Source of the DNA: Naegleria gruberi
Taxonomy: Eukaryota
NCBI GenBank assembly: GCA_000004985.1
Contig: GG738923.1
Length of the DNA: 64,000 bases
Reading direction: 5' to 3' (one strand)
Translations under genes and position numbers: made by a program
Part shown: piece by piece, positions 1 through 64,000 of the stretch
Layout: every line of letters begins with the position of its first letter
Position numbering within the stretch: the first letter of the stretch is position 1
The notes under the pieces: model-generated
What the model saw: only the letters and a program-made list of their open reading frames with translations
What the model was told of the DNA's origin: nothing
Database searches by the model: none

Positions 1-3000
1 NNNNNNNNNNNNNNNNNNNNNNNNNNNNNNNNNNNNNNNNNNNNNNNNNNNNNNNNNNNNNNNNNNNNNNNNNNNNNNNNNNNNNNNNNNNNNNNNNNNN
101 NNNNNNNNNNNNNNNNNNNNNNNNNNNNNNNNNNNNNNNNNNNNNNNNNNNNNNNNNNNNNNNNNNNNNNNNNNNNNNNNNNNNNNNNNNNNNNNNNNNN
201 NNNNNNNNNNNNNNNNNNNNNNNNNNNNNNNNNNNNNNNNNNNNNNNNNNNNNNNNNNNNNNNNNNNNNNNNNNNNNNNNNNNNNNNNNNNNNNNNNNNN
301 NNNNNNNNNNNNNNNNNNNNNNNNNNNNNNNNNNNNNNNNNNNNNNNNNNNNNNNNNNNNNNNNNNNNNNNNNNNNNNNNNNNNNNNNNNNNNNNNNNNN
401 NNNNNNNNNNNNNNNNNNNNNNNNNNNNNNNNNNNNNNNNNNNNNNNNNNNNNNNNNNNNNNNNNNNNNNNNNNNNNNNNNNNNNNNNNNNNNNNNNNNN
501 NNNNNNNNNNNNNNNNNNNNNNNNNNNNNNNNNNNNNNNNNNNNNNNNNNNNNNNNNNNNNNNNNNNNNNNNNNNNNNNNNNNNNNNNNNNNNNNNNNNN
601 NNNNNNNNNNNNNNNNNNNNNNNNNNNNNNNNNNNNNNNNNNNNNNNNNNNNNNNNNNNNNNNNNNNNNNNNNNNNNNNNNNNNNNNNNNNNNNNNNNNN
701 NNNNNNNNNNNNNNNNNNNNNNNNNNNNNNNNNNNNNNNNNNNNNNNNNNNNNNNNNNNNNNNNNNNNNNNNNNNNNNNNNNNNNNNNNNNNNNNNNNNN
801 NNNNNNNNNNNNNNNNNNNNNNNNNNNNNNNNNNNNNNNNNNNNNNNNNNNNNNNNNNNNNNNNNNNNNNNNNNNNNNNNNNNNNNNNNNNNNNNNNNNN
901 NNNNNNNNNNNNNNNNNNNNNNNNNNNNNNNNNNNNNNNNNNNNNNNNNNNNNNNNNNNNNNNNNNNNNNNNNNNNNNNNNNNNNNNNNNNNNNNNNNNN
1001 NNNNNNNNNNNNNNNNNNNNNNNNNNNNNNNNNNNNNNNNNNNNNNNNNNNNNNNNNNNNNNNNNNNNNNNNNNNNNNNNNNNNNNNNNNNNNNNNNNNN
1101 NNNNNNNNNNNNNNNNNNNNNNNNNNNNNNNNNNNNNNNNNNNNNNNNNNNNNNNNNNNNNNNNNNNNNNNNNNNNNNNNNNNNNNNNNNNNNNNNNNNN
1201 NNNNNNNNNNNNNNNNNNNNNNNNNNNNNNNNNNNNNNNNNNNNNNNNNNNNNNNNNNNNNNNNNNNNNNNNNNNNNNNNNNNNNNNNNNNNNNNNNNNN
1301 NNNNNNNNNNNNNNNNNNNNNNNNNNNNNNNNNNNNNNNNNNNNNNNNNNNNNNNNNNNNNNNNNNNNNNNNNNNNNNNNNNNNNNNNNNNNNNNNNNNN
1401 NNNNNNNNNNNNNNNNNNNNNNNNNNNNNNNNNNNNNNNNNNNNNNNNNNNNNNNNNNNNNNNNNNNNNNNNNNNNNNNNNNNNNNNNNNNNNNNNNNNN
1501 NNNNNNNNNNNNNNNNNNNNNNNNNNNNNNNNNNNNNNNNNNNNNNNNNNNNNNNNNNNNNNNNNNNNNNNNNNNNNNNNNNNNNNNNNNNNNNNNNNNN
1601 NNNNNNNNNNNNNNNNNNNNNNNNNNNNNNNNNNNNNNNNNNNNNNNNNNNNNNNNNNNNNNNNNNNNNNNNNNNNNNNNNNNNNNNNNNNNNNNNNNNN
1701 NNNNNNNNNNNNNNNNNNNNNNNNNNNNNNNNNNNNNNNNNNNNNNNNNNNNNNNNNNNNNNNNNNNNNNNNNNNNNNNNNNNNNNNNNNNNNNNNNNNN
1801 NNNNNNNNNNNNNNNNNNNNNNNNNNNNNNNNNNNNNNNNNNNNNNNNNNNNNNNNNNNNNNNNNNNNNNNNNNNNNNNNNNNNNNNNNNNNNNNNNNNN
1901 NNNNNNNNNNNNNNNNNNNNNNNNNNNNNNNNNNNNNNNNNNNNNNNNNNNNNNNNNNNNNNNNNNNNNNNNNNNNNNNNNNNNNNNNNNNNNNNNNNNN
2001 NNNNNNNNNNNNNNNNNNNNNNNNNNNNNNNNNNNNNNNNNNNNNNNNNNNNNNNNNNNNNNNNNNNNNNNNNNNNNNNNNNNNNNNNNNNNNNNNNNNN
2101 NNNNNNNNNNNNNNNNNNNNNNNNNNNNNNNNNNNNNNNNNNNNNNNNNNNNNNNNNNNNNNNNNNNNNNNNNNNNNNNNNNNNNNNNNNNNNNNNNNNN
2201 NNNNNNNNNNNNNNNNNNNNNNNNNNNNNNNNNNNNNNNNNNNNNNNNNNNNNNNNNNNNNNNNNNNNNNNNNNNNNNNNNNNNNNNNNNNNNNNNNNNN
2301 NNNNNNNNNNNNNNNNNNNNNNNNNNNNNNNNNNNNNNNNNNNNNNNNNNNNNNNNNNNNNNNNNNNNNNNNNNNNNNNNNNNNNNNNNNNNNNNNNNNN
2401 NNNNNNNNNNNNNNNNNNNNNNNNNNNNNNNNNNNNNNNNNNNNNNNNNNNNNNNNNNNNNNNNNNNNNNNNNNNNNNNNNNNNNNNNNNNNNNNNNNNN
2501 NNNNNNNNNNNNNNNNNNNNNNNNNNNNNNNNNNNNNNNNNNNNNNNNNNNNNNNNNNNNNNNNNNNNNNNNNNNNNNNNNNNNNNNNNNNNNNNNNNNN
2601 NNNNNNNNNNNNNNNNNNNNNNNNNNNNNNNNNNNNNNNNNNNNNNNNNNNNNNNNNNNNNNNNNNNNNNNNNNNNNNNNNNNNNNNNNNNNNNNNNNNN
2701 NNNNNNNNNNNNNNNNNNNNNNNNNNNNNNNNNNNNNNNNNNNNNNNNNNNNNNNNNNNNNNNNNNNNNNNNNNNNNNNNNNNNNNNNNNNNNNNNNNNN
2801 NNNNNNNNNNNNNNNNNNNNNNNNNNNNNNNNNNNNNNNNNNNNNNNNNNNNNNNNNNNNNNNNNNNNNNNNNNNNNNNNNNNNNNNNNNNNNNNNNNNN
2901 NNNNNNNNNNNNNNNNNNNNNNNNNNNNNNNNNNNNNNNNNNNNNNNNNNNNNNNNNNNNNNNNNNNNNNNNNNNNNNNNNNNNNNNNNNNNNNNNNNNN

Positions 3001-6000
3001 NNNNNNNNNNNNNNNNNNNNNNNNNNNNNNNNNNNNNNNNNNNNNNNNNNNNNNNNNNNNNNNNNNNNNNNNNNNNNNNNNNNNNNNNNNNNNNNNNNNN
3101 NNNNNNNNNNNNNNNNNNNNNNNNNNNNNNNNNNNNNNNNNNNNNNNNNNNNNNNNNNNNNNNNNNNNNNNNNNNNNNNNNNNNNNNNNNNNNNNNNNNN
3201 NNNNNNNNNNNNNNNNNNNNNNNNNNNNNNNNNNNNNNNNNNNNNNNNNNNNNNNNNNNNNNNNNNNNNNNNNNNNNNNNNNNNNNNNNNNNNNNNNNNN
3301 NNNNNNNNNNNNNNNNNNNNNNNNNNNNNNNNNNNNNNNNNNNNNNNNNNNNNNNNNNNNNNNNNNNNNNNNNNNNNNNNNNNNNNNNNNNNNNNNNNNN
3401 NNNNNNNNNNNNNNNNNNNNNNNNNNNNNNNNNNNNNNNNNNNNNNNNNNNNNNNNNNNNNNNNNNNNNNNNNNNNNNNNNNNNNNNNNNNNNNNNNNNN
3501 NNNNNNNNNNNNNNNNNNNNNNNNNNNNNNNNNNNNNNNNNNNNNNNNNNNNNNNNNNNNNNNNNNNNNNNNNNNNNNNNNNNNNNNNNNNNNNNNNNNN
3601 NNNNNNNNNNNNNNNNNNNNNNNNNNNNNNNNNNNNNNNNNNNNNNNNNNNNNNNNNNNNNNNNNNNNNNNNNNNNNNNNNNNNNNNNNNNNNNNNNNNN
3701 NNNNNNNNNNNNNNNNNNNNNNNNNNNNNNNNNNNNNNNNNNNNNNNNNNNNNNNNNNNNNNNNNNNNNNNNNNNNNNNNNNNNNNNNNNNNNNNNNNNN
3801 NNNNNNNNNNNNNNNNNNNNNNNNNNNNNNNNNNNNNNNNNNNNNNNNNNNNNNNNNNNNNNNNNNNNNNNNNNNNNNNNNNNNNNNNNNNNNNNNNNNN
3901 NNNNNNNNNNNNNNNNNNNNNNNNNNNNNNNNNNNNNNNNNNNNNNNNNNNNNNNNNNNNNNNNNNNNNNNNNNNNNNNNNNNNNNNNNNNNNNNNNNNN
4001 NNNNNNNNNNNNNNNNNNNNNNNNNNNNNNNNNNNNNNNNNNNNNNNNNNNNNNNNNNNNNNNNNNNNNNNNNNNNNNNNNNNNNNNNNNNNNNNNNNNN
4101 NNNNNNNNNNNNNNNNNNNNNNNNNNNNNNNNNNNNNNNNNNNNNNNNNNNNNNNNNNNNNNNNNNNNNNNNNNNNNNNNNNNNNNNNNNNNNNNNNNNN
4201 NNNNNNNNNNNNNNNNNNNNNNNNNNNNNNNNNNNNNNNNNNNNNNNNNNNNNNNNNNNNNNNNNNNNNNNNNNNNNNNNNNNNNNNNNNNNNNNNNNNN
4301 NNNNNNNNNNNNNNNNNNNNNNNNNNNNNNNNNNNNNNNNNNNNNNNNNNNNNNNNNNNNNNNNNNNNNNNNNNNNNNNNNNNNNNNNNNNNNNNNNNNN
4401 NNNNNNNNNNNNNNNNNNNNNNNNNNNNNNNNNNNNNNNNNNNNNNNNNNNNNNNNNNNNNNNNNNNNNNNNNNNNNNNNNNNNNNNNNNNNNNNNNNNN
4501 NNNNNNNNNNNNNNNNNNNNNNNNNNNNNNNNNNNNNNNNNNNNNNNNNNNNNNNNNNNNNNNNNNNNNNNNNNNNNNNNNNNNNNNNNNNNNNNNNNNN
4601 NNNNNNNNNNNNNNNNNNNNNNNNNNNNNNNNNNNNNNNNNNNNNNNNNNNNNNNNNNNNNNNNNNNNNNNNNNNNNNNNNNNNNNNNNNNNNNNNNNNN
4701 NNNNNNNNNNNNNNNNNNNNNNNNNNNNNNNNNNNNNNNNNNNNNNNNNNNNNNNNNNNNNNNNNNNNNNNNNNNNNNNNNNNNNNNNNNNNNNNNNNNN
4801 NNNNNNNNNNNNNNNNNNNNNNNNNNNNNNNNNNNNNNNNNNNNNNNNNNNNNNNNNNNNNNNNNNNNNNNNNNNNNNNNNNNNNNNNNNNNNNNNNNNN
4901 NNNNNNNNNNNNNNNNNNNNNNNNNNNNNNNNNNNNNNNNNNNNNNNNNNNNNNNNNNNNNNNNNNNNNNNNNNNNNNNNNNNNNNNNNNNNNNNNNNNN
5001 NNNNNNNNNNNNNNNNNNNNNNNNNNNNNNNNNNNNNNNNNNNNNNNNNNNNNNNNNNNNNNNNNNNNNNNNNNNNNNNNNNNNNNNNNNNNNNNNNNNN
5101 NNNNNNNNNNNNNNNNNNNNNNNNNNNNNNNNNNNNNNNNNNNNNNNNNNNNNNNNNNNNNNNNNNNNNNNNNNNNNNNNNNNNNNNNNNNNNNNNNNNN
5201 NNNNNNNNNNNNNNNNNNNNNNNNNNNNNNNNNNNNNNNNNNNNNNNNNNNNNNNNNNNNNNNNNNNNNNNNNNNNNNNNNNNNNNNNNNNNNNNNNNNN
5301 NNNNNNNNNNNNNNNNNNNNNNNNNNNNNNNNNNNNNNNNNNNNNNNNNNNNNNNNNNNNNNNNNNNNNNNNNNNNNNNNNNNNNNNNNNNNNNNNNNNN
5401 NNNNNNNNNNNNNNNNNNNNNNNNNNNNNNNNNNNNNNNNNNNNNNNNNNNNNNNNNNNNNNNNNNNNNNNNNNNNNNNNNNNNNNNNNNNNNNNNNNNN
5501 NNNNNNNNNNNNNNNNNNNNNNNNNNNNNNNNNNNNNNNNNNNNNNNNNNNNNNNNNNNNNNNNNNNNNNNNNNNNNNNNNNNNNNNNNNNNNNNNNNNN
5601 NNNNNNNNNNNNNNNNNNNNNNNNNNNNNNNNNNNNNNNNNNNNNNNNNNNNNNNNNNNNNNNNNNNNNNNNNNNNNNNNNNNNNNNNNNNNNNNNNNNN
5701 NNNNNNNNNNNNNNNNNNNNNNNNNNNNNNNNNNNNNNNNNNNNNNNNNNNNNNNNNNNNNNNNNNNNNNNNNNNNNNNNNNNNNNNNNNNNNNNNNNNN
5801 NNNNNNNNNNNNNNNNNNNNNNNNNNNNNNNNNNNNNNNNNNNNNNNNNNNNNNNNNNNNNNNNNNNNNNNNNNNNNNNNNNNNNNNNNNNNNNNNNNNN
5901 NNNNNNNNNNNNNNNNNNNNNNNNNNNNNNNNNNNNNNNNNNNNNNNNNNNNNNNNNNNNNNNNNNNNNNNNNNNNNNNNNNNNNNNNNNNNNNNNNNNN

Positions 6001-9000
6001 NNNNNNNNNNNNNNNNNNNNNNNNNNNNNNNNNNNNNNNNNNNNNNNNNNNNNNNNNNNNNNNNNNNNNNNNNNNNNNNNNNNNNNNNNNNNNNNNNNNN
6101 NNNNNNNNNNNNNNNNNNNNNNNNNNNNNNNNNNNNNNNNNNNNNNNNNNNNNNNNNNNNNNNNNNNNNNNNNNNNNNNNNNNNNNNNNNNNNNNNNNNN
6201 NNNNNNNNNNNNNNNNNNNNNNNNNNNNNNNNNNNNNNNNNNNNNNNNNNNNNNNNNNNNNNNNNNNNNNNNNNNNNNNNNNNNNNNNNNNNNNNNNNNN
6301 NNNNNNNNNNNNNNNNNNNNNNNNNNNNNNNNNNNNNNNNNNNNNNNNNNNNNNNNNNNNNNNNNNNNNNNNNNNNNNNNNNNNNNNNNNNNNNNNNNNN
6401 NNNNNNNNNNNNNNNNNNNNNNNNNNNNNNNNNNNNNNNNNNNNNNNNNNNNNNNNNNNNNNNNNNNNNNNNNNNNNNNNNNNNNNNNNNNNNNNNNNNN
6501 NNNNNNNNNNNNNNNNNNNNNNNNNNNNNNNNNNNNNNNNNNNNNNNNNNNNNNNNNNNNNNNNNNNNNNNNNNNNNNNNNNNNNNNNNNNNNNNNNNNN
6601 NNNNNNNNNNNNNNNNNNNNNNNNNNNNNNNNNNNNNNNNNNNNNNNNNNNNNNNNNNNNNNNNNNNNNNNNNNNNNNNNNNNNNNNNNNNNNNNNNNNN
6701 NNNNNNNNNNNNNNNNNNNNNNNNNNNNNNNNNNNNNNNNNNNNNNNNNNNNNNNNNNNNNNNNNNNNNNNNNNNNNNNNNNNNNNNNNNNNNNNNNNNN
6801 NNNNNNNNNNNNNNNNNNNNNNNNNNNNNNNNNNNNNNNNNNNNNNNNNNNNNNNNNNNNNNNNNNNNNNNNNNNNNNNNNNNNNNNNNNNNNNNNNNNN
6901 NNNNNNNNNNNNNNNNNNNNNNNNNNNNNNNNNNNNNNNNNNNNNNNNNNNNNNNNNNNNNNNNNNNNNNNNNNNNNNNNNNNNNNNNNNNNNNNNNNNN
7001 NNNNNNNNNNNNNNNNNNNNNNNNNNNNNNNNNNNNNNNNNNNNNNNNNNNNNNNNNNNNNNNNNNNNNNNNNNNNNNNNNNNNNNNNNNNNNNNNNNNN
7101 NNNNNNNNNNNNNNNNNNNNNNNNNNNNNNNNNNNNNNNNNNNNNNNNNNNNNNNNNNNNNNNNNNNNNNNNNNNNNNNNNNNNNNNNNNNNNNNNNNNN
7201 NNNNNNNNNNNNNNNNNNNNNNNNNNNNNNNNNNNNNNNNNNNNNNNNNNNNNNNNNNNNNNNNNNNNNNNNNNNNNNNNNNNNNNNNNNNNNNNNNNNN
7301 NNNNNNNNNNNNNNNNNNNNNNNNNNNNNNNNNNNNNNNNNNNNNNNNNNNNNNNNNNNNNNNNNNNNNNNNNNNNNNNNNNNNNNNNNNNNNNNNNNNN
7401 NNNNNNNNNNNNNNNNNNNNNNNNNNNNNNNNNNNNNNNNNNNNNNNNNNNNNNNNNNNNNNNNNNNNNNNNNNNNNNNNNNNNNNNNNNNNNNNNNNNN
7501 NNNNNNNNNNNNNNNNNNNNNNNNNNNNNNNNNNNNNNNNNNNNNNNNNNNNNNNNNNNNNNNNNNNNNNNNNNNNNNNNNNNNNNNNNNNNNNNNNNNN
7601 NNNNNNNNNNNNNNNNNNNNNNNNNNNNNNNNNNNNNNNNNNNNNNNNNNNNNNNNNNNNNNNNNNNNNNNNNNNNNNNNNNNNNNNNNNNNNNNNNNNN
7701 NNNNNNNNNNNNNNNNNNNNNNNNNNNNNNNNNNNNNNNNNNNNNNNNNNNNNNNNNNNNNNNNNNNNNNNNNNNNNNNNNNNNNNNNNNNNNNNNNNNN
7801 NNNNNNNNNNNNNNNNNNNNNNNNNNNNNNNNNNNNNNNNNNNNNNNNNNNNNNNNNNNNNNNNNNNNNNNNNNNNNNNNNNNNNNNNNNNNNNNNNNNN
7901 NNNNNNNNNNNNNNNNNNNNNNNNNNNNNNNNNNNNNNNNNNNNNNNNNNNNNNNNNNNNNNNNNNNNNNNNNNNNNNNNNNNNNNNNNNNNNNNNNNNN
8001 NNNNNNNNNNNNNNNNNNNNNNNNNNNNNNNNNNNNNNNNNNNNNNNNNNNNNNNNNNNNNNNNNNNNNNNNNNNNNNNNNNNNNNNNNNNNNNNNNNNN
8101 NNNNNNNNNNNNNNNNNNNNNNNNNNNNNNNNNNNNNNNNNNNNNNNNNNNNNNNNNNNNNNNNNNNNNNNNNNNNNNNNNNNNNNNNNNNNNNNNNNNN
8201 NNNNNNNNNNNNNNNNNNNNNNNNNNNNNNNNNNNNNNNNNNNNNNNNNNNNNNNNNNNNNNNNNNNNNNNNNNNNNNNNNNNNNNNNNNNNNNNNNNNN
8301 NNNNNNNNNNNNNNNNNNNNNNNNNNNNNNNNNNNNNNNNNNNNNNNNNNNNNNNNNNNNNNNNNNNNNNNNNNNNNNNNNNNNNNNNNNNNNNNNNNNN
8401 NNNNNNNNNNNNNNNNNNNNNNNNNNNNNNNNNNNNNNNNNNNNNNNNNNNNNNNNNNNNNNNNNNNNNNNNNNNNNNNNNNNNNNNNNNNNNNNNNNNN
8501 NNNNNNNNNNNNNNNNNNNNNNNNNNNNNNNNNNNNNNNNNNNNNNNNNNNNNNNNNNNNNNNNNNNNNNNNNNNNNNNNNNNNNNNNNNNNNNNNNNNN
8601 NNNNNNNNNNNNNNNNNNNNNNNNNNNNNNNNNNNNNNNNNNNNNNNNNNNNNNNNNNNNNNNNNNNNNNNNNNNNNNNNNNNNNNNNNNNNNNNNNNNN
8701 NNNNNNNNNNNNNNNNNNNNNNNNNNNNNNNNNNNNNNNNNNNNNNNNNNNNNNNNNNNNNNNNNNNNNNNNNNNNNNNNNNNNNNNNNNNNNNNNNNNN
8801 NNNNNNNNNNNNNNNNNNNNNNNNNNNNNNNNNNNNNNNNNNNNNNNNNNNNNNNNNNNNNNNNNNNNNNNNNNNNNNNNNNNNNNNNNNNNNNNNNNNN
8901 NNNNNNNNNNNNNNNNNNNNNNNNNNNNNNNNNNNNNNNNNNNNNNNNNNNNNNNNNNNNNNNNNNNNNNNNNNNNNNNNNNNNNNNNNNNNNNNNNNNN

Positions 9001-12000
9001 NNNNNNNNNNNNNNNNNNNNNNNNNNNNNNNNNNNNNNNNNNNNNNNNNNNNNNNNNNNNNNNNNNNNNNNNNNNNNNNNNNNNNNNNNNNNNNNNNNNN
9101 NNNNNNNNNNNNNNNNNNNNNNNNNNNNNNNNNNNNNNNNNNNNNNNNNNNNNNNNNNNNNNNNNNNNNNNNNNNNNNNNNNNNNNNNNNNNNNNNNNNN
9201 NNNNNNNNNNNNNNNNNNNNNNNNNNNNNNNNNNNNNNNNNNNNNNNNNNNNNNNNNNNNNNNNNNNNNNNNNNNNNNNNNNNNNNNNNNNNNNNNNNNN
9301 NNNNNNNNNNNNNNNNNNNNNNNNNNNNNNNNNNNNNNNNNNNNNNNNNNNNNNNNNNNNNNNNNNNNNNNNNNNNNNNNNNNNNNNNNNNNNNNNNNNN
9401 NNNNNNNNNNNNNNNNNNNNNNNNNNNNNNNNNNNNNNNNNNNNNNNNNNNNNNNNNNNNNNNNNNNNNNNNNNNNNNNNNNNNNNNNNNNNNNNNNNNN
9501 NNNNNNNNNNNNNNNNNNNNNNNNNNNNNNNNNNNNNNNNNNNNNNNNNNNNNNNNNNNNNNNNNNNNNNNNNNNNNNNNNNNNNNNNNNNNNNNNNNNN
9601 NNNNNNNNNNNNNNNNNNNNNNNNNNNNNNNNNNNNNNNNNNNNNNNNNNNNNNNNNNNNNNNNNNNNNNNNNNNNNNNNNNNNNNNNNNNNNNNNNNNN
9701 NNNNNNNNNNNNNNNNNNNNNNNNNNNNNNNNNNNNNNNNNNNNNNNNNNNNNNNNNNNNNNNNNNNNNNNNNNNNNNNNNNNNNNNNNNNNNNNNNNNN
9801 NNNNNNNNNNNNNNNNNNNNNNNNNNNNNNNNNNNNNNNNNNNNNNNNNNNNNNNNNNNNNNNNNNNNNNNNNNNNNNNNNNNNNNNNNNNNNNNNNNNN
9901 NNNNNNNNNNNNNNNNNNNNNNNNNNNNNNNNNNNNNNNNNNNNNNNNNNNNNNNNNNNNNNNNNNNNNNNNNNNNNNNNNNNNNNNNNNNNNNNNNNNN
10001 NNNNNNNNNNNNNNNNNNNNNNNNNNNNNNNNNNNNNNNNNNNNNNNNNNNNNNNNNNNNNNNNNNNNNNNNNNNNNNNNNNNNNNNNNNNNNNNNNNNN
10101 NNNNNNNNNNNNNNNNNNNNNNNNNNNNNNNNNNNNNNNNNNNNNNNNNNNNNNNNNNNNNNNNNNNNNNNNNNNNNNNNNNNNNNNNNNNNNNNNNNNN
10201 NNNNNNNNNNNNNNNNNNNNNNNNNNNNNNNNNNNNNNNNNNNNNNNNNNNNNNNNNNNNNNNNNNNNNNNNNNNNNNNNNNNNNNNNNNNNNNNNNNNN
10301 NNNNNNNNNNNNNNNNNNNNNNNNNNNNNNNNNNNNNNNNNNNNNNNNNNNNNNNNNNNNNNNNNNNNNNNNNNNNNNNNNNNNNNNNNNNNNNNNNNNN
10401 NNNNNNNNNNNNNNNNNNNNNNNNNNNNNNNNNNNNNNNNNNNNNNNNNNNNNNNNNNNNNNNNNNNNNNNNNNNNNNNNNNNNNNNNNNNNNNNNNNNN
10501 NNNNNNNNNNNNNNNNNNNNNNNNNNNNNNNNNNNNNNNNNNNNNNNNNNNNNNNNNNNNNNNNNNNNNNNNNNNNNNNNNNNNNNNNNNNNNNNNNNNN
10601 NNNNNNNNNNNNNNNNNNNNNNNNNNNNNNNNNNNNNNNNNNNNNNNNNNNNNNNNNNNNNNNNNNNNNNNNNNNNNNNNNNNNNNNNNNNNNNNNNNNN
10701 NNNNNNNNNNNNNNNNNNNNNNNNNNNNNNNNNNNNNNNNNNNNNNNNNNNNNNNNNNNNNNNNNNNNNNNNNNNNNNNNNNNNNNNNNNNNNNNNNNNN
10801 NNNNNNNNNNNNNNNNNNNNNNNNNNNNNNNNNNNNNNNNNNNNNNNNNNNNNNNNNNNNNNNNNNNNNNNNNNNNNNNNNNNNNNNNNNNNNNNNNNNN
10901 NNNNNNNNNNNNNNNNNNNNNNNNNNNNNNNNNNNNNNNNNNNNNNNNNNNNNNNNNNNNNNNNNNNNNNNNNNNNNNNNNNNNNNNNNNNNNNNNNNNN
11001 NNNNNNNNNNNNNNNNNNNNNNNNNNNNNNNNNNNNNNNNNNNNNNNNNNNNNNNNNNNNNNNNNNNNNNNNNNNNNNNNNNNNNNNNNNNNNNNNNNNN
11101 NNNNNNNNNNNNNNNNNNNNNNNNNNNNNNNNNNNNNNNNNNNNNNNNNNNNNNNNNNNNNNNNNNNNNNNNNNNNNNNNNNNNNNNNNNNNNNNNNNNN
11201 NNNNNNNNNNNNNNNNNNNNNNNNNNNNNNNNNNNNNNNNNNNNNNNNNNNNNNNNNNNNNNNNNNNNNNNNNNNNNNNNNNNNNNNNNNNNNNNNNNNN
11301 NNNNNNNNNNNNNNNNNNNNNNNNNNNNNNNNNNNNNNNNNNNNNNNNNNNNNNNNNNNNNNNNNNNNNNNNNNNNNNNNNNNNNNNNNNNNNNNNNNNN
11401 NNNNNNNNNNNNNNNNNNNNNNNNNNNNNNNNNNNNNNNNNNNNNNNNNNNNNNNNNNNNNNNNNNNNNNNNNNNNNNNNNNNNNNNNNNNNNNNNNNNN
11501 NNNNNNNNNNNNNNNNNNNNNNNNNNNNNNNNNNNNNNNNNNNNNNNNNNNNNNNNNNNNNNNNNNNNNNNNNNNNNNNNNNNNNNNNNNNNNNNNNNNN
11601 NNNNNNNNNNNNNNNNNNNNNNNNNNNNNNNNNNNNNNNNNNNNNNNNNNNNNNNNNNNNNNNNNNNNNNNNNNNNNNNNNNNNNNNNNNNNNNNNNNNN
11701 NNNNNNNNNNNNNNNNNNNNNNNNNNNNNNNNNNNNNNNNNNNNNNNNNNNNNNNNNNNNNNNNNNNNNNNNNNNNNNNNNNNNNNNNNNNNNNNNNNNN
11801 NNNNNNNNNNNNNNNNNNNNNNNNNNNNNNNNNNNNNNNNNNNNNNNNNNNNNNNNNNNNNNNNNNNNNNNNNNNNNNNNNNNNNNNNNNNNNNNNNNNN
11901 NNNNNNNNNNNNNNNNNNNNNNNNNNNNNNNNNNNNNNNNNNNNNNNNNNNNNNNNNNNNNNNNNNNNNNNNNNNNNNNNNNNNNNNNNNNNNNNNNNNN

Positions 12001-15000
12001 NNNNNNNNNNNNNNNNNNNNNNNNNNNNNNNNNNNNNNNNNNNNNNNNNNNNNNNNNNNNNNNNNNNNNNNNNNNNNNNNNNNNNNNNNNNNNNNNNNNN
12101 NNNNNNNNNNNNNNNNNNNNNNNNNNNNNNNNNNNNNNNNNNNNNNNNNNNNNNNNNNNNNNNNNNNNNNNNNNNNNNNNNNNNNNNNNNNNNNNNNNNN
12201 NNNNNNNNNNNNNNNNNNNNNNNNNNNNNNNNNNNNNNNNNNNNNNNNNNNNNNNNNNNNNNNNNNNNNNNNNNNNNNNNNNNNNNNNNNNNNNNNNNNN
12301 NNNNNNNNNNNNNNNNNNNNNNNNNNNNNNNNNNNNNNNNNNNNNNNNNNNNNNNNNNNNNNNNNNNNNNNNNNNNNNNNNNNNNNNNNNNNNNNNNNNN
12401 NNNNNNNNNNNNNNNNNNNNNNNNNNNNNNNNNNNNNNNNNNNNNNNNNNNNNNNNNNNNNNNNNNNNNNNNNNNNNNNNNNNNNNNNNNNNNNNNNNNN
12501 NNNNNNNNNNNNNNNNNNNNNNNNNNNNNNNNNNNNNNNNNNNNNNNNNNNNNNNNNNNNNNNNNNNNNNNNNNNNNNNNNNNNNNNNNNNNNNNNNNNN
12601 NNNNNNNNNNNNNNNNNNNNNNNNNNNNNNNNNNNNNNNNNNNNNNNNNNNNNNNNNNNNNNNNNNNNNNNNNNNNNNNNNNNNNNNNNNNNNNNNNNNN
12701 NNNNNNNNNNNNNNNNNNNNNNNNNNNNNNNNNNNNNNNNNNNNNNNNNNNNNNNNNNNNNNNNNNNNNNNNNNNNNNNNNNNNNNNNNNNNNNNNNNNN
12801 NNNNNNNNNNNNNNNNNNNNNNNNNNNNNNNNNNNNNNNNNNNNNNNNNNNNNNNNNNNNNNNNNNNNNNNNNNNNNNNNNNNNNNNNNNNNNNNNNNNN
12901 NNNNNNNNNNNNNNNNNNNNNNNNNNNNNNNNNNNNNNNNNNNNNNNNNNNNNNNNNNNNNNNNNNNNNNNNNNNNNNNNNNNNNNNNNNNNNNNNNNNN
13001 NNNNNNNNNNNNNNNNNNNNNNNNNNNNNNNNNNNNNNNNNNNNNNNNNNNNNNNNNNNNNNNNNNNNNNNNNNNNNNNNNNNNNNNNNNNNNNNNNNNN
13101 NNNNNNNNNNNNNNNNNNNNNNNNNNNNNNNNNNNNNNNNNNNNNNNNNNNNNNNNNNNNNNNNNNNNNNNNNNNNNNNNNNNNNNNNNNNNNNNNNNNN
13201 NNNNNNNNNNNNNNNNNNNNNNNNNNNNNNNNNNNNNNNNNNNNNNNNNNNNNNNNNNNNNNNNNNNNNNNNNNNNNNNNNNNNNNNNNNNNNNNNNNNN
13301 NNNNNNNNNNNNNNNNNNNNNNNNNNNNNNNNNNNNNNNNNNNNNNNNNNNNNNNNNNNNNNNNNNNNNNNNNNNNNNNNNNNNNNNNNNNNNNNNNNNN
13401 NNNNNNNNNNNNNNNNNNNNNNNNNNNNNNNNNNNNNNNNNNNNNNNNNNNNNNNNNNNNNNNNNNNNNNNNNNNNNNNNNNNNNNNNNNNNNNNNNNNN
13501 NNNNNNNNNNNNNNNNNNNNNNNNNNNNNNNNNNNNNNNNNNNNNNNNNNNNNNNNNNNNNNNNNNNNNNNNNNNNNNNNNNNNNNNNNNNNNNNNNNNN
13601 NNNNNNNNNNNNNNNNNNNNNNNNNNNNNNNNNNNNNNNNNNNNNNNNNNNNNNNNNNNNNNNNNNNNNNNNNNNNNNNNNNNNNNNNNNNNNNNNNNNN
13701 NNNNNNNNNNNNNNNNNNNNNNNNNNNNNNNNNNNNNNNNNNNNNNNNNNNNNNNNNNNNNNNNNNNNNNNNNNNNNNNNNNNNNNNNNNNNNNNNNNNN
13801 NNNNNNNNNNNNNNNNNNNNNNNNNNNNNNNNNNNNNNNNNNNNNNNNNNNNNNNNNNNNNNNNNNNNNNNNNNNNNNNNNNNNNNNNNNNNNNNNNNNN
13901 NNNNNNNNNNNNNNNNNNNNNNNNNNNNNNNNNNNNNNNNNNNNNNNNNNNNNNNNNNNNNNNNNNNNNNNNNNNNNNNNNNNNNNNNNNNNNNNNNNNN
14001 NNNNNNNNNNNNNNNNNNNNNNNNNNNNNNNNNNNNNNNNNNNNNNNNNNNNNNNNNNNNNNNNNNNNNNNNNNNNNNNNNNNNNNNNNNNNNNNNNNNN
14101 NNNNNNNNNNNNNNNNNNNNNNNNNNNNNNNNNNNNNNNNNNNNNNNNNNNNNNNNNNNNNNNNNNNNNNNNNNNNNNNNNNNNNNNNNNNNNNNNNNNN
14201 NNNNNNNNNNNNNNNNNNNNNNNNNNNNNNNNNNNNNNNNNNNNNNNNNNNNNNNNNNNNNNNNNNNNNNNNNNNNNNNNNNNNNNNNNNNNNNNNNNNN
14301 NNNNNNNNNNNNNNNNNNNNNNNNNNNNNNNNNNNNNNNNNNNNNNNNNNNNNNNNNNNNNNNNNNNNNNNNNNNNNNNNNNNNNNNNNNNNNNNNNNNN
14401 NNNNNNNNNNNNNNNNNNNNNNNNNNNNNNNNNNNNNNNNNNNNNNNNNNNNNNNNNNNNNNNNNNNNNNNNNNNNNNNNNNNNNNNNNNNNNNNNNNNN
14501 NNNNNNNNNNNNNNNNNNNNNNNNNNNNNNNNNNNNNNNNNNNNNNNNNNNNNNNNNNNNNNNNNNNNNNNNNNNNNNNNNNNNNNNNNNNNNNNNNNNN
14601 NNNNNNNNNNNNNNNNNNNNNNNNNNNNNNNNNNNNNNNNNNNNNNNNNNNNNNNNNNNNNNNNNNNNNNNNNNNNNNNNNNNNNNNNNNNNNNNNNNNN
14701 NNNNNNNNNNNNNNNNNNNNNNNNNNNNNNNNNNNNNNNNNNNNNNNNNNNNNNNNNNNNNNNNNNNNNNNNNNNNNNNNNNNNNNNNNNNNNNNNNNNN
14801 NNNNNNNNNNNNNNNNNNNNNNNNNNNNNNNNNNNNNNNNNNNNNNNNNNNNNNNNNNNNNNNNNNNNNNNNNNNNNNNNNNNNNNNNNNNNNNNNNNNN
14901 NNNNNNNNNNNNNNNNNNNNNNNNNNNNNNNNNNNNNNNNNNNNNNNNNNNNNNNNNNNNNNNNNNNNNNNNNNNNNNNNNNNNNNNNNNNNNNNNNNNN

Positions 15001-18000
15001 NNNNNNNNNNNNNNNNNNNNNNNNNNNNNNNNNNNNNNNNNNNNNNNNNNNNNNNNNNNNNNNNNNNNNNNNNNNNNNNNNNNNNNNNNNNNNNNNNNNN
15101 NNNNNNNNNNNNNNNNNNNNNNNNNNNNNNNNNNNNNNNNNNNNNNNNNNNNNNNNNNNNNNNNNNNNNNNNNNNNNNNNNNNNNNNNNNNNNNNNNNNN
15201 NNNNNNNNNNNNNNNNNNNNNNNNNNNNNNNNNNNNNNNNNNNNNNNNNNNNNNNNNNNNNNNNNNNNNNNNNNNNNNNNNNNNNNNNNNNNNNNNNNNN
15301 NNNNNNNNNNNNNNNNNNNNNNNNNNNNNNNNNNNNNNNNNNNNNNNNNNNNNNNNNNNNNNNNNNNNNNNNNNNNNNNNNNNNNNNNNNNNNNNNNNNN
15401 NNNNNNNNNNNNNNNNNNNNNNNNNNNNNNNNNNNNNNNNNNNNNNNNNNNNNNNNNNNNNNNNNNNNNNNNNNNNNNNNNNNNNNNNNNNNNNNNNNNN
15501 NNNNNNNNNNNNNNNNNNNNNNNNNNNNNNNNNNNNNNNNNNNNNNNNNNNNNNNNNNNNNNNNNNNNNNNNNNNNNNNNNNNNNNNNNNNNNNNNNNNN
15601 NNNNNNNNNNNNNNNNNNNNNNNNNNNNNNNNNNNNNNNNNNNNNNNNNNNNNNNNNNNNNNNNNNNNNNNNNNNNNNNNNNNNNNNNNNNNNNNNNNNN
15701 NNNNNNNNNNNNNNNNNNNNNNNNNNNNNNNNNNNNNNNNNNNNNNNNNNNNNNNNNNNNNNNNNNNNNNNNNNNNNNNNNNNNNNNNNNNNNNNNNNNN
15801 NNNNNNNNNNNNNNNNNNNNNNNNNNNNNNNNNNNNNNNNNNNNNNNNNNNNNNNNNNNNNNNNNNNNNNNNNNNNNNNNNNNNNNNNNNNNNNNNNNNN
15901 NNNNNNNNNNNNNNNNNNNNNNNNNNNNNNNNNNNNNNNNNNNNNNNNNNNNNNNNNNNNNNNNNNNNNNNNNNNNNNNNNNNNNNNNNNNNNNNNNNNN
16001 NNNNNNNNNNNNNNNNNNNNNNNNNNNNNNNNNNNNNNNNNNNNNNNNNNNNNNNNNNNNNNNNNNNNNNNNNNNNNNNNNNNNNNNNNNNNNNNNNNNN
16101 NNNNNNNNNNNNNNNNNNNNNNNNNNNNNNNNNNNNNNNNNNNNNNNNNNNNNNNNNNNNNNNNNNNNNNNNNNNNNNNNNNNNNNNNNNNNNNNNNNNN
16201 NNNNNNNNNNNNNNNNNNNNNNNNNNNNNNNNNNNNNNNNNNNNNNNNNNNNNNNNNNNNNNNNNNNNNNNNNNNNNNNNNNNNNNNNNNNNNNNNNNNN
16301 NNNNNNNNNNNNNNNNNNNNNNNNNNNNNNNNNNNNNNNNNNNNNNNNNNNNNNNNNNNNNNNNNNNNNNNNNNNNNNNNNNNNNNNNNNNNNNNNNNNN
16401 NNNNNNNNNNNNNNNNNNNNNNNNNNNNNNNNNNNNNNNNNNNNNNNNNNNNNNNNNNNNNNNNNNNNNNNNNNNNNNNNNNNNNNNNNNNNNNNNNNNN
16501 NNNNNNNNNNNNNNNNNNNNNNNNNNNNNNNNNNNNNNNNNNNNNNNNNNNNNNNNNNNNNNNNNNNNNNNNNNNNNNNNNNNNNNNNNNNNNNNNNNNN
16601 NNNNNNNNNNNNNNNNNNNNNNNNNNNNNNNNNNNNNNNNNNNNNNNNNNNNNNNNNNNNNNNNNNNNNNNNNNNNNNNNNNNNNNNNNNNNNNNNNNNN
16701 NNNNNNNNNNNNNNNNNNNNNNNNNNNNNNNNNNNNNNNNNNNNNNNNNNNNNNNNNNNNNNNNNNNNNNNNNNNNNNNNNNNNNNNNNNNNNNNNNNNN
16801 NNNNNNNNNNNNNNNNNNNNNNNNNNNNNNNNNNNNNNNNNNNNNNNNNNNNNNNNNNNNNNNNNNNNNNNNNNNNNNNNNNNNNNNNNNNNNNNNNNNN
16901 NNNNNNNNNNNNNNNNNNNNNNNNNNNNNNNNNNNNNNNNNNNNNNNNNNNNNNNNNNNNNNNNNNNNNNNNNNNNNNNNNNNNNNNNNNNNNNNNNNNN
17001 NNNNNNNNNNNNNNNNNNNNNNNNNNNNNNNNNNNNNNNNNNNNNNNNNNNNNNNNNNNNNNNNNNNNNNNNNNNNNNNNNNNNNNNNNNNNNNNNNNNN
17101 NNNNNNNNNNNNNNNNNNNNNNNNNNNNNNNNNNNNNNNNNNNNNNNNNNNNNNNNNNNNNNNNNNNNNNNNNNNNNNNNNNNNNNNNNNNNNNNNNNNN
17201 NNNNNNNNNNNNNNNNNNNNNNNNNNNNNNNNNNNNNNNNNNNNNNNNNNNNNNNNNNNNNNNNNNNNNNNNNNNNNNNNNNNNNNNNNNNNNNNNNNNN
17301 NNNNNNNNNNNNNNNNNNNNNNNNNNNNNNNNNNNNNNNNNNNNNNNNNNNNNNNNNNNNNNNNNNNNNNNNNNNNNNNNNNNNNNNNNNNNNNNNNNNN
17401 NNNNNNNNNNNNNNNNNNNNNNNNNNNNNNNNNNNNNNNNNNNNNNNNNNNNNNNNNNNNNNNNNNNNNNNNNNNNNNNNNNNNNNNNNNNNNNNNNNNN
17501 NNNNNNNNNNNNNNNNNNNNNNNNNNNNNNNNNNNNNNNNNNNNNNNNNNNNNNNNNNNNNNNNNNNNNNNNNNNNNNNNNNNNNNNNNNNNNNNNNNNN
17601 NNNNNNNNNNNNNNNNNNNNNNNNNNNNNNNNNNNNNNNNNNNNNNNNNNNNNNNNNNNNNNNNNNNNNNNNNNNNNNNNNNNNNNNNNNNNNNNNNNNN
17701 NNNNNNNNNNNNNNNNNNNNNNNNNNNNNNNNNNNNNNNNNNNNNNNNNNNNNNNNNNNNNNNNNNNNNNNNNNNNNNNNNNNNNNNNNNNNNNNNNNNN
17801 NNNNNNNNNNNNNNNNNNNNNNNNNNNNNNNNNNNNNNNNNNNNNNNNNNNNNNNNNNNNNNNNNNNNNNNNNNNNNNNNNNNNNNNNNNNNNNNNNNNN
17901 NNNNNNNNNNNNNNNNNNNNNNNNNNNNNNNNNNNNNNNNNNNNNNNNNNNNNNNNNNNNNNNNNNNNNNNNNNNNNNNNNNNNNNNNNNNNNNNNNNNN

Positions 18001-21000
18001 NNNNNNNNNNNNNNNNNNNNNNNNNNNNNNNNNNNNNNNNNNNNNNNNNNNNNNNNNNNNNNNNNNNNNNNNNNNNNNNNNNNNNNNNNNNNNNNNNNNN
18101 NNNNNNNNNNNNNNNNNNNNNNNNNNNNNNNNNNNNNNNNNNNNNNNNNNNNNNNNNNNNNNNNNNNNNNNNNNNNNNNNNNNNNNNNNNNNNNNNNNNN
18201 NNNNNNNNNNNNNNNNNNNNNNNNNNNNNNNNNNNNNNNNNNNNNNNNNNNNNNNNNNNNNNNNNNNNNNNNNNNNNNNNNNNNNNNNNNNNNNNNNNNN
18301 NNNNNNNNNNNNNNNNNNNNNNNNNNNNNNNNNNNNNNNNNNNNNNNNNNNNNNNNNNNNNNNNNNNNNNNNNNNNNNNNNNNNNNNNNNNNNNNNNNNN
18401 NNNNNNNNNNNNNNNNNNNNNNNNNNNNNNNNNNNNNNNNNNNNNNNNNNNNNNNNNNNNNNNNNNNNNNNNNNNNNNNNNNNNNNNNNNNNNNNNNNNN
18501 NNNNNNNNNNNNNNNNNNNNNNNNNNNNNNNNNNNNNNNNNNNNNNNNNNNNNNNNNNNNNNNNNNNNNNNNNNNNNNNNNNNNNNNNNNNNNNNNNNNN
18601 NNNNNNNNNNNNNNNNNNNNNNNNNNNNNNNNNNNNNNNNNNNNNNNNNNNNNNNNNNNNNNNNNNNNNNNNNNNNNNNNNNNNNNNNNNNNNNNNNNNN
18701 NNNNNNNNNNNNNNNNNNNNNNNNNNNNNNNNNNNNNNNNNNNNNNNNNNNNNNNNNNNNNNNNNNNNNNNNNNNNNNNNNNNNNNNNNNNNNNNNNNNN
18801 NNNNNNNNNNNNNNNNNNNNNNNNNNNNNNNNNNNNNNNNNNNNNNNNNNNNNNNNNNNNNNNNNNNNNNNNNNNNNNNNNNNNNNNNNNNNNNNNNNNN
18901 NNNNNNNNNNNNNNNNNNNNNNNNNNNNNNNNNNNNNNNNNNNNNNNNNNNNNNNNNNNNNNNNNNNNNNNNNNNNNNNNNNNNNNNNNNNNNNNNNNNN
19001 NNNNNNNNNNNNNNNNNNNNNNNNNNNNNNNNNNNNNNNNNNNNNNNNNNNNNNNNNNNNNNNNNNNNNNNNNNNNNNNNNNNNNNNNNNNNNNNNNNNN
19101 NNNNNNNNNNNNNNNNNNNNNNNNNNNNNNNNNNNNNNNNNNNNNNNNNNNNNNNNNNNNNNNNNNNNNNNNNNNNNNNNNNNNNNNNNNNNNNNNNNNN
19201 NNNNNNNNNNNNNNNNNNNNNNNNNNNNNNNNNNNNNNNNNNNNNNNNNNNNNNNNNNNNNNNNNNNNNNNNNNNNNNNNNNNNNNNNNNNNNNNNNNNN
19301 NNNNNNNNNNNNNNNNNNNNNNNNNNNNNNNNNNNNNNNNNNNNNNNNNNNNNNNNNNNNNNNNNNNNNNNNNNNNNNNNNNNNNNNNNNNNNNNNNNNN
19401 NNNNNNNNNNNNNNNNNNNNNNNNNNNNNNNNNNNNNNNNNNNNNNNNNNNNNNNNNNNNNNNNNNNNNNNNNNNNNNNNNNNNNNNNNNNNNNNNNNNN
19501 NNNNNNNNNNNNNNNNNNNNNNNNNNNNNNNNNNNNNNNNNNNNNNNNNNNNNNNNNNNNNNNNNNNNNNNNNNNNNNNNNNNNNNNNNNNNNNNNNNNN
19601 NNNNNNNNNNNNNNNNNNNNNNNNNNNNNNNNNNNNNNNNNNNNNNNNNNNNNNNNNNNNNNNNNNNNNNNNNNNNNNNNNNNNNNNNNNNNNNNNNNNN
19701 NNNNNNNNNNNNNNNNNNNNNNNNNNNNNNNNNNNNNNNNNNNNNNNNNNNNNNNNNNNNNNNNNNNNNNNNNNNNNNNNNNNNNNNNNNNNNNNNNNNN
19801 NNNNNNNNNNNNNNNNNNNNNNNNNNNNNNNNNNNNNNNNNNNNNNNNNNNNNNNNNNNNNNNNNNNNNNNNNNNNNNNNNNNNNNNNNNNNNNNNNNNN
19901 NNNNNNNNNNNNNNNNNNNNNNNNNNNNNNNNNNNNNNNNNNNNNNNNNNNNNNNNNNNNNNNNNNNNNNNNNNNNNNNNNNNNNNNNNNNNNNNNNNNN
20001 NNNNNNNNNNNNNNNNNNNNNNNNNNNNNNNNNNNNNNNNNNNNNNNNNNNNNNNNNNNNNNNNNNNNNNNNNNNNNNNNNNNNNNNNNNNNNNNNNNNN
20101 NNNNNNNNNNNNNNNNNNNNNNNNNNNNNNNNNNNNNNNNNNNNNNNNNNNNNNNNNNNNNNNNNNNNNNNNNNNNNNNNNNNNNNNNNNNNNNNNNNNN
20201 NNNNNNNNNNNNNNNNNNNNNNNNNNNNNNNNNNNNNNNNNNNNNNNNNNNNNNNNNNNNNNNNNNNNNNNNNNNNNNNNNNNNNNNNNNNNNNNNNNNN
20301 NNNNNNNNNNNNNNNNNNNNNNNNNNNNNNNNNNNNNNNNNNNNNNNNNNNNNNNNNNNNNNNNNNNNNNNNNNNNNNNNNNNNNNNNNNNNNNNNNNNN
20401 NNNNNNNNNNNNNNNNNNNNNNNNNNNNNNNNNNNNNNNNNNNNNNNNNNNNNNNNNNNNNNNNNNNNNNNNNNNNNNNNNNNNNNNNNNNNNNNNNNNN
20501 NNNNNNNNNNNNNNNNNNNNNNNNNNNNNNNNNNNNNNNNNNNNNNNNNNNNNNNNNNNNNNNNNNNNNNNNNNNNNNNNNNNNNNNNNNNNNNNNNNNN
20601 NNNNNNNNNNNNNNNNNNNNNNNNNNNNNNNNNNNNNNNNNNNNNNNNNNNNNNNNNNNNNNNNNNNNNNNNNNNNNNNNNNNNNNNNNNNNNNNNNNNN
20701 NNNNNNNNNNNNNNNNNNNNNNNNNNNNNNNNNNNNNNNNNNNNNNNNNNNNNNNNNNNNNNNNNNNNNNNNNNNNNNNNNNNNNNNNNNNNNNNNNNNN
20801 NNNNNNNNNNNNNNNNNNNNNNNNNNNNNNNNNNNNNNNNNNNNNNNNNNNNNNNNNNNNNNNNNNNNNNNNNNNNNNNNNNNNNNNNNNNNNNNNNNNN
20901 NNNNNNNNNNNNNNNNNNNNNNNNNNNNNNNNNNNNNNNNNNNNNNNNNNNNNNNNNNNNNNNNNNNNNNNNNNNNNNNNNNNNNNNNNNNNNNNNNNNN

Positions 21001-24000
21001 NNNNNNNNNNNNNNNNNNNNNNNNNNNNNNNNNNNNNNNNNNNNNNNNNNNNNNNNNNNNNNNNNNNNNNNNNNNNNNNNNNNNNNNNNNNNNNNNNNNN
21101 NNNNNNNNNNNNNNNNNNNNNNNNNNNNNNNNNNNNNNNNNNNNNNNNNNNNNNNNNNNNNNNNNNNNNNNNNNNNNNNNNNNNNNNNNNNNNNNNNNNN
21201 NNNNNNNNNNNNNNNNNNNNNNNNNNNNNNNNNNNNNNNNNNNNNNNNNNNNNNNNNNNNNNNNNNNNNNNNNNNNNNNNNNNNNNNNNNNNNNNNNNNN
21301 NNNNNNNNNNNNNNNNNNNNNNNNNNNNNNNNNNNNNNNNNNNNNNNNNNNNNNNNNNNNNNNNNNNNNNNNNNNNNNNNNNNNNNNNNNNNNNNNNNNN
21401 NNNNNNNNNNNNNNNNNNNNNNNNNNNNNNNNNNNNNNNNNNNNNNNNNNNNNNNNNNNNNNNNNNNNNNNNNNNNNNNNNNNNNNNNNNNNNNNNNNNN
21501 NNNNNNNNNNNNNNNNNNNNNNNNNNNNNNNNNNNNNNNNNNNNNNNNNNNNNNNNNNNNNNNNNNNNNNNNNNNNNNNNNNNNNNNNNNNNNNNNNNNN
21601 NNNNNNNNNNNNNNNNNNNNNNNNNNNNNNNNNNNNNNNNNNNNNNNNNNNNNNNNNNNNNNNNNNNNNNNNNNNNNNNNNNNNNNNNNNNNNNNNNNNN
21701 NNNNNNNNNNNNNNNNNNNNNNNNNNNNNNNNNNNNNNNNNNNNNNNNNNNNNNNNNNNNNNNNNNNNNNNNNNNNNNNNNNNNNNNNNNNNNNNNNNNN
21801 NNNNNNNNNNNNNNNNNNNNNNNNNNNNNNNNNNNNNNNNNNNNNNNNNNNNNNNNNNNNNNNNNNNNNNNNNNNNNNNNNNNNNNNNNNNNNNNNNNNN
21901 NNNNNNNNNNNNNNNNNNNNNNNNNNNNNNNNNNNNNNNNNNNNNNNNNNNNNNNNNNNNNNNNNNNNNNNNNNNNNNNNNNNNNNNNNNNNNNNNNNNN
22001 NNNNNNNNNNNNNNNNNNNNNNNNNNNNNNNNNNNNNNNNNNNNNNNNNNNNNNNNNNNNNNNNNNNNNNNNNNNNNNNNNNNNNNNNNNNNNNNNNNNN
22101 NNNNNNNNNNNNNNNNNNNNNNNNNNNNNNNNNNNNNNNNNNNNNNNNNNNNNNNNNNNNNNNNNNNNNNNNNNNNNNNNNNNNNNNNNNNNNNNNNNNN
22201 NNNNNNNNNNNNNNNNNNNNNNNNNNNNNNNNNNNNNNNNNNNNNNNNNNNNNNNNNNNNNNNNNNNNNNNNNNNNNNNNNNNNNNNNNNNNNNNNNNNN
22301 NNNNNNNNNNNNNNNNNNNNNNNNNNNNNNNNNNNNNNNNNNNNNNNNNNNNNNNNNNNNNNNNNNNNNNNNNNNNNNNNNNNNNNNNNNNNNNNNNNNN
22401 NNNNNNNNNNNNNNNNNNNNNNNNNNNNNNNNNNNNNNNNNNNNNNNNNNNNNNNNNNNNNNNNNNNNNNNNNNNNNNNNNNNNNNNNNNNNNNNNNNNN
22501 NNNNNNNNNNNNNNNNNNNNNNNNNNNNNNNNNNNNNNNNNNNNNNNNNNNNNNNNNNNNNNNNNNNNNNNNNNNNNNNNNNNNNNNNNNNNNNNNNNNN
22601 NNNNNNNNNNNNNNNNNNNNNNNNNNNNNNNNNNNNNNNNNNNNNNNNNNNNNNNNNNNNNNNNNNNNNNNNNNNNNNNNNNNNNNNNNNNNNNNNNNNN
22701 NNNNNNNNNNNNNNNNNNNNNNNNNNNNNNNNNNNNNNNNNNNNNNNNNNNNNNNNNNNNNNNNNNNNNNNNNNNNNNNNNNNNNNNNNNNNNNNNNNNN
22801 NNNNNNNNNNNNNNNNNNNNNNNNNNNNNNNNNNNNNNNNNNNNNNNNNNNNNNNNNNNNNNNNNNNNNNNNNNNNNNNNNNNNNNNNNNNNNNNNNNNN
22901 NNNNNNNNNNNNNNNNNNNNNNNNNNNNNNNNNNNNNNNNNNNNNNNNNNNNNNNNNNNNNNNNNNNNNNNNNNNNNNNNNNNNNNNNNNNNNNNNNNNN
23001 NNNNNNNNNNNNNNNNNNNNNNNNNNNNNNNNNNNNNNNNNNNNNNNNNNNNNNNNNNNNNNNNNNNNNNNNNNNNNNNNNNNNNNNNNNNNNNNNNNNN
23101 NNNNNNNNNNNNNNNNNNNNNNNNNNNNNNNNNNNNNNNNNNNNNNNNNNNNNNNNNNNNNNNNNNNNNNNNNNNNNNNNNNNNNNNNNNNNNNNNNNNN
23201 NNNNNNNNNNNNNNNNNNNNNNNNNNNNNNNNNNNNNNNNNNNNNNNNNNNNNNNNNNNNNNNNNNNNNNNNNNNNNNNNNNNNNNNNNNNNNNNNNNNN
23301 NNNNNNNNNNNNNNNNNNNNNNNNNNNNNNNNNNNNNNNNNNNNNNNNNNNNNNNNNNNNNNNNNNNNNNNNNNNNNNNNNNNNNNNNNNNNNNNNNNNN
23401 NNNNNNNNNNNNNNNNNNNNNNNNNNNNNNNNNNNNNNNNNNNNNNNNNNNNNNNNNNNNNNNNNNNNNNNNNNNNNNNNNNNNNNNNNNNNNNNNNNNN
23501 NNNNNNNNNNNNNNNNNNNNNNNNNNNNNNNNNNNNNNNNNNNNNNNNNNNNNNNNNNNNNNNNNNNNNNNNNNNNNNNNNNNNNNNNNNNNNNNNNNNN
23601 NNNNNNNNNNNNNNNNNNNNNNNNNNNNNNNNNNNNNNNNNNNNNNNNNNNNNNNNNNNNNNNNNNNNNNNNNNNNNNNNNNNNNNNNNNNNNNNNNNNN
23701 NNNNNNNNNNNNNNNNNNNNNNNNNNNNNNNNNNNNNNNNNNNNNNNNNNNNNNNNNNNNNNNNNNNNNNNNNNNNNNNNNNNNNNNNNNNNNNNNNNNN
23801 NNNNNNNNNNNNNNNNNNNNNNNNNNNNNNNNNNNNNNNNNNNNNNNNNNNNNNNNNNNNNNNNNNNNNNNNNNNNNNNNNNNNNNNNNNNNNNNNNNNN
23901 NNNNNNNNNNNNNNNNNNNNNNNNNNNNNNNNNNNNNNNNNNNNNNNNNNNNNNNNNNNNNNNNNNNNNNNNNNNNNNNNNNNNNNNNNNNNNNNNNNNN

Positions 24001-27000
24001 NNNNNNNNNNNNNNNNNNNNNNNNNNNNNNNNNNNNNNNNNNNNNNNNNNNNNNNNNNNNNNNNNNNNNNNNNNNNNNNNNNNNNNNNNNNNNNNNNNNN
24101 NNNNNNNNNNNNNNNNNNNNNNNNNNNNNNNNNNNNNNNNNNNNNNNNNNNNNNNNNNNNNNNNNNNNNNNNNNNNNNNNNNNNNNNNNNNNNNNNNNNN
24201 NNNNNNNNNNNNNNNNNNNNNNNNNNNNNNNNNNNNNNNNNNNNNNNNNNNNNNNNNNNNNNNNNNNNNNNNNNNNNNNNNNNNNNNNNNNNNNNNNNNN
24301 NNNNNNNNNNNNNNNNNNNNNNNNNNNNNNNNNNNNNNNNNNNNNNNNNNNNNNNNNNNNNNNNNNNNNNNNNNNNNNNNNNNNNNNNNNNNNNNNNNNN
24401 NNNNNNNNNNNNNNNNNNNNNNNNNNNNNNNNNNNNNNNNNNNNNNNNNNNNNNNNNNNNNNNNNNNNNNNNNNNNNNNNNNNNNNNNNNNNNNNNNNNN
24501 NNNNNNNNNNNNNNNNNNNNNNNNNNNNNNNNNNNNNNNNNNNNNNNNNNNNNNNNNNNNNNNNNNNNNNNNNNNNNNNNNNNNNNNNNNNNNNNNNNNN
24601 NNNNNNNNNNNNNNNNNNNNNNNNNNNNNNNNNNNNNNNNNNNNNNNNNNNNNNNNNNNNNNNNNNNNNNNNNNNNNNNNNNNNNNNNNNNNNNNNNNNN
24701 NNNNNNNNNNNNNNNNNNNNNNNNNNNNNNNNNNNNNNNNNNNNNNNNNNNNNNNNNNNNNNNNNNNNNNNNNNNNNNNNNNNNNNNNNNNNNNNNNNNN
24801 NNNNNNNNNNNNNNNNNNNNNNNNNNNNNNNNNNNNNNNNNNNNNNNNNNNNNNNNNNNNNNNNNNNNNNNNNNNNNNNNNNNNNNNNNNNNNNNNNNNN
24901 NNNNNNNNNNNNNNNNNNNNNNNNNNNNNNNNNNNNNNNNNNNNNNNNNNNNNNNNNNNNNNNNNNNNNNNNNNNNNNNNNNNNNNNNNNNNNNNNNNNN
25001 NNNNNNNNNNNNNNNNNNNNNNNNNNNNNNNNNNNNNNNNNNNNNNNNNNNNNNNNNNNNNNNNNNNNNNNNNNNNNNNNNNNNNNNNNNNNNNNNNNNN
25101 NNNNNNNNNNNNNNNNNNNNNNNNNNNNNNNNNNNNNNNNNNNNNNNNNNNNNNNNNNNNNNNNNNNNNNNNNNNNNNNNNNNNNNNNNNNNNNNNNNNN
25201 NNNNNNNNNNNNNNNNNNNNNNNNNNNNNNNNNNNNNNNNNNNNNNNNNNNNNNNNNNNNNNNNNNNNNNNNNNNNNNNNNNNNNNNNNNNNNNNNNNNN
25301 NNNNNNNNNNNNNNNNNNNNNNNNNNNNNNNNNNNNNNNNNNNNNNNNNNNNNNNNNNNNNNNNNNNNNNNNNNNNNNNNNNNNNNNNNNNNNNNNNNNN
25401 NNNNNNNNNNNNNNNNNNNNNNNNNNNNNNNNNNNNNNNNNNNNNNNNNNNNNNNNNNNNNNNNNNNNNNNNNNNNNNNNNNNNNNNNNNNNNNNNNNNN
25501 NNNNNNNNNNNNNNNNNNNNNNNNNNNNNNNNNNNNNNNNNNNNNNNNNNNNNNNNNNNNNNNNNNNNNNNNNNNNNNNNNNNNNNNNNNNNNNNNNNNN
25601 NNNNNNNNNNNNNNNNNNNNNNNNNNNNNNNNNNNNNNNNNNNNNNNNNNNNNNNNNNNNNNNNNNNNNNNNNNNNNNNNNNNNNNNNNNNNNNNNNNNN
25701 NNNNNNNNNNNNNNNNNNNNNNNNNNNNNNNNNNNNNNNNNNNNNNNNNNNNNNNNNNNNNNNNNNNNNNNNNNNNNNNNNNNNNNNNNNNNNNNNNNNN
25801 NNNNNNNNNNNNNNNNNNNNNNNNNNNNNNNNNNNNNNNNNNNNNNNNNNNNNNNNNNNNNNNNNNNNNNNNNNNNNNNNNNNNNNNNNNNNNNNNNNNN
25901 NNNNNNNNNNNNNNNNNNNNNNNNNNNNNNNNNNNNNNNNNNNNNNNNNNNNNNNNNNNNNNNNNNNNNNNNNNNNNNNNNNNNNNNNNNNNNNNNNNNN
26001 NNNNNNNNNNNNNNNNNNNNNNNNNNNNNNNNNNNNNNNNNNNNNNNNNNNNNNNNNNNNNNNNNNNNNNNNNNNNNNNNNNNNNNNNNNNNNNNNNNNN
26101 NNNNNNNNNNNNNNNNNNNNNNNNNNNNNNNNNNNNNNNNNNNNNNNNNNNNNNNNNNNNNNNNNNNNNNNNNNNNNNNNNNNNNNNNNNNNNNNNNNNN
26201 NNNNNNNNNNNNNNNNNNNNNNNNNNNNNNNNNNNNNNNNNNNNNNNNNNNNNNNNNNNNNNNNNNNNNNNNNNNNNNNNNNNNNNNNNNNNNNNNNNNN
26301 NNNNNNNNNNNNNNNNNNNNNNNNNNNNNNNNNNNNNNNNNNNNNNNNNNNNNNNNNNNNNNNNNNNNNNNNNNNNNNNNNNNNNNNNNNNNNNNNNNNN
26401 NNNNNNNNNNNNNNNNNNNNNNNNNNNNNNNNNNNNNNNNNNNNNNNNNNNNNNNNNNNNNNNNNNNNNNNNNNNNNNNNNNNNNNNNNNNNNNNNNNNN
26501 NNNNNNNNNNNNNNNNNNNNNNNNNNNNNNNNNNNNNNNNNNNNNNNNNNNNNNNNNNNNNNNNNNNNNNNNNNNNNNNNNNNNNNNNNNNNNNNNNNNN
26601 NNNNNNNNNNNNNNNNNNNNNNNNNNNNNNNNNNNNNNNNNNNNNNNNNNNNNNNNNNNNNNNNNNNNNNNNNNNNNNNNNNNNNNNNNNNNNNNNNNNN
26701 NNNNNNNNNNNNNNNNNNNNNNNNNNNNNNNNNNNNNNNNNNNNNNNNNNNNNNNNNNNNNNNNNNNNNNNNNNNNNNNNNNNNNNNNNNNNNNNNNNNN
26801 NNNNNNNNNNNNNNNNNNNNNNNNNNNNNNNNNNNNNNNNNNNNNNNNNNNNNNNNNNNNNNNNNNNNNNNNNNNNNNNNNNNNNNNNNNNNNNNNNNNN
26901 NNNNNNNNNNNNNNNNNNNNNNNNNNNNNNNNNNNNNNNNNNNNNNNNNNNNNNNNNNNNNNNNNNNNNNNNNNNNNNNNNNNNNNNNNNNNNNNNNNNN

Positions 27001-30000
27001 NNNNNNNNNNNNNNNNNNNNNNNNNNNNNNNNNNNNNNNNNNNNNNNNNNNNNNNNNNNNNNNNNNNNNNNNNNNNNNNNNNNNNNNNNNNNNNNNNNNN
27101 NNNNNNNNNNNNNNNNNNNNNNNNNNNNNNNNNNNNNNNNNNNNNNNNNNNNNNNNNNNNNNNNNNNNNNNNNNNNNNNNNNNNNNNNNNNNNNNNNNNN
27201 NNNNNNNNNNNNNNNNNNNNNNNNNNNNNNNNNNNNNNNNNNNNNNNNNNNNNNNNNNNNNNNNNNNNNNNNNNNNNNNNNNNNNNNNNNNNNNNNNNNN
27301 NNNNNNNNNNNNNNNNNNNNNNNNNNNNNNNNNNNNNNNNNNNNNNNNNNNNNNNNNNNNNNNNNNNNNNNNNNNNNNNNNNNNNNNNNNNNNNNNNNNN
27401 NNNNNNNNNNNNNNNNNNNNNNNNNNNNNNNNNNNNNNNNNNNNNNNNNNNNNNNNNNNNNNNNNNNNNNNNNNNNNNNNNNNNNNNNNNNNNNNNNNNN
27501 NNNNNNNNNNNNNNNNNNNNNNNNNNNNNNNNNNNNNNNNNNNNNNNNNNNNNNNNNNNNNNNNNNNNNNNNNNNNNNNNNNNNNNNNNNNNNNNNNNNN
27601 NNNNNNNNNNNNNNNNNNNNNNNNNNNNNNNNNNNNNNNNNNNNNNNNNNNNNNNNNNNNNNNNNNNNNNNNNNNNNNNNNNNNNNNNNNNNNNNNNNNN
27701 NNNNNNNNNNNNNNNNNNNNNNNNNNNNNNNNNNNNNNNNNNNNNNNNNNNNNNNNNNNNNNNNNNNNNNNNNNNNNNNNNNNNNNNNNNNNNNNNNNNN
27801 NNNNNNNNNNNNNNNNNNNNNNNNNNNNNNNNNNNNNNNNNNNNNNNNNNNNNNNNNNNNNNNNNNNNNNNNNNNNNNNNNNNNNNNNNNNNNNNNNNNN
27901 NNNNNNNNNNNNNNNNNNNNNNNNNNNNNNNNNNNNNNNNNNNNNNNNNNNNNNNNNNNNNNNNNNNNNNNNNNNNNNNNNNNNNNNNNNNNNNNNNNNN
28001 NNNNNNNNNNNNNNNNNNNNNNNNNNNNNNNNNNNNNNNNNNNNNNNNNNNNNNNNNNNNNNNNNNNNNNNNNNNNNNNNNNNNNNNNNNNNNNNNNNNN
28101 NNNNNNNNNNNNNNNNNNNNNNNNNNNNNNNNNNNNNNNNNNNNNNNNNNNNNNNNNNNNNNNNNNNNNNNNNNNNNNNNNNNNNNNNNNNNNNNNNNNN
28201 NNNNNNNNNNNNNNNNNNNNNNNNNNNNNNNNNNNNNNNNNNNNNNNNNNNNNNNNNNNNNNNNNNNNNNNNNNNNNNNNNNNNNNNNNNNNNNNNNNNN
28301 NNNNNNNNNNNNNNNNNNNNNNNNNNNNNNNNNNNNNNNNNNNNNNNNNNNNNNNNNNNNNNNNNNNNNNNNNNNNNNNNNNNNNNNNNNNNNNNNNNNN
28401 NNNNNNNNNNNNNNNNNNNNNNNNNNNNNNNNNNNNNNNNNNNNNNNNNNNNNNNNNNNNNNNNNNNNNNNNNNNNNNNNNNNNNNNNNNNNNNNNNNNN
28501 NNNNNNNNNNNNNNNNNNNNNNNNNNNNNNNNNNNNNNNNNNNNNNNNNNNNNNNNNNNNNNNNNNNNNNNNNNNNNNNNNNNNNNNNNNNNNNNNNNNN
28601 NNNNNNNNNNNNNNNNNNNNNNNNNNNNNNNNNNNNNNNNNNNNNNNNNNNNNNNNNNNNNNNNNNNNNNNNNNNNNNNNNNNNNNNNNNNNNNNNNNNN
28701 NNNNNNNNNNNNNNNNNNNNNNNNNNNNNNNNNNNNNNNNNNNNNNNNNNNNNNNNNNNNNNNNNNNNNNNNNNNNNNNNNNNNNNNNNNNNNNNNNNNN
28801 NNNNNNNNNNNNNNNNNNNNNNNNNNNNNNNNNNNNNNNNNNNNNNNNNNNNNNNNNNNNNNNNNNNNNNNNNNNNNNNNNNNNNNNNNNNNNNNNNNNN
28901 NNNNNNNNNNNNNNNNNNNNNNNNNNNNNNNNNNNNNNNNNNNNNNNNNNNNNNNNNNNNNNNNNNNNNNNNNNNNNNNNNNNNNNNNNNNNNNNNNNNN
29001 NNNNNNNNNNNNNNNNNNNNNNNNNNNNNNNNNNNNNNNNNNNNNNNNNNNNNNNNNNNNNNNNNNNNNNNNNNNNNNNNNNNNNNNNNNNNNNNNNNNN
29101 NNNNNNNNNNNNNNNNNNNNNNNNNNNNNNNNNNNNNNNNNNNNNNNNNNNNNNNNNNNNNNNNNNNNNNNNNNNNNNNNNNNNNNNNNNNNNNNNNNNN
29201 NNNNNNNNNNNNNNNNNNNNNNNNNNNNNNNNNNNNNNNNNNNNNNNNNNNNNNNNNNNNNNNNNNNNNNNNNNNNNNNNNNNNNNNNNNNNNNNNNNNN
29301 NNNNNNNNNNNNNNNNNNNNNNNNNNNNNNNNNNNNNNNNNNNNNNNNNNNNNNNNNNNNNNNNNNNNNNNNNNNNNNNNNNNNNNNNNNNNNNNNNNNN
29401 NNNNNNNNNNNNNNNNNNNNNNNNNNNNNNNNNNNNNNNNNNNNNNNNNNNNNNNNNNNNNNNNNNNNNNNNNNNNNNNNNNNNNNNNNNNNNNNNNNNN
29501 NNNNNNNNNNNNNNNNNNNNNNNNNNNNNNNNNNNNNNNNNNNNNNNNNNNNNNNNNNNNNNNNNNNNNNNNNNNNNNNNNNNNNNNNNNNNNNNNNNNN
29601 NNNNNNNNNNNNNNNNNNNNNNNNNNNNNNNNNNNNNNNNNNNNNNNNNNNNNNNNNNNNNNNNNNNNNNNNNNNNNNNNNNNNNNNNNNNNNNNNNNNN
29701 NNNNNNNNNNNNNNNNNNNNNNNNNNNNNNNNNNNNNNNNNNNNNNNNNNNNNNNNNNNNNNNNNNNNNNNNNNNNNNNNNNNNNNNNNNNNNNNNNNNN
29801 NNNNNNNNNNNNNNNNNNNNNNNNNNNNNNNNNNNNNNNNNNNNNNNNNNNNNNNNNNNNNNNNNNNNNNNNNNNNNNNNNNNNNNNNNNNNNNNNNNNN
29901 NNNNNNNNNNNNNNNNNNNNNNNNNNNNNNNNNNNNNNNNNNNNNNNNNNNNNNNNNNNNNNNNNNNNNNNNNNNNNNNNNNNNNNNNNNNNNNNNNNNN

Positions 30001-33000
30001 NNNNNNNNNNNNNNNNNNNNNNNNNNNNNNNNNNNNNNNNNNNNNNNNNNNNNNNNNNNNNNNNNNNNNNNNNNNNNNNNNNNNNNNNNNNNNNNNNNNN
30101 NNNNNNNNNNNNNNNNNNNNNNNNNNNNNNNNNNNNNNNNNNNNNNNNNNNNNNNNNNNNNNNNNNNNNNNNNNNNNNNNNNNNNNNNNNNNNNNNNNNN
30201 NNNNNNNNNNNNNNNNNNNNNNNNNNNNNNNNNNNNNNNNNNNNNNNNNNNNNNNNNNNNNNNNNNNNNNNNNNNNNNNNNNNNNNNNNNNNNNNNNNNN
30301 NNNNNNNNNNNNNNNNNNNNNNNNNNNNNNNNNNNNNNNNNNNNNNNNNNNNNNNNNNNNNNNNNNNNNNNNNNNNNNNNNNNNNNNNNNNNNNNNNNNN
30401 NNNNNNNNNNNNNNNNNNNNNNNNNNNNNNNNNNNNNNNNNNNNNNNNNNNNNNNNNNNNNNNNNNNNNNNNNNNNNNNNNNNNNNNNNNNNNNNNNNNN
30501 NNNNNNNNNNNNNNNNNNNNNNNNNNNNNNNNNNNNNNNNNNNNNNNNNNNNNNNNNNNNNNNNNNNNNNNNNNNNNNNNNNNNNNNNNNNNNNNNNNNN
30601 NNNNNNNNNNNNNNNNNNNNNNNNNNNNNNNNNNNNNNNNNNNNNNNNNNNNNNNNNNNNNNNNNNNNNNNNNNNNNNNNNNNNNNNNNNNNNNNNNNNN
30701 NNNNNNNNNNNNNNNNNNNNNNNNNNNNNNNNNNNNNNNNNNNNNNNNNNNNNNNNNNNNNNNNNNNNNNNNNNNNNNNNNNNNNNNNNNNNNNNNNNNN
30801 NNNNNNNNNNNNNNNNNNNNNNNNNNNNNNNNNNNNNNNNNNNNNNNNNNNNNNNNNNNNNNNNNNNNNNNNNNNNNNNNNNNNNNNNNNNNNNNNNNNN
30901 NNNNNNNNNNNNNNNNNNNNNNNNNNNNNNNNNNNNNNNNNNNNNNNNNNNNNNNNNNNNNNNNNNNNNNNNNNNNNNNNNNNNNNNNNNNNNNNNNNNN
31001 NNNNNNNNNNNNNNNNNNNNNNNNNNNNNNNNNNNNNNNNNNNNNNNNNNNNNNNNNNNNNNNNNNNNNNNNNNNNNNNNNNNNNNNNNNNNNNNNNNNN
31101 NNNNNNNNNNNNNNNNNNNNNNNNNNNNNNNNNNNNNNNNNNNNNNNNNNNNNNNNNNNNNNNNNNNNNNNNNNNNNNNNNNNNNNNNNNNNNNNNNNNN
31201 NNNNNNNNNNNNNNNNNNNNNNNNNNNNNNNNNNNNNNNNNNNNNNNNNNNNNNNNNNNNNNNNNNNNNNNNNNNNNNNNNNNNNNNNNNNNNNNNNNNN
31301 NNNNNNNNNNNNNNNNNNNNNNNNNNNNNNNNNNNNNNNNNNNNNNNNNNNNNNNNNNNNNNNNNNNNNNNNNNNNNNNNNNNNNNNNNNNNNNNNNNNN
31401 NNNNNNNNNNNNNNNNNNNNNNNNNNNNNNNNNNNNNNNNNNNNNNNNNNNNNNNNNNNNNNNNNNNNNNNNNNNNNNNNNNNNNNNNNNNNNNNNNNNN
31501 NNNNNNNNNNNNNNNNNNNNNNNNNNNNNNNNNNNNNNNNNNNNNNNNNNNNNNNNNNNNNNNNNNNNNNNNNNNNNNNNNNNNNNNNNNNNNNNNNNNN
31601 NNNNNNNNNNNNNNNNNNNNNNNNNNNNNNNNNNNNNNNNNNNNNNNNNNNNNNNNNNNNNNNNNNNNNNNNNNNNNNNNNNNNNNNNNNNNNNNNNNNN
31701 NNNNNNNNNNNNNNNNNNNNNNNNNNNNNNNNNNNNNNNNNNNNNNNNNNNNNNNNNNNNNNNNNNNNNNNNNNNNNNNNNNNNNNNNNNNNNNNNNNNN
31801 NNNNNNNNNNNNNNNNNNNNNNNNNNNNNNNNNNNNNNNNNNNNNNNNNNNNNNNNNNNNNNNNNNNNNNNNNNNNNNNNNNNNNNNNNNNNNNNNNNNN
31901 NNNNNNNNNNNNNNNNNNNNNNNNNNNNNNNNNNNNNNNNNNNNNNNNNNNNNNNNNNNNNNNNNNNNNNNNNNNNNNNNNNNNNNNNNNNNNNNNNNNN
32001 NNNNNNNNNNNNNNNNNNNNNNNNNNNNNNNNNNNNNNNNNNNNNNNNNNNNNNNNNNNNNNNNNNNNNNNNNNNNNNNNNNNNNNNNNNNNNNNNNNNN
32101 NNNNNNNNNNNNNNNNNNNNNNNNNNNNNNNNNNNNNNNNNNNNNNNNNNNNNNNNNNNNNNNNNNNNNNNNNNNNNNNNNNNNNNNNNNNNNNNNNNNN
32201 NNNNNNNNNNNNNNNNNNNNNNNNNNNNNNNNNNNNNNNNNNNNNNNNNNNNNNNNNNNNNNNNNNNNNNNNNNNNNNNNNNNNNNNNNNNNNNNNNNNN
32301 NNNNNNNNNNNNNNNNNNNNNNNNNNNNNNNNNNNNNNNNNNNNNNNNNNNNNNNNNNNNNNNNNNNNNNNNNNNNNNNNNNNNNNNNNNNNNNNNNNNN
32401 NNNNNNNNNNNNNNNNNNNNNNNNNNNNNNNNNNNNNNNNNNNNNNNNNNNNNNNNNNNNNNNNNNNNNNNNNNNNNNNNNNNNNNNNNNNNNNNNNNNN
32501 NNNNNNNNNNNNNNNNNNNNNNNNNNNNNNNNNNNNNNNNNNNNNNNNNNNNNNNNNNNNNNNNNNNNNNNNNNNNNNNNNNNNNNNNNNNNNNNNNNNN
32601 NNNNNNNNNNNNNNNNNNNNNNNNNNNNNNNNNNNNNNNNNNNNNNNNNNNNNNNNNNNNNNNNNNNNNNNNNNNNNNNNNNNNNNNNNNNNNNNNNNNN
32701 NNNNNNNNNNNNNNNNNNNNNNNNNNNNNNNNNNNNNNNNNNNNNNNNNNNNNNNNNNNNNNNNNNNNNNNNNNNNNNNNNNNNNNNNNNNNNNNNNNNN
32801 NNNNNNNNNNNNNNNNNNNNNNNNNNNNNNNNNNNNNNNNNNNNNNNNNNNNNNNNNNNNNNNNNNNNNNNNNNNNNNNNNNNNNNNNNNNNNNNNNNNN
32901 NNNNNNNNNNNNNNNNNNNNNNNNNNNNNNNNNNNNNNNNNNNNNNNNNNNNNNNNNNNNNNNNNNNNNNNNNNNNNNNNNNNNNNNNNNNNNNNNNNNN

Positions 33001-36000
33001 NNNNNNNNNNNNNNNNNNNNNNNNNNNNNNNNNNNNNNNNNNNNNNNNNNNNNNNNNNNNNNNNNNNNNNNNNNNNNNNNNNNNNNNNNNNNNNNNNNNN
33101 NNNNNNNNNNNNNNNNNNNNNNNNNNNNNNNNNNNNNNNNNNNNNNNNNNNNNNNNNNNNNNNNNNNNNNNNNNNNNNNNNNNNNNNNNNNNNNNNNNNN
33201 NNNNNNNNNNNNNNNNNNNNNNNNNNNNNNNNNNNNNNNNNNNNNNNNNNNNNNNNNNNNNNNNNNNNNNNNNNNNNNNNNNNNNNNNNNNNNNNNNNNN
33301 NNNNNNNNNNNNNNNNNNNNNNNNNNNNNNNNNNNNNNNNNNNNNNNNNNNNNNNNNNNNNNNNNNNNNNNNNNNNNNNNNNNNNNNNNNNNNNNNNNNN
33401 NNNNNNNNNNNNNNNNNNNNNNNNNNNNNNNNNNNNNNNNNNNNNNNNNNNNNNNNNNNNNNNNNNNNNNNNNNNNNNNNNNNNNNNNNNNNNNNNNNNN
33501 NNNNNNNNNNNNNNNNNNNNNNNNNNNNNNNNNNNNNNNNNNNNNNNNNNNNNNNNNNNNNNNNNNNNNNNNNNNNNNNNNNNNNNNNNNNNNNNNNNNN
33601 NNNNNNNNNNNNNNNNNNNNNNNNNNNNNNNNNNNNNNNNNNNNNNNNNNNNNNNNNNNNNNNNNNNNNNNNNNNNNNNNNNNNNNNNNNNNNNNNNNNN
33701 NNNNNNNNNNNNNNNNNNNNNNNNNNNNNNNNNNNNNNNNNNNNNNNNNNNNNNNNNNNNNNNNNNNNNNNNNNNNNNNNNNNNNNNNNNNNNNNNNNNN
33801 NNNNNNNNNNNNNNNNNNNNNNNNNNNNNNNNNNNNNNNNNNNNNNNNNNNNNNNNNNNNNNNNNNNNNNNNNNNNNNNNNNNNNNNNNNNNNNNNNNNN
33901 NNNNNNNNNNNNNNNNNNNNNNNNNNNNNNNNNNNNNNNNNNNNNNNNNNNNNNNNNNNNNNNNNNNNNNNNNNNNNNNNNNNNNNNNNNNNNNNNNNNN
34001 NNNNNNNNNNNNNNNNNNNNNNNNNNNNNNNNNNNNNNNNNNNNNNNNNNNNNNNNNNNNNNNNNNNNNNNNNNNNNNNNNNNNNNNNNNNNNNNNNNNN
34101 NNNNNNNNNNNNNNNNNNNNNNNNNNNNNNNNNNNNNNNNNNNNNNNNNNNNNNNNNNNNNNNNNNNNNNNNNNNNNNNNNNNNNNNNNNNNNNNNNNNN
34201 NNNNNNNNNNNNNNNNNNNNNNNNNNNNNNNNNNNNNNNNNNNNNNNNNNNNNNNNNNNNNNNNNNNNNNNNNNNNNNNNNNNNNNNNNNNNNNNNNNNN
34301 NNNNNNNNNNNNNNNNNNNNNNNNNNNNNNNNNNNNNNNNNNNNNNNNNNNNNNNNNNNNNNNNNNNNNNNNNNNNNNNNNNNNNNNNNNNNNNNNNNNN
34401 NNNNNNNNNNNNNNNNNNNNNNNNNNNNNNNNNNNNNNNNNNNNNNNNNNNNNNNNNNNNNNNNNNNNNNNNNNNNNNNNNNNNNNNNNNNNNNNNNNNN
34501 NNNNNNNNNNNNNNNNNNNNNNNNNNNNNNNNNNNNNNNNNNNNNNNNNNNNNNNNNNNNNNNNNNNNNNNNNNNNNNNNNNNNNNNNNNNNNNNNNNNN
34601 NNNNNNNNNNNNNNNNNNNNNNNNNNNNNNNNNNNNNNNNNNNNNNNNNNNNNNNNNNNNNNNNNNNNNNNNNNNNNNNNNNNNNNNNNNNNNNNNNNNN
34701 NNNNNNNNNNNNNNNNNNNNNNNNNNNNNNNNNNNNNNNNNNNNNNNNNNNNNNNNNNNNNNNNNNNNNNNNNNNNNNNNNNNNNNNNNNNNNNNNNNNN
34801 NNNNNNNNNNNNNNNNNNNNNNNNNNNNNNNNNNNNNNNNNNNNNNNNNNNNNNNNNNNNNNNNNNNNNNNNNNNNNNNNNNNNNNNNNNNNNNNNNNNN
34901 NNNNNNNNNNNNNNNNNNNNNNNNNNNNNNNNNNNNNNNNNNNNNNNNNNNNNNNNNNNNNNNNNNNNNNNNNNNNNNNNNNNNNNNNNNNNNNNNNNNN
35001 NNNNNNNNNNNNNNNNNNNNNNNNNNNNNNNNNNNNNNNNNNNNNNNNNNNNNNNNNNNNNNNNNNNNNNNNNNNNNNNNNNNNNNNNNNNNNNNNNNNN
35101 NNNNNNNNNNNNNNNNNNNNNNNNNNNNNNNNNNNNNNNNNNNNNNNNNNNNNNNNNNNNNNNNNNNNNNNNNNNNNNNNNNNNNNNNNNNNNNNNNNNN
35201 NNNNNNNNNNNNNNNNNNNNNNNNNNNNNNNNNNNNNNNNNNNNNNNNNNNNNNNNNNNNNNNNNNNNNNNNNNNNNNNNNNNNNNNNNNNNNNNNNNNN
35301 NNNNNNNNNNNNNNNNNNNNNNNNNNNNNNNNNNNNNNNNNNNNNNNNNNNNNNNNNNNNNNNNNNNNNNNNNNNNNNNNNNNNNNNNNNNNNNNNNNNN
35401 NNNNNNNNNNNNNNNNNNNNNNNNNNNNNNNNNNNNNNNNNNNNNNNNNNNNNNNNNNNNNNNNNNNNNNNNNNNNNNNNNNNNNNNNNNNNNNNNNNNN
35501 NNNNNNNNNNNNNNNNNNNNNNNNNNNNNNNNNNNNNNNNNNNNNNNNNNNNNNNNNNNNNNNNNNNNNNNNNNNNNNNNNNNNNNNNNNNNNNNNNNNN
35601 NNNNNNNNNNNNNNNNNNNNNNNNNNNNNNNNNNNNNNNNNNNNNNNNNNNNNNNNNNNNNNNNNNNNNNNNNNNNNNNNNNNNNNNNNNNNNNNNNNNN
35701 NNNNNNNNNNNNNNNNNNNNNNNNNNNNNNNNNNNNNNNNNNNNNNNNNNNNNNNNNNNNNNNNNNNNNNNNNNNNNNNNNNNNNNNNNNNNNNNNNNNN
35801 NNNNNNNNNNNNNNNNNNNNNNNNNNNNNNNNNNNNNNNNNNNNNNNNNNNNNNNNNNNNNNNNNNNNNNNNNNNNNNNNNNNNNNNNNNNNNNNNNNNN
35901 NNNNNNNNNNNNNNNNNNNNNNNNNNNNNNNNNNNNNNNNNNNNNNNNNNNNNNNNNNNNNNNNNNNNNNNNNNNNNNNNNNNNNNNNNNNNNNNNNNNN

Positions 36001-39000
36001 NNNNNNNNNNNNNNNNNNNNNNNNNNNNNNNNNNNNNNNNNNNNNNNNNNNNNNNNNNNNNNNNNNNNNNNNNNNNNNNNNNNNNNNNNNNNNNNNNNNN
36101 NNNNNNNNNNNNNNNNNNNNNNNNNNNNNNNNNNNNNNNNNNNNNNNNNNNNNNNNNNNNNNNNNNNNNNNNNNNNNNNNNNNNNNNNNNNNNNNNNNNN
36201 NNNNNNNNNNNNNNNNNNNNNNNNNNNNNNNNNNNNNNNNNNNNNNNNNNNNNNNNNNNNNNNNNNNNNNNNNNNNNNNNNNNNNNNNNNNNNNNNNNNN
36301 NNNNNNNNNNNNNNNNNNNNNNNNNNNNNNNNNNNNNNNNNNNNNNNNNNNNNNNNNNNNNNNNNNNNNNNNNNNNNNNNNNNNNNNNNNNNNNNNNNNN
36401 NNNNNNNNNNNNNNNNNNNNNNNNNNNNNNNNNNNNNNNNNNNNNNNNNNNNNNNNNNNNNNNNNNNNNNNNNNNNNNNNNNNNNNNNNNNNNNNNNNNN
36501 NNNNNNNNNNNNNNNNNNNNNNNNNNNNNNNNNNNNNNNNNNNNNNNNNNNNNNNNNNNNNNNNNNNNNNNNNNNNNNNNNNNNNNNNNNNNNNNNNNNN
36601 NNNNNNNNNNNNNNNNNNNNNNNNNNNNNNNNNNNNNNNNNNNNNNNNNNNNNNNNNNNNNNNNNNNNNNNNNNNNNNNNNNNNNNNNNNNNNNNNNNNN
36701 NNNNNNNNNNNNNNNNNNNNNNNNNNNNNNNNNNNNNNNNNNNNNNNNNNNNNNNNNNNNNNNNNNNNNNNNNNNNNNNNNNNNNNNNNNNNNNNNNNNN
36801 NNNNNNNNNNNNNNNNNNNNNNNNNNNNNNNNNNNNNNNNNNNNNNNNNNNNNNNNNNNNNNNNNNNNNNNNNNNNNNNNNNNNNNNNNNNNNNNNNNNN
36901 NNNNNNNNNNNNNNNNNNNNNNNNNNNNNNNNNNNNNNNNNNNNNNNNNNNNNNNNNNNNNNNNNNNNNNNNNNNNNNNNNNNNNNNNNNNNNNNNNNNN
37001 NNNNNNNNNNNNNNNNNNNNNNNNNNNNNNNNNNNNNNNNNNNNNNNNNNNNNNNNNNNNNNNNNNNNNNNNNNNNNNNNNNNNNNNNNNNNNNNNNNNN
37101 NNNNNNNNNNNNNNNNNNNNNNNNNNNNNNNNNNNNNNNNNNNNNNNNNNNNNNNNNNNNNNNNNNNNNNNNNNNNNNNNNNNNNNNNNNNNNNNNNNNN
37201 NNNNNNNNNNNNNNNNNNNNNNNNNNNNNNNNNNNNNNNNNNNNNNNNNNNNNNNNNNNNNNNNNNNNNNNNNNNNNNNNNNNNNNNNNNNNNNNNNNNN
37301 NNNNNNNNNNNNNNNNNNNNNNNNNNNNNNNNNNNNNNNNNNNNNNNNNNNNNNNNNNNNNNNNNNNNNNNNNNNNNNNNNNNNNNNNNNNNNNNNNNNN
37401 NNNNNNNNNNNNNNNNNNNNNNNNNNNNNNNNNNNNNNNNNNNNNNNNNNNNNNNNNNNNNNNNNNNNNNNNNNNNNNNNNNNNNNNNNNNNNNNNNNNN
37501 NNNNNNNNNNNNNNNNNNNNNNNNNNNNNNNNNNNNNNNNNNNNNNNNNNNNNNNNNNNNNNNNNNNNNNNNNNNNNNNNNNNNNNNNNNNNNNNNNNNN
37601 NNNNNNNNNNNNNNNNNNNNNNNNNNNNNNNNNNNNNNNNNNNNNNNNNNNNNNNNNNNNNNNNNNNNNNNNNNNNNNNNNNNNNNNNNNNNNNNNNNNN
37701 NNNNNNNNNNNNNNNNNNNNNNNNNNNNNNNNNNNNNNNNNNNNNNNNNNNNNNNNNNNNNNNNNNNNNNNNNNNNNNNNNNNNNNNNNNNNNNNNNNNN
37801 NNNNNNNNNNNNNNNNNNNNNNNNNNNNNNNNNNNNNNNNNNNNNNNNNNNNNNNNNNNNNNNNNNNNNNNNNNNNNNNNNNNNNNNNNNNNNNNNNNNN
37901 NNNNNNNNNNNNNNNNNNNNNNNNNNNNNNNNNNNNNNNNNNNNNNNNNNNNNNNNNNNNNNNNNNNNNNNNNNNNNNNNNNNNNNNNNNNNNNNNNNNN
38001 NNNNNNNNNNNNNNNNNNNNNNNNNNNNNNNNNNNNNNNNNNNNNNNNNNNNNNNNNNNNNNNNNNNNNNNNNNNNNNNNNNNNNNNNNNNNNNNNNNNN
38101 NNNNNNNNNNNNNNNNNNNNNNNNNNNNNNNNNNNNNNNNNNNNNNNNNNNNNNNNNNNNNNNNNNNNNNNNNNNNNNNNNNNNNNNNNNNNNNNNNNNN
38201 NNNNNNNNNNNNNNNNNNNNNNNNNNNNNNNNNNNNNNNNNNNNNNNNNNNNNNNNNNNNNNNNNNNNNNNNNNNNNNNNNNNNNNNNNNNNNNNNNNNN
38301 NNNNNNNNNNNNNNNNNNNNNNNNNNNNNNNNNNNNNNNNNNNNNNNNNNNNNNNNNNNNNNNNNNNNNNNNNNNNNNNNNNNNNNNNNNNNNNNNNNNN
38401 NNNNNNNNNNNNNNNNNNNNNNNNNNNNNNNNNNNNNNNNNNNNNNNNNNNNNNNNNNNNNNNNNNNNNNNNNNNNNNNNNNNNNNNNNNNNNNNNNNNN
38501 NNNNNNNNNNNNNNNNNNNNNNNNNNNNNNNNNNNNNNNNNNNNNNNNNNNNNNNNNNNNNNNNNNNNNNNNNNNNNNNNNNNNNNNNNNNNNNNNNNNN
38601 NNNNNNNNNNNNNNNNNNNNNNNNNNNNNNNNNNNNNNNNNNNNNNNNNNNNNNNNNNNNNNNNNNNNNNNNNNNNNNNNNNNNNNNNNNNNNNNNNNNN
38701 NNNNNNNNNNNNNNNNNNNNNNNNNNNNNNNNNNNNNNNNNNNNNNNNNNNNNNNNNNNNNNNNNNNNNNNNNNNNNNNNNNNNNNNNNNNNNNNNNNNN
38801 NNNNNNNNNNNNNNNNNNNNNNNNNNNNNNNNNNNNNNNNNNNNNNNNNNNNNNNNNNNNNNNNNNNNNNNNNNNNNNNNNNNNNNNNNNNNNNNNNNNN
38901 NNNNNNNNNNNNNNNNNNNNNNNNNNNNNNNNNNNNNNNNNNNNNNNNNNNNNNNNNNNNNNNNNNNNNNNNNNNNNNNNNNNNNNNNNNNNNNNNNNNN

Positions 39001-42000
39001 NNNNNNNNNNNNNNNNNNNNNNNNNNNNNNNNNNNNNNNNNNNNNNNNNNNNNNNNNNNNNNNNNNNNNNNNNNNNNNNNNNNNNNNNNNNNNNNNNNNN
39101 NNNNNNNNNNNNNNNNNNNNNNNNNNNNNNNNNNNNNNNNNNNNNNNNNNNNNNNNNNNNNNNNNNNNNNNNNNNNNNNNNNNNNNNNNNNNNNNNNNNN
39201 NNNNNNNNNNNNNNNNNNNNNNNNNNNNNNNNNNNNNNNNNNNNNNNNNNNNNNNNNNNNNNNNNNNNNNNNNNNNNNNNNNNNNNNNNNNNNNNNNNNN
39301 NNNNNNNNNNNNNNNNNNNNNNNNNNNNNNNNNNNNNNNNNNNNNNNNNNNNNNNNNNNNNNNNNNNNNNNNNNNNNNNNNNNNNNNNNNNNNNNNNNNN
39401 NNNNNNNNNNNNNNNNNNNNNNNNNNNNNNNNNNNNNNNNNNNNNNNNNNNNNNNNNNNNNNNNNNNNNNNNNNNNNNNNNNNNNNNNNNNNNNNNNNNN
39501 NNNNNNNNNNNNNNNNNNNNNNNNNNNNNNNNNNNNNNNNNNNNNNNNNNNNNNNNNNNNNNNNNNNNNNNNNNNNNNNNNNNNNNNNNNNNNNNNNNNN
39601 NNNNNNNNNNNNNNNNNNNNNNNNNNNNNNNNNNNNNNNNNNNNNNNNNNNNNNNNNNNNNNNNNNNNNNNNNNNNNNNNNNNNNNNNNNNNNNNNNNNN
39701 NNNNNNNNNNNNNNNNNNNNNNNNNNNNNNNNNNNNNNNNNNNNNNNNNNNNNNNNNNNNNNNNNNNNNNNNNNNNNNNNNNNNNNNNNNNNNNNNNNNN
39801 NNNNNNNNNNNNNNNNNNNNNNNNNNNNNNNNNNNNNNNNNNNNNNNNNNNNNNNNNNNNNNNNNNNNNNNNNNNNNNNNNNNNNNNNNNNNNNNNNNNN
39901 NNNNNNNNNNNNNNNNNNNNNNNNNNNNNNNNNNNNNNNNNNNNNNNNNNNNNNNNNNNNNNNNNNNNNNNNNNNNNNNNNNNNNNNNNNNNNNNNNNNN
40001 NNNNNNNNNNNNNNNNNNNNNNNNNNNNNNNNNNNNNNNNNNNNNNNNNNNNNNNNNNNNNNNNNNNNNNNNNNNNNNNNNNNNNNNNNNNNNNNNNNNN
40101 NNNNNNNNNNNNNNNNNNNNNNNNNNNNNNNNNNNNNNNNNNNNNNNNNNNNNNNNNNNNNNNNNNNNNNNNNNNNNNNNNNNNNNNNNNNNNNNNNNNN
40201 NNNNNNNNNNNNNNNNNNNNNNNNNNNNNNNNNNNNNNNNNNNNNNNNNNNNNNNNNNNNNNNNNNNNNNNNNNNNNNNNNNNNNNNNNNNNNNNNNNNN
40301 NNNNNNNNNNNNNNNNNNNNNNNNNNNNNNNNNNNNNNNNNNNNNNNNNNNNNNNNNNNNNNNNNNNNNNNNNNNNNNNNNNNNNNNNNNNNNNNNNNNN
40401 NNNNNNNNNNNNNNNNNNNNNNNNNNNNNNNNNNNNNNNNNNNNNNNNNNNNNNNNNNNNNNNNNNNNNNNNNNNNNNNNNNNNNNNNNNNNNNNNNNNN
40501 NNNNNNNNNNNNNNNNNNNNNNNNNNNNNNNNNNNNNNNNNNNNNNNNNNNNNNNNNNNNNNNNNNNNNNNNNNNNNNNNNNNNNNNNNNNNNNNNNNNN
40601 NNNNNNNNNNNNNNNNNNNNNNNNNNNNNNNNNNNNNNNNNNNNNNNNNNNNNNNNNNNNNNNNNNNNNNNNNNNNNNNNNNNNNNNNNNNNNNNNNNNN
40701 NNNNNNNNNNNNNNNNNNNNNNNNNNNNNNNNNNNNNNNNNNNNNNNNNNNNNNNNNNNNNNNNNNNNNNNNNNNNNNNNNNNNNNNNNNNNNNNNNNNN
40801 NNNNNNNNNNNNNNNNNNNNNNNNNNNNNNNNNNNNNNNNNNNNNNNNNNNNNNNNNNNNNNNNNNNNNNNNNNNNNNNNNNNNNNNNNNNNNNNNNNNN
40901 NNNNNNNNNNNNNNNNNNNNNNNNNNNNNNNNNNNNNNNNNNNNNNNNNNNNNNNNNNNNNNNNNNNNNNNNNNNNNNNNNNNNNNNNNNNNNNNNNNNN
41001 NNNNNNNNNNNNNNNNNNNNNNNNNNNNNNNNNNNNNNNNNNNNNNNNNNNNNNNNNNNNNNNNNNNNNNNNNNNNNNNNNNNNNNNNNNNNNNNNNNNN
41101 NNNNNNNNNNNNNNNNNNNNNNNNNNNNNNNNNNNNNNNNNNNNNNNNNNNNNNNNNNNNNNNNNNNNNNNNNNNNNNNNNNNNNNNNNNNNNNNNNNNN
41201 NNNNNNNNNNNNNNNNNNNNNNNNNNNNNNNNNNNNNNNNNNNNNNNNNNNNNNNNNNNNNNNNNNNNNNNNNNNNNNNNNNNNNNNNNNNNNNNNNNNN
41301 NNNNNNNNNNNNNNNNNNNNNNNNNNNNNNNNNNNNNNNNNNNNNNNNNNNNNNNNNNNNNNNNNNNNNNNNNNNNNNNNNNNNNNNNNNNNNNNNNNNN
41401 NNNNNNNNNNNNNNNNNNNNNNNNNNNNNNNNNNNNNNNNNNNNNNNNNNNNNNNNNNNNNNNNNNNNNNNNNNNNNNNNNNNNNNNNNNNNNNNNNNNN
41501 NNNNNNNNNNNNNNNNNNNNNNNNNNNNNNNNNNNNNNNNNNNNNNNNNNNNNNNNNNNNNNNNNNNNNNNNNNNNNNNNNNNNNNNNNNNNNNNNNNNN
41601 NNNNNNNNNNNNNNNNNNNNNNNNNNNNNNNNNNNNNNNNNNNNNNNNNNNNNNNNNNNNNNNNNNNNNNNNNNNNNNNNNNNNNNNNNNNNNNNNNNNN
41701 NNNNNNNNNNNNNNNNNNNNNNNNNNNNNNNNNNNNNNNNNNNNNNNNNNNNNNNNNNNNNNNNNNNNNNNNNNNNNNNNNNNNNNNNNNNNNNNNNNNN
41801 NNNNNNNNNNNNNNNNNNNNNNNNNNNNNNNNNNNNNNNNNNNNNNNNNNNNNNNNNNNNNNNNNNNNNNNNNNNNNNNNNNNNNNNNNNNNNNNNNNNN
41901 NNNNNNNNNNNNNNNNNNNNNNNNNNNNNNNNNNNNNNNNNNNNNNNNNNNNNNNNNNNNNNNNNNNNNNNNNNNNNNNNNNNNNNNNNNNNNNNNNNNN

Positions 42001-45000
42001 NNNNNNNNNNNNNNNNNNNNNNNNNNNNNNNNNNNNNNNNNNNNNNNNNNNNNNNNNNNNNNNNNNNNNNNNNNNNNNNNNNNNNNNNNNNNNNNNNNNN
42101 NNNNNNNNNNNNNNNNNNNNNNNNNNNNNNNNNNNNNNNNNNNNNNNNNNNNNNNNNNNNNNNNNNNNNNNNNNNNNNNNNNNNNNNNNNNNNNNNNNNN
42201 NNNNNNNNNNNNNNNNNNNNNNNNNNNNNNNNNNNNNNNNNNNNNNNNNNNNNNNNNNNNNNNNNNNNNNNNNNNNNNNNNNNNNNNNNNNNNNNNNNNN
42301 NNNNNNNNNNNNNNNNNNNNNNNNNNNNNNNNNNNNNNNNNNNNNNNNNNNNNNNNNNNNNNNNNNNNNNNNNNNNNNNNNNNNNNNNNNNNNNNNNNNN
42401 NNNNNNNNNNNNNNNNNNNNNNNNNNNNNNNNNNNNNNNNNNNNNNNNNNNNNNNNNNNNNNNNNNNNNNNNNNNNNNNNNNNNNNNNNNNNNNNNNNNN
42501 NNNNNNNNNNNNNNNNNNNNNNNNNNNNNNNNNNNNNNNNNNNNNNNNNNNNNNNNNNNNNNNNNNNNNNNNNNNNNNNNNNNNNNNNNNNNNNNNNNNN
42601 NNNNNNNNNNNNNNNNNNNNNNNNNNNNNNNNNNNNNNNNNNNNNNNNNNNNNNNNNNNNNNNNNNNNNNNNNNNNNNNNNNNNNNNNNNNNNNNNNNNN
42701 NNNNNNNNNNNNNNNNNNNNNNNNNNNNNNNNNNNNNNNNNNNNNNNNNNNNNNNNNNNNNNNNNNNNNNNNNNNNNNNNNNNNNNNNNNNNNNNNNNNN
42801 NNNNNNNNNNNNNNNNNNNNNNNNNNNNNNNNNNNNNNNNNNNNNNNNNNNNNNNNNNNNNNNNNNNNNNNNNNNNNNNNNNNNNNNNNNNNNNNNNNNN
42901 NNNNNNNNNNNNNNNNNNNNNNNNNNNNNNNNNNNNNNNNNNNNNNNNNNNNNNNNNNNNNNNNNNNNNNNNNNNNNNNNNNNNNNNNNNNNNNNNNNNN
43001 NNNNNNNNNNNNNNNNNNNNNNNNNNNNNNNNNNNNNNNNNNNNNNNNNNNNNNNNNNNNNNNNNNNNNNNNNNNNNNNNNNNNNNNNNNNNNNNNNNNN
43101 NNNNNNNNNNNNNNNNNNNNNNNNNNNNNNNNNNNNNNNNNNNNNNNNNNNNNNNNNNNNNNNNNNNNNNNNNNNNNNNNNNNNNNNNNNNNNNNNNNNN
43201 NNNNNNNNNNNNNNNNNNNNNNNNNNNNNNNNNNNNNNNNNNNNNNNNNNNNNNNNNNNNNNNNNNNNNNNNNNNNNNNNNNNNNNNNNNNNNNNNNNNN
43301 NNNNNNNNNNNNNNNNNNNNNNNNNNNNNNNNNNNNNNNNNNNNNNNNNNNNNNNNNNNNNNNNNNNNNNNNNNNNNNNNNNNNNNNNNNNNNNNNNNNN
43401 NNNNNNNNNNNNNNNNNNNNNNNNNNNNNNNNNNNNNNNNNNNNNNNNNNNNNNNNNNNNNNNNNNNNNNNNNNNNNNNNNNNNNNNNNNNNNNNNNNNN
43501 NNNNNNNNNNNNNNNNNNNNNNNNNNNNNNNNNNNNNNNNNNNNNNNNNNNNNNNNNNNNNNNNNNNNNNNNNNNNNNNNNNNNNNNNNNNNNNNNNNNN
43601 NNNNNNNNNNNNNNNNNNNNNNNNNNNNNNNNNNNNNNNNNNNNNNNNNNNNNNNNNNNNNNNNNNNNNNNNNNNNNNNNNNNNNNNNNNNNNNNNNNNN
43701 NNNNNNNNNNNNNNNNNNNNNNNNNNNNNNNNNNNNNNNNNNNNNNNNNNNNNNNNNNNNNNNNNNNNNNNNNNNNNNNNNNNNNNNNNNNNNNNNNNNN
43801 NNNNNNNNNNNNNNNNNNNNNNNNNNNNNNNNNNNNNNNNNNNNNNNNNNNNNNNNNNNNNNNNNNNNNNNNNNNNNNNNNNNNNNNNNNNNNNNNNNNN
43901 NNNNNNNNNNNNNNNNNNNNNNNNNNNNNNNNNNNNNNNNNNNNNNNNNNNNNNNNNNNNNNNNNNNNNNNNNNNNNNNNNNNNNNNNNNNNNNNNNNNN
44001 NNNNNNNNNNNNNNNNNNNNNNNNNNNNNNNNNNNNNNNNNNNNNNNNNNNNNNNNNNNNNNNNNNNNNNNNNNNNNNNNNNNNNNNNNNNNNNNNNNNN
44101 NNNNNNNNNNNNNNNNNNNNNNNNNNNNNNNNNNNNNNNNNNNNNNNNNNNNNNNNNNNNNNNNNNNNNNNNNNNNNNNNNNNNNNNNNNNNNNNNNNNN
44201 NNNNNNNNNNNNNNNNNNNNNNNNNNNNNNNNNNNNNNNNNNNNNNNNNNNNNNNNNNNNNNNNNNNNNNNNNNNNNNNNNNNNNNNNNNNNNNNNNNNN
44301 NNNNNNNNNNNNNNNNNNNNNNNNNNNNNNNNNNNNNNNNNNNNNNNNNNNNNNNNNNNNNNNNNNNNNNNNNNNNNNNNNNNNNNNNNNNNNNNNNNNN
44401 NNNNNNNNNNNNNNNNNNNNNNNNNNNNNNNNNNNNNNNNNNNNNNNNNNNNNNNNNNNNNNNNNNNNNNNNNNNNNNNNNNNNNNNNNNNNNNNNNNNN
44501 NNNNNNNNNNNNNNNNNNNNNNNNNNNNNNNNNNNNNNNNNNNNNNNNNNNNNNNNNNNNNNNNNNNNNNNNNNNNNNNNNNNNNNNNNNNNNNNNNNNN
44601 NNNNNNNNNNNNNNNNNNNNNNNNNNNNNNNNNNNNNNNNNNNNNNNNNNNNNNNNNNNNNNNNNNNNNNNNNNNNNNNNNNNNNNNNNNNNNNNNNNNN
44701 NNNNNNNNNNNNNNNNNNNNNNNNNNNNNNNNNNNNNNNNNNNNNNNNNNNNNNNNNNNNNNNNNNNNNNNNNNNNNNNNNNNNNNNNNNNNNNNNNNNN
44801 NNNNNNNNNNNNNNNNNNNNNNNNNNNNNNNNNNNNNNNNNNNNNNNNNNNNNNNNNNNNNNNNNNNNNNNNNNNNNNNNNNNNNNNNNNNNNNNNNNNN
44901 NNNNNNNNNNNNNNNNNNNNNNNNNNNNNNNNNNNNNNNNNNNNNNNNNNNNNNNNNNNNNNNNNNNNNNNNNNNNNNNNNNNNNNNNNNNNNNNNNNNN

Positions 45001-48000
45001 NNNNNNNNNNNNNNNNNNNNNNNNNNNNNNNNNNNNNNNNNNNNNNNNNNNNNNNNNNNNNNNNNNNNNNNNNNNNNNNNNNNNNNNNNNNNNNNNNNNN
45101 NNNNNNNNNNNNNNNNNNNNNNNNNNNNNNNNNNNNNNNNNNNNNNNNNNNNNNNNNNNNNNNNNNNNNNNNNNNNNNNNNNNNNNNNNNNNNNNNNNNN
45201 NNNNNNNNNNNNNNNNNNNNNNNNNNNNNNNNNNNNNNNNNNNNNNNNNNNNNNNNNNNNNNNNNNNNNNNNNNNNNNNNNNNNNNNNNNNNNNNNNNNN
45301 NNNNNNNNNNNNNNNNNNNNNNNNNNNNNNNNNNNNNNNNNNNNNNNNNNNNNNNNNNNNNNNNNNNNNNNNNNNNNNNNNNNNNNNNNNNNNNNNNNNN
45401 NNNNNNNNNNNNNNNNNNNNNNNNNNNNNNNNNNNNNNNNNNNNNNNNNNNNNNNNNNNNNNNNNNNNNNNNNNNNNNNNNNNNNNNNNNNNNNNNNNNN
45501 NNNNNNNNNNNNNNNNNNNNNNNNNNNNNNNNNNNNNNNNNNNNNNNNNNNNNNNNNNNNNNNNNNNNNNNNNNNNNNNNNNNNNNNNNNNNNNNNNNNN
45601 NNNNNNNNNNNNNNNNNNNNNNNNNNNNNNNNNNNNNNNNNNNNNNNNNNNNNNNNNNNNNNNNNNNNNNNNNNNNNNNNNNNNNNNNNNNNNNNNNNNN
45701 NNNNNNNNNNNNNNNNNNNNNNNNNNNNNNNNNNNNNNNNNNNNNNNNNNNNNNNNNNNNNNNNNNNNNNNNNNNNNNNNNNNNNNNNNNNNNNNNNNNN
45801 NNNNNNNNNNNNNNNNNNNNNNNNNNNNNNNNNNNNNNNNNNNNNNNNNNNNNNNNNNNNNNNNNNNNNNNNNNNNNNNNNNNNNNNNNNNNNNNNNNNN
45901 NNNNNNNNNNNNNNNNNNNNNNNNNNNNNNNNNNNNNNNNNNNNNNNNNNNNNNNNNNNNNNNNNNNNNNNNNNNNNNNNNNNNNNNNNNNNNNNNNNNN
46001 NNNNNNNNNNNNNNNNNNNNNNNNNNNNNNNNNNNNNNNNNNNNNNNNNNNNNNNNNNNNNNNNNNNNNNNNNNNNNNNNNNNNNNNNNNNNNNNNNNNN
46101 NNNNNNNNNNNNNNNNNNNNNNNNNNNNNNNNNNNNNNNNNNNNNNNNNNNNNNNNNNNNNNNNNNNNNNNNNNNNNNNNNNNNNNNNNNNNNNNNNNNN
46201 NNNNNNNNNNNNNNNNNNNNNNNNNNNNNNNNNNNNNNNNNNNNNNNNNNNNNNNNNNNNNNNNNNNNNNNNNNNNNNNNNNNNNNNNNNNNNNNNNNNN
46301 NNNNNNNNNNNNNNNNNNNNNNNNNNNNNNNNNNNNNNNNNNNNNNNNNNNNNNNNNNNNNNNNNNNNNNNNNNNNNNNNNNNNNNNNNNNNNNNNNNNN
46401 NNNNNNNNNNNNNNNNNNNNNNNNNNNNNNNNNNNNNNNNNNNNNNNNNNNNNNNNNNNNNNNNNNNNNNNNNNNNNNNNNNNNNNNNNNNNNNNNNNNN
46501 NNNNNNNNNNNNNNNNNNNNNNNNNNNNNNNNNNNNNNNNNNNNNNNNNNNNNNNNNNNNNNNNNNNNNNNNNNNNNNNNNNNNNNNNNNNNNNNNNNNN
46601 NNNNNNNNNNNNNNNNNNNNNNNNNNNNNNNNNNNNNNNNNNNNNNNNNNNNNNNNNNNNNNNNNNNNNNNNNNNNNNNNNNNNNNNNNNNNNNNNNNNN
46701 NNNNNNNNNNNNNNNNNNNNNNNNNNNNNNNNNNNNNNNNNNNNNNNNNNNNNNNNNNNNNNNNNNNNNNNNNNNNNNNNNNNNNNNNNNNNNNNNNNNN
46801 NNNNNNNNNNNNNNNNNNNNNNNNNNNNNNNNNNNNNNNNNNNNNNNNNNNNNNNNNNNNNNNNNNNNNNNNNNNNNNNNNNNNNNNNNNNNNNNNNNNN
46901 NNNNNNNNNNNNNNNNNNNNNNNNNNNNNNNNNNNNNNNNNNNNNNNNNNNNNNNNNNNNNNNNNNNNNNNNNNNNNNNNNNNNNNNNNNNNNNNNNNNN
47001 NNNNNNNNNNNNNNNNNNNNNNNNNNNNNNNNNNNNNNNNNNNNNNNNNNNNNNNNNNNNNNNNNNNNNNNNNNNNNNNNNNNNNNNNNNNNNNNNNNNN
47101 NNNNNNNNNNNNNNNNNNNNNNNNNNNNNNNNNNNNNNNNNNNNNNNNNNNNNNNNNNNNNNNNNNNNNNNNNNNNNNNNNNNNNNNNNNNNNNNNNNNN
47201 NNNNNNNNNNNNNNNNNNNNNNNNNNNNNNNNNNNNNNNNNNNNNNNNNNNNNNNNNNNNNNNNNNNNNNNNNNNNNNNNNNNNNNNNNNNNNNNNNNNN
47301 NNNNNNNNNNNNNNNNNNNNNNNNNNNNNNNNNNNNNNNNNNNNNNNNNNNNNNNNNNNNNNNNNNNNNNNNNNNNNNNNNNNNNNNNNNNNNNNNNNNN
47401 NNNNNNNNNNNNNNNNNNNNNNNNNNNNNNNNNNNNNNNNNNNNNNNNNNNNNNNNNNNNNNNNNNNNNNNNNNNNNNNNNNNNNNNNNNNNNNNNNNNN
47501 NNNNNNNNNNNNNNNNNNNNNNNNNNNNNNNNNNNNNNNNNNNNNNNNNNNNNNNNNNNNNNNNNNNNNNNNNNNNNNNNNNNNNNNNNNNNNNNNNNNN
47601 NNNNNNNNNNNNNNNNNNNNNNNNNNNNNNNNNNNNNNNNNNNNNNNNNNNNNNNNNNNNNNNNNNNNNNNNNNNNNNNNNNNNNNNNNNNNNNNNNNNN
47701 NNNNNNNNNNNNNNNNNNNNNNNNNNNNNNNNNNNNNNNNNNNNNNNNNNNNNNNNNNNNNNNNNNNNNNNNNNNNNNNNNNNNNNNNNNNNNNNNNNNN
47801 NNNNNNNNNNNNNNNNNNNNNNNNNNNNNNNNNNNNNNNNNNNNNNNNNNNNNNNNNNNNNNNNNNNNNNNNNNNNNNNNNNNNNNNNNNNNNNNNNNNN
47901 NNNNNNNNNNNNNNNNNNNNNNNNNNNNNNNNNNNNNNNNNNNNNNNNNNNNNNNNNNNNNNNNNNNNNNNNNNNNNNNNNNNNNNNNNNNNNNNNNNNN

Positions 48001-51000
48001 NNNNNNNNNNNNNNNNNNNNNNNNNNNNNNNNNNNNNNNNNNNNNNNNNNNNNNNNNNNNNNNNNNNNNNNNNNNNNNNNNNNNNNNNNNNNNNNNNNNN
48101 NNNNNNNNNNNNNNNNNNNNNNNNNNNNNNNNNNNNNNNNNNNNNNNNNNNNNNNNNNNNNNNNNNNNNNNNNNNNNNNNNNNNNNNNNNNNNNNNNNNN
48201 NNNNNNNNNNNNNNNNNNNNNNNNNNNNNNNNNNNNNNNNNNNNNNNNNNNNNNNNNNNNNNNNNNNNNNNNNNNNNNNNNNNNNNNNNNNNNNNNNNNN
48301 NNNNNNNNNNNNNNNNNNNNNNNNNNNNNNNNNNNNNNNNNNNNNNNNNNNNNNNNNNNNNNNNNNNNNNNNNNNNNNNNNNNNNNNNNNNNNNNNNNNN
48401 NNNNNNNNNNNNNNNNNNNNNNNNNNNNNNNNNNNNNNNNNNNNNNNNNNNNNNNNNNNNNNNNNNNNNNNNNNNNNNNNNNNNNNNNNNNNNNNNNNNN
48501 NNNNNNNNNNNNNNNNNNNNNNNNNNNNNNNNNNNNNNNNNNNNNNNNNNNNNNNNNNNNNNNNNNNNNNNNNNNNNNNNNNNNNNNNNNNNNNNNNNNN
48601 NNNNNNNNNNNNNNNNNNNNNNNNNNNNNNNNNNNNNNNNNNNNNNNNNNNNNNNNNNNNNNNNNNNNNNNNNNNNNNNNNNNNNNNNNNNNNNNNNNNN
48701 NNNNNNNNNNNNNNNNNNNNNNNNNNNNNNNNNNNNNNNNNNNNNNNNNNNNNNNNNNNNNNNNNNNNNNNNNNNNNNNNNNNNNNNNNNNNNNNNNNNN
48801 NNNNNNNNNNNNNNNNNNNNNNNNNNNNNNNNNNNNNNNNNNNNNNNNNNNNNNNNNNNNNNNNNNNNNNNNNNNNNNNNNNNNNNNNNNNNNNNNNNNN
48901 NNNNNNNNNNNNNNNNNNNNNNNNNNNNNNNNNNNNNNNNNNNNNNNNNNNNNNNNNNNNNNNNNNNNNNNNNNNNNNNNNNNNNNNNNNNNNNNNNNNN
49001 NNNNNNNNNNNNNNNNNNNNNNNNNNNNNNNNNNNNNNNNNNNNNNNNNNNNNNNNNNNNNNNNNNNNNNNNNNNNNNNNNNNNNNNNNNNNNNNNNNNN
49101 NNNNNNNNNNNNNNNNNNNNNNNNNNNNNNNNNNNNNNNNNNNNNNNNNNNNNNNNNNNNNNNNNNNNNNNNNNNNNNNNNNNNNNNNNNNNNNNNNNNN
49201 NNNNNNNNNNNNNNNNNNNNNNNNNNNNNNNNNNNNNNNNNNNNNNNNNNNNNNNNNNNNNNNNNNNNNNNNNNNNNNNNNNNNNNNNNNNNNNNNNNNN
49301 NNNNNNNNNNNNNNNNNNNNNNNNNNNNNNNNNNNNNNNNNNNNNNNNNNNNNNNNNNNNNNNNNNNNNNNNNNNNNNNNNNNNNNNNNNNNNNNNNNNN
49401 NNNNNNNNNNNNNNNNNNNNNNNNNNNNNNNNNNNNNNNNNNNNNNNNNNNNNNNNNNNNNNNNNNNNNNNNNNNNNNNNNNNNNNNNNNNNNNNNNNNN
49501 NNNNNNNNNNNNNNNNNNNNNNNNNNNNNNNNNNNNNNNNNNNNNNNNNNNNNNNNNNNNNNNNNNNNNNNNNNNNNNNNNNNNNNNNNNNNNNNNNNNN
49601 NNNNNNNNNNNNNNNNNNNNNNNNNNNNNNNNNNNNNNNNNNNNNNNNNNNNNNNNNNNNNNNNNNNNNNNNNNNNNNNNNNNNNNNNNNNNNNNNNNNN
49701 NNNNNNNNNNNNNNNNNNNNNNNNNNNNNNNNNNNNNNNNNNNNNNNNNNNNNNNNNNNNNNNNNNNNNNNNNNNNNNNNNNNNNNNNNNNNNNNNNNNN
49801 NNNNNNNNNNNNNNNNNNNNNNNNNNNNNNNNNNNNNNNNNNNNNNNNNNNNNNNNNNNNNNNNNNNNNNNNNNNNNNNNNNNNNNNNNNNNNNNNNNNN
49901 NNNNNNNNNNNNNNNNNNNNNNNNNNNNNNNNNNNNNNNNNNNNNNNNNNNNNNNNNNNNNNNNNNNNNNNNNNNNNNNNNNNNNNNNNNNNNNNNNNNN
50001 NNNNNNNNNNNNNNNNNNNNNNNNNNNNNNNNNNNNNNNNNNNNNNNNNNNNNNNNNNNNNNNNNNNNNNNNNNNNNNNNNNNNNNNNNNNNNNNNNNNN
50101 NNNNNNNNNNNNNNNNNNNNNNNNNNNNNNNNNNNNNNNNNNNNNNNNNNNNNNNNNNNNNNNNNNNNNNNNNNNNNNNNNNNNNNNNNNNNNNNNNNNN
50201 NNNNNNNNNNNNNNNNNNNNNNNNNNNNNNNNNNNNNNNNNNNNNNNNNNNNNNNNNNNNNNNNNNNNNNNNNNNNNNNNNNNNNNNNNNNNNNNNNNNN
50301 NNNNNNNNNNNNNNNNNNNNNNNNNNNNNNNNNNNNNNNNNNNNNNNNNNNNNNNNNNNNNNNNNNNNNNNNNNNNNNNNNNNNNNNNNNNNNNNNNNNN
50401 NNNNNNNNNNNNNNNNNNNNNNNNNNNNNNNNNNNNNNNNNNNNNNNNNNNNNNNNNNNNNNNNNNNNNNNNNNNNNNNNNNNNNNNNNNNNNNNNNNNN
50501 NNNNNNNNNNNNNNNNNNNNNNNNNNNNNNNNNNNNNNNNNNNNNNNNNNNNNNNNNNNNNNNNNNNNNNNNNNNNNNNNNNNNNNNNNNNNNNNNNNNN
50601 NNNNNNNNNNNNNNNNNNNNNNNNNNNNNNNNNNNNNNNNNNNNNNNNNNNNNNNNNNNNNNNNNNNNNNNNNNNNNNNNNNNNNNNNNNNNNNNNNNNN
50701 NNNNNNNNNNNNNNNNNNNNNNNNNNNNNNNNNNNNNNNNNNNNNNNNNNNNNNNNNNNNNNNNNNNNNNNNNNNNNNNNNNNNNNNNNNNNNNNNNNNN
50801 NNNNNNNNNNNNNNNNNNNNNNNNNNNNNNNNNNNNNNNNNNNNNNNNNNNNNNNNNNNNNNNNNNNNNNNNNNNNNNNNNNNNNNNNNNNNNNNNNNNN
50901 NNNNNNNNNNNNNNNNNNNNNNNNNNNNNNNNNNNNNNNNNNNNNNNNNNNNNNNNNNNNNNNNNNNNNNNNNNNNNNNNNNNNNNNNNNNNNNNNNNNN

Positions 51001-54000
51001 NNNNNNNNNNNNNNNNNNNNNNNNNNNNNNNNNNNNNNNNNNNNNNNNNNNNNNNNNNNNNNNNNNNNNNNNNNNNNNNNNNNNNNNNNNNNNNNNNNNN
51101 NNNNNNNNNNNNNNNNNNNNNNNNNNNNNNNNNNNNNNNNNNNNNNNNNNNNNNNNNNNNNNNNNNNNNNNNNNNNNNNNNNNNNNNNNNNNNNNNNNNN
51201 NNNNNNNNNNNNNNNNNNNNNNNNNNNNNNNNNNNNNNNNNNNNNNNNNNNNNNNNNNNNNNNNNNNNNNNNNNNNNNNNNNNNNNNNNNNNNNNNNNNN
51301 NNNNNNNNNNNNNNNNNNNNNNNNNNNNNNNNNNNNNNNNNNNNNNNNNNNNNNNNNNNNNNNNNNNNNNNNNNNNNNNNNNNNNNNNNNNNNNNNNNNN
51401 NNNNNNNNNNNNNNNNNNNNNNNNNNNNNNNNNNNNNNNNNNNNNNNNNNNNNNNNNNNNNNNNNNNNNNNNNNNNNNNNNNNNNNNNNNNNNNNNNNNN
51501 NNNNNNNNNNNNNNNNNNNNNNNNNNNNNNNNNNNNNNNNNNNNNNNNNNNNNNNNNNNNNNNNNNNNNNNNNNNNNNNNNNNNNNNNNNNNNNNNNNNN
51601 NNNNNNNNNNNNNNNNNNNNNNNNNNNNNNNNNNNNNNNNNNNNNNNNNNNNNNNNNNNNNNNNNNNNNNNNNNNNNNNNNNNNNNNNNNNNNNNNNNNN
51701 NNNNNNNNNNNNNNNNNNNNNNNNNNNNNNNNNNNNNNNNNNNNNNNNNNNNNNNNNNNNNNNNNNNNNNNNNNNNNNNNNNNNNNNNNNNNNNNNNNNN
51801 NNNNNNNNNNNNNNNNNNNNNNNNNNNNNNNNNNNNNNNNNNNNNNNNNNNNNNNNNNNNNNNNNNNNNNNNNNNNNNNNNNNNNNNNNNNNNNNNNNNN
51901 NNNNNNNNNNNNNNNNNNNNNNNNNNNNNNNNNNNNNNNNNNNNNNNNNNNNNNNNNNNNNNNNNNNNNNNNNNNNNNNNNNNNNNNNNNNNNNNNNNNN
52001 NNNNNNNNNNNNNNNNNNNNNNNNNNNNNNNNNNNNNNNNNNNNNNNNNNNNNNNNNNNNNNNNNNNNNNNNNNNNNNNNNNNNNNNNNNNNNNNNNNNN
52101 NNNNNNNNNNNNNNNNNNNNNNNNNNNNNNNNNNNNNNNNNNNNNNNNNNNNNNNNNNNNNNNNNNNNNNNNNNNNNNNNNNNNNNNNNNNNNNNNNNNN
52201 NNNNNNNNNNNNNNNNNNNNNNNNNNNNNNNNNNNNNNNNNNNNNNNNNNNNNNNNNNNNNNNNNNNNNNNNNNNNNNNNNNNNNNNNNNNNNNNNNNNN
52301 NNNNNNNNNNNNNNNNNNNNNNNNNNNNNNNNNNNNNNNNNNNNNNNNNNNNNNNNNNNNNNNNNNNNNNNNNNNNNNNNNNNNNNNNNNNNNNNNNNNN
52401 NNNNNNNNNNNNNNNNNNNNNNNNNNNNNNNNNNNNNNNNNNNNNNNNNNNNNNNNNNNNNNNNNNNNNNNNNNNNNNNNNNNNNNNNNNNNNNNNNNNN
52501 NNNNNNNNNNNNNNNNNNNNNNNNNNNNNNNNNNNNNNNNNNNNNNNNNNNNNNNNNNNNNNNNNNNNNNNNNNNNNNNNNNNNNNNNNNNNNNNNNNNN
52601 NNNNNNNNNNNNNNNNNNNNNNNNNNNNNNNNNNNNNNNNNNNNNNNNNNNNNNNNNNNNNNNNNNNNNNNNNNNNNNNNNNNNNNNNNNNNNNNNNNNN
52701 NNNNNNNNNNNNNNNNNNNNNNNNNNNNNNNNNNNNNNNNNNNNNNNNNNNNNNNNNNNNNNNNNNNNNNNNNNNNNNNNNNNNNNNNNNNNNNNNNNNN
52801 NNNNNNNNNNNNNNNNNNNNNNNNNNNNNNNNNNNNNNNNNNNNNNNNNNNNNNNNNNNNNNNNNNNNNNNNNNNNNNNNNNNNNNNNNNNNNNNNNNNN
52901 NNNNNNNNNNNNNNNNNNNNNNNNNNNNNNNNNNNNNNNNNNNNNNNNNNNNNNNNNNNNNNNNNNNNNNNNNNNNNNNNNNNNNNNNNNNNNNNNNNNN
53001 NNNNNNNNNNNNNNNNNNNNNNNNNNNNNNNNNNNNNNNNNNNNNNNNNNNNNNNNNNNNNNNNNNNNNNNNNNNNNNNNNNNNNNNNNNNNNNNNNNNN
53101 NNNNNNNNNNNNNNNNNNNNNNNNNNNNNNNNNNNNNNNNNNNNNNNNNNNNNNNNNNNNNNNNNNNNNNNNNNNNNNNNNNNNNNNNNNNNNNNNNNNN
53201 NNNNNNNNNNNNNNNNNNNNNNNNNNNNNNNNNNNNNNNNNNNNNNNNNNNNNNNNNNNNNNNNNNNNNNNNNNNNNNNNNNNNNNNNNNNNNNNNNNNN
53301 NNNNNNNNNNNNNNNNNNNNNNNNNNNNNNNNNNNNNNNNNNNNNNNNNNNNNNNNNNNNNNNNNNNNNNNNNNNNNNNNNNNNNNNNNNNNNNNNNNNN
53401 NNNNNNNNNNNNNNNNNNNNNNNNNNNNNNNNNNNNNNNNNNNNNNNNNNNNNNNNNNNNNNNNNNNNNNNNNNNNNNNNNNNNNNNNNNNNNNNNNNNN
53501 NNNNNNNNNNNNNNNNNNNNNNNNNNNNNNNNNNNNNNNNNNNNNNNNNNNNNNNNNNNNNNNNNNNNNNNNNNNNNNNNNNNNNNNNNNNNNNNNNNNN
53601 NNNNNNNNNNNNNNNNNNNNNNNNNNNNNNNNNNNNNNNNNNNNNNNNNNNNNNNNNNNNNNNNNNNNNNNNNNNNNNNNNNNNNNNNNNNNNNNNNNNN
53701 NNNNNNNNNNNNNNNNNNNNNNNNNNNNNNNNNNNNNNNNNNNNNNNNNNNNNNNNNNNNNNNNNNNNNNNNNNNNNNNNNNNNNNNNNNNNNNNNNNNN
53801 NNNNNNNNNNNNNNNNNNNNNNNNNNNNNNNNNNNNNNNNNNNNNNNNNNNNNNNNNNNNNNNNNNNNNNNNNNNNNNNNNNNNNNNNNNNNNNNNNNNN
53901 NNNNNNNNNNNNNNNNNNNNNNNNNNNNNNNNNNNNNNNNNNNNNNNNNNNNNNNNNNNNNNNNNNNNNNNNNNNNNNNNNNNNNNNNNNNNNNNNNNNN

Positions 54001-57000
54001 NNNNNNNNNNNNNNNNNNNNNNNNNNNNNNNNNNNNNNNNNNNNNNNNNNNNNNNNNNNNNNNNNNNNNNNNNNNNNNNNNNNNNNNNNNNNNNNNNNNN
54101 NNNNNNNNNNNNNNNNNNNNNNNNNNNNNNNNNNNNNNNNNNNNNNNNNNNNNNNNNNNNNNNNNNNNNNNNNNNNNNNNNNNNNNNNNNNNNNNNNNNN
54201 NNNNNNNNNNNNNNNNNNNNNNNNNNNNNNNNNNNNNNNNNNNNNNNNNNNNNNNNNNNNNNNNNNNNNNNNNNNNNNNNNNNNNNNNNNNNNNNNNNNN
54301 NNNNNNNNNNNNNNNNNNNNNNNNNNNNNNNNNNNNNNNNNNNNNNNNNNNNNNNNNNNNNNNNNNNNNNNNNNNNNNNNNNNNNNNNNNNNNNNNNNNN
54401 NNNNNNNNNNNNNNNNNNNNNNNNNNNNNNNNNNNNNNNNNNNNNNNNNNNNNNNNNNNNNNNNNNNNNNNNNNNNNNNNNNNNNNNNNNNNNNNNNNNN
54501 NNNNNNNNNNNNNNNNNNNNNNNNNNNNNNNNNNNNNNNNNNNNNNNNNNNNNNNNNNNNNNNNNNNNNNNNNNNNNNNNNNNNNNNNNNNNNNNNNNNN
54601 NNNNNNNNNNNNNNNNNNNNNNNNNNNNNNNNNNNNNNNNNNNNNNNNNNNNNNNNNNNNNNNNNNNNNNNNNNNNNNNNNNNNNNNNNNNNNNNNNNNN
54701 NNNNNNNNNNNNNNNNNNNNNNNNNNNNNNNNNNNNNNNNNNNNNNNNNNNNNNNNNNNNNNNNNNNNNNNNNNNNNNNNNNNNNNNNNNNNNNNNNNNN
54801 NNNNNNNNNNNNNNNNNNNNNNNNNNNNNNNNNNNNNNNNNNNNNNNNNNNNNNNNNNNNNNNNNNNNNNNNNNNNNNNNNNNNNNNNNNNNNNNNNNNN
54901 NNNNNNNNNNNNNNNNNNNNNNNNNNNNNNNNNNNNNNNNNNNNNNNNNNNNNNNNNNNNNNNNNNNNNNNNNNNNNNNNNNNNNNNNNNNNNNNNNNNN
55001 NNNNNNNNNNNNNNNNNNNNNNNNNNNNNNNNNNNNNNNNNNNNNNNNNNNNNNNNNNNNNNNNNNNNNNNNNNNNNNNNNNNNNNNNNNNNNNNNNNNN
55101 NNNNNNNNNNNNNNNNNNNNNNNNNNNNNNNNNNNNNNNNNNNNNNNNNNNNNNNNNNNNNNNNNNNNNNNNNNNNNNNNNNNNNNNNNNNNNNNNNNNN
55201 NNNNNNNNNNNNNNNNNNNNNNNNNNNNNNNNNNNNNNNNNNNNNNNNNNNNNNNNNNNNNNNNNNNNNNNNNNNNNNNNNNNNNNNNNNNNNNNNNNNN
55301 NNNNNNNNNNNNNNNNNNNNNNNNNNNNNNNNNNNNNNNNNNNNNNNNNNNNNNNNNNNNNNNNNNNNNNNNNNNNNNNNNNNNNNNNNNNNNNNNNNNN
55401 NNNNNNNNNNNNNNNNNNNNNNNNNNNNNNNNNNNNNNNNNNNNNNNNNNNNNNNNNNNNNNNNNNNNNNNNNNNNNNNNNNNNNNNNNNNNNNNNNNNN
55501 NNNNNNNNNNNNNNNNNNNNNNNNNNNNNNNNNNNNNNNNNNNNNNNNNNNNNNNNNNNNNNNNNNNNNNNNNNNNNNNNNNNNNNNNNNNNNNNNNNNN
55601 NNNNNNNNNNNNNNNNNNNNNNNNNNNNNNNNNNNNNNNNNNNNNNNNNNNNNNNNNNNNNNNNNNNNNNNNNNNNNNNNNNNNNNNNNNNNNNNNNNNN
55701 NNNNNNNNNNNNNNNNNNNNNNNNNNNNNNNNNNNNNNNNNNNNNNNNNNNNNNNNNNNNNNNNNNNNNNNNNNNNNNNNNNNNNNNNNNNNNNNNNNNN
55801 NNNNNNNNNNNNNNNNNNNNNNNNNNNNNNNNNNNNNNNNNNNNNNNNNNNNNNNNNNNNNNNNNNNNNNNNNNNNNNNNNNNNNNNNNNNNNNNNNNNN
55901 NNNNNNNNNNNNNNNNNNNNNNNNNNNNNNNNNNNNNNNNNNNNNNNNNNNNNNNNNNNNNNNNNNNNNNNNNNNNNNNNNNNNNNNNNNNNNNNNNNNN
56001 NNNNNNNNNNNNNNNNNNNNNNNNNNNNNNNNNNNNNNNNNNNNNNNNNNNNNNNNNNNNNNNNNNNNNNNNNNNNNNNNNNNNNNNNNNNNNNNNNNNN
56101 NNNNNNNNNNNNNNNNNNNNNNNNNNNNNNNNNNNNNNNNNNNNNNNNNNNNNNNNNNNNNNNNNNNNNNNNNNNNNNNNNNNNNNNNNNNNNNNNNNNN
56201 NNNNNNNNNNNNNNNNNNNNNNNNNNNNNNNNNNNNNNNNNNNNNNNNNNNNNNNNNNNNNNNNNNNNNNNNNNNNNNNNNNNNNNNNNNNNNNNNNNNN
56301 NNNNNNNNNNNNNNNNNNNNNNNNNNNNNNNNNNNNNNNNNNNNNNNNNNNNNNNNNNNNNNNNNNNNNNNNNNNNNNNNNNNNNNNNNNNNNNNNNNNN
56401 NNNNNNNNNNNNNNNNNNNNNNNNNNNNNNNNNNNNNNNNNNNNNNNNNNNNNNNNNNNNNNNNNNNNNNNNNNNNNNNNNNNNNNNNNNNNNNNNNNNN
56501 NNNNNNNNNNNNNNNNNNNNNNNNNNNNNNNNNNNNNNNNNNNNNNNNNNNNNNNNNNNNNNNNNNNNNNNNNNNNNNNNNNNNNNNNNNNNNNNNNNNN
56601 NNNNNNNNNNNNNNNNNNNNNNNNNNNNNNNNNNNNNNNNNNNNNNNNNNNNNNNNNNNNNNNNNNNNNNNNNNNNNNNNNNNNNNNNNNNNNNNNNNNN
56701 NNNNNNNNNNNNNNNNNNNNNNNNNNNNNNNNNNNNNNNNNNNNNNNNNNNNNNNNNNNNNNNNNNNNNNNNNNNNNNNNNNNNNNNNNNNNNNNNNNNN
56801 NNNNNNNNNNNNNNNNNNNNNNNNNNNNNNNNNNNNNNNNNNNNNNNNNNNNNNNNNNNNNNNNNNNNNNNNNNNNNNNNNNNNNNNNNNNNNNNNNNNN
56901 NNNNNNNNNNNNNNNNNNNNNNNNNNNNNNNNNNNNNNNNNNNNNNNNNNNNNNNNNNNNNNNNNNNNNNNNNNNNNNNNNNNNNNNNNNNNNNNNNNNN

Positions 57001-59619
57001 NNNNNNNNNNNNNNNNNNNNNNNNNNNNNNNNNNNNNNNNNNNNNNNNNNNNNNNNNNNNNNNNNNNNNNNNNNNNNNNNNNNNNNNNNNNNNNNNNNNN
57101 NNNNNNNNNNNNNNNNNNNNNNNNNNNNNNNNNNNNNNNNNNNNNNNNNNNNNNNNNNNNNNNNNNNNNNNNNNNNNNNNNNNNNNNNNNNNNNNNNNNN
57201 NNNNNNNNNNNNNNNNNNNNNNNNNNNNNNNNNNNNNNNNNNNNNNNNNNNNNNNNNNNNNNNNNNNNNNNNNNNNNNNNNNNNNNNNNNNNNNNNNNNN
57301 NNNNNNNNNNNNNNNNNNNNNNNNNNNNNNNNNNNNNNNNNNNNNNNNNNNNNNNNNNNNNNNNNNNNNNNNNNNNNNNNNNNNNNNNNNNNNNNNNNNN
57401 NNNNNNNNNNNNNNNNNNNNNNNNNNNNNNNNNNNNNNNNNNNNNNNNNNNNNNNNNNNNNNNNNNNNNNNNNNNNNNNNNNNNNNNNNNNNNNNNNNNN
57501 NNNNNNNNNNNNNNNNNNNNNNNNNNNNNNNNNNNNNNNNNNNNNNNNNNNNNNNNNNNNNNNNNNNNNNNNNNNNNNNNNNNNNNNNNNNNNNNNNNNN
57601 NNNNNNNNNNNNNNNNNNNNNNNNNNNNNNNNNNNNNNNNNNNNNNNNNNNNNNNNNNNNNNNNNNNNNNNNNNNNNNNNNNNNNNNNNNNNNNNNNNNN
57701 NNNNNNNNNNNNNNNNNNNNNNNNNNNNNNNNNNNNNNNNNNNNNNNNNNNNNNNNNNNNNNNNNNNNNNNNNNNNNNNNNNNNNNNNNNNNNNNNNNNN
57801 NNNNNNNNNNNNNNNNNNNNNNNNNNNNNNNNNNNNNNNNNNNNNNNNNNNNNNNNNNNNNNNNNNNNNNNNNNNNNNNNNNNNNNNNNNNNNNNNNNNN
57901 NNNNNNNNNNNNNNNNNNNNNNNNNNNNNNNNNNNNNNNNNNNNNNNNNNNNNNNNNNNNNNNNNNNNNNNNNNNNNNNNNNNNNNNNNNNNNNNNNNNN
58001 NNNNNNNNNNNNNNNNNNNNNNNNNNNNNNNNNNNNNNNNNNNNNNNNNNNNNNNNNNNNNNNNNNNNNNNNNNNNNNNNNNNNNNNNNNNNNNNNNNNN
58101 NNNNNNNNNNNNNNNNNNNNNNNNNNNNNNNNNNNNNNNNNNNNNNNNNNNNNNNNNNNNNNNNNNNNNNNNNNNNNNNNNNNNNNNNNNNNNNNNNNNN
58201 NNNNNNNNNNNNNNNNNNNNNNNNNNNNNNNNNNNNNNNNNNNNNNNNNNNNNNNNNNNNNNNNNNNNNNNNNNNNNNNNNNNNNNNNNNNNNNNNNNNN
58301 NNNNNNNNNNNNNNNNNNNNNNNNNNNNNNNNNNNNNNNNNNNNNNNNNNNNNNNNNNNNNNNNNNNNNNNNNNNNNNNNNNNNNNNNNNNNNNNNNNNN
58401 NNNNNNNNNNNNNNNNNNNNNNNNNNNNNNNNNNNNNNNNNNNNNNNNNNNNNNNNNNNNNNNNNNNNNNNNNNNNNNNNNNNNNNNNNNNNNNNNNNNN
58501 NNNNNNNNNNNNNNNNNNNNNNNNNNNNNNNNNNNNNNNNNNNNNNNNNNNNNNNNNNNNNNNNNNNNNNNNNNNNNNNNNNNNNNNNNNNNNNNNNNNN
58601 NNNNNNNNNNNNNNNNNNNNNNNNNNNNNNNNNNNNNNNNNNNNNNNNNNNNNNNNNNNNNNNNNNNNNNNNNNNNNNNNNNNNNNNNNNNNNNNNNNNN
58701 NNNNNNNNNNNNNNNNNNNNNNNNNNNNNNNNNNNNNNNNNNNNNNNNNNNNNNNNNNNNNNNNNNNNNNNNNNNNNNNNNNNNNNNNNNNNNNNNNNNN
58801 NNNNNNNNNNNNNNNNNNNNNNNNNNNNNNNNNNNNNNNNNNNNNNNNNNNNNNNNNNNNNNNNNNNNNNNNNNNNNNNNNNNNNNNNNNNNNNNNNNNN
58901 NNNNNNNNNNNNNNNNNNNNNNNNNNNNNNNNNNNNNNNNNNNNNNNNNNNNNNNNNNNNNNNNNNNNNNNNNNNNNNNNNNNNNNNNNNNNNNNNNNNN
59001 NNNNNNNNNNNNNNNNNNNNNNNNNNNNNNNNNNNNNNNNNNNNNNNNNNNNNNNNNNNNNNNNNNNNNNNNNNNNNNNNNNNNNNNNNNNNNNNNNNNN
59101 NNNNNNNNNNNNNNNNNNNNNNNNNNNNNNNNNNNNNNNNNNNNNNNNNNNNNNNNNNNNNNNNNNNNNNNNNNNNNNNNNNNNNNNNNNNNNNNNNNNN
59201 NNNNNNNNNNNNNNNNNNNNNNNNNNNNNNNNNNNNNNNNNNNNNNNNNNNNNNNNNNNNNNNNNNNNNNNNNNNNNNNNNNNNNNNNNNNNNNNNNNNN
59301 NNNNNNNNNNNNNNNNNNNNNNNNNNNNNNNNNNNNNNNNNNNNNNNNNNNNNNNNNNNNNNNNNNNNNNNNNNNNNNNNNNNNNNNNNNNNNNNNNNNN
59401 NNNNNNNNNNNNNNNNNNNNNNNNNNNNNNNNNNNNNNNNNNNNNNNNNNNNNNNNNNNNNNNNNNNNNNNNNNNNNNNNNNNNNNNNNNNNNNNNNNNN
59501 NNNNNNNNNNNNNNNNNNNNNNNNNNNNNNNNNNNNNNNNNNNNNNNNNNNNNNNNNNNNNNNNNNNNNNNNNNNNNNNNNNNNNNNNNNNNNNNNNNNN
59601 NNNNNNNNNNNNNNNNNNN
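1..59619. other. Unresolved assembly gap (continuous run of N)
   Basis: Every base from 1 to 59619 is 'n'. The first called base is the 't' at 59620. No biological inference is possible for this span. Confidence 0.99.
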
Positions 59620-59620
59620 T

Positions 59621-59779
59621 GATATCACTCATATTATCACATCATCATCGAGAATTACACCAGAGATTGCCAAACTTGTTTCAGAAAATCCACAAGTCAA
59701 TGTAGTTTCTTCTGAGTGGATCTGGCATTCAATCAACACAAGTACTTTAATCGATTGGAGACTCTACCAAATTAAGTAA
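59621..59779 (+). CDS. 3' terminal fragment of a + strand protein-coding gene that continues into the gap (hypothetical protein, C-terminus ...LIDWRLYQIK*)
   Basis: One frame is open from the gap edge for 52 codons (DITHIITSSSRITPEIAKLVSENPQVNVVSSEWIWHSINTSTLIDWRLYQIK) and ends at TAA 59777-59779. The other two + frames hit stops almost at once. The variant poly(A) signal ATTAAA sits at 59783-59788. An open frame of this length in AT-rich DNA is suggestive but not conclusive. Confidence 0.3.
   Translation, partial: DITHIITSSSRITPEIAKLVSENPQVNVVSSEWIWHSINTSTLIDWRLYQIK
59754..59779. repeat. Copy 1 of a 26-bp dispersed repeat ATTGgAGACTCTACCAAATtAAGTAA (here it is the last codons plus stop of the upstream gene)
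   Basis: It matches 62023-62048 at 24 of 26 positions; the two mismatches are g/t and t/c. Confidence 0.6.
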
Positions 59780-59782
59780 ATT

Positions 59783-59788
59783 ATTAAA
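59783..59788 (+). promoter_or_regulatory. Candidate polyadenylation signal (ATTAAA variant) for the upstream + strand gene
   Basis: ATTAAA hexamer four nt after the TAA stop of the partial ORF. Confidence 0.25.
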
Positions 59789-59841
59789 TATTACATTATA
59801 GAAATTCTATATTTTGGATTTTATATTCTTTTAATTGTTAT

Positions 59842-59847
59842 TTTATT
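59842..59847 (-). promoter_or_regulatory. Candidate polyadenylation signal (AATAAA on - strand) for the 59852..60322 gene
   Basis: Plus-strand TTTATT at 59842-59847 reads AATAAA on the minus strand, immediately 3' of the TAG stop at 59854-59852. Confidence 0.3.
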
Positions 59848-59851
59848 GTTT

Positions 59852-60322
59852 CTAAACTTCATGAGCTGAATATTGATTTCCTTCCATTCTAATCTTTTGG
59901 GAAAACCATGAATTCTCTAATACATAAGTAACATCAGACTCTTGAGATAATCTCTGTAAAACACTTCTCAATTCTTGTTTATATTTAATTGACATTAAAA
60001 TGAGAGCAATAGAGTGAGCAATTAAAAGCAAGGAAATACCTATTGCCAATAGAGAACCGACCAAAATTGGTTGTGAAGTATCATACTTCTTCAAGGTAGA
60101 AAAACCACTAACAGCAGCCATCAAAGCGAGAGAATTAATTGTCACGAGGGTGGAAACCGATATTGTTTGAATTGTAATTGGCCCAACATGTTTTATGGCA
60201 CACTTATTAATTTGTTCCAAGTGTGAGTCGAAGGTCTCTGGAGCGAGAATGCTTGAAAACTGGGAAGGAAATTCGCTGGTAAATTGCTTTGCAGATCTAT
60301 CGAAAGGAATGAGGGCTTGCAT
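59852..60322 (-). CDS. Hypothetical small membrane protein (~156 aa, two predicted C-terminal transmembrane helices)
   Basis: The track ORF 59852..60427 'starts' at a TTG (revcomp of caa at 60425-60427), not an ATG. The first real ATG is revcomp of 'cat' at 60320-60322, giving MQALIPFDRSAKQF...SAHEV. It is preceded by CACCAAAAAAA, the same A-run context seen at the other two gene starts. Two hydrophobic stretches (ITIQTISVSTLVTINSLALMAAVSGF and ILVGSLLAIGISLLLIAHSIALILMSI) look like TM helices. The stop is TAG. I do not recognise the family. Confidence 0.5.
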   Translation of the reverse strand: MQALIPFDRSAKQFTSEFPSQFSSILAPETFDSHLEQINKCAIKHVGPITIQTISVSTLVTINSLALMAAVSGFSTLKKYDTSQPILVGSLLAIGISLLLIAHSIALILMSIKYKQELRSVLQRLSQESDVTYVLENSWFSQKIRMEGNQYSAHEV

Positions 60323-60587
60323 TTTTTTTGGTGAATTATTGCAATGTTTAATTGGAAGCCAATTCACTCCTGATGATTGGAAAGCTGAGTTGAACAATTC
60401 TACATGGCAATTAACATAAACTGCCAATTAAATACTTAATTAATAAAATTGAATTAAATATGTACTTAAAGTGGAAACCATTACACAGGTATTGGATGCT
60501 GCAAGAAGAAAGGGTTTTTCCACATGAAATAGAGTGTTTCATTAGTATTCATAATTAAAGACATGATTGCAATATTCACATAACAAA

Positions 60588-61769
60588 TCATTCAAACTGA
60601 AAATAGCAATCAGTGAGTATTGATTGATTTCTAAGATAAGTAGCTAACTTGGGATAAATGACTGCTGAAAATGTTTTGTAAAAAACAACTGTACTTGAAT
60701 GTGCAGTAATTTGATAATTGTTTCCAGGAATTCCATCAAATTCTTTTGAAGCATCCACCACAAATCTCATATTATGACTATTGCTTATCGCATAAAATAA
60801 GCCATTGAATTCAATAAAGAATATATCCTTAATATATCTAATCTTTGCATTGTCTGAATTGGATTCAGAAAATTTTGGATAACAGCTCAAAAACTGTTTC
60901 AAATTCTTATATTCCAGCATTGCACTTCCATATAACATGTAATTCTCATAAGTTGGAGTAGTGTTTGCAAATCTCACTACCGAGCAATCGTATCCTCCAA
61001 AAGCTTCAGAAATTTTCATTTCATAATCCACAGAAAAATGTGCGGTACCTTCAGTATGTGGCATCTGATTACTTCCATTATCTCCACAAAACATTACAGT
61101 ATCATCTTCAAATATTACAAAAAATTGAAAGCTTCCACATTCAATTTTCTTAATTTTCTTTTCACAACAAAACTGGCTTACATGCCAACCCATTACCGTG
61201 TGAACAGAATGCACCCAATCCTGACCTGAAATTCTAATATCACAGTAATCCAAAACGATTATTGTAAAGGAATAACATGATGCAATATGTGTAATTTGAT
61301 GTCTGTATCCATTTACGGTCGGAGGAGTGTAAAGGAGAGTAAATTTCTCCGTACCATCCTCATTCATACAATGACGATTACCTCCAAAACAATCATAGGC
61401 CGTACTGCCACTTCCATAGAGAAATGTATTATTCATCTCATCACGAACCAAATAAAGTGTTGATCCCTCCGAAAATGTCGAAACATCTTCAATCAATAAT
61501 TTTCCATTTGTTGTAGTGTCGAGAAGATAAGGAACTTGAATTGGTATGTTACTACTGCTGCTACTACTATCAAAACCATCTTTAAAAATATAAACCTGAC
61601 CACTCTCCGATAGGACATGTACACTTGTCTGATTGATTACAACTTTTTTAATTCTCTCAAAATTGGGAATGTTAATGGTTTTGCAAGTGTTCGTATTTAC
61701 AATATGAAAGGGTTCTTGGTGATTGGTTGATGATCTATCGTTGGCGTGATCGTGGTAGATTTTGAGCAT
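60588..61769 (-). CDS. Intronless 393-aa protein with divergent RCC1-like (regulator of chromosome condensation-type) beta-propeller repeats (hypothetical)
   Basis: A 1182-nt uninterrupted ORF starts at a true ATG (revcomp of cat 61767-61769) preceded by 11 consecutive A's on the coding strand, and ends at TGA (60590-60588). The translation shows tandem blades of roughly 50-60 aa, such as TSVHVLSESGQVYIFKDG, STLYLVRDEMNNTFLYGSGSTAYDCFGGN, ITHIASCYSFTIIVLD..IRISGQD and KKIECGSFQFFVIFEDDTVMFCGDNGSNQ. These fit the RCC1 pattern [I/V]xxGxxH[ST]xxL(x)DGxVYxWGxNxxGQLG only loosely, and several consensus H/G positions are missing. The shadow ORFs on the + strand (60965..61153, 61038..61229) are embedded and discounted. 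Confidence 0.7.
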   Translation of the reverse strand: MLKIYHDHANDRSSTNHQEPFHIVNTNTCKTINIPNFERIKKVVINQTSVHVLSESGQVYIFKDGFDSSSSSSNIPIQVPYLLDTTTNGKLLIEDVSTFSEGSTLYLVRDEMNNTFLYGSGSTAYDCFGGNRHCMNEDGTEKFTLLYTPPTVNGYRHQITHIASCYSFTIIVLDYCDIRISGQDWVHSVHTVMGWHVSQFCCEKKIKKIECGSFQFFVIFEDDTVMFCGDNGSNQMPHTEGTAHFSVDYEMKISEAFGGYDCSVVRFANTTPTYENYMLYGSAMLEYKNLKQFLSCYPKFSESNSDNAKIRYIKDIFFIEFNGLFYAISNSHNMRFVVDASKEFDGIPGNNYQITAHSSTVVFYKTFSAVIYPKLATYLRNQSILTDCYFQFE

Positions 61770-62125
61770 TTTTTTTTTTTGATAATTTTTGTTTTTGAGT
61801 TGACTGTGAACTTGATTACAAAAATCTCAATTTCTTAAAGGAACAATATTATGTATTTCATAATAAGAATATCAAAGCTCATAAGATTCTCCATAATTGT
61901 CAAAAAAATAACTGACAAATAAAGAAATACTATCAACACTTGATAAATTCATTAAAGTGAGGAAGATAAGCGTCGCTGTCTAGGGACCCTTAAACAAATG
62001 GGGTTTTGATATTCTCATGCTAATTGTAGACTCTACCAAATCAAGTAATTTGATATTTTATAAATTTCCTTTTAAAGCAATTCTACAAATTCTCCAAAAT
62101 CAAAAACAACAACTCTCAAAAAAAA
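61770..62125. promoter_or_regulatory. Divergent (bidirectional) intergenic promoter region between the - strand 393-aa gene and the + strand 62126 gene
   Basis: A 356-bp AT-rich spacer is flanked by two outward-facing ATG starts. It contains an 11-nt T/A homopolymer abutting the 61769 start, an A-run directly before the 62126 ATG, a GC-rich island at 61961-61990 (ggaagataagcgtcgctgtctagggaccct) with a GATA-type motif AGATAAG, and copy 2 of the 26-bp repeat. Confidence 0.45.
62023..62048. repeat. Copy 2 of the 26-bp repeat ATTGtAGACTCTACCAAATcAAGTAA (intergenic, about 78 bp upstream of the 62126 ATG)
   Basis: It matches 59754-59779 at 24 of 26 positions. In copy 2 the same RLYQIK* frame is closed by a TGA only 12 codons upstream, so here it is not the end of an intact CDS. 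Confidence 0.6.
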
Positions 62126-62375
62126 ATGTTAAAAGATAAATGCATTGAAGTGATGGAACAAGTGTATGGTAAATTCAGTGGAGCACACTACAAACCCAAA
62201 CCATTGAAATCTGCAACACAAACTCGATACTTGTGGACTGATGCGTTTGCAGTTTGCAATTTCCTTTCGTTGCATGTGGAAAGTGGTCAAGATTCGTATT
62301 TGGAACAAGCTAAGGCACTTATTGAAGAGGTGCATCAAGTTCTTGGAAAGGATCGTTCATTGCAACATTATTTGG
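62126..62375 (+). CDS. Exon 1 of a hypothetical protein gene (MLKDKCIEVMEQVYGKF...DRSLQHYLG), donor G|GTAAGC
   Basis: ATG at 62126-62128 is preceded by CTCAAAAAAAA. The ORF has coding-like composition. A canonical GTAAG 5' splice site begins at 62376 and leaves a phase-1 exon end. The unspliced alternative is the 147-aa ORF 62126..62569 from the track. 'RYLWTDAFAV' faintly recalls the W-T-R-D-S-A region of (alpha/alpha)6-barrel glycoside hydrolases, but this is weak and unverified. Confidence 0.45.
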
Positions 62376-63201
62376 GTAAGCACATGCAGTTTCTAATAAC
62401 TAATCTAATAAATCGACGAAAGGAAAATCCAATGCTGAACATCCCCTATTGGGAGGTTTACGAATTGGCAAGGAAGCCGATGAAGATGACGAAGATGGCG
62501 ATGGTCAATGTTATAGGCGAAAAAAAACTGCCTGACAAACCATGCAAAAAAAACTGTTCGCATAATTGAGCTATGCGAAAAATATCTTTGGATATACCGA
62601 TCCTTAGTTATAATCAATCAACAAGAACTTGGAAAAATATTTCAAAAATATTGACAACAAGTAAGTCCATCACGACTCTGTTGATTCTTGGAGTAGTTTC
62701 ACATCTATTAACTCCAAGAATTTCACCACATCATCTCATCATCATTTAAATAGTAGTATTAATAGTAATTTTTGGAATTTAATTGTTCATCATGATTTGG
62801 AAATAATTTTATTATTTGGAAAAATTCAAGTTGGTACATCATCATCGGAACAACTACCAACCATCATCATTGTTATTTATCATCATTATAATAGTAATAT
62901 TTGTGGAAATAAATCTGATAATAATAATATTTTAGTGAAATTCAATATTTTCACTAAAATCATCATCACTGCCCGATTTATATGATAATTTGGAAAACTT
63001 TCAATCTAGTATTGTTCAGCATAGTCGATTCCATCAGGTAAAATTACTTCCGAATATTTTCCTATTGGTTATCATGATGATAGGTTCATGTATATTTTCA
63101 ACATGTACATATACCATATCTCAACATGTACTTCACCAACTTGAAAAATGTCTTTCGTCACTACTATTCAAATACATAATAAACAATATATTTATTATCA
63201 G
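62376..63201 (+). other. Putative intron (GTAAGC...TTATCAG), 826 nt
   Basis: The GTAAG donor at 62376 and the acceptor tttattatcag| at 63200-63201 are phase-compatible (phase 1). The interior is AT-rich with CAT/ATC microsatellite-like tracts, a 12-bp hairpin and only short low-complexity ORFs (62797..62985, 62990..63310). However, 62404-62535 has coding-like composition, and there are additional candidate splice sites, so the true structure may include an extra exon. Confidence 0.35.
62929..62960. repeat. Perfect inverted repeat / hairpin (12-bp stem ATTTTAGTGAAA / TTTCACTAAAAT, 8-nt loop TTCAATAT)
   Basis: Read directly: 62929-62940 attttagtgaaa, loop 62941-62948, 62949-62960 tttcactaaaat. 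The right arm is the exact reverse complement of the left arm. Confidence 0.6.
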
Positions 63202-63932
63202 ATTTTTATCATTTTGTGTTTTTGCCAACTTCGATTCATGCCTATCTCACCAAATGGATGTTTGCCCTCAACAGAACGTCACTAATCACTCGAGATGTCA
63301 AATACAATGAATGGGCAATTGAAATGGCCCAATCCATGCATAACAAGTTTATCAATCATAGTTCTTCACGTGGATTGAGGATGTTCTGGAAGATTTCTAT
63401 TGATGGTTCGAGACCAGTTGTGAGATCTGAAGGAAATTTGGATCCTTATGATGGTTATGTTACTTATAGACTTTTACAATTGGTCAACCAGCAATTAAAA
63501 GAAGGAAAGAATGTGGATGGAAGTGTTTTGAATAGAGAAATTGAAGAAATGAAGGGAATGGTGATGGGAAAGTATTTAATGTATCAGAGTTCAGATCCTC
63601 TGGATTTGGGAGAAACTCTTTGGTTGACCAGTTGGTTTCCTGATGAAGATTGGGCGAATCATATGAGAAAAGTTGCCATTTCTAATATAGAAGAGATATT
63701 CGAAAGCACGATTAAGAGTACAAGAAGAAGATTAGGTTTCAGAGACTTTGGTGTTTCGATTGGATTGCAAACTATTCCAGAAAATGAACAAGATGGAGAA
63801 ACTAGACGAATTGTTGAGAATATTCACTCCCTATGGAAAGATCATCTATTCGAAAGAGATCATGACATAACTCCGGTCATGTACTGTTCATCTCTTTTAC
63901 CTGGCGTCTTCAATCCCAACTTTCTTTATTAG
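63202..63932 (+). CDS. Exon 2 (terminal) of the same hypothetical protein gene (...DFYHFVFLPTSIHAYLTKWMFALNRT...VFNPNFLY*)
   Basis: The track ORF 63216..63932 starts at GTG, not ATG. The frame is open back to a TAA at 63177-63179. The first in-frame ATG (63258) lacks the A-run context of the other three starts. The phase-1 acceptor CAG at 63201 joins it in frame to exon 1. The stop is TAG 63930-63932, followed at once by AATAAATAAA. If the ORF is independent instead, its CDS would be 63258..63932. Confidence 0.5.
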
Positions 63933-63934
63933 AA

Positions 63935-63944
63935 AATAAATAAA
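63935..63944 (+). promoter_or_regulatory. Tandem AATAAA polyadenylation signals downstream of the 63932 stop
   Basis: The sequence tagAAAATAAATAAAttttta contains AATAAA at 63935-63940 and again at 63939-63944, two to twelve nt after the stop codon. Confidence 0.45.
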
Positions 63945-64000
63945 TTTTTAAACAACCATCAATTATTAAACAATATATTATTGTAAAAATTACAAATGCA

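What the first reader, a model, noticed from the sequence alone, without database searches (positions are those of the whole stretch)
59754..62048. 26-bp near-identical repeat: the coding 3' end of one gene recurs in the promoter of another
ATTGGAGACTCTACCAAATTAAGTAA (59754-59779) and ATTGTAGACTCTACCAAATCAAGTAA (62023-62048) are identical at 24 of 26 positions, which cannot be chance in 4.4 kb. In copy 1 the segment encodes ...W-R-L-Y-Q-I-K-stop of the upstream ORF. Copy 2 lies in the divergent promoter about 78 bp upstream of the 62126 start, and its reading frame is closed just upstream. Three explanations fit. It could be a relic of a duplicated paralogue 3' end. It could be the terminus of a dispersed repetitive element or MITE, one copy of which happens to close an ORF. 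Or it could be a shared cis element such as a 3'-processing signal or a protein-binding site. Similarity fades quickly outside the 26-mer, and the long gap prevents looking for the element's other end.
Basis: seen in the sequence. Interest (0 to 1): 0.55.

Follow-up and report, generated by a model that had tools for sequence, protein, structure and literature searches.

The report
26-bp duplication scar flanking insertion
In the amoeba Naegleria gruberi, the last 26 bases of a DNA-ligase gene were copied once, 2.3 kb away, so the two copies bracket a block of two genes (one of them found only in this species); this is most likely an ordinary footprint of the break-and-repair event that put the block there, not a mobile-element end or a regulatory signal.

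Summary
Copy 1 (59754-59779) and copy 2 (62023-62048) match at 24/26, where about 1e-4 such pairs are expected by chance. Neither flank shows further homology. The window is Naegleria gruberi, and only 59620-64000 is sequence.

Copy 1 is the genuine, ancestral end of an ATP-dependent DNA ligase (C-terminal BRCT domain). Two Naegleria-like orthologues stop at the same residue (DWRLYQIK*/DWSLHEIQ*/DYRFYELK*) but match the 26-mer at only 16-17/26 at the DNA level. So copy 2 was copied from copy 1 within the N. gruberi lineage. Both substitutions fell in the non-coding copy 2.

The repeats abut a 2,243-bp block holding an Erf4-like and an RCC1-like gene. The RCC1-like gene has homologues only in N. 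gruberi. The block is absent beside the ligase and beside the 62126-gene orthologue in every relative I could reach.

Best reading: a mutational scar, either a target-site-type duplication made when the block was inserted or templated filler at a rearrangement junction.

The MITE-terminus and shared cis-element ideas are not supported. A genome-wide copy count could not be run because N. gruberi DNA was not retrievable. Interest is low.

In passing: a 732-bp insertion in gene 62126, absent from a 94-98% identical relative, and a conserved non-coding block that lies on opposite sides of that gene in different species.

The parts
59620..59779 (+). 3' end (last 52 codons plus TAA) of an ATP-dependent DNA ligase gene: the second C-terminal BRCT domain. 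The rest of the gene lies in the N run.
   Evidence: Pfam LIG3_BRCT 1.3e-7 and BRCT_2 to profile position 85/86. 100% match to residues 864-915 of P0126, 'ATP dependent DNA ligase [Naegleria gruberi]'.
59754..59779 (+). Copy 1 of the 26-mer: the last 8 codons (partial D, then W R L Y Q I K) plus the stop codon of the ligase. This is the ancestral copy.
   Evidence: Orthologues end at the same residue.
59780..62022 (.). 2,243-bp block bracketed by the two copies. It holds two complete minus-strand genes with their own upstream regions and has no terminal inverted repeats.
   Evidence: The block is absent next to the ligase in L004, L005 and L006, and absent next to the 62126-gene orthologue in L001, L002 and L003.
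59852..60322 (-). Erf4/GOLGA7-like gene, 156 aa, no intron. The family match is weak and below the Pfam cut-off.
   Evidence: ORF. Pfam Erf4 E=1.2e-4. The exact sequence is on record as an N. gruberi predicted protein, P0131.
60588..61769 (-). RCC1-like-repeat gene, 393 aa, no intron. It belongs to a small family seen only in N. gruberi.
   Evidence: Pfam WD40_RLD/RCC1_2, weak. Homologues found only in N. gruberi: P0124 99%, P0122 86%, P0123 59%.
62023..62048 (+). Copy 2 of the 26-mer: non-coding, in the divergent intergenic region. It lies 254 nt upstream of the RCC1-like ATG and 78 nt upstream of the 62126 ATG. It is the derived copy and carries both substitutions (G5>T, T20>C).
62126..63932 (+). 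Conserved gene of unknown function; some distant homologues are annotated as six-hairpin glycosidase or alpha-1,2-mannosidase. Exons by homology: 62126-62375, 62423-62509, 63202-63932.
   Evidence: N-terminus MLKDKCIEVMEQVYG matches N. lovaniensis MLKKCIEVMENVYG.
62076..62100 (+). AAGCAATTCTAC...AAATTC: the only part of this gene's upstream region that resembles the N. lovaniensis/L002 upstream block, and only marginally. It lies downstream of copy 2.
   Evidence: p about 0.02-0.04.

Best explanation
The 26-mer pair is a structural-mutation scar. In the N. gruberi lineage, a 2.24-kb piece of DNA carrying the Erf4-like and RCC1-like genes came to lie immediately after the stop codon of the DNA-ligase gene. 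The event duplicated the last 26 bp of the ligase coding sequence. The most likely route is fill-in of a staggered double-strand break, which gives a long target-site-type duplication. The left copy keeps the ligase reading frame and stop intact. The right copy is left stranded as non-coding DNA in front of the next gene (62126), where it has since picked up two substitutions. Shown: the repeat is real and sharply bounded; copy 1 is ancestral coding sequence; copy 2 is a recent, lineage-specific derivative; the bracketed block is not at this position in any relative examined. Inferred: that the block was inserted (rather than the surroundings being rearranged around it), and the staggered-break mechanism. 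I put the broader claim, a non-functional by-product of a rearrangement or insertion, at about 0.8. The specific target-site-duplication version is at about 0.45-0.5.
For: (1) Real, sharply bounded direct repeats that abut both ends of one segment. (2) Copy 1 is ancestral. The BRCT_2 profile match runs to residue 49 of 52. Two orthologous ligases stop at the same position with similar residues. (3) Copy 2 is young and copied from N. gruberi's own gene: it matches copy 1 at 24/26, while the orthologous 3' ends match at 16-17/26. At both differing sites copy 1 shares the state of L004 (TGG, ATT), so both changes fell in the unconstrained copy. (4) The block is lineage-specific here. The ligase is followed by a tRNA gene in L004 and by a ubiquitin-like gene in L005. 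The 62126-gene orthologue is preceded by an LTV1-like gene in L001 and L002 and by a phosphatase in Willaertia. tblastn finds no Erf4-like or RCC1-like gene in any of those loci. (5) The RCC1-like gene has detectable homologues only in N. gruberi, with an 86% paralogue on another scaffold. That is what a recent duplicative insertion would leave, and its divergence is of the same order as 2/26. (6) The same locus shows another recent insertion: 732 bp in gene 62126, absent from a 94-98% identical relative.
Against: No 'empty site' has been seen. No relative close enough covers the junction: L007 starts at 62315, and N. gruberi is too distant from N. lovaniensis and N. fowleri for fine synteny (PMC9928731). 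In the distant relatives the ligase and the 62126 gene are not neighbours, so an earlier rearrangement must also be assumed. Twenty-six bp is long for a target-site duplication. The block has no transposon hallmarks: no inverted termini, no transposase, no poly(A) tail. The repeat ends exactly at the stop codon, which needs either coincidence or selection against insertions that would truncate the ligase. Whether the Erf4-like and RCC1-like genes moved as one unit is unknown, because the paralogous loci could not be fetched.
Confidence: 0.48

Rival explanations
1. Templated 'filler' at an end-joining junction. The ligase and the block were already neighbours. A break upstream of the RCC1-like gene was joined to the upstream region of gene 62126, and the repair polymerase copied 26 nt from a template 2.27 kb away on the same strand into the junction. 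This is the kind of event described for polymerase-theta end joining and for MMBIR template switching.
For: The geometry is identical to the best explanation and needs only one event. The copy is short, sharply bounded, on the same strand and from a nearby template. The position coincides with where upstream similarity to other Naegleria stops. Templated insertions at repair junctions are well documented (PMC7165422, PMC8421209). MAFFT aligns the last 12 nt of copy 2 plus its right flank to the N. lovaniensis/L002 block (25/34 columns; p about 0.002-0.004). If real, this would be the pre-existing microhomology that ended the copying at the stop codon.
Against: There is no microhomology next to the template. 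The left flanks differ at all 5 adjacent positions, and the first base on the right is a mismatch. Without the 26-mer, the similarity of copy 2's right flank to the N. lovaniensis block is not significant (p about 0.09). Copy 2 alone against that promoter is unremarkable (12% tail). I did not check whether Naegleria has a polymerase theta. A template ending exactly at a stop codon is an unexplained coincidence unless the microhomology is real.
Confidence: 0.22
2. Last remnant of a larger duplication. A longer segment containing the ligase 3' part was once duplicated here, and all but its final 26 bp was later deleted or overwritten.
For: Copy 2 keeps the exact register through the stop codon. 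The assembly holds the ligase-Erf4-RCC1 trio twice, on the 326,815-bp and 99,287-bp scaffolds.
Against: There is no residual similarity to the ligase in the 134 nt upstream of copy 2. This needs two events with a deletion edge that leaves a clean 26-mer. The second trio is 99-100% identical at protein level and is better read as an allelic or redundant scaffold.
Confidence: 0.12
3. Functional shared cis element: a protein-binding site or 3'-end signal kept at both places by selection.
For: Copy 2 sits about 80-100 nt upstream of a start codon in a divergent promoter. The G>T change in copy 2 perfects an 11-nt palindrome, GTAGA-C-TCTAC. The N. lovaniensis promoter has CAAATTAAGCAA at a similar distance from its ATG (0.6% tail for copy 1).
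Against: Coding constraint fully accounts for copy 1. The orthologous ligase ends differ at 9-10 of 26 bases. L002 and Willaertia promoters lack the motif, and copy 2 itself does not match the N. lovaniensis promoter above background. No similar sequence sits at the other three gene ends or starts in the window, or anywhere in 95 kb of related loci (best 18/26). No Rfam or tRNA hit. Perfecting a quasi-palindrome is a known mutational bias and needs no selection.
Confidence: 0.07
4. The 26-mer is the terminus of a dispersed repeat or MITE.
For: Only the general pattern of a short repeat recurring at unrelated sites. The assembly seems to break near this region in the other scaffold set.
Against: Copy 1 is orthologous coding sequence. 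There are no inverted termini. The 26-mer has zero matches in the metagenome, viral and prokaryote collections. N. gruberi repeat content is low, at 5.1%.
Confidence: 0.03

Closest known systems
Target-site duplications flanking inserted DNA (transposon, retrocopy or captured-fragment insertions at staggered breaks)
   Same: Two direct copies of a sequence that was single-copy before the event abut both ends of one inserted-looking segment. One copy preserves the pre-existing function (the ligase stop) and the other decays.
   Different: Twenty-six bp is longer than the 2-10 bp of most DNA transposons and sits at the upper range of LINE-mediated events. The segment carries two ordinary-looking cellular genes with their own upstream regions. 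It has no transposase, no inverted termini and no poly(A) tail. No empty site has been observed.
Templated (filler) insertions at polymerase-theta / MMBIR repair junctions
   Same: A short, sharply bounded copy of a nearby same-strand sequence, placed at what looks like a rearrangement junction.
   Different: The diagnostic microhomology next to the template is not seen. The template is 2.27 kb away, farther than I recall as typical for such events (from my own knowledge, not checked here). I did not establish that the enzyme is present in Naegleria.
MITE or dispersed-repeat termini
   Same: A short repeat at two unrelated-looking positions.
   Different: One copy is conserved coding sequence. 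There are no inverted repeats and no further copies in any accessible data.

Membership tests
Target-site duplication of an insertion | Direct repeats immediately abutting both ends of one segment, with no homology beyond them | tested here: met
   Copies at 59754-59779 and 62023-62048. Flank alignments are at chance level.
Target-site duplication of an insertion | The repeat derives from a sequence that was already at the target (one copy ancestral) | tested here: met
   Copy 1 is the conserved ligase C-terminus. Copy 2 is closer to it (24/26) than any orthologue is (16-17/26).
Target-site duplication of an insertion | An empty site (target without insert, single copy of the repeat) exists in a relative or haplotype | tested here: inconclusive
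   Distant relatives lack the block beside the ligase, but they also lack the ligase-62126 adjacency. The only close relative contig, L007, does not reach the junction. Both assembly copies carry ligase-Erf4-RCC1.
Target-site duplication of an insertion | A donor or sister copy of the inserted segment exists elsewhere | tested here: inconclusive
   The RCC1-like gene has paralogues at 86% and 59% on other scaffolds. Their DNA and neighbours could not be fetched.
Templated insertion at an end-joining junction | The insert is identical to a nearby sequence | tested here: met
   24/26, same strand, 2,269 bp away.
Templated insertion at an end-joining junction | Microhomology between break ends and the bases flanking the template | tested here: not met
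   Left flanks ...TAATCG and ...ATGCTA share none of the 5 adjacent bases. On the right, ATT versus TTT mismatch at +1. Later mutation could have erased it.
MITE / dispersed repeat terminus | Many copies across the genome | not testable with these tools
   N. gruberi DNA is not retrievable. There were 0 hits in the metagenome, viral and prokaryote collections and none at 19/26 or better in 95 kb of related loci.
MITE / dispersed repeat terminus | Terminal inverted repeats and an element-derived sequence at the site | tested here: not met
   The block termini match at 7/20. Copy 1 is orthologous coding sequence.
Shared cis-regulatory or 3'-processing motif | Conservation at orthologous positions or recurrence at other genes | tested here: not met
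   Orthologous promoters: copy 2 scores in the 12% tail against N. lovaniensis, and no 26-mer-like sequence was seen in L002 or Willaertia. Orthologous ligase ends match at 16-17/26. There is no recurrence in the window.
Structured RNA (tRNA-like or Rfam family) | A match to a covariance model or tRNA fold | tested here: not met
   ARAGORN found 0 genes. No Rfam hit overlaps either copy even at E<=10.
Pseudogene / paralogue relic | Residual homology to the parent gene beyond the repeat | tested here: not met
   The upstream 60-134 nt score no better than shuffles. The frame is closed by a TGA 13 codons before the stop.

The most novel reading that the evidence does not exclude
The 2.24-kb Erf4-like + RCC1-like block is a self-contained mobile gene cassette of an undescribed kind. 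It spreads within N. gruberi (paralogues on at least two other scaffolds) and makes unusually long target-site duplications of about 26 bp. The duplication then lets an insertion land at the very end of a gene, and on top of the neighbour's upstream region, without destroying either.
Probability: 0.07. Interest if true: 0.55.

Novelty: new member of a known kind. Interest (0 to 1): 0.15.

Why it matters
On the best reading it matters little. It is one more example of the short duplications that double-strand-break repair or insertion leaves behind, here dated to the N. gruberi lineage and conveniently polarised by a conserved coding sequence. It has two modest uses. It marks a precise breakpoint for reconstructing how a small RCC1-like gene family, found so far only in N. 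gruberi, was placed in a compact protist genome. It also shows that a 26-bp duplication can let an insertion land at a gene's stop codon without harming the gene. If the block turned out to be mobile, this would be a lead to an unrecognised kind of gene-carrying element in Heterolobosea.

Tried and rejected
1. Fetching N. gruberi DNA for this locus, its allelic scaffold and the paralogous RCC1-like loci.

2. A word-indexed protein search with the 52-aa BRCT fragment found nothing. The exhaustive HMMER search rescued it.

3. Scans for the 26-mer in the metagenome, viral and prokaryote collections gave 0 hits. A metagenome scan for more Naegleria ligase 3' ends gave none.

4. tRNA-like or ncRNA reading. 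By eye, the reverse complement resembles a tRNA D-arm, but ARAGORN and Rfam find nothing. Rejected.

5. Extended homology beyond the 26-mer. The repeat finder stretched it to 44 nt at 77%, but gapped alignments against shuffles and against real background are not significant. Rejected.

6. Copy 2 as a conserved promoter element shared with N. lovaniensis. Marginal for copy 1 (0.6% tail, six tests), not for copy 2, and absent in L002. Not accepted; kept only as possible microhomology in the filler rival.

7. Retroposition of a bicistronic transcript. The block has no poly(A) tail at its 3' end and includes about 250 bp of upstream region. Disfavoured.

8. Viral origin of the block genes. No relatives in viral contigs and no sequence relatives in the PDB.

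9. P0124 (99% RCC1-like copy) as evidence of dispersal. Rejected: it sits with an identical Erf4-like gene and the ligase on one 99-kb scaffold, so it is an allelic or redundant copy of this same locus.
Full report
WHAT IS IN THE WINDOW. Positions 1-59619 are N, so only 59620-64000 (4,381 bases, 32.6% G+C) is sequence. A protein search with the last exon of the right-hand gene returns a 100% identical 'predicted protein [Naegleria gruberi]', so the window is N. gruberi nuclear DNA. From left to right it holds four genes:
- the last 52 codons of a gene ending at 59779 (+);
- a 156-aa Erf4/GOLGA7-like ORF at 59852-60322 (-);
- a 393-aa RCC1-like-repeat ORF at 60588-61769 (-);
- a conserved gene of unknown function starting at 62126 (+).

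THE OBSERVATION. No shuffle of the window gives a match. The analytic expectation for such a pair in 4.4 kb of this composition is about 1e-4. The reading of copy 1 as ...DWRLYQIK-stop is correct, as are the closed frame upstream of copy 2 (TGA at 62007-62009) and the 78-nt distance to the ATG at 62126. The repeat is sharply bounded. The five bases to the left all differ. Gapped local alignments of 60-150 nt of either flank are no better than dinucleotide shuffles or real-sequence background.

WHICH COPY IS THE ORIGINAL. The 52-residue fragment matches BRCT profiles up to three residues from its end. An exhaustive HMMER search finds the full N. gruberi protein (P0126, 915 aa, named ATP-dependent DNA ligase by its source) and two relatives from Naegleria-like contigs. 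All three proteins end at the same alignment column: DWRLYQIK*, DWSLHEIQ* and DYRFYELK*. Copy 1 is therefore old, constrained coding sequence, and no mobile element supplied the end of this ORF. At the DNA level the orthologous ends match the 26-mer at only 16-17 positions, against 24 for copy 2. So copy 2 was copied from N. gruberi's own gene after this lineage separated from those relatives. At both sites where the copies differ, copy 1 has the state seen in L004 (TGG, ATT), so both substitutions happened in the non-coding copy. One of them (G>T) turns GGAGA-C-TCTAC into the perfect palindrome GTAGA-C-TCTAC. That is a pattern template-switch mutation at quasi-palindromes can produce without selection (established knowledge).

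WHAT LIES BETWEEN THE COPIES. The copies abut a 2,243-bp block with two complete, intron-less, minus-strand genes and their upstream regions. The RCC1-like protein has detectable homologues only in N. gruberi: 99%, 86% and 59% identical. The 99% copy lies on a 99,287-bp scaffold together with an Erf4-like protein of identical sequence and with the ligase model itself. I read that scaffold as an allelic or redundant version of this same locus, not as a dispersed copy. The 86% and 59% paralogues are on two other scaffolds. The block has no inverted termini (7/20 matches), no transposase-like domain, no poly(A) tail at the 3' end of its genes and no viral relatives.

COMPARISON WITH RELATIVES.
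- The ligase gene is followed by a tRNA gene and an unrelated minus-strand gene in L004, and by a ubiquitin-like gene in L005.
- The orthologue of gene 62126 is preceded by an LTV1-like gene in N. lovaniensis (L001) and in Naegleria sp. L002. In Willaertia (L003) it is preceded by a serine/threonine phosphatase.
- tblastn with the Erf4-like and RCC1-like proteins finds nothing in any of these loci.

So the arrangement ligase | block | gene 62126 is peculiar to the N. gruberi lineage. These relatives are distant: a pangenome study left N. gruberi out of its synteny analysis for that reason (PMC9928731). They cannot show the state immediately before the event.

MECHANISM. Two direct copies of a pre-existing sequence bracketing a lineage-specific segment is the anatomy of a target-site duplication. 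On that reading, a staggered break across the last 26 bp of the ligase gene was filled in on both sides of a captured 2.24-kb fragment. The left copy then preserves the ligase ORF and stop, and the right copy is spare DNA. This explains why the right edge of the repeat cannot lie left of the stop codon. It does not explain why it lies exactly on it.

The main rival is a templated filler. Here the ligase and the block were already adjacent, and a rearrangement junction upstream of the RCC1-like gene was patched with 26 nt copied from 2.27 kb away, as in polymerase-theta end joining or MMBIR (PMC7165422, PMC8421209). In favour of this rival, MAFFT aligns the last 12 nt of copy 2 plus its right flank with the N. 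lovaniensis/L002 upstream block. If that alignment is real, it would be microhomology that stopped the copying at the stop codon. Against it, the alignment is not significant without the 26-mer (p about 0.09), and there is no microhomology beside the template.

Both readings make the repeat a by-product of repair, and I put that general conclusion at about 0.8. A trimmed relic of a larger duplication is possible but needs more steps and leaves no trace.

The cis-element reading is weak. Coding constraint explains copy 1, the orthologous promoters and ligase ends do not keep the motif, and nothing similar occurs at the other gene ends in the window or in 95 kb of related loci. No tRNA or Rfam family matches.

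WHAT COULD NOT BE DONE. No N. gruberi DNA could be fetched, and the 26-mer is absent from the metagenome, viral and prokaryote collections. The MITE reading is therefore rejected on the orthology of copy 1 and the lack of element structure, not on a genome-wide count.

SIDE FINDINGS.
(a) An environmental contig (L007, ENA ERZ929261) is 94-98% identical to the window over 62315-62509 and 63242-63967, but lacks 62510-63241. There it reads DGDGQYFHYLTKW, as N. lovaniensis does. The 732 bp in the window is therefore a recent insertion that replaced 8 nt of coding sequence. It starts with GT and contains an AG at 63200-63201, so it may be spliced as a new intron at the cost of a changed peptide. 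The public model P0001 instead skips the conserved exon 62423-62509. The insertion has no inverted termini and no clean target-site duplication.
(b) A roughly 41-nt non-coding block sits about 60-100 nt upstream of the 62126-gene orthologue in N. lovaniensis and L002, which share a 40-nt stretch with one mismatch (39/40). Its best N. gruberi match (19/20 over the core; alignment score 44 against a background maximum of 29) lies 26-66 nt downstream of the gene, at the very end of the window. Rfam finds nothing there. I cannot explain this.

VERDICT. This is a real, non-chance 26-bp duplication of the end of a DNA-ligase gene. It is best explained as an ordinary structural-mutation scar bracketing a lineage-specific two-gene block. 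It is a new instance of a known kind of event, of low general interest, with a small chance that the block is an unrecognised mobile cassette.

Noticed in passing
window 62510-63241: A 732-bp stretch inside gene 62126 is absent from a 94-98% identical environmental contig (L007), which reads DGDGQYFHYLTKW uninterrupted, as N. lovaniensis does. In the window the insertion replaces 8 nt (ACTTTCAC). It begins with GT and has an AG at 63200-63201, so it may act as a newly created intron. It has no terminal inverted repeats and no clean target-site duplication, but it does have internal repeats spaced about 140-175 bp apart.
   Followed up: partly
window 62423-62509: The public gene model P0001 (317 aa) starts at the second ATG and skips a conserved exon encoding (G)KSNAEHPLLGGLRIGKEADEDDEDGDGQ (compare N. 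lovaniensis ASDDHPLLGGLRIGKKYNEDHEDGDGQ). The homology-based model is exons 62126-62375, 62423-62509 and 63202-63932.
   Followed up: yes
window 63958-63998; L001 9905-9944; L002 9564-9602: A conserved non-coding block (core TATTGTAAAAATTCCAAATG, identical in N. lovaniensis and L002) lies upstream of the 62126-gene orthologue in those species. Its best N. gruberi copy (19/20; score 44 versus background maximum 29) lies just downstream of the gene's stop, at the window edge. There is no other copy in about 95 kb of loci and no Rfam match. Its role, and the reason for the changed position, are unknown.
   Followed up: partly
window 1-59619: 93% of the window is a single run of N. The ligase gene body lies inside it. 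The ligase protein model (P0126) is N-terminally short (915 aa versus 1,223 aa in the L004 orthologue) and is recorded on a different, 99,287-bp scaffold.
   Followed up: partly
window 59620-61769 versus N. gruberi 99,287-bp scaffold and 7,259-bp contig (not fetched): The assembly holds this locus twice. Ligase, an identical Erf4-like protein and a 99% RCC1-like protein are together on the 99-kb scaffold. A 217/218-identical partial copy of gene 62126 sits on a 7.3-kb contig that begins just after the 732-bp insertion site. This suggests unmerged haplotypes that break in the region of copy 2 or the insertion.
   Followed up: partly
window 60588-61769: The RCC1-like-repeat protein has no detectable homologue outside N. 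gruberi among 5.8 billion proteins. It forms a small family there (86% and 59% paralogues on other scaffolds). It has no PDB sequence relative and no viral relative.
   Followed up: partly
window 62026-62036 (copy 2) versus 59757-59767 (copy 1): The G>T substitution in copy 2 converts the imperfect palindrome GGAGA-C-TCTAC into a perfect one, GTAGA-C-TCTAC. This could be quasi-palindrome template-switch mutation, or a hint of a dimeric binding site. It is a post hoc observation.
   Followed up: no
L004 4444-4517: In the Naegleria-like metagenome contig L004, a tRNA gene (Rfam 63.5 bits) lies about 115 nt downstream of the ligase stop codon, where N. gruberi has the inserted block.
   Followed up: no
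window 60323-60331, 61770-61781, 62117-62125: All three complete genes have a run of 8-12 A immediately before the ATG on their own strand. This accounts for the top inverted repeat (I1) in the repeat scan and looks like a general feature of start-codon context here.
   Followed up: no

What the first reader, a model, noticed from the sequence alone, without database searches (positions are those of the whole stretch)
62126..63932. Split-gene model across an unusually long intron for this compact locus
The evidence for splicing is fourfold. A GTAAG donor sits exactly where exon 1 could end (62376). The downstream 243-codon ORF is open upstream of its first ATG. The CAG acceptor at 63201 gives in-frame joining at phase 1. 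The 63258 ATG lacks the A-run start context. Against this, an 826-nt intron is long when neighbouring genes are intronless and intergenic spacers are 70-360 bp, and exon 1 also reads through the donor as a 147-aa ORF. The joined product is about 327 aa and is unrecognised. A weak W-T-D-A motif reminiscent of (alpha/alpha)6 glycosidases is noted only as a lead.
Basis: partly seen in the sequence, partly recalled or inferred. Interest (0 to 1): 0.5.

Follow-up and report, generated by a model that had tools for sequence, protein, structure and literature searches.

The report
Mis-joined gene hiding a recent insertion
The proposed 826-base intron in this Naegleria gruberi gene is really a conserved 47-base intron, a skipped 87-base coding exon and a roughly 700-base insertion that a 99%-identical relative lacks; this corrects the public gene model and may capture an intron at birth, or simply a broken allele.

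Summary
The join is nevertheless wrong.

- **Short intron.** The GTAAG donor at 62376 pairs with an AAG acceptor at 62422. This 47-nt, phase-1 intron sits at the same codon in three other Naegleria genomes.
- **Skipped exon.** 62423-62509 encodes GKSNAEHPLLGGLRIGKEADEDDEDGDGQ, which holds 10 of the family's 47 invariant residues. Including it raises the family-profile score from 406 bits (two fragments) to 471 bits (one match).
- **Insertion.** The rest of the "intron" is specific to this strain or haplotype. Contig L004, about 99% identical in coding sequence, reads straight through as DGDGQYFHYLTKW. So do N. lovaniensis, a third Naegleria and Willaertia. The window carries a net 725 extra bases there.
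- **Fate unresolved.** A 692-nt block (62510-63201) begins with GT, ends with AG, and its removal restores Q-Y-F in frame. It leaves 11 extra residues that displace an invariant His, and its donor GTTATA is poor. New intron and null allele are about equally likely.
- **Protein.** It belongs to a large, unnamed, eukaryote-wide (alpha/alpha)6-barrel family.

The parts
62126..62375 (+). Exon 1 (250 nt, 83 codons plus 1 nt). Starts at an ATG with an A-run context.
   Evidence: Translation. Orthologues P0003 and P0004 begin MLKKCIEVME, which supports this ATG over the public model's 62153. Matches profile positions 21-101.
62376..62422 (+). Intron 1: 47 nt, phase 1, GTAAGC...CGAAAG, with CTAAT branch-like motifs.
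   Evidence: An intron sits in the same Gly codon and phase in N. lovaniensis (53 nt, GTACGT..AAG), Naegleria sp. L003 (67 nt, GTATGT..AAG) and L004 (50 nt). Willaertia has none. Against L004 it has 3 substitutions and 3 indels in about 50 nt, whereas the exons differ by about 1%.
62423..62509 (+). Exon 2 (87 nt), encoding G-KSNAEHPLLGGLRIGKEADEDDEDGDGQ-(Y).
   Evidence: Frame seen. Every orthologue has this segment. Family-invariant residues P91, G95-K100, D110-Q112 and junctional Y113 lie here. Including it adds 65 bits. GC is 46%, against 28% in the insert.
62510..63201 (+). 692-nt GT...AG-bounded block (GTTATAGG...TTATTATCAG). It is the candidate new intron and forms the bulk of the lineage-specific insertion.
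   Evidence: Absent from L004 and from L001, L002 and L003. GC is 28%. No Rfam family, no TIR or TSD, no protein similarity in six frames. Removal gives CAA T|AT TTT = Q-Y-F, as in the empty allele. The donor scores 5/9.
63202..63242 (+). Extra sequence retained after the CAG acceptor: a net 33 nt (11 codons, YHFVFLPTSI plus A) around the invariant His of DGDGQYFHYLTKW.
   Evidence: The empty allele has ACTTTCAC here. All 107 anchored homologues have exactly 4 residues between DGQ and LTKW; this product would have 15. The 17-mer at 63202-63218 matches the purine/pyrimidine pattern of the target at 16/17 and is unique among 8730 17-mers. A gapped alignment is not significant.
63243..63932 (+). 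Remaining coding sequence (YLTKWMFALNR...NFLY, stop TAG at 63930-63932).
   Evidence: 691 nt align to L004 with 8 mismatches, all synonymous. Matches profile positions 131-351.
62533..62535 (+). In-frame TGA, met if the insert is not removed at 62510. It would truncate the product at 120 aa.
62661..62666 (+). Cryptic consensus donor CAA|GTAAGT inside the insert. It is stronger than the 62510 donor, and its use would give a nonsense transcript.
   Evidence: Donor scoring; isoform translations.

Best explanation
**Organism and protein.** This is the Naegleria gruberi gene NAEGRDRAFT_54059. It encodes a roughly 345-355-aa member of a eukaryote-wide, unnamed (alpha/alpha)6-barrel family.

**Shown.** The coding sequence lies in three pieces.
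- Exon 1 is 62126-62375.
- A conserved 47-nt phase-1 intron is 62376-62422.
- An 87-nt exon is 62423-62509.
- The rest of the coding sequence follows from 63202/63243 to 63932.

It pairs the donor of the short intron with the only usable acceptor upstream of the last ORF, and so deletes 29 conserved residues.

The interruption between 62509 and 63243 is not ancestral. It is a net +725-nt insertion into what is a single continuous exon in a 99%-identical allele or strain and in every orthologue examined.

**Inferred.** I take the insertion to be non-coding filler DNA acquired recently, probably during error-prone break repair. Its 692-nt core is bounded exactly by GT and AG at the CAAT^AYTTT point. 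The spliceosome could therefore remove it as a newly born intron, giving a 355-aa protein with an 11-residue insert at the start of a core helix.

**How likely.** I give the structural part about 0.9. I give productive splicing at 62510/63201 about 0.45-0.5.
For: **Structure**
- Orthologue sequences all contain the skipped segment.
- Profile scores are 471.2 bits (three exons, one match), 462.1 (donor at 62504) and 406.0 (two exons, two pieces).
- 11 of 47 invariant columns fall in or at the edge of the skipped exon.
- The short intron's position and phase are shared in L001, L003 and L004.

**Insertion**
- P0132 and L004 read GGT CAA TAC TTT CAC TAT CTC ACC, with no interruption, while keeping intron 1.
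- N. lovaniensis, L003 and Willaertia are also uninterrupted there.
- All 107 anchored homologues have the 4-residue spacing.
- The insert has non-coding composition.

**Intron-like nature**
- The block starts with GT exactly at the first base that differs from the empty site.
- It ends with AG, followed by ATTTT against ACTTT in the empty site.
- Excision therefore restores Q-Y-F and the reading frame.
- This is the only isoform that gives a full-length ORF.

**Selection**
- Differences from L004 are 9 synonymous and 1 non-synonymous, with dN/dS about 0.03.
- The allele has therefore been under constraint for nearly all of its separate history.
Against: - No transcript evidence is available. 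No spliced N. gruberi product is in the protein collection.
- The donor AAT|GTTATA matches only 5/9 consensus positions. It lacks the A at +3 and G at +5 seen in 7 of 7 Naegleria donors sampled.
- A far better cryptic donor at 62661 would give a nonsense mRNA.
- The 11 residues left behind are unique in the family. They sit at the first turn of helix 114-131 of the high-confidence model and shift the invariant His115 relative to YLTKW.
- An in-frame GT-AG solution in a random AT-rich insert is not very improbable. I estimate about 30-40%; this is not a computed figure.
- The degenerate target-copy signal is post hoc and fails a shuffle-controlled alignment test.
Confidence: 0.5

Rival explanations
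1. **Null or hypomorphic allele.** The same structure applies (short conserved intron plus skipped exon), but the 725-nt insertion simply breaks the gene in this haplotype of the clonal laboratory strain NEG-M. Transcripts either retain it, meeting the stop at 62533, or use the strong cryptic donor at 62661, and are then degraded. Function is supplied by the other haplotype (XP_002668309 on a 7.3-kb scaffold).
For: - The 62510 donor is weak and stronger cryptic donors lie inside the insert.
- Every isoform other than 62509|63202 stops after 120 aa.
- The leftover 11 residues disturb an invariant motif found in 107 of 107 homologues.
- A second NEG-M copy exists, and its partial model starts about 34 nt right of the insert end. 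This would fit a haplotype break at a heterozygous indel.
- The public pipeline could not find a normal model here.
Against: - The insert's core is bounded exactly by GT and AG, and its excision restores frame and Q-Y-F. My rough estimate puts the chance of this at about 1% or less.
- There are no non-synonymous changes, frameshifts or stops in 690 nt of downstream coding sequence. If the allele is null, it must therefore be very young.
Confidence: 0.38
2. **The reader's and public model is correct.** A single 826-nt intron (62376-63201) is spliced, giving a 326-aa protein (317 aa from the second ATG).
For: It has GT-AG termini and an in-frame phase-1 join. It is identical to XP_002669722.
Against: - It deletes 29 residues, including invariant GGLRIGK and DGDGQ.
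- The profile match breaks in two and loses 65 bits.
- The skipped DNA encodes exactly the missing peptide, in frame, after a conserved short intron.
- In the model, the deleted loop (residues 74-113) is confidently placed.
Confidence: 0.03
3. **Assembly artefact.** The 733-nt segment was wrongly placed in the NEG-M scaffold, and the real locus looks like L004.
For: A second, fragmentary scaffold carries the same gene and breaks near this point. The insert matches nothing else that could be searched.
Against: Both flanks continue seamlessly into the correct gene on the same strand. The junction shows local rearrangement (the extra 33 nt) rather than a clean chimaera. This could not be tested directly.
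Confidence: 0.05
4. **Transposable or introner-like element.** The insert is one copy of a mobile family that generates introns.
For: It is a discrete block with GT...AG ends inserted in an exon. It contains a 23-nt hairpin at 62557-62579.
Against: - No terminal inverted repeats: score 27 against 18.8 +/- 3.7 in shuffles.
- No target-site duplication of 5 nt or more, and no poly(A).
- No coding similarity in six frames.
- No second copy in the window, in the orthologous loci, or in the JGI metagenome and IMG/VR contigs.
- The N. gruberi genome itself could not be searched.
Confidence: 0.04

Closest known systems
Intron presence/absence polymorphisms and recent intron gains (Daphnia pulex populations, Zymoseptoria and other fungi; break-repair model of intron gain). 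Recalled from memory, not checked here.
   Same: An exon that is continuous in close relatives is interrupted in one lineage by unrelated non-coding DNA. The interruption is bounded by GT...AG, shows small local sequence irregularities at the junction, and has no recognisable source.
   Different: Splicing is not demonstrated here. The donor is poor. Excision would not restore the original mRNA but would leave 33 extra nucleotides. Only one locus is known, and there are no population data.
Introner or introner-like elements (Micromonas, Aureococcus, fungi). Recalled from memory.
   Same: An inserted block could be spliced out as a unit.
   Different: There is no evidence of a multi-copy family, no TIR and no TSD. 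Membership is not supported.
Gene-model errors in first-generation eukaryote annotations (exon skipping across a short intron)
   Same: The public model XP_002669722 bridges a short intron, a small exon and an insertion with one long intron. It also starts at a downstream ATG.
   Different: Nothing unusual; this is the ordinary part of the finding.
AGE superfamily (cellobiose 2-epimerase, N-acylglucosamine 2-epimerase, YihS isomerases) and the GH76 / GH8 (alpha/alpha)6-barrel enzymes
   Different: Identity is only 7-12%. No Pfam model matches. No one family stands out, and catalytic residues were not compared. It is a separate, uncharacterised, eukaryote-wide family with more than 7000 homologues.

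Membership tests
U2-type spliceosomal intron: 62376-62422 | GT...AG termini and a consensus-like donor | tested here: met
   GTAAGC...AAG. Donor scores 6/9 with the GTAAG core intact.
U2-type spliceosomal intron: 62376-62422 | Removal joins conserved coding sequence in frame; position and phase shared with orthologues | tested here: met
   Same Gly codon and phase 1 in L001, L003 and L004. Gain of 65 bits.
U2-type spliceosomal intron: 62376-62422 | Evolves as non-coding sequence (indels, stops, faster divergence) | tested here: met
   3 substitutions and 3 indels against L004 in about 50 nt, compared with about 1% in the exons. The read-through frame is closed in L004.
U2-type spliceosomal intron: 62376-62422 | Spliced junction observed in RNA | not testable with these tools
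   No N. gruberi transcript data are reachable. PRJEB23822 exists.
U2-type spliceosomal intron: 62510-63201 (candidate new intron) | GT...AG termini; removal keeps the frame and conserved residues | tested here: met
   CAAT|GT...CAG|AT gives Q-Y-F. It is the only full-length isoform.
U2-type spliceosomal intron: 62510-63201 (candidate new intron) | Donor resembles the genus consensus (GTA.G) | tested here: not met
   GTTATA scores 5/9. All 7 sampled Naegleria donors have A at +3 and G at +5. The sample is small and partly read by eye.
U2-type spliceosomal intron: 62510-63201 (candidate new intron) | Spliced junction observed in RNA | not testable with these tools
   No spliced product in the collections. 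This is weak negative evidence only.
Transposable element / introner | Terminal inverted repeats or LTRs, and a target-site duplication | tested here: not met
Transposable element / introner | Multiple copies in the genome | not testable with these tools
   The N. gruberi assembly is not searchable here. There is no copy in JGI metagenome or IMG/VR contigs, nor in the held loci.
Transposable element / introner | Encodes or derives from transposase or RT sequence | tested here: not met
   A six-frame pseudo-protein search returned nothing at E <= 0.01.
AGE / cellobiose-2-epimerase family | (alpha/alpha)6-barrel fold | tested here: met
AGE / cellobiose-2-epimerase family | Match to the family's sequence model (Pfam GlcNAc_2-epim) | tested here: not met
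   No Pfam hit at E <= 1 for P0004, P0005 or P0011. Only one weak PDB profile hit, at E = 0.02.
AGE / cellobiose-2-epimerase family | Catalytic His/His(/Glu) triad in equivalent positions | not tested
GH76 / GH8 glycoside hydrolases | Fold plus family sequence signature and catalytic Asp/Glu pair | tested here: inconclusive

The most novel reading that the evidence does not exclude
The 692-nt block at 62510-63201 is a spliceosomal intron caught shortly after its birth in the N. gruberi NEG-M lineage. Its empty site is preserved in a 99%-identical relative (L004). It was created by insertion of source-less filler DNA with fortuitous GT/AG ends, and it is still imperfect: a weak donor, and 33 nt of collateral in-frame sequence inside an invariant motif. 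That would be a rare, directly testable example of de novo intron gain in a discoban protist.
Probability: 0.42. Interest if true: 0.6.

Novelty: new member of a known kind. Interest (0 to 1): 0.36.

Why it matters
**Practical.** The reference protein for NAEGRDRAFT_54059 (UniProt D2W1U5) lacks 29 conserved residues and its first 9 residues. It should be re-modelled. The published mean intron length for N. gruberi (203 bp, PMC8296547) may be inflated by similar shortcuts.

**Biological.** The locus offers a filled site and an empty site for an intron-sized, GT-AG-bounded insertion in a strongly constrained gene. A single RNA-seq mapping would show whether Naegleria can splice out such a fresh insertion, which bears on how new introns arise. 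If it cannot, this is simply a sheltered null allele in a laboratory strain.

**Protein family.** The family is large, eukaryote-wide, structurally confident and has no Pfam model or known function.

Tried and rejected
**Gene structure**
- The read-through 147-aa ORF is rejected. It scores no better than exon 1 alone (104.7 bits), and its frame is closed in L004.
- Donor 62504 scores 9 bits lower and loses the invariant G-Q.
- Donor 62456 would delete GGLRIGK through DGDGQ.
- Non-canonical acceptors that would give exactly QFHAYLTKW were considered and rejected, because there is no AG between 63202 and 63271.

**Nature of the insert**
- Rfam scan of the whole real sequence: only a sub-threshold snoRNA hit, inside exon 3.
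- C/D-box motifs sought by eye in the insert: none convincing.
- TIR, TSD and poly(A) search: negative.
- Similarity of the insert to the rest of the window and to L001-L003: chance-level only.
- Six-frame protein search of the insert: nothing.
- Scans of JGI metagenome and IMG/VR contigs for a 23-mer of the insert and a 22-mer of the left flank: nothing.
- The extended degenerate duplication of the target is not significant against shuffles.

- Exact-protein look-ups for P0001, P0002 and three window ORFs: not on record.
- The afdb50 fold library was unavailable.
- Brute-force intron enumeration of the N. lovaniensis kinase gene timed out.
- The Erf4-like neighbour needs no intron, because an A-run ATG lies near 60322.
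- Literature: no paper cites PRJEB11402, and the N. gruberi genome paper is not held.
Full report
**Material.** Only 59620-64000 of the window is real sequence; everything before it is N. GC is 33%. The best protein match identifies the organism as Naegleria gruberi, whose genome is reported as 33% GC, with 1.7 exons per gene and a mean intron length of 203 bp (PMC8296547).

**The observation.**
- GTAAG lies at 62376-62380, directly after a 250-nt exon 1 that ends in phase 1.
- CAG ends at 63201.
- The g|at join is in frame.
- The downstream frame is open upstream of its first ATG at 63258.
- Exon 1 reads through as a 147-aa ORF.

The joined product is 326 aa. The public N. gruberi model XP_002669722 / D2W1U5 (P0001, 317 aa) is this same join, started at the second ATG.

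**Why the join is wrong.** The consensus is RLGxxxDxHPLLGGLRIGKxxxExxxDGDGQYFHYLTKW.

The window encodes exactly this peptide (GKSNAEHPLLGGLRIGKEADEDDEDGDGQ) at 62423-62509. It lies in the frame reached when a 47-nt intron (62376-62422, GTAAGC...AAG) is removed.

I scored the competing products against a profile HMM built from 118 homologues, with both N. gruberi entries excluded.

| Product | Score (bits) | Match |
|---|---|---|
| Three exons, donor at 62510 | 471.2 | one continuous match |
| Three exons, donor at 62504 | 462.1 | one continuous match |
| Two exons (reader and public model) | 406.0 | two pieces, skipping profile positions 102-130 |
| Read-through 147-aa ORF | 104.7 | no better than exon 1 alone |

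Of the 47 invariant columns in a 43-sequence alignment, ten lie in the skipped exon and one (Y113) lies at its 3' junction.

**The short intron is conserved.**
- N. lovaniensis (L001) has a single 53-nt intron in the same Gly codon and the same phase.
- A third Naegleria genome from a Logan assembly (L003) has a 67-nt intron there.
- Willaertia (L002) has none.
- In the near-identical contig L004 the intron is 50 nt. It differs from the window by three substitutions and three indels, while the flanking exons are about 99% identical. The read-through frame hits two stops seven codons after the donor.

The GTAAG donor is therefore real, but its partner is the AG at 62421-62422, not the one at 63200-63201.

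**The long piece is an insertion.** The 90% cluster of the second N. gruberi entry (P0002) contains a hidden member, P0132. It comes from a 1,145-nt contig of an ENA metagenome assembly (ERZ929261, L004).

L004 retains intron 1, so it is genomic DNA. It differs from the window at 8 of 691 aligned exon-3 positions. It reads GAT GGT CAA TAC TTT CAC TAT CTC ACC AAA TGG (DGQYFHYLTKW) with no interruption.

The window instead has CAAT[GTTATAGG ... ATTCATGCC]TATCTCACC. Depending on how one shared C is placed, 732-733 nt replace 7-8 nt, a net gain of 725 nt.

N. lovaniensis, L003 and Willaertia are also uninterrupted at this point. All 107 homologues in which the motif could be anchored have exactly four residues (Y[F/Y]HY) between DGQ and LTKW. 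The empty state is therefore ancestral, and the insertion arose in the lineage or haplotype of the reference strain.

**What the insert is.**
- Its composition is non-coding: 28% GC, against 37-46% in the exons and 26% in the upstream spacer.
- It matches no Rfam family.
- It has no significant terminal inverted repeat, no target-site duplication and no poly(A) tail.
- It has no similarity to the rest of the window or to the orthologous loci.
- It has no protein similarity in any of six frames.
- It has no second copy in JGI metagenome or IMG/VR contigs.
- The N. gruberi genome itself could not be searched, so copy number remains unknown.

**Can it be spliced? Evidence for.**
- The most parsimonious alignment of the two alleles is a 692-nt block inserted exactly between CAAT and AYTTT, followed by in-frame insertions of 30 nt and 3 nt and two synonymous transitions.
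- That block begins with GT and ends with AG. Its removal gives CAA T|AT TTT (Q-Y-F), as in the empty allele.
- Of the isoforms I translated, only 62509|63202 gives a full-length ORF. Retaining the insert, or using the internal donors, stops after 120 aa.
- I estimate that GT at the exact left boundary together with AYTTT directly after an AG would occur by chance about 1% of the time or less. This is my rough estimate, not a computed figure.
- The 17-mer after the AG matches the purine/pyrimidine pattern of the target at 16 of 17 positions and is unique among 8,730 17-mers. A gapped, shuffle-controlled alignment is not significant, however, so I treat this only as a hint.

**Can it be spliced? 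Evidence against.**
- The donor AAT|GTTATA matches 5 of 9 consensus positions. A cryptic CAA|GTAAGT at 62661 matches 8 of 9.
- In a small sample of Naegleria donors, all seven have A at +3 and G at +5. The sample is intron 1 in three genomes plus four introns of the neighbouring N. lovaniensis kinase gene read by eye. GTTATA has neither base.
- The spliced product would carry 11 extra residues (YHFVFLPTSI plus A) at the first turn of helix 114-131 of the confidently predicted orthologue structure. That changes the spacing of the invariant His115 from YLTKW.
- No transcript-derived protein spanning the junction exists in the collections searched.

**Selection.** Between the window and L004 the shared coding sequence has 9 synonymous differences and 1 non-synonymous difference (170 and 667 sites). 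This gives dS about 0.053, dN about 0.0015 and dN/dS about 0.03. The window's allele has therefore been constrained for nearly all of its separate history. Either the insertion is very recent or it does not abolish function. This result does not separate the two readings.

**Verdict on mechanism.**
- About 0.9: the locus consists of exon 1, a conserved 47-nt intron, an 87-nt exon, a lineage-specific insertion, and the remaining exon. The 826-nt intron is a prediction artefact shared with the public annotation.
- About even odds on the insert's fate. It may be removed as a newborn intron (about 0.42-0.5). It may instead make this a young null allele, sheltered by the second haplotype (about 0.38).
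- The second haplotype's partial model begins only about 34 nt to the right of the insert.
- An assembly artefact (about 0.05) and a mobile element (about 0.04) are minor alternatives.

**The protein.**
- More than 7,000 homologues were found across eukaryotes, and none has a Pfam model.
- An AlphaFold2 model of the N. lovaniensis orthologue is highly confident, with pLDDT 93.8 and pTM 0.93.
- A carbohydrate-acting function (isomerase, epimerase or hydrolase) is inferred from the fold only.

**Novelty and interest.**
- The gene-model correction is routine.
- The filled/empty pair for a GT-AG-bounded, source-less insertion in a constrained Naegleria gene is a new instance of a known phenomenon: either recent intron gain or an insertion allele.
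- It is worth one RNA-seq check, and existing data (PRJEB23822; PMC6142364) would settle it.

Noticed in passing
   Followed up: yes
window 62126 vs 62153: The public model XP_002669722 starts at the second ATG (MEQVYG). Orthologues start MLKKCIEVME, and 62126 has the A-run context, so the first ATG is the likelier start.
   Followed up: partly
window 62557-62579: A 23-nt palindromic hairpin, TTCGCATAATTGAGCTATGCGAA, lies inside the insert, flanked by two GC(G)AAAAAAAACTG repeats (62516-62530 and 62541-62554). Its meaning is unknown.
   Followed up: partly
window 62661-62666 and 63038-63043: Strong cryptic donors lie inside the insert (CAA|GTAAGT at 8/9 and CAG|GTAAAA at 7/9). Both are better than the donor needed for productive splicing.
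   Followed up: yes
window 63202-63218: ATTTTTATCATTTTGTG has the same purine/pyrimidine pattern as the empty-site target ACTTTCACTATCTCACC at 16 of 17 positions, and 8 of the 9 mismatches are transitions. It is unique in the window, but a gapped shuffle test is not significant.
   Followed up: yes
P0002 (XP_002668309, 7.3-kb scaffold), first codon = window 63276: A second, partial N. gruberi copy with one amino-acid difference (Q to K) begins about 34 nt right of the insert end. This may be the other haplotype, broken by the assembler at a heterozygous indel. Its DNA was not retrievable.
   Followed up: partly
protein family of P0003-P0120: A eukaryote-wide family of about 350 aa with more than 7000 homologues (amoebae, algae, ferns, fungi, oomycetes, rotifers, nematodes, tardigrades). 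It has strongly invariant motifs (RYLWTD, GGLRIGK, DGDGQYFHYLTKW, EGNLDP, DPLDLGE, AFREFG, DITPVMY). It has no Pfam model and no known function, despite a confident (alpha/alpha)6 model.
   Followed up: partly
window 59621-59779 (+), 59852-60427 (-), 60588-61769 (-): The neighbours are a BRCT-domain C-terminus (LIG3_BRCT, E = 1e-7), an Erf4/GOLGA7-like ORF (sub-threshold) that probably starts at the A-run ATG near 60322, and a weak RCC1-like repeat protein of 393 aa. None needs an intron in the visible part.
   Followed up: partly
window 63552-63642 (+): A sub-threshold Rfam hit to snoZ157 (24.9 bits against a gathering score of 55, E = 0.095) lies inside conserved coding sequence. It is most likely chance.
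   Followed up: no
L001 vs window flanks: Synteny is not conserved. In N. lovaniensis and L003 the gene lies between a 694-aa ORF and a ubiquitin-kinase gene. In N. gruberi its upstream neighbour is the RCC1-like gene on the opposite strand.
   Followed up: no
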